A stretch of 24,086 bases of DNA, from NCBI GenBank assembly GCA_035297365.1, contig DATGZA010000052.1:1-24086 (forward strand). The letters run 5' to 3'. The translations under genes were made by a program, and so were the position numbers. This DNA comes from Nitrososphaeraceae archaeon. GTDB taxonomy: Archaea > Thermoproteota > Nitrososphaeria > Nitrososphaerales > Nitrososphaeraceae. Position 1 is the stretch's first letter, and every line of letters starts with the position of its first letter. Positions 1 to 24,086 of the stretch are shown here, piece by piece. The notes below the pieces were generated by a model. That model searched no databases. It had not been told where the DNA came from and saw only the letters and a list, made by a program, of their open reading frames with translations.

Positions 1-349
1 CAAGGATATGTAAAATATTTTTGAGATATTTGGATGTATAGTATTTGAAATAATCGAGTTATCTATTCTTGTTCGTACATGGATATTACTATTACCAATA
101 AAGAAGAATGTATGACTTGGTCTCATCTATTATAATAATAAATAGTAAAAAGCGATTTAAAGAATTATTGCAAGATACTTGCATAAAAAACGTGTGGTAT
201 TATTGTCAATAGAATTTTATAGATAGATGGATAGATTATAGTACTAATTGATATAGATAGTCTTTGCATATACAGTGATCATTATATTTATATAATTTTA
301 GAACTGTTAATTTTAATTTTAATAAGGTATTATCGGAAATAAAAAAAAT

Positions 350-487
350 TTAGTGACCGTGTCCACAGCCACAACCTGTATGTTCATGTCCTTGACTTTC
401 TATACAAGAAGGACAAAGAGCAACATTATTTTCAGACATAAAGGAAACACCACATGATGTACACTTTAATTTTTGAATCCCTTCCAT
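350..487 (-). CDS. 45-aa zinc-ribbon microprotein with His/Cys-rich C-terminal tail (not in ORF track)
   Basis: Manual translation MEGIQKLKCTSCGVSFMSENNVALCPSCIESQGHEHTGCGCGHGH*. Two CxxC motifs, a TATA-like TTTTAATA about 25 nt upstream of the ATG, and an oligo-T run right after the stop. Confidence 0.8.
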   Translation of the reverse strand: MEGIQKLKCTSCGVSFMSENNVALCPSCIESQGHEHTGCGCGHGH

Positions 488-1185
488 ATTTTATATTAAT
501 TTTTATCCTTATTAAAACGTTAGGAAGTTCTATGATTTTTATCCTTTATATACAAGATCTAAACATGAGGCTCATCAAAATTAAATAGGATTCATTCTTT
601 TTTACAAATTACTCGTGAATATTTAAAAGAAATAACACAAGGCTATTGAAATAGATATATATAATCTAATATGTTTATGTTTATGTTTGCGCGACCAAGA
701 ATTGTTTTTATTCCTAAAAGATTATCATACTTATCACATGCTTCCTCTTATAATCAAAACCTGATTTCAACAGAATAATGTAATAAATAAATCATCAGAT
801 ACACGTAATAGGATCAATTTTCTGAGTATCAAAAAGAACTGGCGTGTGACCACACAACAAGATCTTATCAAATAAGAAGATAAAAGATCTACAGATCACG
901 TCGCATCAATAGTCAAGAAAACAATAACTAAATCTACATAACCTTGCTTTGATATGAGTAGATGATACAAGAGGAGAGATGCAGTGTTTTTTTAATCAAA
1001 TCTATTTAATTATCATTTCAAATAATGATATTGCCTAAGGATTCAAAGATCAATGAAGATAATAAATTTACTGATATTTTATATAATTTAATTGACTTTA
1101 TTATTTCACATAATGGCACTACCAGTAGTTTTTACCAATTATTTAAAACTTTTAAATTTAATATAAAGTAAACAATAGGTTATCA

Positions 1186-2034
1186 ATGAAAAGACGAAAA
1201 GTCGTGATAGTAACGGGGGCATCAAGTGGAATAGGATTTGAAACCGCTGTAATATTAGCTAGAAACGGTTTCATCACATATGCAACCATGAGAAATCTAG
1301 GTAAATCTTCAAGACTATCAGAACTATCAATTAAGGAAAAAATAGACATAAAAATTAAAAAACTAGATGTCAACGATGAAACTGGAATAAGGAAAACCAC
1401 TGAACAAATAATATCTGAAACAGGGAGAATTGATGTACTTGTAAATAATGCAGGATATGCTATTTTCGGGGCACTCGAAGAAACCTCTTTGGATGAAATA
1501 AGAGAACAATTTGAAACGAACTTTTTTGGACCTGTGAGGACAATCAAGGCGGTACTACCAATAATGAAAAAGCAAAATGGTGGCATGATAATAAATATAA
1601 GTTCTATGGTAGGCAAATTTGGTGTACCTTTCAATTCTGCCTACGTGGCTAGTAAATTTGCATTAGAGGGAATCACGGAATCTATAAGATATGAATTACA
1701 TGATTATGGTATTAAAATTATTTTAGTAGAACCTGGCATAATCAAGTCAAATTTTTTTCAGAATGTTAAACTATCAAACAAATCAACTTCTAACTATTCC
1801 AAATTATTAAAAAAGAGAATGGATGGCATAGAAACTATGTTAAAAAAAGCTTCAAATCCAGTGAGAGTAGCTGAAACAATACTAAATATAATTAATTCTA
1901 CAAATACAAATATACGATATCTTGTCGGTCATGATGCTGAATTCATGATAAAATTAAAGAAAAATACGACAGAAGAAGAATTTGAAAACTTGTTGAGAAA
2001 AACTTTTTCAAGTGGTAAAGGATATATGAACTAA
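1186..2034 (+). CDS. Short-chain dehydrogenase/reductase (classical SDR)
   Basis: TGASSGIG Rossmann motif, NNAG, catalytic S...YVASK, 282 aa. Confidence 0.95.
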   Translation: MKRRKVVIVTGASSGIGFETAVILARNGFITYATMRNLGKSSRLSELSIKEKIDIKIKKLDVNDETGIRKTTEQIISETGRIDVLVNNAGYAIFGALEETSLDEIREQFETNFFGPVRTIKAVLPIMKKQNGGMIINISSMVGKFGVPFNSAYVASKFALEGITESIRYELHDYGIKIILVEPGIIKSNFFQNVKLSNKSTSNYSKLLKKRMDGIETMLKKASNPVRVAETILNIINSTNTNIRYLVGHDAEFMIKLKKNTTEEEFENLLRKTFSSGKGYMN

Positions 2035-2904
2035 TATTTTTACTAGAAAAAAATAAAAAATTGCCAATACAAATAAGTACGACAATAAATTTTAGAATGT
2101 CAAAAAATAAAAGTTCAAGAGGTATTGAAAGTGTTTTAGTCGTTTTATTCTTTTGTATACAATTATTAAATATATTTAAGAAAATGTACAATAGAGAAAA
2201 TATTAGTTGGTTTGGATAGTTTTTTCTGAAATTAACATATATTTTAATTAGATCAAAAAATCAACATGATTTAAAATCATCATCATCTTAATTAGTTCAT
2301 AAAATACCTATAACAAACACGCTAATATTAGCTGTTTTACAACTTGTTTCTATTAGAATTAATGGAGACTAAGGAATTATATTTATATAATAAGTTAGAC
2401 AAAAAATTGCAACTACAATAGCTGACCCAAATCTCAAAAAGATGGATTTGAATGAAATAAAATTAAAGTATTTAATGAATTGAAAGCTGTTAAAAAAAAG
2501 GATTAAGAGGAGAGAATGAATATCTGATAGAAATGTTAAATAGAACATTGTTGGTATCAGTCTTTCATCCAATTAAAATTGGTTCGCATACATGGGAGAT
2601 ATTCTATTTTGATCCTTATGAGAATTTTGCACAATATTGATAATTTTCAAATCTATAAATAATCAGATTCATAATTTGCTAATTTTTTTAAAAGATGAGT
2701 TTTCGAAGAATAAAGATCTATCTTGTTAATATGTCATATTTTGGTTATTATTTTTAAATCTATCAAAAAATAGTCTCGTGAAAATATTGAGGACTAGAAG
2801 AGATCAAATACGATCTTGATACCCCCACTCTCTCCCCGAAGTGATCCTATATTAAAATAACCAAAAAATTGAGATCTCATTGATTTGCGGGGTATTGAAA
2901 TAAA

Positions 2905-3237
2905 ATGATTGTAGGATTTGAAACTAATTTAGAAGAAATGGCAAATAAAGTGATTCTAGAATCAAAATCCAATACGAGCATAGAAGATCACAATCCTACT
3001 CATGATCAGTTTTTAAAACTCGAAATAGAGGTACTGCAATGGGTCTTGGATGTAAAAAGCAAACAAGATAATGATCTACATTCTTTGAAGAGAATAATTC
3101 AGGAAAGGATAATTAAACTGCACATAGAACTAGAAAACACTAGAAATATCTCGAACATTAACAAAATTTCATACATCATTAACATTTTGAAACCATGTTT
3201 GTTTATAATAAGTCTGAATTTGGGAGAGAAAGGCTGA
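2905..3237 (+). CDS. Hypothetical helical protein
   Basis: 110-aa ORF with protein-like amphipathic composition and GGGGT Shine-Dalgarno-like motif upstream; no family recognised. Confidence 0.65.
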   Translation: MIVGFETNLEEMANKVILESKSNTSIEDHNPTHDQFLKLEIEVLQWVLDVKSKQDNDLHSLKRIIQERIIKLHIELENTRNISNINKISYIINILKPCLFIISLNLGEKG

Positions 3238-3476
3238 GAAATTTTATTAAAAAATTATTAATCAAAGTCTTAGTCGAATCATTCAAAATAGCGCCTTTAA
3301 AAAATAAAACGTAAATTTAAAAATTAAAAACAAGCTATTAAATTAATATCAAAGTGCTAAAATTGAATGCCAGCAGTATTATTGAATATTGGTTAACGAT
3401 CCAGATGTTTGTGTAATATTGAATTTGGTCAAAAAATATAGGAAATTCTAAATCATCGTCAATATATTATATTATT

Positions 3477-4451
3477 ATGGCTATCACAAAACCTATGGTT
3501 GATTCATATGATACAGTAGTTAGTAGAAGAGGGGCTAGCGGTTTATTTATTGTTGGAATTGTTGTCATTATTATTGGATTTGGAATAGGATTTTTTTTAA
3601 TTGATGGTAATACAGTTGAAATCTTATCAGTAATAATAGGAATTATATTCATTATTTCTTCATTTATTTTTATAATCAAACAGTATGAAAGATCGATTAT
3701 CTTGAGATTAGGAAAATTTACTAAACAAAGAGATCCTGGTATCCATAGCAGAATTCCATTTATTGATAACGTACTTGTAGTAGATATAAGAGAAAAAGTT
3801 AGAGAATTTAATGCTGAGAGAATGTTGACAAAAGATAATGTTCCAGTCACAATCGATGCAATATTGAGATACAAAATTATTGAAGAGAGAACTAAAGATG
3901 CCATATTAAATGTAGAAAATTTTAATGAAATGATAAAACAGGTTTCACAAACTACTTTACGAAATAACATTGGTTCATCTTTATTTCAAGATATATTATC
4001 TAAAAGAGAGGAAATTAATTACCATATCAAATCCATAATATCAAATGAGGCAAGTAATTGGGGAATTGAAGTTACAGGCGTAGAGATTCGCCAAGTAATC
4101 ATACCACAAGAATTAGAAGCAGCCATGTCGAAACAAGCACAAGCTGAAAGAGAGAAAAATGCTAGGATTACATATAGTGAATCGGAGGTTCTAGTTGCAA
4201 AAAAATTCGACGAGGCATCCAAAGCCTATGCAAATAACCCAATTGCGTATGCATTAAGACAATCCAATATGTTATTTGAATCCATAAAAGTTCAAGGAAA
4301 CACTATAGTAATGGTGCCTTCAGAAAGCTTGAATTCTATGGGATTTGGAAATTTAGCAATGACTGTTGCATATCTAGAGAACACAAAAAAAGCTGCGACT
4401 ATCAAAGGACAAACAGAAAAGGATGTTGAAACAAATAAAATCAAAGAATAG
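3477..4451 (+). CDS. SPFH/band-7 stomatin-like membrane protein
   Basis: N-terminal hydrophobic segments, then QYERSIILRLGK, PGI..RIPFID, LTKDNV, QTTLR..IG, WGIEVTGVEI and QAQAERE coiled-coil motifs. Confidence 0.95.
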   Translation: MAITKPMVDSYDTVVSRRGASGLFIVGIVVIIIGFGIGFFLIDGNTVEILSVIIGIIFIISSFIFIIKQYERSIILRLGKFTKQRDPGIHSRIPFIDNVLVVDIREKVREFNAERMLTKDNVPVTIDAILRYKIIEERTKDAILNVENFNEMIKQVSQTTLRNNIGSSLFQDILSKREEINYHIKSIISNEASNWGIEVTGVEIRQVIIPQELEAAMSKQAQAEREKNARITYSESEVLVAKKFDEASKAYANNPIAYALRQSNMLFESIKVQGNTIVMVPSESLNSMGFGNLAMTVAYLENTKKAATIKGQTEKDVETNKIKE

Positions 4452-4477
4452 ACTGGTTAAATTTTATAATAAAAATT

Positions 4478-4756
4478 GCTGTATTGCATAATTCACTACT
4501 GCTAGCACATTTAGCTGATCTATTTTAGTCATATTATGGGAACTGGAGAAATTACAGAGTCTCTGGTAAAGAGGCGAGATATTACTTGATATTGACGTTA
4601 TTGATAACTAGCATATTGAATTAGAAAAGATGAACAAAAACAATGAAGGCCGAAAATGCGTATATCCAGATTTATTTATTTATCAAATTACTTGGTTATA
4701 TGATGATATATTTTCATTTACCAGATAGACAGACTGAAGGTGTAGTAAGAGCACAT
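4478..4756 (+). mobile_element. Decayed IS5-family (IS903-like) left end: putative IR plus 5' transposase fragment
   Basis: Allowing frameshifts and a stop, it reads NWRNY.ESLV.RGEILLDIDVIDN*HIELEKMNKNNEGRKCVYPDLF.IKLLGYMMIYFHLPDRQTEGVVRAH, matching the NWxxYNxxLxxRG...F.LP.RQTEG N-terminus of IS903-type transposases. GCTGTATTGCATAATTC at 4478-4494 resembles an IS903-type IR. Confidence 0.8.
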
Positions 4757-4815
4757 CAAATTGGTTCGGCATATACCACAAATTCAAATATACCCTACTT
4801 GTATTCATTTTAGTC

Positions 4816-5799
4816 TTGTTCAAGGATCTTTCAAAAAATAGAATAGATAATAAAAAGCCGCGAAAGGAAGGTTTGACTTACATTATAGACAAACTATCAT
4901 CACTTGATAAAGATACATTTGAAATTTTATCACCAGAAATAGATATGGTAAAAATTTACAATGTATTTCCATTATTAATGTCAGAATCTCAATTAGCAAA
5001 ACGAATTAACTTCTATCATGATTTTAATATTCTTGTATCTACAGGAAGCACATTTGCAGAATATGCAATAATGAATAAATCACTTGATAATTTTGTAAAG
5101 GATGTTTCTAAGATGGGATTTGACATCGTAGAGATAGGAGAAAGTCATGTAGATTTGACTCTTGAACAGAAAGAAAAAATCCGCAATATGGTATTATCCA
5201 ATAACTTAGAGATCCATTGGAAAATAGGAAAAAAGGATCCACGTCATCAACTTGGAGTAAGCACCATAATTACAAAGATAGATGAGGCAATAAAAGTTGG
5301 AGCAAATAAAATAATTTTAGAAGCGAATCAGGGATATAATGTAGGTATATATGATGAAAATGGTCTAGTAAAATGGACTTTTATTAGAGCCCTTACAGCT
5401 AAGTTTCCACCAAGTACATTTATTTTTGAAGCTCCTCTTGAATCTCAACAATCTGCATTATTAGCCGAATTTGGTGAGCGAGTAAATCTTTCAGAAATAG
5501 GAATAGAATTTTTGGCATCAATAGAATCACAAAGATTAGGATTTTTATCTAAATCAAGTTTCAGTTTAACATATCTTAAACCACCAGATGGTGGACCAGC
5601 ATTAAAGTTTGTGTATTATATAATCAAAAATAAAAATCCAATAGATCAAACAGAATTGATCAATCTAACTCATATGCCAAGAAGAACTGTTCAGAGTGCG
5701 TTGGATGAACTTTTATCTCAGGGTCTGATATCCGAAAGGTCAAGTTTAGATGATGCAAGAAAAAAAGTATATTACCCTATTCAATCTGATTGGCTTTAG
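4816..5799 (+). CDS. comA: Phosphosulfolactate synthase (ComA)-like TIM barrel fused to C-terminal winged helix-turn-helix
   Basis: KPRKEGLT, GFDIVEI, IGKKD, IFEAP..QQ..L..FG..VNL..I and ES.RLG are ComA-family motifs. About the last 72 aa (5581-5799) show a wHTH pattern (QTEL...MPRRTVQSALDELLSQGLI...DDARKKVYY). TTG start. Confidence 0.88.
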   Translation: MFKDLSKNRIDNKKPRKEGLTYIIDKLSSLDKDTFEILSPEIDMVKIYNVFPLLMSESQLAKRINFYHDFNILVSTGSTFAEYAIMNKSLDNFVKDVSKMGFDIVEIGESHVDLTLEQKEKIRNMVLSNNLEIHWKIGKKDPRHQLGVSTIITKIDEAIKVGANKIILEANQGYNVGIYDENGLVKWTFIRALTAKFPPSTFIFEAPLESQQSALLAEFGERVNLSEIGIEFLASIESQRLGFLSKSSFSLTYLKPPDGGPALKFVYYIIKNKNPIDQTELINLTHMPRRTVQSALDELLSQGLISERSSLDDARKKVYYPIQSDWL

Positions 5800-5999
5800 A
5801 TTTAGTTCTTCTTTTAGTACATAAATGAATAAAATATTAAGAGCAATATGAGATTAATTAGATTCTTTGAATTACAATCGCAATCAACAAGTATCCAAAA
5901 TGTATTATATAAAAAAATAAATAATGATTGTTATTTATCTGTGTTGACATTAAATTTTGTTTTGATCCACACACACCAAAATAAACCAACATGTAATCA

Positions 6000-6200
6000 T
6001 CAAAATATAATGTTCTTAAGTATTTTCATTTTTTTACAAATTGGGCATATGTCTCTGCGATTTTTATTTTTTAGTATTGTGGCAAACCAATAACAATAGT
6101 CGCAAAGTACAAATCGACAATCTTTTTTTTCATAATAACTTCTATTTTCAATTATGTATTTGTTCTGCAAAACATTTAAACTCTCAATATTTGATGACAT
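6000..6200 (-). CDS. Small zinc-finger protein (CxxC...CPxC)
   Basis: FVLCDYCYWFAT...ICPICK; starts 22 nt after the co-oriented upstream gene. Confidence 0.7.
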   Translation of the reverse strand: MSSNIESLNVLQNKYIIENRSYYEKKDCRFVLCDYCYWFATILKNKNRRDICPICKKMKILKNIIF

Positions 6201-6222
6201 TATCTATACAACCATAATCATA

Positions 6223-6873
6223 TTATGTTTTCTTCGCTTGACTAATTTGTAGAATGTTTGAATCTTTCAGGCTATCATTTGAAATCCTGCGAATTTCTTT
6301 TAGATATGCATCATATCTTATATTAAATCCATCCTTATTTATATCAAAATAGACGTCAATATTATTTGGTTCAGATATCATTGCCAGGAGCGTTAATAGT
6401 CTTCTAACATCATTATCGTTATTTATAATTGAGGGTTCAAATACTATAGAAGACAATAATGTGACTAAATTTCTACGAAGTCCAATAAGGTGGAATGAAT
6501 GAGTAAGGAATAATTTGGCATCAAATGTATCGCCTGCTAATGCGGATAAACAAAAATCAAATAATAGATTTTTCAAAGGAACTCCAGAACTATTCTTTTG
6601 TATTTCTCTATAACGTCTAGGATTTTCCACTAACTCTTCTATCCCTGAATCTTTCAGAAATTTATTAAGAAGTTTGATGATATCTCTCAGGCTAATAGTG
6701 TTGCTCCCGACATCTAGTATCCCTAGCCTAGTTGCTATTCCGTCTTTATCCGTAAAATTATATTTAGAATCTATAGATGTATTAGGAGGTAGTTCTCCAA
6801 TTCCTGAAATGTCTACTTCTATAGGTATAAATTCGATTAGTCTTTCTATTTCTTTGAATATTCCATGACTCAT
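6223..6873 (-). CDS. Hypothetical protein (216 aa)
   Basis: Long ORF with normal composition; contains an RLGILDVGSNTISL segment (see findings). Confidence 0.8.
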   Translation of the reverse strand: MSHGIFKEIERLIEFIPIEVDISGIGELPPNTSIDSKYNFTDKDGIATRLGILDVGSNTISLRDIIKLLNKFLKDSGIEELVENPRRYREIQKNSSGVPLKNLLFDFCLSALAGDTFDAKLFLTHSFHLIGLRRNLVTLLSSIVFEPSIINNDNDVRRLLTLLAMISEPNNIDVYFDINKDGFNIRYDAYLKEIRRISNDSLKDSNILQISQAKKT

Positions 6874-7347
6874 TGACTTGTCAATGTTAAATATGGTTTA
6901 TTTCATTTATTATTCTTAGGAAAGATGCAAGTTTTGGACAATATATGCAAATTAAAACAATTCAAATAACATTATTCATACTTTTCACTTAACATATAAA
7001 TATCCCATATTTTACTTATAAAAATATGTAATATTTGCATTATGATATATGTAATATATACATAATACTAAATAATTCTCTATAATAAATTTGTAGCATT
7101 GTAATATTCTAGGAATTGAATAACTATACAATGATGCATGTTTTAATATTTACTTTTTTGGAAAATATATTTTCTAATTCATTAAAATGGGAAGGATTAC
7201 CCTTTTCACCATAACAATAATCTAAAAAAATAAGCTATTAGACTCTATTAATGAACTTATGTCATTGGATGCCATTTTTACATATAACTGAATTTTTAAG
7301 CACATTTGAATTGAATTAAATATAATGAGATGTAATCAAAGGAAAAG

Positions 7348-8133
7348 ATGAACTGCAAAAATGATTATTCCAACCTGAAAGTATACCTGGATTTAAAAGA
7401 AGTATCTAAAAATTTTTTATATACAAATTCTAATATGATGAATGTAGTATTAGAAAATGTAAATGTTCAAATTTTAGATGGTGAATTTGTTACAATTATA
7501 GGGAAATCGGGTTGTGGGAAGACTACACTCCTTAATATAATTGCAGGTTTTGAAAATTCATTTGGTGGAGAAATACTACTTGATGGCCAGCCAATCCGAA
7601 ATATTAGTCCAGACAGGGTAATGTTATTTCAAGAATCTGCGCTTTTTCCATGGCTTACAGCCTTTCAAAACATAGATGTTGCCTTGAAAATGGCAAAAAT
7701 TCCAAAGGATCAAAGGGAACAAATAATAAAATACTACCTGAAGATTGTTGATTTAACGGATTATTCGCATTCCTATATTCATCAACTTTCAGGAGGAATG
7801 AAACAACGAGTCTCTCTGGCTAGGGCGCTTGCTTTAAATCCTAAAATTTTACTTATGGATGAACCATTTGCTGCTTTAGATATTTCAATTAAAAACTCTC
7901 TTTACAAAGAGCTTTTAGAGTTACATAAAAAAACTAGAAAAACAATTCTATTCGTAACTCACAATATTAACGAAGCTATATTATTAGGAGATAGGGTTAT
8001 ATTAATGTCTCCAAAATTATGCAGTATAAAGAAAGAGTATATTATTGATATTCCTAAAGAGGAAAGACTCAATAATCCAGATATCAAAAATTTAATTGAC
8101 CAAATTACCTTAGATTTATATGAAGATGAATAA
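7348..8133 (+). CDS. ssuB: NitT/TauT (sulfonate/nitrate) ABC transporter ATP-binding subunit
   Basis: Walker A GKSGCGKT, FQE.ALFPWLT, LSGGMKQR, LLMDEPFAALD, FVTHNINEA. Confidence 0.92.
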   Translation: MNCKNDYSNLKVYLDLKEVSKNFLYTNSNMMNVVLENVNVQILDGEFVTIIGKSGCGKTTLLNIIAGFENSFGGEILLDGQPIRNISPDRVMLFQESALFPWLTAFQNIDVALKMAKIPKDQREQIIKYYLKIVDLTDYSHSYIHQLSGGMKQRVSLARALALNPKILLMDEPFAALDISIKNSLYKELLELHKKTRKTILFVTHNINEAILLGDRVILMSPKLCSIKKEYIIDIPKEERLNNPDIKNLIDQITLDLYEDE

Positions 8134-8161
8134 ACAGAGTTGACGCTGGAGACTAGAAAGC

Positions 8162-8989
8162 TTGGAATCAAAAATACAACGTAGTAAAAAAAAATATAAT
8201 CTAAGTAAAAACATAATAAACAAGGATACATTAAGTTTAATAGTTTTTATCGTAGCTTTCTTAGCTCTATGGCAATTAGTTTACATGTTAGAAATATGGC
8301 CAAAAGTATCTCTACCATCTCCGTTTGCGGTAGGACAGACAATTGTAGATTTATTATTGGATTTCACATTAGTTAAAGGTACAGCAATTTCACTATGGAG
8401 GTTATTTTTAGGTTTTCTAATGTCTATTTCAATAGGACTAATTGTAGGTTTGATCATGGTCAAGTTTTTACATTTTGGAAAAACTATGAGTTCATTTGCT
8501 TTAGGTTTGCAGTCATTTCCAAGTATTGCTTGGATTCCATTTGCTATTTTATTAATAGGCTTTAATGATTATGGAATATTGTTCGTAGTTGTTATGAGTT
8601 CTGTTTTTTCAGTGATGCTCTCAACTTATAGTGGGATTCAAAATATTTCTCCAATATATATAAAAGCTGCCAAGAATATGGGTGCAAAGGGATTTTCATT
8701 ATTTAGATATGTATTGATTCCTGCTGCCACTCCTTCTTTGATTATAGGTATGAGGCAGGCATGGTCTTTTGCTTGGCATGCACTAATTGGTGCAGAAATG
8801 CTAATAACAACTCTCGTCGGATTAGGTCACATATTATCCGTAGGAAGAGAATTCTCGAATATGAGTCAAATAATTGCAACGATGCTGGTTATATTTGCCA
8901 TAGGTTTAGTTTTTGATAGATTCGTTTTTTCAAAAATTGAAGAAAAGGTACGGGATAGATGGGGATTAAATCAACAGATTGAACAATAA
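8162..8989 (+). CDS. ssuC: NitT/TauT ABC transporter permease
   Basis: LPSP, SLWRL..GF, P.IAWIP, EAA-like loop AAKNMGA, W..LIGAEM, GLG; several TM helices; follows the ATPase gene. Confidence 0.92.
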   Translation: MESKIQRSKKKYNLSKNIINKDTLSLIVFIVAFLALWQLVYMLEIWPKVSLPSPFAVGQTIVDLLLDFTLVKGTAISLWRLFLGFLMSISIGLIVGLIMVKFLHFGKTMSSFALGLQSFPSIAWIPFAILLIGFNDYGILFVVVMSSVFSVMLSTYSGIQNISPIYIKAAKNMGAKGFSLFRYVLIPAATPSLIIGMRQAWSFAWHALIGAEMLITTLVGLGHILSVGREFSNMSQIIATMLVIFAIGLVFDRFVFSKIEEKVRDRWGLNQQIEQ

Positions 8990-9005
8990 TATTTTTAAAG
9001 AATAT

Positions 9006-9154
9006 TAGATTTATTGCGTAATTAGCAACCATCTAAAAATCCAGGTGATTAAATATGTTTCATGGTAAAAACCAATATGGATTTTATAATATTCCCAGTT
9101 TTTAGTGCAGATTTTAGGAAAATTTTATCCATGGTTAATTACGCAATAGATCTA
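9006..9154. mobile_element. Putative MITE or long hairpin, 149 bp, with 19-bp terminal inverted repeats
   Basis: TAGATTTATTGCGTAATTA (9006-9024) and TAATTACGCAATAGATCTA (9136-9154) are 18/19 reverse-complementary. The interior appears non-coding. Confidence 0.55.
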
Positions 9155-9372
9155 TTCATTTACTAATAATAAGGGGCTAATAAATATAATATTAGATATG
9201 ATCTTGATAACATTATGTCAGGATAACAATAAATTATGTATATAAAATAAATTATTTGTTTTATTTATCATGGAATTTGATATAGACACATATATTGAAA
9301 ATAATAACTTTATCATATATTATCTTATTATTTGCAAGATTGTTTGCCACTTTTTTAGTTAGTTAATGGAAA

Positions 9373-9428
9373 AAAATGCATATAAATGTTGAATTATGCG
9401 TATTCAATAGCATTCTTATATACATTTT
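9373..9428 (+). promoter_or_regulatory. Putative ssuA promoter (TATA about 9416-9422) inside an imperfect inverted repeat
   Basis: TTGAAT-N7-ATTCAA core (9389-9407) with outer arms AAAATGCATATAA / TTATATACATTTT; TTATATA lies 20-26 nt upstream of ATG 9442. Confidence 0.4.
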
Positions 9429-9441
9429 AATTAGTTTATTT

Positions 9442-10515
9442 ATGGACAAAAACATTAGATCCAGCGAAAATGCAATCCTGTTAATTATTCTGGGAGTGAT
9501 GATCCTTTTTCCAATATCTCAACAATCATTTTCTCAGGCAGAAGATAAAAAGGTATTAAGAATTGGTTATTTCCCAAACATCAATCATGCTCAAGCAGTA
9601 ATAGGAATAGGAAATGGAGATTTTCAAAAAGTATTAGGTAATAATATTGAAATTAAACCTCTTGTATTTAATGCCGGCCCTTCAGCGATAGAAGCGTTAT
9701 TTGCTAAACAAGTTGATGTTACATATGTCGGACCGAATCCAGCTATTAATGGATATGTTGTGTCAGGTGGTGAAGATATCAGAATAATATCAGGTGCCTC
9801 TAGTGGAGGAGCAGTATTCATTATCAGAGCTGATTCAGGTATAGAATCTGCTAAAGATTTTGCAAATAAGAAATTTGCATCGCCTCAACTAGGTAACACG
9901 CAAGACGTAGCGTTAAGAAATTATCTTATAGAGAATGGATATAAGACGACAGAAAATGGTGGAAATGTTACCGTTCTACCTGCAAAGAATCCAGACATAC
10001 TAACATTATTTCTGAAAAAGGAGATTGATGGTGCATGGGTTCCAGAGCCATGGGGAGAACGATTGATTAAAGAAGCTAACGGAAAATTGTTCTTGGATGA
10101 ACGTGATTTATGGTCTGATGGAAAATTTGTAACTGGTCTAATTGTTGCACGATCTGAGTATCTAAAACAAAATCCTGATGTCATTGAAAAATTTCTTAAA
10201 GCTCACATAGAAGAGACTCAATGGATAAATAATAATAAAGAAGAAGCAGTAAAGGCTTTTAATACTGAGCTCAAGAAGTTAACTGGACAGACAATACCAG
10301 AAGACACATTGAAAGAATCATTGATAAGGCTCGAACTAACTTATGACCCTATACAACAATCACTATACAAATCGGCTAATGATGCTTTTGATATAGGATT
10401 CCTTGGAAAAACGAAACCTGATCTTTCTAATATATTTGATCTAAATATACAGAACAAAATATTAGAAGAAAAGGCTTTAGTTAGCATAAATAGTACGAGT
10501 AGTAGTACATCCTAA
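9442..10515 (+). CDS. ssuA: Aliphatic-sulfonate-type ABC transporter substrate-binding protein
   Basis: LRIGYFPNINHAQA, FNAGPSAIEAL, YVGPNP, PQLGNTQDVALR, IDGAWVPEPW; N-terminal signal/anchor. Start placed at ATG 9442 rather than 9376 because of the TATA position. Confidence 0.9.
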   Translation: MDKNIRSSENAILLIILGVMILFPISQQSFSQAEDKKVLRIGYFPNINHAQAVIGIGNGDFQKVLGNNIEIKPLVFNAGPSAIEALFAKQVDVTYVGPNPAINGYVVSGGEDIRIISGASSGGAVFIIRADSGIESAKDFANKKFASPQLGNTQDVALRNYLIENGYKTTENGGNVTVLPAKNPDILTLFLKKEIDGAWVPEPWGERLIKEANGKLFLDERDLWSDGKFVTGLIVARSEYLKQNPDVIEKFLKAHIEETQWINNNKEEAVKAFNTELKKLTGQTIPEDTLKESLIRLELTYDPIQQSLYKSANDAFDIGFLGKTKPDLSNIFDLNIQNKILEEKALVSINSTSSSTS

Positions 10516-10571
10516 GAGGAAGTGCCCGTCGAATGTTACATAGAACAAATACCAAAAAATTAAAAAATCAA

Positions 10572-10589
10572 GCTGAAAAAATTTTCAGC
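10572..10589 (+). terminator. Inverted repeat followed by T-rich tract downstream of ssuA
   Basis: GCTGAAAA-AA-TTTTCAGC, then T-runs, about 55 nt after the ssuA stop. Confidence 0.3.
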
Positions 10590-11513
10590 CACCTTTCTAA
10601 TTTTTTCATTGTTATTTCTGTCATTTCTTTTCATAGTAACTATCTATGAAACTTTGAACCACGGTTATTCAAGTGAAAAAATCTATCAACTTGAACTTTG
10701 TAAAAAATATGTACTACTTCAAATGGGTAATTGTCTATAATTTTAATTGAATTTGAAAGAATGAACTCGATTAATGTTGATATATTATCCGGTGCCTCTC
10801 GTAAAGGTTTTTATTTTTATACATCGTGTTATAAACGTAGATAAACAATATCATTCAATGGTATACATATTTTCTAGATCATAATTTTTGTTGTTTTTTG
10901 ATAAAAGAATTTTAATTATCAAATTTTCGATTCTAACTTTGCGGCAATACATTATCTATTATATCAAAATTTTTTAGTAGTGAATGTACCCCATGTTTGA
11001 TATACAGAAAACTACAGTGAAGAGTAGCAAATGCATGTGGATACGTGTAGAATCGAACCTTTAAATTAATTTCTATATATATCTAAAATGATTTGGTTTG
11101 ATTTATTAGAAGTTATTAAAACAAAGAAAATACAATTATATAATAAATGATAATAATTTCAAGTTTTTTGACAACCATTCAATAAATGTTATCAATTTTG
11201 TGCTTCCGGTTTAATTTTTATTCAATTCCAAATTTTAGTAAAAGATAATTAAAGAATTATCTAAAAATTAGTCATTAATCTCCACTATTAATTATGGGTA
11301 TGTTGTAATCTTTATCTGGACATATAATATTGCTACGATCATATTGGAAACTACTTATCAGTACTTAGAAAGTATAGTAATATTTTGACTGATAATTAAT
11401 ATATTGATTTATTATCAACAATATTTATAATGTAAACTATAGTAACAATAAAACAGTTAATAACGCTATAATGTTAAAATAAAAAGGCAACGATATTTTC
11501 ATGTTTAAGGAGT

Positions 11514-12719
11514 TTGAAAGTCAATAATTATAATATTCTTAATTTGATAATCATATTAGCTTTATTTTCTATAATAATATATAATAATAATTTTAATTTA
11601 AAAAGAAATGTATTAGATGAATATCATACTTTATTAGATGTTAATACTCATAACAAAAAAGCAGAGGCAGTAGAATTTGCAGGTAATGCAGACAATTCAT
11701 TTGATTATATCTTTGATCCATCTGAATATATAGAATTTGAGGATTCTAAAAATATAACCGATACTGATAACAATGATAGAGAAAATGATACTATATCGAT
11801 GATAGCATTTGATAGATTTGATTCCGACAATGATGATGAAAATTCAAAATCAAACAAAGACAAAGAATCTAACCACAAATCAGATTTCAATTTTGTAGCT
11901 GCAGGAGATTGGGACTGTAATTCTGAAACTAAAGATACTGTAGAAAATATTTTGGAACAAGATCCAGAAGTGGTACTGGCACTAGGAGACCTTTCATATA
12001 ATGGTAAAGCAAAGTGTTGGCTAAACATAATAGAACCAATAGCAGACAAAACTAAAATCGTGATTGGAAACCATGAAACTGATTCATCAAAAATTTTGAA
12101 AGATTATATGAATTATTTTGGATTGGAGAAACAGTACTATTCTTTTAATTATAAAAACGTGCACTTTATAGCGTTATCTACAGAAATTCCATATGAAGAA
12201 GGATCACAGCAATATGAATTTGTAGTCCAGGATCTTGAAAAGTATTCTAAAGATCGAACAATTGACTGGATTGTCGCATTTTACCATAGGCAAGCATACA
12301 GTTCCGGAGGTGGTCCAGACGATGAGGATGATTTTACAGAAACATATCATCCATTGTTTGATAAATATAATGTGGTTTTGGCACTACAGGGACATTTTCA
12401 TGCATATGAAAGATCATATCCAATTACTTCTAACGATGATGATGAAGCTAAACCGATTGTAACTAATACAGACCCAAATACCTACGAAAATCCAAAAGGA
12501 ACAATTTTTGTAACTGCCGGAACTGGAGGAGCACATACTATGAAGATTTCAAAAAGTAAACCATTTTCTGCTTTTGGATTGGACGGCGAATTTGGAATAG
12601 TAAATATTTCTGTAGAAAATGATGGAACAGTATTAAAAAGTTCATTTATAGAGAATAGCGGTGATGAAGATGTATATGATGAGTTTGAGATTATTAAAGA
12701 AAAAACGAAAAATAAATAA
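11514..12719 (+). CDS. Secreted or membrane-anchored metallophosphoesterase (purple acid phosphatase-like)
   Basis: AGD, GDLSY, GNHE, FYH, GHFHAYER and GTGG motifs; N-terminal hydrophobic helix and acidic linker. Confidence 0.92.
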   Translation: MKVNNYNILNLIIILALFSIIIYNNNFNLKRNVLDEYHTLLDVNTHNKKAEAVEFAGNADNSFDYIFDPSEYIEFEDSKNITDTDNNDRENDTISMIAFDRFDSDNDDENSKSNKDKESNHKSDFNFVAAGDWDCNSETKDTVENILEQDPEVVLALGDLSYNGKAKCWLNIIEPIADKTKIVIGNHETDSSKILKDYMNYFGLEKQYYSFNYKNVHFIALSTEIPYEEGSQQYEFVVQDLEKYSKDRTIDWIVAFYHRQAYSSGGGPDDEDDFTETYHPLFDKYNVVLALQGHFHAYERSYPITSNDDDEAKPIVTNTDPNTYENPKGTIFVTAGTGGAHTMKISKSKPFSAFGLDGEFGIVNISVENDGTVLKSSFIENSGDEDVYDEFEIIKEKTKNK

Positions 12720-13061
12720 TAATCATAGTGACATTATTTTCTAGAATAAAGAATTATAACAAATCGTAGAGTTGATATAGATATACTTACACATTTTATC
12801 AGCACACAAGGAGATAAAACACCAAAGAAATACTTTCTAAATATCAAATATAGTAAAGAATTAGCCAGAAGAAATTAAAAGAAAATTGAAGACACAAATG
12901 CCTTAAGATGAATGACTCCTTTTTTGTTTATTTATATTTTTTAGTAATTAAACATCAAAGAAAATATTAGTTATTATATTCTTCAATTATAATTTCTTAT
13001 ATATTGTTTTTCCTTTCTTCGTTTTTTTTTGATGTTAGTTATTATTTTCTTCAGAATAGGT

Positions 13062-13217
13062 CTAATTGAAATGGCGATTAACTACTCCGACTAATAAGTA
13101 AATAATGAATCCCAGTGAAAACGTAGAAAAAGCCTGATTAATTATTTTTGATTTTATGTTCTTAACTAATTTTAATCCGATTCTATCATCTGAAAATCTA
13201 AATTTTATTCGGGACAT
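13062..13217 (-). CDS. Small single-pass membrane protein (51 aa, not in ORF track)
   Basis: MSRIKFRFSDDRIGLKLVKNIKSKIINQAFSTFSLGFIIYLLVGVVNRHFN*; TTTTAATA about 20-25 nt upstream of the ATG. Confidence 0.45.
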   Translation of the reverse strand: MSRIKFRFSDDRIGLKLVKNIKSKIINQAFSTFSLGFIIYLLVGVVNRHFN

Positions 13218-14061
13218 ATCTAATATTAGTAACTATTAAAAAATCAATCTATTATGGATTCTTCTATTTTTTTCTAATTATATTTTACATATATTTTTTA
13301 CTTAAAATTTTATTGGATGAATATTATAAAAGACGTTTTTAATTTGCAAATTCACCTCTTACCTTGAATCGAATTTTATGTATGATCATTTAATTCTATA
13401 TATGAAGAGAAATTGGCTTAAAATTATATACACAAAATAGATTACATTTAACTCCTCTTCTTTTTCGTATAATAATATTATCTATCAAAAAGATTTAGTT
13501 CGAACTGTGAAGTACTAATTGCCCGTTTAATCACAGTCTAGTAATAAACTTGATGTTTTATATAAAATAAATTTTATCTGGAGGAAAATCTGTGTCTCTG
13601 TATAATACATTTATTCTATACTTTGTATAAATGATCCGAATAAACTTTTGTACAAACATATTTCTTTCTCAGCAATGTTGATATCATCGATTCCTTTGTG
13701 GACTGTTTTAATAAGAATTCCGGTTCATATATGTTTAATACCCTAGTGTATTTTTGTTTCATCTATTACAAAATTATTGGAAATAAAATAAAAATGTAAA
13801 AACAAAAATATCTTATTTCTCATGAAATAGATCATTTATTAGATTCGAAATTGTTATCTAAGTGAATGTCATTAAATTAACAGAGACAGAAAATAGTCTG
13901 GGCTATCTCAAGAATAAAATAATAGTTGCATGATATTTTTGAAAATAGTGCCTTCTGGATTTAAGAAGAATTTATTAATTTCGGTTTATTACTCTCTTTA
14001 CCTAACAAAGTCAGTAGATTTATAGTATAATAAAAATTAAGAAATCTTTAAAAAGTACGCT

Positions 14062-14505
14062 TTAACTGATAGGCTCTCCACTTGCGACTATCTTGTAATC
14101 ACCTAATTTATTAAAAGCAATAACTTCTGTAATATCGAAAGGCACTTGTTTATCCGGTTTTAAAATGTAAGCAGGAGAAGTAATAAAATGATCGACTTTT
14201 TCTAATAAAACTCCATTTTTATCATAATATTCTGCATGAATTTTTATTTCATGTAAATCATCTGTACTATTATTCTTTATATCACCTTTTATTTCAACTA
14301 AATTAGTTCCGCCTCTATCTACAAGAAAATTTTCAATTGTCAAATTTATCTTATCGACTTTTATAGTAGCAGTACTATTTTCTGAGGAGGTTTGTGCTTC
14401 TATGTCCAAACTAAAAAAAGGAAAACTAAATGAAACCAACGACAAAATAGAAATATATCGAATTTTTTGATATTTATATGAACTAGACAGTATATTGCTT
14501 ATCAT
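14062..14505 (-). CDS. FxLYD-domain exported protein
   Basis: Signal peptide; I.G.IKNNS, I.AEYYDKNG.L, LKP....PF pattern. Confidence 0.8.
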   Translation of the reverse strand: MISNILSSSYKYQKIRYISILSLVSFSFPFFSLDIEAQTSSENSTATIKVDKINLTIENFLVDRGGTNLVEIKGDIKNNSTDDLHEIKIHAEYYDKNGVLLEKVDHFITSPAYILKPDKQVPFDITEVIAFNKLGDYKIVASGEPIS

Positions 14506-14820
14506 GCTAATTAATTTATGGAAGCAGAGTATTTAAATTAATTGAAAATTAAATGATTGTTCATAATTCTTTGTTTTGTACTACGCAAGTCGTAAAGAAT
14601 TTTAATGAAAATACTCACAGATAATTTATTATTATTTATAATGGGTTCAGTTTCTGATATAATTTTTTATTTGGCGCCTAATTCTCATTTATATATTCGT
14701 AAAAATGATCTGATTAACAATATATTACAATATGTTTATTATGCTCTTCCGGTGATCATCGATAAAAGATAATCCTTAGTCAACATTAATTCTATAATTA
14801 TATATCTAGTGGTAGGAGAT

Positions 14821-14958
14821 GCTGTGCTGTAGTTGTTCCCAACATATTTACCTGACCAATTCTAGTCACAATAGGTGAGAAATTAGAAGAATTATAATAA
14901 ATATTTATCTAGGAGAGAAGAAGTATTATCTGATTTTGATGCTATTGATAAATGGGAT
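14821..14958 (+). mobile_element. Second, more eroded IS5-family left-end remnant
   Basis: Reads VRN*KNYNKYLSRREEVLSDFDAIDKWD. Leader TATTTACCTGACCAATTCTAGTCACAATA aligns with CATTTAGCTGATCTATTTTAGTCATATTA of the 4478 copy. Confidence 0.65.
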
Positions 14959-15320
14959 TATCGATTTTGTTATCAACCTTCAGAATTAAATCCAAACATG
15001 TACATTTGCTAGTATTACTAGAAAATATACTAAGAATTAGACTCAACAATAAAGATTAATTTAAAAATTTTCTCTATAAAAAGGTAAAGTGTCTCTTATC
15101 CTTGAAAATTGATTTGCCATATTTGTAGAATATAGCAAAGTAGATCTATTAGAGTTCTAGCCAAGAAAGTACAAAAATAGAAAGAGCATTTTAGAATTGT
15201 GTATGTTGTATTTCTGATAAGTCTAGTACGATTTCTAGAATAGCAAAAGTCACAAAGATGTGCTTATATAAACATGATTTAACAAGCTTATTTTAATCTA
15301 TATTACTTGTTCTTTCTGGT

Positions 15321-15998
15321 TCAAACTAAAATACCTCTAATTTGTTTAAAAATATTGGTCCACATAGACCAAGTTAATTTTCCGGTGTTGGTATTTTGTT
15401 TGCTTGGATGATATGATACTATTAATATCTTATTATTATCCATATGGTACATTAATCCATGCTTAAATTTTATATTTTTAATATTATGAATGTTACAAAA
15501 TTCATCAAAAGCTAATTTCCCTAAAGTTAGAAATATTTTACTATTTTTACTTAATAGTTTTAATTCTTTAGTTAAATATTCATTACAGTTGCTAATTTCT
15601 ACTGGCAACGGTTTGTTTTTGGGTGGAGCACATTTTACTATAGAGGTCACATAAACATTGTTTAATACCAGTCCATCATTTATATAATTGCTAAGAGGTT
15701 GATTACAAAAATTATATTGATATAAAACCTTCACAAGCCAGTCTCCGGAACTATCTCCAGTAAACATTCTTCCTGTTCTATTTCCTCCATGCGCAGCAGG
15801 AGCTAGACCGATTATGATTAAACCAGCATTTATGTCTCCGAAACCACATACTGGTTTGGACCAATAATCGAGATTTCTATATCGTTTAACTTTTTTGTTT
15901 TCAACATTTTTAATATATTCCGCCAATCTCAAACATTTTTTACAATTTATAATTCTTTGATTTACAAGAATTAAATCATTAAAGGGGTCCTCAGACAA
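15321..15998 (-). CDS. udg: Uracil-DNA glycosylase family 5 (UDGb-like, 4Fe-4S)
   Basis: GLAPAAHGGNRTGRMFTGDSSG, CKKC, VKCAPP.NKP...C, YHPSKQNTNTG. Confidence 0.93.
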   Translation of the reverse strand: MSEDPFNDLILVNQRIINCKKCLRLAEYIKNVENKKVKRYRNLDYWSKPVCGFGDINAGLIIIGLAPAAHGGNRTGRMFTGDSSGDWLVKVLYQYNFCNQPLSNYINDGLVLNNVYVTSIVKCAPPKNKPLPVEISNCNEYLTKELKLLSKNSKIFLTLGKLAFDEFCNIHNIKNIKFKHGLMYHMDNNKILIVSYHPSKQNTNTGKLTWSMWTNIFKQIRGILV

Positions 15999-16067
15999 TA
16001 GAAATACATTACATTAATAAAATTTAATCTTATGGACAATGGTAATTGTGAGAAAATATATAAGAAA

Positions 16068-16532
16068 TTAATTAATTTCTATTGCTGAATGTAAGAATCT
16101 AAACCTCTTATAATCATCTAATATAATTTTTGATAGATGTTTAGTTATATCACTTATACTTAATATTCCTATTACCTTATAATTTTCTTCCATTACGGGA
16201 AGTCTTTTTATTTTATTTTTATTCATTTTCTTTGTAGCAGAATCTATTGAATCATAGGACATTATTGTAATAATAGGAGAAGTCATTATTTCTTCACATT
16301 GTATTTTATCTGGAACAAGATTTTTAGCACAAATCTTTCTTACAATATCATGCTCAGTTATAATTCCAATCGGTAGATCCTTGGAATCCAATACTATTAC
16401 AGATCCAACATTCTTTTTTATCATCAATTTAGAAATATGTAATGCACTTAAATTTGAATCCAGTCTTACGGTAAGAACACTCTTATTTGACATTATTTCG
16501 CTTACTGCACTCATAATTTTATTGTGAATCAA
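16068..16532 (-). CDS. CBS domain pair protein
   Basis: VGSVIV...PIGIITEHDI and IKRLPV...VIGILSISDI. Confidence 0.92.
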   Translation of the reverse strand: MIHNKIMSAVSEIMSNKSVLTVRLDSNLSALHISKLMIKKNVGSVIVLDSKDLPIGIITEHDIVRKICAKNLVPDKIQCEEIMTSPIITIMSYDSIDSATKKMNKNKIKRLPVMEENYKVIGILSISDITKHLSKIILDDYKRFRFLHSAIEIN

Positions 16533-16609
16533 GTCATTTTTTTAGTTAACTAATGTTAATCTCATAAACATACGCTAATAATACGACCTCTAAAAAAAGA
16601 TTATGTTAG

Positions 16610-17443
16610 TTATAAAATAAATAAATAAATAAATATATTTAGTTTTAAAATCTCAGATAGAAATATAATGGCTGCAACTATCGCTAGAACTATTCCTATT
16701 AATTTTTTAAGATTTATTGGACCAAGACGATTTGTATATCTAGCTCCAAGAAACCCACCAATCATTGCGGAAGGTCCTAAAATAATTAAATAAAGTAAAT
16801 TCACTTCGTTGCTAACGACATGACCAATAAATCCGAATGTGCCCATAATTGCTGATGTAGCCATATTAGTGCCAACTGCTATTTTTGGTTCAGTTTTAAG
16901 AATTTTTATCATTATAGGAAGTCTTATACTACCAAGAACAAGACCTACTAATCCACCAAGTAGTCCTACAAAAAAACCTATACTTGATTCAAGAACTATA
17001 TCATAATAAGGATTTTGCTTTAGCGTTTTTTTTTCTAAATTTAATTTTACTTTTCTATTTTTGTTTTCTTTTAACAAGATTACTGATTCGTAAAATATTA
17101 TTAGTGCCACTAGGACAACAAAAAAATGAATCGGTACATTTTTTGTTAATAATGCTCCAAAAAATGCACCGATTGAACCAGTTACAGCCATTATTAGAAA
17201 AATTGAGATAGAAATGTTGTTGTTGCGTAAATGCTGTATTGATGCAGTAATAGCACCCAATGTACTCACTCCTATATTTGTACCAACAGATTCTGTTATA
17301 GAAATTCCAGTAGACAAAATAAATGGTAATCTCAAAACTCCAAGAACTAGACCCACCATTCCGCCAATAAAACTAATGATGAATCCAACAGAGGATAAAA
17401 CTAAAACACCAAATAAATCCAGCTCAATACCGAAAGTTAACAT
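16610..17443 (-). CDS. tauE: Sulfite exporter TauE/SafE family membrane protein
   Basis: Two internal repeats GG.VGLVLG..RLP...VGTN; GS.GAFFGA and GGFLGA helices; about 8 TM segments. Confidence 0.88.
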   Translation of the reverse strand: MLTFGIELDLFGVLVLSSVGFIISFIGGMVGLVLGVLRLPFILSTGISITESVGTNIGVSTLGAITASIQHLRNNNISISIFLIMAVTGSIGAFFGALLTKNVPIHFFVVLVALIIFYESVILLKENKNRKVKLNLEKKTLKQNPYYDIVLESSIGFFVGLLGGLVGLVLGSIRLPIMIKILKTEPKIAVGTNMATSAIMGTFGFIGHVVSNEVNLLYLIILGPSAMIGGFLGARYTNRLGPINLKKLIGIVLAIVAAIIFLSEILKLNIFIYLFIL

Positions 17444-18098
17444 ACTTAGAATATAAAGTTATTTGATTTATAATTAGCACTAAAAAAATAAATATATGTT
17501 ACAATTTGCTTTTCAAATAAAGACAATATTTCGAAAACCTGGATTAGTGTTTGAAGATAGTGTGTAATATTTTGATTCTAATTTTAATACTAATATTATA
17601 ATGAATAACCTTTCCAAAACGACTATGATTATAATTAACATTATAAGAACTAATAAAAAAGTTCAATTTGATATTTGAAATGATACTTTTGATTTAAACT
17701 GTTTTAGCAGTCCTAACAACTATAAACGAAACAAAGTTTATGGAAATAGTACAAATATTTTAGAGATTTACATAACAGAGAATTTATCTTTGAGAAAGTG
17801 GGCAATGTAACCTACATTAATTTCAGTAGAAATAGAACCATGTACAGTTACTTTTATTATTGATAATGATTCTTCTCTTTAATTTGCGATCTCGTTAAGA
17901 TAGTTAAATTTGACTTAATTCATTATTCTTATAGCCAATCCAAAGATGAGACCATGAATATTATGAAATCGTAATATCAACAATAATATAATAATGGGGT
18001 TTTTCAAACGACAGTAAATAAATGTTTATGATAAAAATACAATAATCGACCTATAGTTGATTCAACTGGAAACAATTACTCTACTCTTTCCTTTTCAC

Positions 18099-18132
18099 CA
18101 AATTTTCATTACGTTCAAATTTTCATTACGTT
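18099..18132. repeat. Perfect 17-bp tandem duplication
   Basis: CAAATTTTCATTACGTT x2. Confidence 0.9.
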
Positions 18133-18520
18133 TTAAGATATTAATAAAAATCTGTTAATTTGCCGAATGCTACCAGAAGGAATAATATCACCCAAAAAGA
18201 AACCGTAACTGAACTTATATTAGGTACATTAGACACATATAATCATTTATCTAAAATATATTTTCGAATGGTAAAGAGGATATCTGTCAAACAATTATCT
18301 ATTTTCGTTTTGTATCTTAGATTCATCAAGTCAATTTTCAAGTTATCTAATATCCTATATTTATTTTTTCTAAATACTTGATTTCATACAGAAAGCAGTT
18401 ATTTGAAAGTATGTCAACCTCTTCTTTTTCATGAATTATTATTTCAATTTTCTTGCAGAACCTTGATATAGACTTTCGATTTTAGGGTTGTCTTATTGAA
18501 AAATATTGAGATAAATTATA

Positions 18521-19397
18521 CTACATTGGATATGGTATTACCAGTACTTCAGAATTTTTAAATTTCTTGATAATAGCCGTTCGTATAACTTTAACAATTT
18601 CATGACTATCTTTTAGTGTCGAATTCGGATCTAACTTGATGTGAACTTCAATATCAAAAGAATAACCTAATGGTCTTAACAAAACCTTTGATACAGGAAC
18701 AGAGAAATTCTTTTCCACAATGTTCTTGATATTGTCAGTTAATTGCGGACTGGCTACTGCATCCAATAATACAAATGTAGATTCTTTCAGAGCTACATAA
18801 GCCATAAAAAATATGTATCCTGCTATTATGATACTTCCAATTGAATCCATATATGGTATCCCAAAATATCCAGCAAGGACACTTGCAAATCCAACAAATG
18901 ACGCAGATCCATCCTTAATTGAATTTTTTGCATCCAATTTCAGGGAGATTAAATTATACTTTTTAGCAATATTGTGTACACGAAATGCTCTATGTAGTGA
19001 TATGATTCCTGCTGCCAGTAGGTTATCAAGGTTATTTCCGGATATGTAGTCTCTACTGGATGTAGTATTCTCTCATAAGCATTGTATATAATGAACAGGC
19101 CCAAGATAATCACTACGACTGCTGCAACAAATGCGGCAAAACTTTCTACCTTTGCATATCCGTATTGAAATAATCTGTTCTTTGGTTTTTGTATCATGTA
19201 AATTCCAAACCATACGATAAATGAGATTAGTGCATCAGCCATGGAGTCCAGACCATCTGCAAAAAGAGTTAGGCTAGTTGTATAAAATGAGACAAGTAAT
19301 TCTGCTATATACCTATTGTTAATAGCGTCCACATTGAAAGCGAAGCTGCATTTCTTCCCTCTTGAAATGCTAAGCTAGGTGACGAAGATTCACTCAA
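18521..19397 (-). pseudogene. Cation diffusion facilitator (FieF-like) with two frameshifts (or assembly errors)
   Basis: From TTG 19397: MSESSSPSLAFQEGRNAASLSMWTLLTIGI, +2 nt (TA repeat at 19306-19311), AELLVS...ADGLDSMAD...FQYGYAKVE...ITLIT, -1 nt (about 19020), LAAGIISLHRAF...LDAKNSIKD...EVHIKLD. Joins the two listed ORFs into a CDF of about 291 aa. Confidence 0.85.
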
Positions 19398-19579
19398 GAA
19401 TTAAATAATATTCATTTTATTCAAGCAAATAATAATCTTTATTTTATTATGATTTATAAAAAAATCTATATAGATATCATCTAAATACCAGAAAAAAGCC
19501 AGAGATATTTAGAAATTATTTTGTTTGTAAAAAGAAAAAGAGTGTGGTATATTATCTTCTGTTGTATGATGACCTACTC

Positions 19580-20335
19580 TTATTGTTTATAGCCACCGTA
19601 GGATAATAGAAATACCTGACCTGTTGTATTGAATTTGTTTTCTGTGTATGCTTTTTCAACTTCTGATAACGTCAAAGGCCTATCCCATACTCTTATTTCG
19701 TCGATATCCCCTGTAAAGAATTTGTCTAGATTCAAGGAATTAGCTCCAATTCTCAATGGTTGAGTACCAGTGTTATCTATGGTTGCATTATTGGTGGCTA
19801 GTTTTCCTATTTGTTTTCCATCCACATAAAGAGACACAGCTGACCCATTATACGTAACAGCAGCATGATGCCACTTCCCGTCATTATATTTATTTGGTGT
19901 CTTTACAAAGAAATTATCTCCTGACGTTGCTTCAAAACCTCCTTCTACTTCATTATTATCTGTAATCCATAACCCGTAATTCATGTTCATGCCTGTCTCG
20001 TCGCTACCCATTCCTCCTTTGTTTACCATATGACCAGGTTCGGTATAATTATGAGATGTTTTAAACCAAGTAACTATACTGAATTTGGTCAATTGTGGCG
20101 AAAGGTTGGCTGGAAGATCTTGAAACTTGGAATCTTTAAGTGTATTAAATGGTTCGTACTGATAATTTCCTGTAACATTCGTTGGCAACACTGCTGTAGC
20201 ATTCGTTGGCAACACTGCTGTAGCGTTTTGTCCATTAACAGGCAATACTGAAAAAGACAGAAAGACTGTTAAAAAAATCGAAGTGACAGCGACTGGAGTC
20301 ATAGCTAGCAGTACTACATTACTTTTATTTTTCAT
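19580..20335 (-). CDS. Secreted LamG/concanavalin-A-like jellyroll domain protein
   Basis: Signal peptide; FSIVTWFKT, DGKWHHAAVTY, LYVDG, LRIG, F.GDIDEIRVWDRPLT. Confidence 0.92.
   Translation of the reverse strand: MKNKSNVVLLAMTPVAVTSIFLTVFLSFSVLPVNGQNATAVLPTNATAVLPTNVTGNYQYEPFNTLKDSKFQDLPANLSPQLTKFSIVTWFKTSHNYTEPGHMVNKGGMGSDETGMNMNYGLWITDNNEVEGGFEATSGDNFFVKTPNKYNDGKWHHAAVTYNGSAVSLYVDGKQIGKLATNNATIDNTGTQPLRIGANSLNLDKFFTGDIDEIRVWDRPLTLSEVEKAYTENKFNTTGQVFLLSYGGYKQ
20176..20223 (-). repeat. In-frame 24-bp tandem repeat within the LamG gene
   Basis: CATTCGTTGGCAACACTGCTGTAG x2, encoding NATAVLPT x2. Confidence 0.9.
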
Positions 20336-20754
20336 ATTTACTAATAGAAATGGGAAATGTATTATAAAGATAGTGTAAGAAAATACAGATATATTTATAG
20401 TTTAAAATAATGGAAAACAATTCTGAAATTTCTTATAATCATTTTTGCAGATTGTAATTTAATATCGATGATTTAATTGTTATATATAAGATTGATAGAC
20501 TTCGCACATAATTTTCAGAATGGTATATTTGTCAGTTATTGCTAGATGTTTTCTACGACGCCAATATTCCAACTTGGCAAAGTATTATTACTGAATGGAG
20601 ATGGAATAATTTTCTTGAAAAAAGTAGAGTGGTAAAACATATTGAACTTGCTCCAAATTAATATTCAATCTTTTTATAGTATAACAACAAGCATAGATAA
20701 ACAAAAATAAATATTATTTTAGGATTTCTTACATAAATGATGTTTTCAGCATGA

Positions 20755-23004
20755 TTATGTTATACTTTTACCGATAAAACTATCAAGACTAGGTTTTCCA
20801 AATCGTTCAGCTATCTTTTCATACATACTTATCTCTTGAACAGACAATGGTCTAATTTTTTTCATTGCTTCTTCAAAATGGTGCATTGTTATTTTTAATT
20901 CATTCTTTTTATCGTCTGCTTCTTTTGGATCTTTATATTTTGTTATATGTTCTCTTAATGCCAACATAACTGCAGCTGAGGCTAGAGCAGCAATATCCGC
21001 ACCTGTATAACCTTTGGTTTTCTCTACCAGGTCTTTTATTTTTACATCATCAGCAAGAGGCTTCTTTTTAGTATGAATTGAAAAAATTTGTGTCCTTGAT
21101 TCATCATCTGGAGGAGCAACATAAAGTAATCTGTCAAATCTTCCTGGACGCAGTAATGCTGGATCTATTATATCAGGTCGATTAGTAGATGCGATCACCA
21201 CTACATTTGTCAATATCTCCAAACCATCTAGTTCTGTTAATAGCTGACTAATTACACGTTCTGTCACATGAGAATCGCTTCCAGCTCCTCCCCGTGCCGG
21301 GGTAATTGCATCAATTTCATCAAAAAAGATCAAACATGGTGCTGCCTGTCGTGCTTTTCTAAATACTTCTCTTACTCCTTTTTCCGATTCGCCAACCCAT
21401 TTCGAAAGAAGTTCCGGTCCTTTTATACTAATGAAGTTAGCTTCGCTTTCATTAGCCGTAGCTTTTGCAATAAGTGTTTTTCCTGTGCCAGGCGGTCCGT
21501 ATAAAAGAACTCCTTTTGGTGGCGTTGCATCAGTATGGTTAAAAAGACCTTGATATTTTAGTGGCCATTCTACTGCTTCCTGTAGCTCTTGCTTAATTGT
21601 GGTAAGCCCACCTATGTCATCCCATTTAACATCTGGAACTTCAACAAAAACCTCTCTGAGAGCAGAAGGTTCCATTTCTTTGATCACTTCTAGAAAATCT
21701 TGCATGGTCACCACTATTTTCTTCAAGGTTTCAGAAGGTATGCTTTCGGTTGCAAGGTCTATTTCTGGTAATACCTTTCTCAAAGAGCGCATCGCGGCTT
21801 CTTTTGCCAGTGCATGAAGATCAGCACCTACAAAACCATGAGACATACTGGCTAACTTTTCAAGCTCCACATCCTTCGAAAGGGGCATTCCCCTAGTATG
21901 AATCTGAAGGATTTCGAATCTCCCTTCTTTATCAGGAACACCGATCTCAATCTCTCTATCAAATCTTCCAGGACGCCTAAGTGCTGGATCGATGGCATTT
22001 ATCCTGTTCGTTGCCCCTATTACAACAACTTTTCCTCTTGAAGACATTCCATCCATCAAGGATAACAGCTGTGCAACAATTCTTCGTTCAACCTCTCCAC
22101 TGACTTCATCTCTATTTGGTGCGATAGAATCAATCTCATCAATAAAAATTATTGAAGGTGCATTTTGTTCTGCCTGTTTGAACACATTTCGTAGTTTTTC
22201 TTCTGATTCTCCATAAAATTTGCTCATTATCTCAGGACCACCGATGGTATAATAGCTTGCATTGGTTTCATTTGCAATAGCCTTTGCAAGCAAAGTTTTA
22301 CCAGTGCCGGGAGGTCCATGTAATAACACACCTTTTGGTGCTTCTACACCAAGCCTTCTAAACAATTCAGGATGCCTCAATGGAAGTTCTATCATCTCTC
22401 TTACCCGGGATACTTGGCCCTTGATCCCTCCAATATCCTCATATGTTATTGAGGGAGCAATTCCTTCTTTGGCAATCTGTACAGCTTTAGCACTTTCTTC
22501 TGAAATAATTATTTCGGTTGATTCATTAATTAATACCGGACCTGATGGTCTTGTAGATATTACAACCAAATCCACACGTTGACTCATTATAATGAGCGGA
22601 ATGACATCGCCAGTAGTTACCAGATTACCAAGCAAATATTCTCCGAGATATTCTTCTGCACCTACAATTCTAAGAGGTTCAGTTGGTGCAAGGGTGATAC
22701 TTTGAGCATCTTTGGATTCTATTTTTTTAAGATCAACAAGATCATTTATACCTACATCAAGTCTATTTCTAATATATCCATCAATCCGGATTAGACCTTT
22801 TCCTCTATCATTTTCTCTTGCCGGCCAATTTAATACCGTTACTTTTTTACCCAGAGAAGAGACCTCTATAACATCACCAGATGATATTTGTAATTGATGT
22901 GCGATATCTGGGTCTATACGTGCAATTTTTCTTCCCACATCTCTTTGTTCTGCTTCTGCAACTTTGAGACTTGGATTTAATTTATTGTTACCGTTTTGAC
23001 TCAT
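20755..23004 (-). CDS. cdc48: CDC48/VCP/p97-family AAA+ ATPase
   Basis: N domain plus two AAA modules (GPPGTGKT x2, [34 protein letters not shown]). Confidence 0.97.
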
Positions 23005-23472
23005 ATTTATGTTTATTTATTGGTTTGCCACCTTATTTAAAGAAATCAGGTTATTACAATGAAATAAAAGAACTAAAAATTAAATCATGTATCGTGTAGC
23101 TGATAGATTAAACGAAACTCCGATATTAAATACAATTATTGAATATTATATTACACAAGATAATATATTCAAACCAATAAAACGTGAAAGCTAGAACATG
23201 GAAGCTAACAAAAACGAATTTTACTAAATTAGATGGATATAAATCAGAGACCATCAAATGATCCAATTTTCTCGATCATTTTTGTGATTACGTAATCATC
23301 AAATTTCTTTTCGAAATCTATTATATGTATTGTTTTTAATTGCATCAGATTCTTTATATAAAGCAAAAACTGAAGAAGTAATATGATAATGAAAATGGTT
23401 CCTCTTACTCGATAAAATGGTTAAATCCCTGAAAACACAGCTATATAAATATATTGGTAACAAAACATAAAA

Positions 23473-23554
23473 TTTTTCGGCGCCGAAAAAGATCTAAATT
23501 AAAATAAAATATTATATGAATTGACTCTAATGCCACGAATACCTTTAAAGGTAT
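23473..23554. promoter_or_regulatory. Two perfect palindromes upstream of the 23589 gene, one centred on a TATA-like TTTAAA
   Basis: TTTTTCGGCGCCGAAAAA (23473-23490) and ATACCTTTAAAGGTAT (23539-23554); GGTGA SD-like motif at 23574-23578. Confidence 0.5.
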
Positions 23555-23588
23555 AAATGACGTTAAAAAACATGGTGAAGAAATTAAA

Positions 23589-23996
23589 ATGATAATAGTA
23601 GATGAAAAATTGATAATCGATCATGATCAGAATAGAAAACTTGCCAATGTAACTGTTACTGGAGAAATAAGATTTTCACCACAAGAGATATATCAAATGA
23701 TTAATTATGAGGAAAAGTTGTTTAAATTGAAATGTGAATTATGGGGACAGGATATGGTTGCTAAAGACAAGTTATACACATTTAATCCGCTAAAATATTA
23801 TCCGGGTTATACACCTAATCCCACTGAAAGATTTACATTCAAAGAAATACTAGGTCAAGGAGTTTTAGACGAGGATGTAGGAAAAGAAGAGATATATGCA
23901 AAACTCATTTTGACTAATCTACTTACTGGAAATCAAGTTATTGATAAAACTGAAGCTATAAGCTTTGGAAAAAAAATTTATGCCAGTTCATTTTGA
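23589..23996 (+). CDS. Hypothetical protein (135 aa, probably beta-rich)
   Basis: ORF with SD-like motif; CELWGQD, LDEDVGKEEIYAKL.L segments look conserved-like but no function recognised. Confidence 0.75.
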   Translation: MIIVDEKLIIDHDQNRKLANVTVTGEIRFSPQEIYQMINYEEKLFKLKCELWGQDMVAKDKLYTFNPLKYYPGYTPNPTERFTFKEILGQGVLDEDVGKEEIYAKLILTNLLTGNQVIDKTEAISFGKKIYASSF

Positions 23997-24037
23997 CTAA
24001 TCTATTTACTGGAAATCAAGTTATTGATAAAACGGAA
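23905..24037 (+). repeat. 50-bp direct repeat (48/50 identical), period 83 bp
   Basis: TCATTTTGACTAATCTAYTTACTGGAAATCAAGTTATTGATAAAACKGAA at 23905-23954 and 23988-24037. Confidence 0.9.
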
Positions 24038-24086
24038 ACCTAAAATGACTTTCATTATTAGATAATAAACTGAAACTATTGTTCTG

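What the first reader, a model, noticed from the sequence alone, without database searches (positions are those of the whole stretch)
4816..5799. ComA-wHTH fusion with altered active-site motifs: candidate enzyme-derived sulfonate/sulfite-sensing transcription factor
Seen: a full ComA-like barrel plus a C-terminal wHTH of about 72 aa ending DARKKVYY. Compared with canonical ComA motifs as I recall them, KFGWGT is KIYNVF, GGTLFE is GSTFAE, EISDG is EIGES, EVGKK is KIGKK (acidic residue lost, Lys kept), EARESG is EANQG and RxGLRGDT is RLGFLSKS. Known: ComA adds sulfite to PEP (first step of one coenzyme M pathway; also sulfolactate synthesis), and characterised ComA enzymes have no DNA-binding domain. 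Inference: a pseudo-enzyme or bifunctional one-component regulator sensing PEP, sulfite or phosphosulfolactate. No comB/C/DE is present in the window.
Basis: partly seen in the sequence, partly recalled or inferred. Interest (0 to 1): 0.8.

Follow-up and report, generated by a model that had tools for sequence, protein, structure and literature searches.

The report
Enzyme-derived sulfur gene regulator, archaea
A soil ammonia-oxidising archaeon carries a sulfonate-making enzyme fold fused to a DNA-binding domain, which most likely acts as a switch for neighbouring sulfur-uptake genes and belongs to an undescribed regulator family found in two archaeal phyla.

Summary
ORF 4816-5799 (+, 327 aa) is a full ComA TIM barrel (Pfam 8e-60; model matches 1QWG) joined by a flexible linker to a MarR-like winged helix. 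All six altered motifs are there.

The fusion is no artefact. Over 1000 homologues exist in Nitrososphaerales, and more distant fused forms occur in Thermoplasmata. The fused forms sit together on the ComA tree. Many distant fusions keep canonical ComA motifs, and some have decayed barrels but intact winged helices.

In 16 of 21 Nitrososphaerales loci the gene lies beside an SsuABC-type sulfonate importer. In Thermoplasmata it lies beside ATP sulfurylase and PAPS reductase.

A motif of two TGCA-type cores, YGCA-N5-TGCR, sits just upstream of the fusion gene in both phyla (13 of 72 against 0.6 expected in the untrained set). It also precedes ABC genes only where the fusion is present (13 of 50 against 0 of 36).

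The genome has no ComB, ComC, ComD or second ComA.

Best reading: an autoregulated, probably trimeric one-component regulator of sulfur acquisition, with the remodelled ComA pocket as sensor. The ligand, loss of catalysis and DNA binding are untested, and operator candidates in this window are weak. I found no paper describing the family.

The parts
4816..5799 (+). ComA-wHTH gene (327 aa, TTG start, stop included)
   Evidence: ORF. Start agrees with 20 homologues. More than 1000 homologues; the best 120 are 312-369 aa and cover 98-100% of the query.
4849..5547 (+). ComA-type TIM barrel, residues 12-244, with a clade-specific remodelled pocket
   Evidence: PF02679 8.1e-60. Model against 1qwg gives TM 0.86. 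Substitution table: E136K, R171N, G78S, N227E, D246K and others. Trimer model has an ipSAE score of 0.87 against 0.02 for the best control, with the interface in the barrel.
5548..5595 (+). Flexible linker, residues 245-260
   Evidence: Mean pLDDT of 62-65 in blocks 241-260, and below 50 at 249-253.
5596..5778 (+). MarR-like winged helix-turn-helix, residues 261-321. Recognition helix MPRRTVQSALDEL, wing DDARKKVYY
   Evidence: Secondary structure H-H-H-E-E. MarR_2 1.2e-5, under the cut-off. Tail profile against PDB gives MarR/SlyA. R40, T42, Q44, D64, R66 and Y70 of the tail alignment are invariant in 46 tails of two phyla.
4645..4665 (-). Candidate operator, one good half-site (TGCGTATAT), 150 nt upstream of the start and just upstream of a TATA-like TTTATTTATTTAT
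   Evidence: PWM 19.1 bits, the second-best hit in the 2.52-Mb genome, which has 8 hits at 16 bits or more against 1-5 in shuffles.
7022..7069 (+). Candidate operator pair: two tandem 23-nt units, ATATGTAATATTTGCAT... and ATATGTAATATATACAT..., in the divergent intergenic region between gene 6223-6873 and the ABC operon
   Evidence: Direct repeat D11. PWM 13.8 and 9.2 bits. TGTA-N5-TGCA is one mismatch from the motif. It resembles the own-promoter sites of L034, L037, L039 and L041.
7267..7287 (-). Candidate operator 60 nt upstream of the ABC ATPase start codon
   Evidence: PWM 13.0 bits. Three of the five window hits at 12 bits or more (expected 1.0) lie in the 838 nt upstream of the fusion gene or the ABC operon.
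7348..8133 (+). ABC transporter ATPase (NitT/TauT type), probable target
   Evidence: PF00005 3.7e-33. Nearest NCBIfam is SaoA at 247 bits, under its cut-off. Cluster c3 is syntenic.
8162..8989 (+). ABC transporter permease, probable target
   Evidence: PF00528. Nearest NCBIfam families are SaoP and SsuC, both under their cut-offs. Cluster c2.
9376..10515 (+). Substrate-binding protein of the aliphatic sulfonate (SsuA) subfamily, probable target
   Evidence: TIGR01728 SsuA_fam 196.1 bits, above its cut-off of 163.5. NMT1_2. Cluster c1.
6223..6873 (-). Gene for a 216-aa protein of unknown family between the fusion gene and the ABC operon, divergent from the operon. Possible co-regulated neighbour
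   Evidence: No Pfam or NCBIfam hit. Atlas score 0.81, which is chance level. Its cluster recurs in 4 of 21 loci. RNA-library contigs cover 6170-6864.

Best explanation
The gene encodes a member of an undescribed archaeal family of one-component regulators. A ComA (phosphosulfolactate synthase) TIM barrel, predicted to keep the ComA homotrimer, carries a MarR-like winged helix on a flexible linker.

The winged helices read TGCA-type cores whose start positions lie 9 bp apart (YGCA-N5-TGCR). In Nitrososphaerales these often form arrays of three cores spaced 9+11 bp. The sites lie between a TATA-like box and the start codon of the regulator's own gene, and in front of the neighbouring SsuABC-type sulfonate importer genes. 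The protein therefore most likely represses itself and the importer.

An anionic sulfur metabolite bound in the pocket at the subunit interface sets DNA affinity. My preferred candidate is sulfite or a sulfite-derived sulfonate acting as a sulfur-sufficiency signal, with an imported sulfonate as the second choice.

In the window's clade the pocket is re-wired in a conserved way (E to K at the end of beta-5, RESG to NEG, GN to AE, RGDT to LSKS). I read this barrel as a sensor rather than a working phosphosulfolactate synthase.

Shown: the architecture, its conservation, synteny, the motif and its co-occurrence with the fusion.

Inferred: DNA binding by this protein, repression, the ligand and loss of catalysis.
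For: Architecture and fold.

Widespread and not an artefact.
- 1026 proteins at E<=0.001. The best 120 are 312-369 aa at 60-97% identity and 98-100% coverage.
- 22 full-length places in 16 of 201 genomes of the class.
- Fused forms at 25-41% identity come from Nitrososphaerota and Thermoplasmata.
- 293 relatives in genome contigs. All of the best 80 match through the tail.

Single cluster of fusions: one branch (SH-aLRT 98) holds all 20 fused rows plus 1 unfused row, out of 97.

The winged helix outlives the enzyme: members keeping only 10-17 of 23 family-conserved barrel positions still carry tails with LP(R/K)RTVQ.

Synteny.
- SBP, permease and ATPase lie within 5 genes in 16 of 21 Nitrososphaerales loci, in divergent and co-directional arrangements. 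The SBP passes SsuA_fam.
- Rhodanese is present in 7 loci.
- In the 80 other loci, ATP sulfurylase appears in 14, PAPS reductase in 6 and an SDR in 25.

Operator.
- A 21-bp PWM site lies 8-15 nt upstream of the start in 9 of 19 upstream regions.
- There are 30 hits at 15 bits or more in 379 kb, against 2.9 in shuffles. Of the 19 non-training hits, 10 lie in the 21.5 kb of intergenic DNA flanking fusion or ABC genes, 4 in 66 kb of other intergenic DNA and 5 in 291 kb of coding DNA.
- Independent set in another phylum: YGCA-N5-TGCR occurs in 13 of 72 upstream regions against 0.6 expected. Every other spacer from 0 to 12 gives 0-3.
- In Nitrososphaerales it occurs in 7 of 21 own-gene regions and 13 of 50 ABC-gene upstream regions, against 0.6 and 1.4 expected.
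- Control: 14 loci holding the same type of transporter but no fusion give 0 of 36 upstream regions, and 1 PWM hit in 182 kb.
- The recognition-helix motif RRTVQ is conserved in 46 tails of both phyla: R40, T42 and Q44 invariant, R41 and V43 in at least 90%.

Trimer and arrays.
- The three-copy model has an ipSAE score of 0.87, with the best of 3 controls at 0.02. The three runs agree in at least 70% of their contacts, and the partner's pLDDT is at least 83.
- In the tool's calibration the mark was reached by 20 of 30 proteins solved as pairs and by 1 of 23 solved as single chains.
- The interface residues include the changed positions 48-51, 140-142, 171-172 and 241-247.
- A like complex is solved: ComA is a homotrimer (passage). 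The pass may therefore be from memory.
- Triple-core arrays spaced 9+11 number 17 in 403 kb, against about 1.2 in shuffles, and 0 in controls.

No pathway partners.
- No ComB or ComC, ComD under its cut-off, and a single ComA in this genome.
- ComB was found in 0 of 5 genomes that carry canonical-motif fusions.

Nested distribution: 16 of 16 fusion-bearing genomes have the SBP at E<=1e-119, and 14 further genomes have it without the fusion.

Against: - No experiment of any kind supports DNA binding, ligand binding or loss of activity.
- In the window itself there is no exact YGCA-N5-TGCR site in front of the fusion gene or the ABC operon.
- The best window site is one half-site 150 nt upstream, and the ABC-side sites score only 13-14 bits.
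- The query keeps all 23 family-wide conserved residues, and the pocket is under strong constraint. This fits an enzyme as well as a sensor.
- Three of three other species of the same genus lack the fusion but keep the SBP. The transporter does not need it.
- The related loci are kin, so the counts overstate independence.
- My ORF calls were crude: longest ORFs at 80 aa or more. In the GC-rich loci they recovered the fusion gene in only 46 of 80.
- Much Thermoplasmata synteny (ROK, TIM, GH15, GH57) may be shared ancestry rather than function.
- A C3 trimer does not obviously fit a two-core site.
- The importer's substrate is known only at subfamily level.
- The position between TATA box and start rests on sequence likeness, not on mapped transcript starts.
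Confidence: 0.6

Rival explanations
1. It is a bifunctional enzyme-repressor of the BirA or PutA kind. The barrel still catalyses a reaction on a C3 sulfonate, and substrate or product occupancy tunes the winged helix. The reaction could be PEP + sulfite to phosphosulfolactate, its reverse, or a related sulfite-eliminating step acting on an imported sulfonate. In the last case the protein would be both the missing desulfonating enzyme of the importer locus and its regulator.
For: - All 23 family-wide conserved residues are kept.
- The changed positions are themselves 88-100% conserved in 121 sequences, as expected after a change of specificity rather than decay.
- Distant fusions keep canonical motifs and sit next to sulfite-producing genes for ATP sulfurylase and PAPS reductase.
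- An ATP sulfurylase-ComA fusion exists (P0259).
- No desulfonating enzyme is seen next to the importer in the window.
- The genome can reduce sulfite further.
Against: - The score is below the NCBIfam equivalog cut-off, 158 against 280.
- The residue at the end of beta-5 that is E in 96% of 71 canonical enzymes is K here, and R171, 86% conserved, is N.
- There is no ComB, ComC or ComD to use the product.
- Fourteen genomes run the same type of importer without this protein.
- Family members with decayed barrels keep the winged helix.
Confidence: 0.27
2. It is a plain metabolic enzyme whose C-terminal winged helix serves protein-protein contact or unspecific nucleoid attachment. The same genome fuses a like tail to NAD kinase. 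On this reading the conserved core motif is bound by a different regulator.
For: - A tail profile finds only two ORFs in the genome, this one and an NAD kinase with a C-terminal tail. That NAD kinase form matches in 110 of 114 genomes of family f2.
- Winged helices can mediate protein contacts; this is recalled general knowledge.
- The tail lacks the MarR dimerisation helices.
Against: - The motif co-occurs with the fusion gene in two phyla whose only shared neighbour is the fusion gene itself.
- It is absent from transporter loci of genomes without the fusion.
- The recognition helix and the wing arginines are invariant.
- The best solved relatives are DNA-binding MarR/SlyA proteins.
Confidence: 0.1
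3. The fusion is an assembly or annotation artefact, or a decaying pseudogene.
For: Three other species of the genus lack it.
Against: - The frame is intact and 97%- and 92%-identical copies are found elsewhere.
- Full-length copies lie on single-contig genomes of 2.8-3.4 Mb.
- DNA runs of 7 studies hold more than 60% of the sampled words.
- Conservation is 0.69-0.77 mean pairwise identity in every part of the protein.
Confidence: 0.01

Closest known systems
Phosphosulfolactate synthase ComA (M. jannaschii MJ0255, PDB 1qwg; B. subtilis PSL synthase, PDB 1u83)
   Same: Same Pfam family and the same TIM-barrel fold. A homotrimer is predicted with the interface in the barrel. ComA adds sulfite to PEP (passages of PMC9457059) and is a homotrimer (passage).
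   Different: - It carries a C-terminal winged helix.
- It scores below the equivalog cut-off.
- At least 14 positions that are 66-100% conserved in 71 canonical sequences are replaced.
- There is no ComB, ComC or ComD in the genome.
- It sits by an importer rather than in a biosynthetic cluster.
MarR/SlyA family winged-helix regulators
   Same: The helix-helix-helix-strand-strand core and the D-x-R wing are shared. The best solved sequence relatives are of this family. A short symmetric site lies at the regulator's own promoter.
   Different: - It is only the 60-residue wHTH core, without the family's N- and C-terminal dimerisation helices.
- It scores under the Pfam cut-offs.
- Oligomerisation is supplied by an enzyme barrel, probably a trimer.
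Enzyme-regulator fusions such as BirA, PutA and NadR, and the archaeal RbkR (riboflavin kinase plus wHTH).
   Same: One chain combines an enzyme fold that binds a pathway metabolite with a DNA-binding domain, and sits beside genes of the same metabolism.
   Different: - The enzyme fold is different (ComA).
- The winged helix is at the C-terminus.
- The scaffold is a predicted trimer.
- The sulfur-acquisition target set is inferred, not shown.
- No member of this family has been studied.
Plant HSA32, a ComA homologue with no known enzymatic role
   Same: It is a ComA-family barrel used for something other than coenzyme M synthesis (passage of bioRxiv 10.1101/2024.10.15.618377).
   Different: HSA32 has no DNA-binding domain and acts through HSP101. 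It is eukaryotic.
Bacterial regulators of ssu/tau sulfonate-uptake operons (CysB, Cbl, SsuR). Recalled, not checked here
   Same: Control of an SsuABC-type importer according to sulfur status.
   Different: Those are LysR-type or other bacterial regulators with unrelated sensor domains. No archaeal counterpart came up in my searches.

Membership tests
ComA / phosphosulfolactate synthase (PF02679) | Match to the Pfam family model above its gathering score | tested here: met
   202.7 bits against a cut-off of 25.2, covering model positions 4-241 of 243.
ComA / phosphosulfolactate synthase (PF02679) | (beta/alpha)8 barrel like the solved enzymes | tested here: met
   AF2 model with pLDDT 89.6. 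1qwg gives TM 0.86 and rmsd 2.8 over 244 columns; 1u83 gives TM 0.85.
ComA / phosphosulfolactate synthase (PF02679) | Equivalog-level score (NCBIfam TIGR03849 arch_ComA) | tested here: not met
   158.2 bits against a cut-off of 280.
ComA / phosphosulfolactate synthase (PF02679) | Canonical motif residues: KxGWGT, GGT, SDG, E of EVGKK, R of RESG, GN, RGDT | tested here: not met
   G78S, S108G, G110N, E136K, R171N, N227E, R244L, D246K and T247S, measured against 71 short ComA sequences. K46, T79, E82, E106, K140, E169, E205, Q211, Q212 and R240 are kept. Which residues bind Mg2+ or act as the acid I could not check, because the structure paper is not held.
ComA / phosphosulfolactate synthase (PF02679) | Pathway partners (ComB, ComC, ComDE) in the genome | tested here: not met
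   PF04029 and PF02615 give no match. TIGR03845 gives 21 bits against 148. The genome is 97.1% complete.
ComA / phosphosulfolactate synthase (PF02679) | Homotrimer with the interface in the barrel | tested here: met
   This is a prediction only. ipSAE score 0.87, best of 3 controls 0.02. The mark was reached by 20 of 30 solved pairs and 1 of 23 single chains in the calibration. Runs agree in at least 70% of contacts, and partner pLDDT is at least 83. A like complex is solved, so the pass may be from memory.
ComA / phosphosulfolactate synthase (PF02679) | Catalyses PEP + sulfite to (2R)-phospho-3-sulfolactate | not testable with these tools
   Needs an enzyme assay.
MarR-type winged-helix regulators | Winged helix-turn-helix fold | tested here: met
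   H261-273, H278-285, H289-301, E305-309, E317-321, with block-mean pLDDT 86-96.
MarR-type winged-helix regulators | Pfam MarR or MarR_2 above the gathering score | tested here: not met
   MarR_2 25.8 against 27, and MarR 21.9 against 24.6. Only 13 of the 120 listed homologues carry a precomputed HTH family.
MarR-type winged-helix regulators | Dimerisation helices flanking the wHTH | tested here: not met
   The tail holds only the wHTH core after a linker.
MarR-type winged-helix regulators | Symmetric operator at the regulator's own promoter | tested here: met
   Met in relatives and with a negative control. In the window itself only weak candidates are seen.
MarR-type winged-helix regulators | Sequence-specific DNA binding | not testable with these tools
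   Needs EMSA or DAP-seq.
One-component enzyme-derived regulators (BirA/PutA/RbkR kind) | A metabolite-binding enzyme fold and a DNA-binding domain in one chain | tested here: met
One-component enzyme-derived regulators (BirA/PutA/RbkR kind) | Neighbouring or target genes belong to the metabolism of the enzyme's substrate | tested here: met
   A sulfonate-type importer in 16 of 21 loci. ATP sulfurylase, PAPS reductase and rhodanese in others.
One-component enzyme-derived regulators (BirA/PutA/RbkR kind) | Ligand changes DNA affinity | not testable with these tools
   Needs binding assays with and without ligands.

The most novel reading that the evidence does not exclude
ComA-wHTH is the sulfur-status regulator of two archaeal phyla, a role for which I know of no archaeal candidate, and it senses by chemistry.

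On this reading the trimeric barrel captures sulfite, with PEP in the canonical-motif members and directly or as a sulfonate in the remodelled Nitrososphaerales clade. It does so in pockets at the subunit interfaces, and the resulting change in the trimer repositions three tethered winged helices. These read three TGCA cores spaced 9+11 bp and shut down sulfonate import or sulfate activation.

That would be a trimeric transcription factor built on an enzyme, with an operator grammar unlike that of dimeric MarR proteins.
Probability: 0.2. Interest if true: 0.85.

Novelty: new variant of a known kind. Interest (0 to 1): 0.72.

Why it matters
- Regulators of sulfur assimilation in archaea are, to my knowledge, essentially unknown. 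None came up in my literature searches.
- Public annotation calls every member of this family 'phosphosulfolactate synthase', because the winged helix falls under Pfam's cut-offs. That label wrongly suggests coenzyme M or sulfolactate synthesis in soil ammonia oxidisers and in peat and soil Thermoplasmata.
- If the reading is right, it gives a testable transcription factor, a defined DNA motif and a small regulon in cultured Nitrososphaera species.
- It would also be a clear case of an enzyme turning into a sensor. All grades are still alive: canonical pocket, re-wired pocket and decayed pocket.
- It raises an unusual structural question, namely how a three-fold scaffold reads DNA.
- It bears on how abundant soil nitrifiers acquire organic sulfur.

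Tried and rejected
Literature
- The ComA structure and discovery papers are not held. The catalytic roles of single residues therefore stayed unverified.
- Literature searches found nothing on a ComA-HTH fusion. They covered: phosphosulfolactate synthase with Nitrososphaera; with 'active site'; ComA, coenzyme M and Thaumarchaeota; phosphosulfolactate synthase alone (39 papers); PF02679; phosphosulfolactate with helix-turn-helix; AOA with sulfonate; sulfolactate with archaeal taxa.
- The library lacks most subscription journals. Supplements were not consulted.

Tools that did not answer
A 5-row alignment worked.

Checks that led nowhere
- The SDR at 1186-2034 is only generically like the Thermoplasmata SDR neighbour, at 25% identity. 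I dropped it as a link.
- TauE/SafE at 16610-17443 is not a recurrent neighbour.
- The strongest PWM hit of the genome (C35:4629) lies in an ORF-free gap with no telling neighbour.
- The short core pattern is too common to use genome-wide in this AT-rich genome, with 125 exact hits.
- Triple-core arrays are uninformative in the GC-rich Thermoplasmata.
- The AU test of fused-form monophyly did not finish in two runs.
- The Atlas gave nothing for the 216-aa neighbour.

Expression
- Contigs from RNA libraries, 95-99% alike, cover 4832-5450, 6170-6864 and 7380-8177 in runs of three studies.
- The tool warns that DNA can be present in such libraries. This is at most a weak hint of expression.
- Parts without cover, including the winged-helix end of the gene, say nothing.
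Full report
**What is there**

The window is AT-rich (24-41% G+C) and lies on contig C52 of a 2.52-Mb genome that is 97.1% complete. Its relatives are ammonia-oxidising Nitrososphaerales, going by the names sources give the homologues.

ORF 4816-5799 (+) encodes 327 aa from a TTG start. That start matches the N-termini of 20 homologues.

Residues 12-244 match Pfam ComA end to end at 8.1e-60. The nearest solved sequence is M. jannaschii ComA, 1qwg, at 3.2e-28.

An AlphaFold2 model built on an 88-row alignment has mean pLDDT 89.6. It shows:
- a (beta/alpha)8 barrel that Foldseek puts on 1qwg (TM 0.86) and on the B. subtilis enzyme 1u83 (TM 0.85);
- a low-confidence linker;
- three helices and a two-stranded wing at 261-321.

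The tail is under Pfam's MarR cut-offs (25.8 against 27 bits). A profile of 46 tails finds MarR/SlyA regulators as its best solved relatives (4mnu, 1.2e-4). The language-model atlas places it among small archaeal MarR/HTH_24 proteins at a score of 0.90, which is a lead only.

**The motif claim**

I aligned the query with 100 sequences of at least 235 aa, taken from the best 150 hits of a search of 1.84 billion representative proteins. I then tabulated 71 short canonical ComA, 21 other fused forms and 121 sequences of the query's clade.

| Position | Canonical ComA | Query clade |
|---|---|---|
| 78 | G 100% | S 99% |
| 108 | S 94% | G 95% |
| 110 | G 92% | N 97% |
| 136 | E 96% | K 91% |
| 171 | R 86% | N 100% |
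| 227 | N 96% | E 88% |
| 244 | R 85% | L or P |
| 246 | D 73% | K 95% |
| 247 | T 90% | S or A |

The GWGT loop also becomes Y-G/N-x-L/F.

The 23 positions conserved across the whole family are all kept. They include K46, T79, E82, E106, K140, E169, E205, Q211, Q212 and R240.

K136 sits at the C-terminal end of strand beta-5 (132-137), on the catalytic face of the barrel.

The pocket is therefore re-wired, not decayed. The score against the NCBIfam equivalog model is 158 bits against a cut-off of 280. I could not verify which residues bind Mg2+ or act as the acid, because the structure paper is not held.

**The fusion is real, old and monophyletic-looking**

- The word-indexed search found 1026 proteins at E<=0.001. 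The best 120 are 312-369 aa, 60-97% identical, and cover 98-100% of the query.
- The sources name them 'phosphosulfolactate synthase'. Only 13 of the 120 carry a precomputed HTH family.
- In 201 genomes of the class, 22 full-length places lie in 16 genomes: 11 of 15 in the window's family, 4 of 114 in family f2 and 1 of 2 in f5. Several genomes have two copies.
- The three other species of the window's genus lack it.
- These tallies include one unpublished genome, G132, which has no copy.
- Fused forms at 25-41% identity exist. Their named members come from Nitrososphaerota, Thermoplasmata and Thermogymnomonas acidicola.
- A scan of one genome per species found 293 relatives. All of the best 80 match through the tail, and most are soil and peat Thermoplasmata MAGs.
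- On an IQ-TREE tree of the barrel alone, with 97 rows, one branch with SH-aLRT 98 holds all 20 fused rows and one unfused row. I left out two truncated rows and one partial row. An AU test did not finish.
- Other ComA fusions are with enzymes: ComB, an adenylation-carrier module and ATP sulfurylase.

**Grades of decay**

Distant fusions such as P0124, P0126, P0127, P0133, P0139, P0146 and P0153 keep near-canonical motifs.

Others have lost many family-conserved barrel positions yet keep tails with KF(V/I)Y and LP(R/K)RTVQ:
- P0130 keeps 14 of 23;
- P0150 keeps 13;
- P0157 keeps 14;
- P0268 keeps 10.

What is always kept is the winged helix. Within the query's clade the winged helix is at least as conserved as the barrel (mean pairwise identity 0.72 against 0.69).

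**Neighbours**

With crude ORF calls and BLAST clustering over 21 Nitrososphaerales loci, an NMT1_2 substrate-binding protein, a permease and an ABC ATPase lie within five genes of the fusion gene in 16 loci. They occur in divergent, upstream and downstream arrangements.

The five loci without them are four second paralogues and one contig end.

The window's binding protein passes NCBIfam's aliphatic sulfonate (SsuA) subfamily model at 196 against 163.5 bits. A rhodanese recurs in 7 loci.

In the 80 other loci the recurrent neighbours are an SDR (25 loci), ATP sulfurylase (14) and PAPS reductase (6), alongside sugar-metabolism genes that may simply reflect kinship. In these GC-rich loci my ORF calls recovered the fusion gene in only 46 of 80.

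The three Nitrososphaerota loci with canonical motifs show the same divergent neighbour pattern, and in L043 Pfam confirmed the three genes as the ABC transporter.

The pathway partners are missing:
- The window's genome has no ComB or ComC and no ComD above its cut-off, and this is its only ComA.
- ComB was found in 0 of 5 genomes carrying canonical-motif fusions.
- The genome does have PAPS reductase and a sulfite/nitrite reductase, so sulfite is an intermediate in this cell.

**A DNA motif that travels with the fusion**

The upstream regions of the Nitrososphaerales genes show a 21-bp element, ATATGCGCAAAATCTGCATAT and its variants. It lies 8-15 nt before the start codon and just after a conserved TTCAAAATA in 9 of 19 regions.

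A PWM built from these sites gave the following:
- 30 hits at 15 bits or more in 379 kb, against 2.9 in shuffles.
- Of the 19 hits not used for training, 10 lie in the 21.5 kb of intergenic DNA flanking fusion or ABC genes.
- Four lie in 66 kb of other intergenic DNA, and five in 291 kb of coding DNA.

The core is two TGCA-type tetramers, YGCA-N5-TGCR.

I tested this on sequences that played no part in building it. These were the -90..+30 regions of 72 of the 80 Thermoplasmata and canonical-motif loci; eight had too little upstream sequence. The pattern occurs in 13 against 0.6 expected, and every other spacer from 0 to 12 gives 0-3. The PWM also puts 12 of its 31 hits in the 4% of that sequence next to the gene start.

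In Nitrososphaerales the pattern is in 7 of 21 own-gene and 13 of 50 ABC-gene upstream regions, against 0.6 and 1.4 expected. Some of these regions are shared divergent promoters.

As a control I fetched 14 loci from genomes that hold the same type of transporter (52-70% identity) but no fusion. There, 0 of 36 ABC-gene upstream regions carry the pattern, and the PWM finds one hit in 182 kb.

The recognition-helix motif RRTVQ and the wing D-x-R...Y are conserved in 46 tails of both phyla. In the tail alignment, R40, T42, Q44, D64, R66 and Y70 are invariant, and R41 and V43 are in at least 90%. A conserved reader thus matches a conserved site.

Kin are not independent, so these counts overstate the number of independent events.

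**Oligomer**

A three-copy model has an ipSAE score of 0.87 against 0.02 for the best of three controls. The runs agree in at least 70% of contacts, and the partner's pLDDT is at least 83. In the tool's calibration 20 of 30 solved pairs and 1 of 23 single chains reached the mark.

ComA is a solved homotrimer (passage of bioRxiv 10.1101/2024.10.15.618377). The pass may therefore be from memory, and it shows likeness rather than binding.

The confident interface is all barrel. It includes many of the changed positions: 26-31, 48-55, 140-142, 171-172 and 241-247.

In fusion-bearing Nitrososphaerales loci, three cores spaced 9+11 bp occur 17 times in 403 kb, against about 1.2 in shuffles. Other spacing pairs occur 1-2 times each, and there are none in the controls. 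Three cores for three winged helices is an attractive fit, but it is only a conjecture.

**The window itself**

The operator evidence here is the weakest part.
- There is no exact YGCA-N5-TGCR in front of the fusion gene or the ABC operon.
- The PWM finds five sites at 12 bits or more in the 24 kb, against 1.0 expected.
- Three of them lie in the 838 nt upstream of the fusion gene or the operon:
  - 4645-4665, 19 bits, the second best in the whole genome, beside a TATA-like run;
  - 7022-7042, followed by a tandem second copy;
  - 7267-7287, 60 nt before the ATPase start.
- They resemble the TGTA-N5-TGCR variant seen in four AT-richer relatives.

**Mechanism proposed, and what is shown**

Shown by computation: the two-domain architecture, its age, its synteny with sulfur-acquisition genes, the clade-specific conserved re-wiring of the pocket, a specific core motif at the own-gene and transporter promoters that is present only where the fusion is present, and a confident trimer model.

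Inferred: that this protein binds those sites; that it represses, judged from the site position between the TATA-like box and the start; that an anionic sulfur compound in the interface pocket controls binding; and that the barrel of this clade no longer makes phosphosulfolactate.

I favour a sulfur-sufficiency signal such as sulfite or a sulfite adduct. Sulfite is the one metabolite common to the two contexts, sulfonate import in one phylum and sulfate activation and reduction in the other, and it is ComA's own substrate (PMC9457059 passages).

**Rivals**

- A bifunctional enzyme-repressor remains well possible, since all family-wide residues are kept.
- A non-DNA role for the tail is unlikely, given the control.
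- An artefact is excluded.

**Novelty**

Eight literature searches found no description of a ComA-HTH protein. They also found no description of a role for ComA homologues in ammonia oxidisers or Thermoplasmata. The library lacks most subscription journals, and I saw no supplements.

Enzyme-derived one-component regulators are a known kind (the examples are recalled, not checked). This would be a new variant, with an unusual trimeric scaffold and a sulfur regulon in archaea.

Noticed in passing
G000 contig C27:19922-20935 (+), outside the window: An NAD kinase (PF20143, PF01513) carries a C-terminal tail like the one studied here (...LPERTIRLSLGHLLNRGYVKKKTSLRDARQRIYELKI). It is the only other ORF of the genome that the tail profile finds. 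The same form matches in 110 of 114 genomes of family f2. This is a second enzyme-wHTH fusion in these archaea, of unknown meaning.
   Followed up: partly
window 18521-19332 (-): A cation-efflux (CDF) transporter appears split into two adjacent ORFs. ORF 18949-19332 matches Cation_efflux positions 13-109. ORF 18521-18937 matches positions 139-198 plus the ZT_dimer domain. This could be a frameshift, a stop or a sequencing error.
   Followed up: no
window 9006-9024 and 9136-9154: A 19-nt inverted repeat, 95% complementary with arms 111 nt apart, lies in the unusually long 386-nt gap between the permease and the substrate-binding-protein genes.
   Followed up: no
window 16610-17443 (-): A TauE/SafE-family (sulfite exporter type) membrane protein lies 11 kb from the fusion gene. 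It is not a recurrent neighbour in relatives.
   Followed up: partly
L035, L036, L038, L040 (second paralogues in four genomes): The second copies of the fusion gene are not next to ABC genes and lack the TGCA motif. Their neighbours are a glyoxalase, a CAP-domain protein, UDG and a histidine kinase. They share a different near-palindrome, (G)AATATTCAATATATAGG, 12 nt before the start, as if the paralogues had diverged in their operators.
   Followed up: partly
P0259, P0151, P0160, P0202, P0255 (proteins): Other ComA fusions exist: ATP sulfurylase-ComA, ComA-ComB, and adenylation/carrier-protein-ComA.
   Followed up: partly
G000 contig C35:4629-4649: The best PWM hit of the genome (23.6 bits, ATATGTGCAGAATCTGCAGAT) lies in a 1.6-kb stretch with no ORF of 70 aa or more.
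   Followed up: partly
window residues 321-327 of the protein (nt 5776-5796): The C-terminal heptapeptide P-x-x-S-x-W-L is the most conserved part within the Nitrososphaerales clade (mean pairwise identity 0.77). It is absent from the Thermoplasmata forms. Its pLDDT is under 50 in the model.
   Followed up: no
L122-L124 (three species of the window's genus): In the three congeners without the fusion, the SsuA-type binding-protein gene stands without an adjacent permease or ATPase gene at my BLAST threshold.
   Followed up: no
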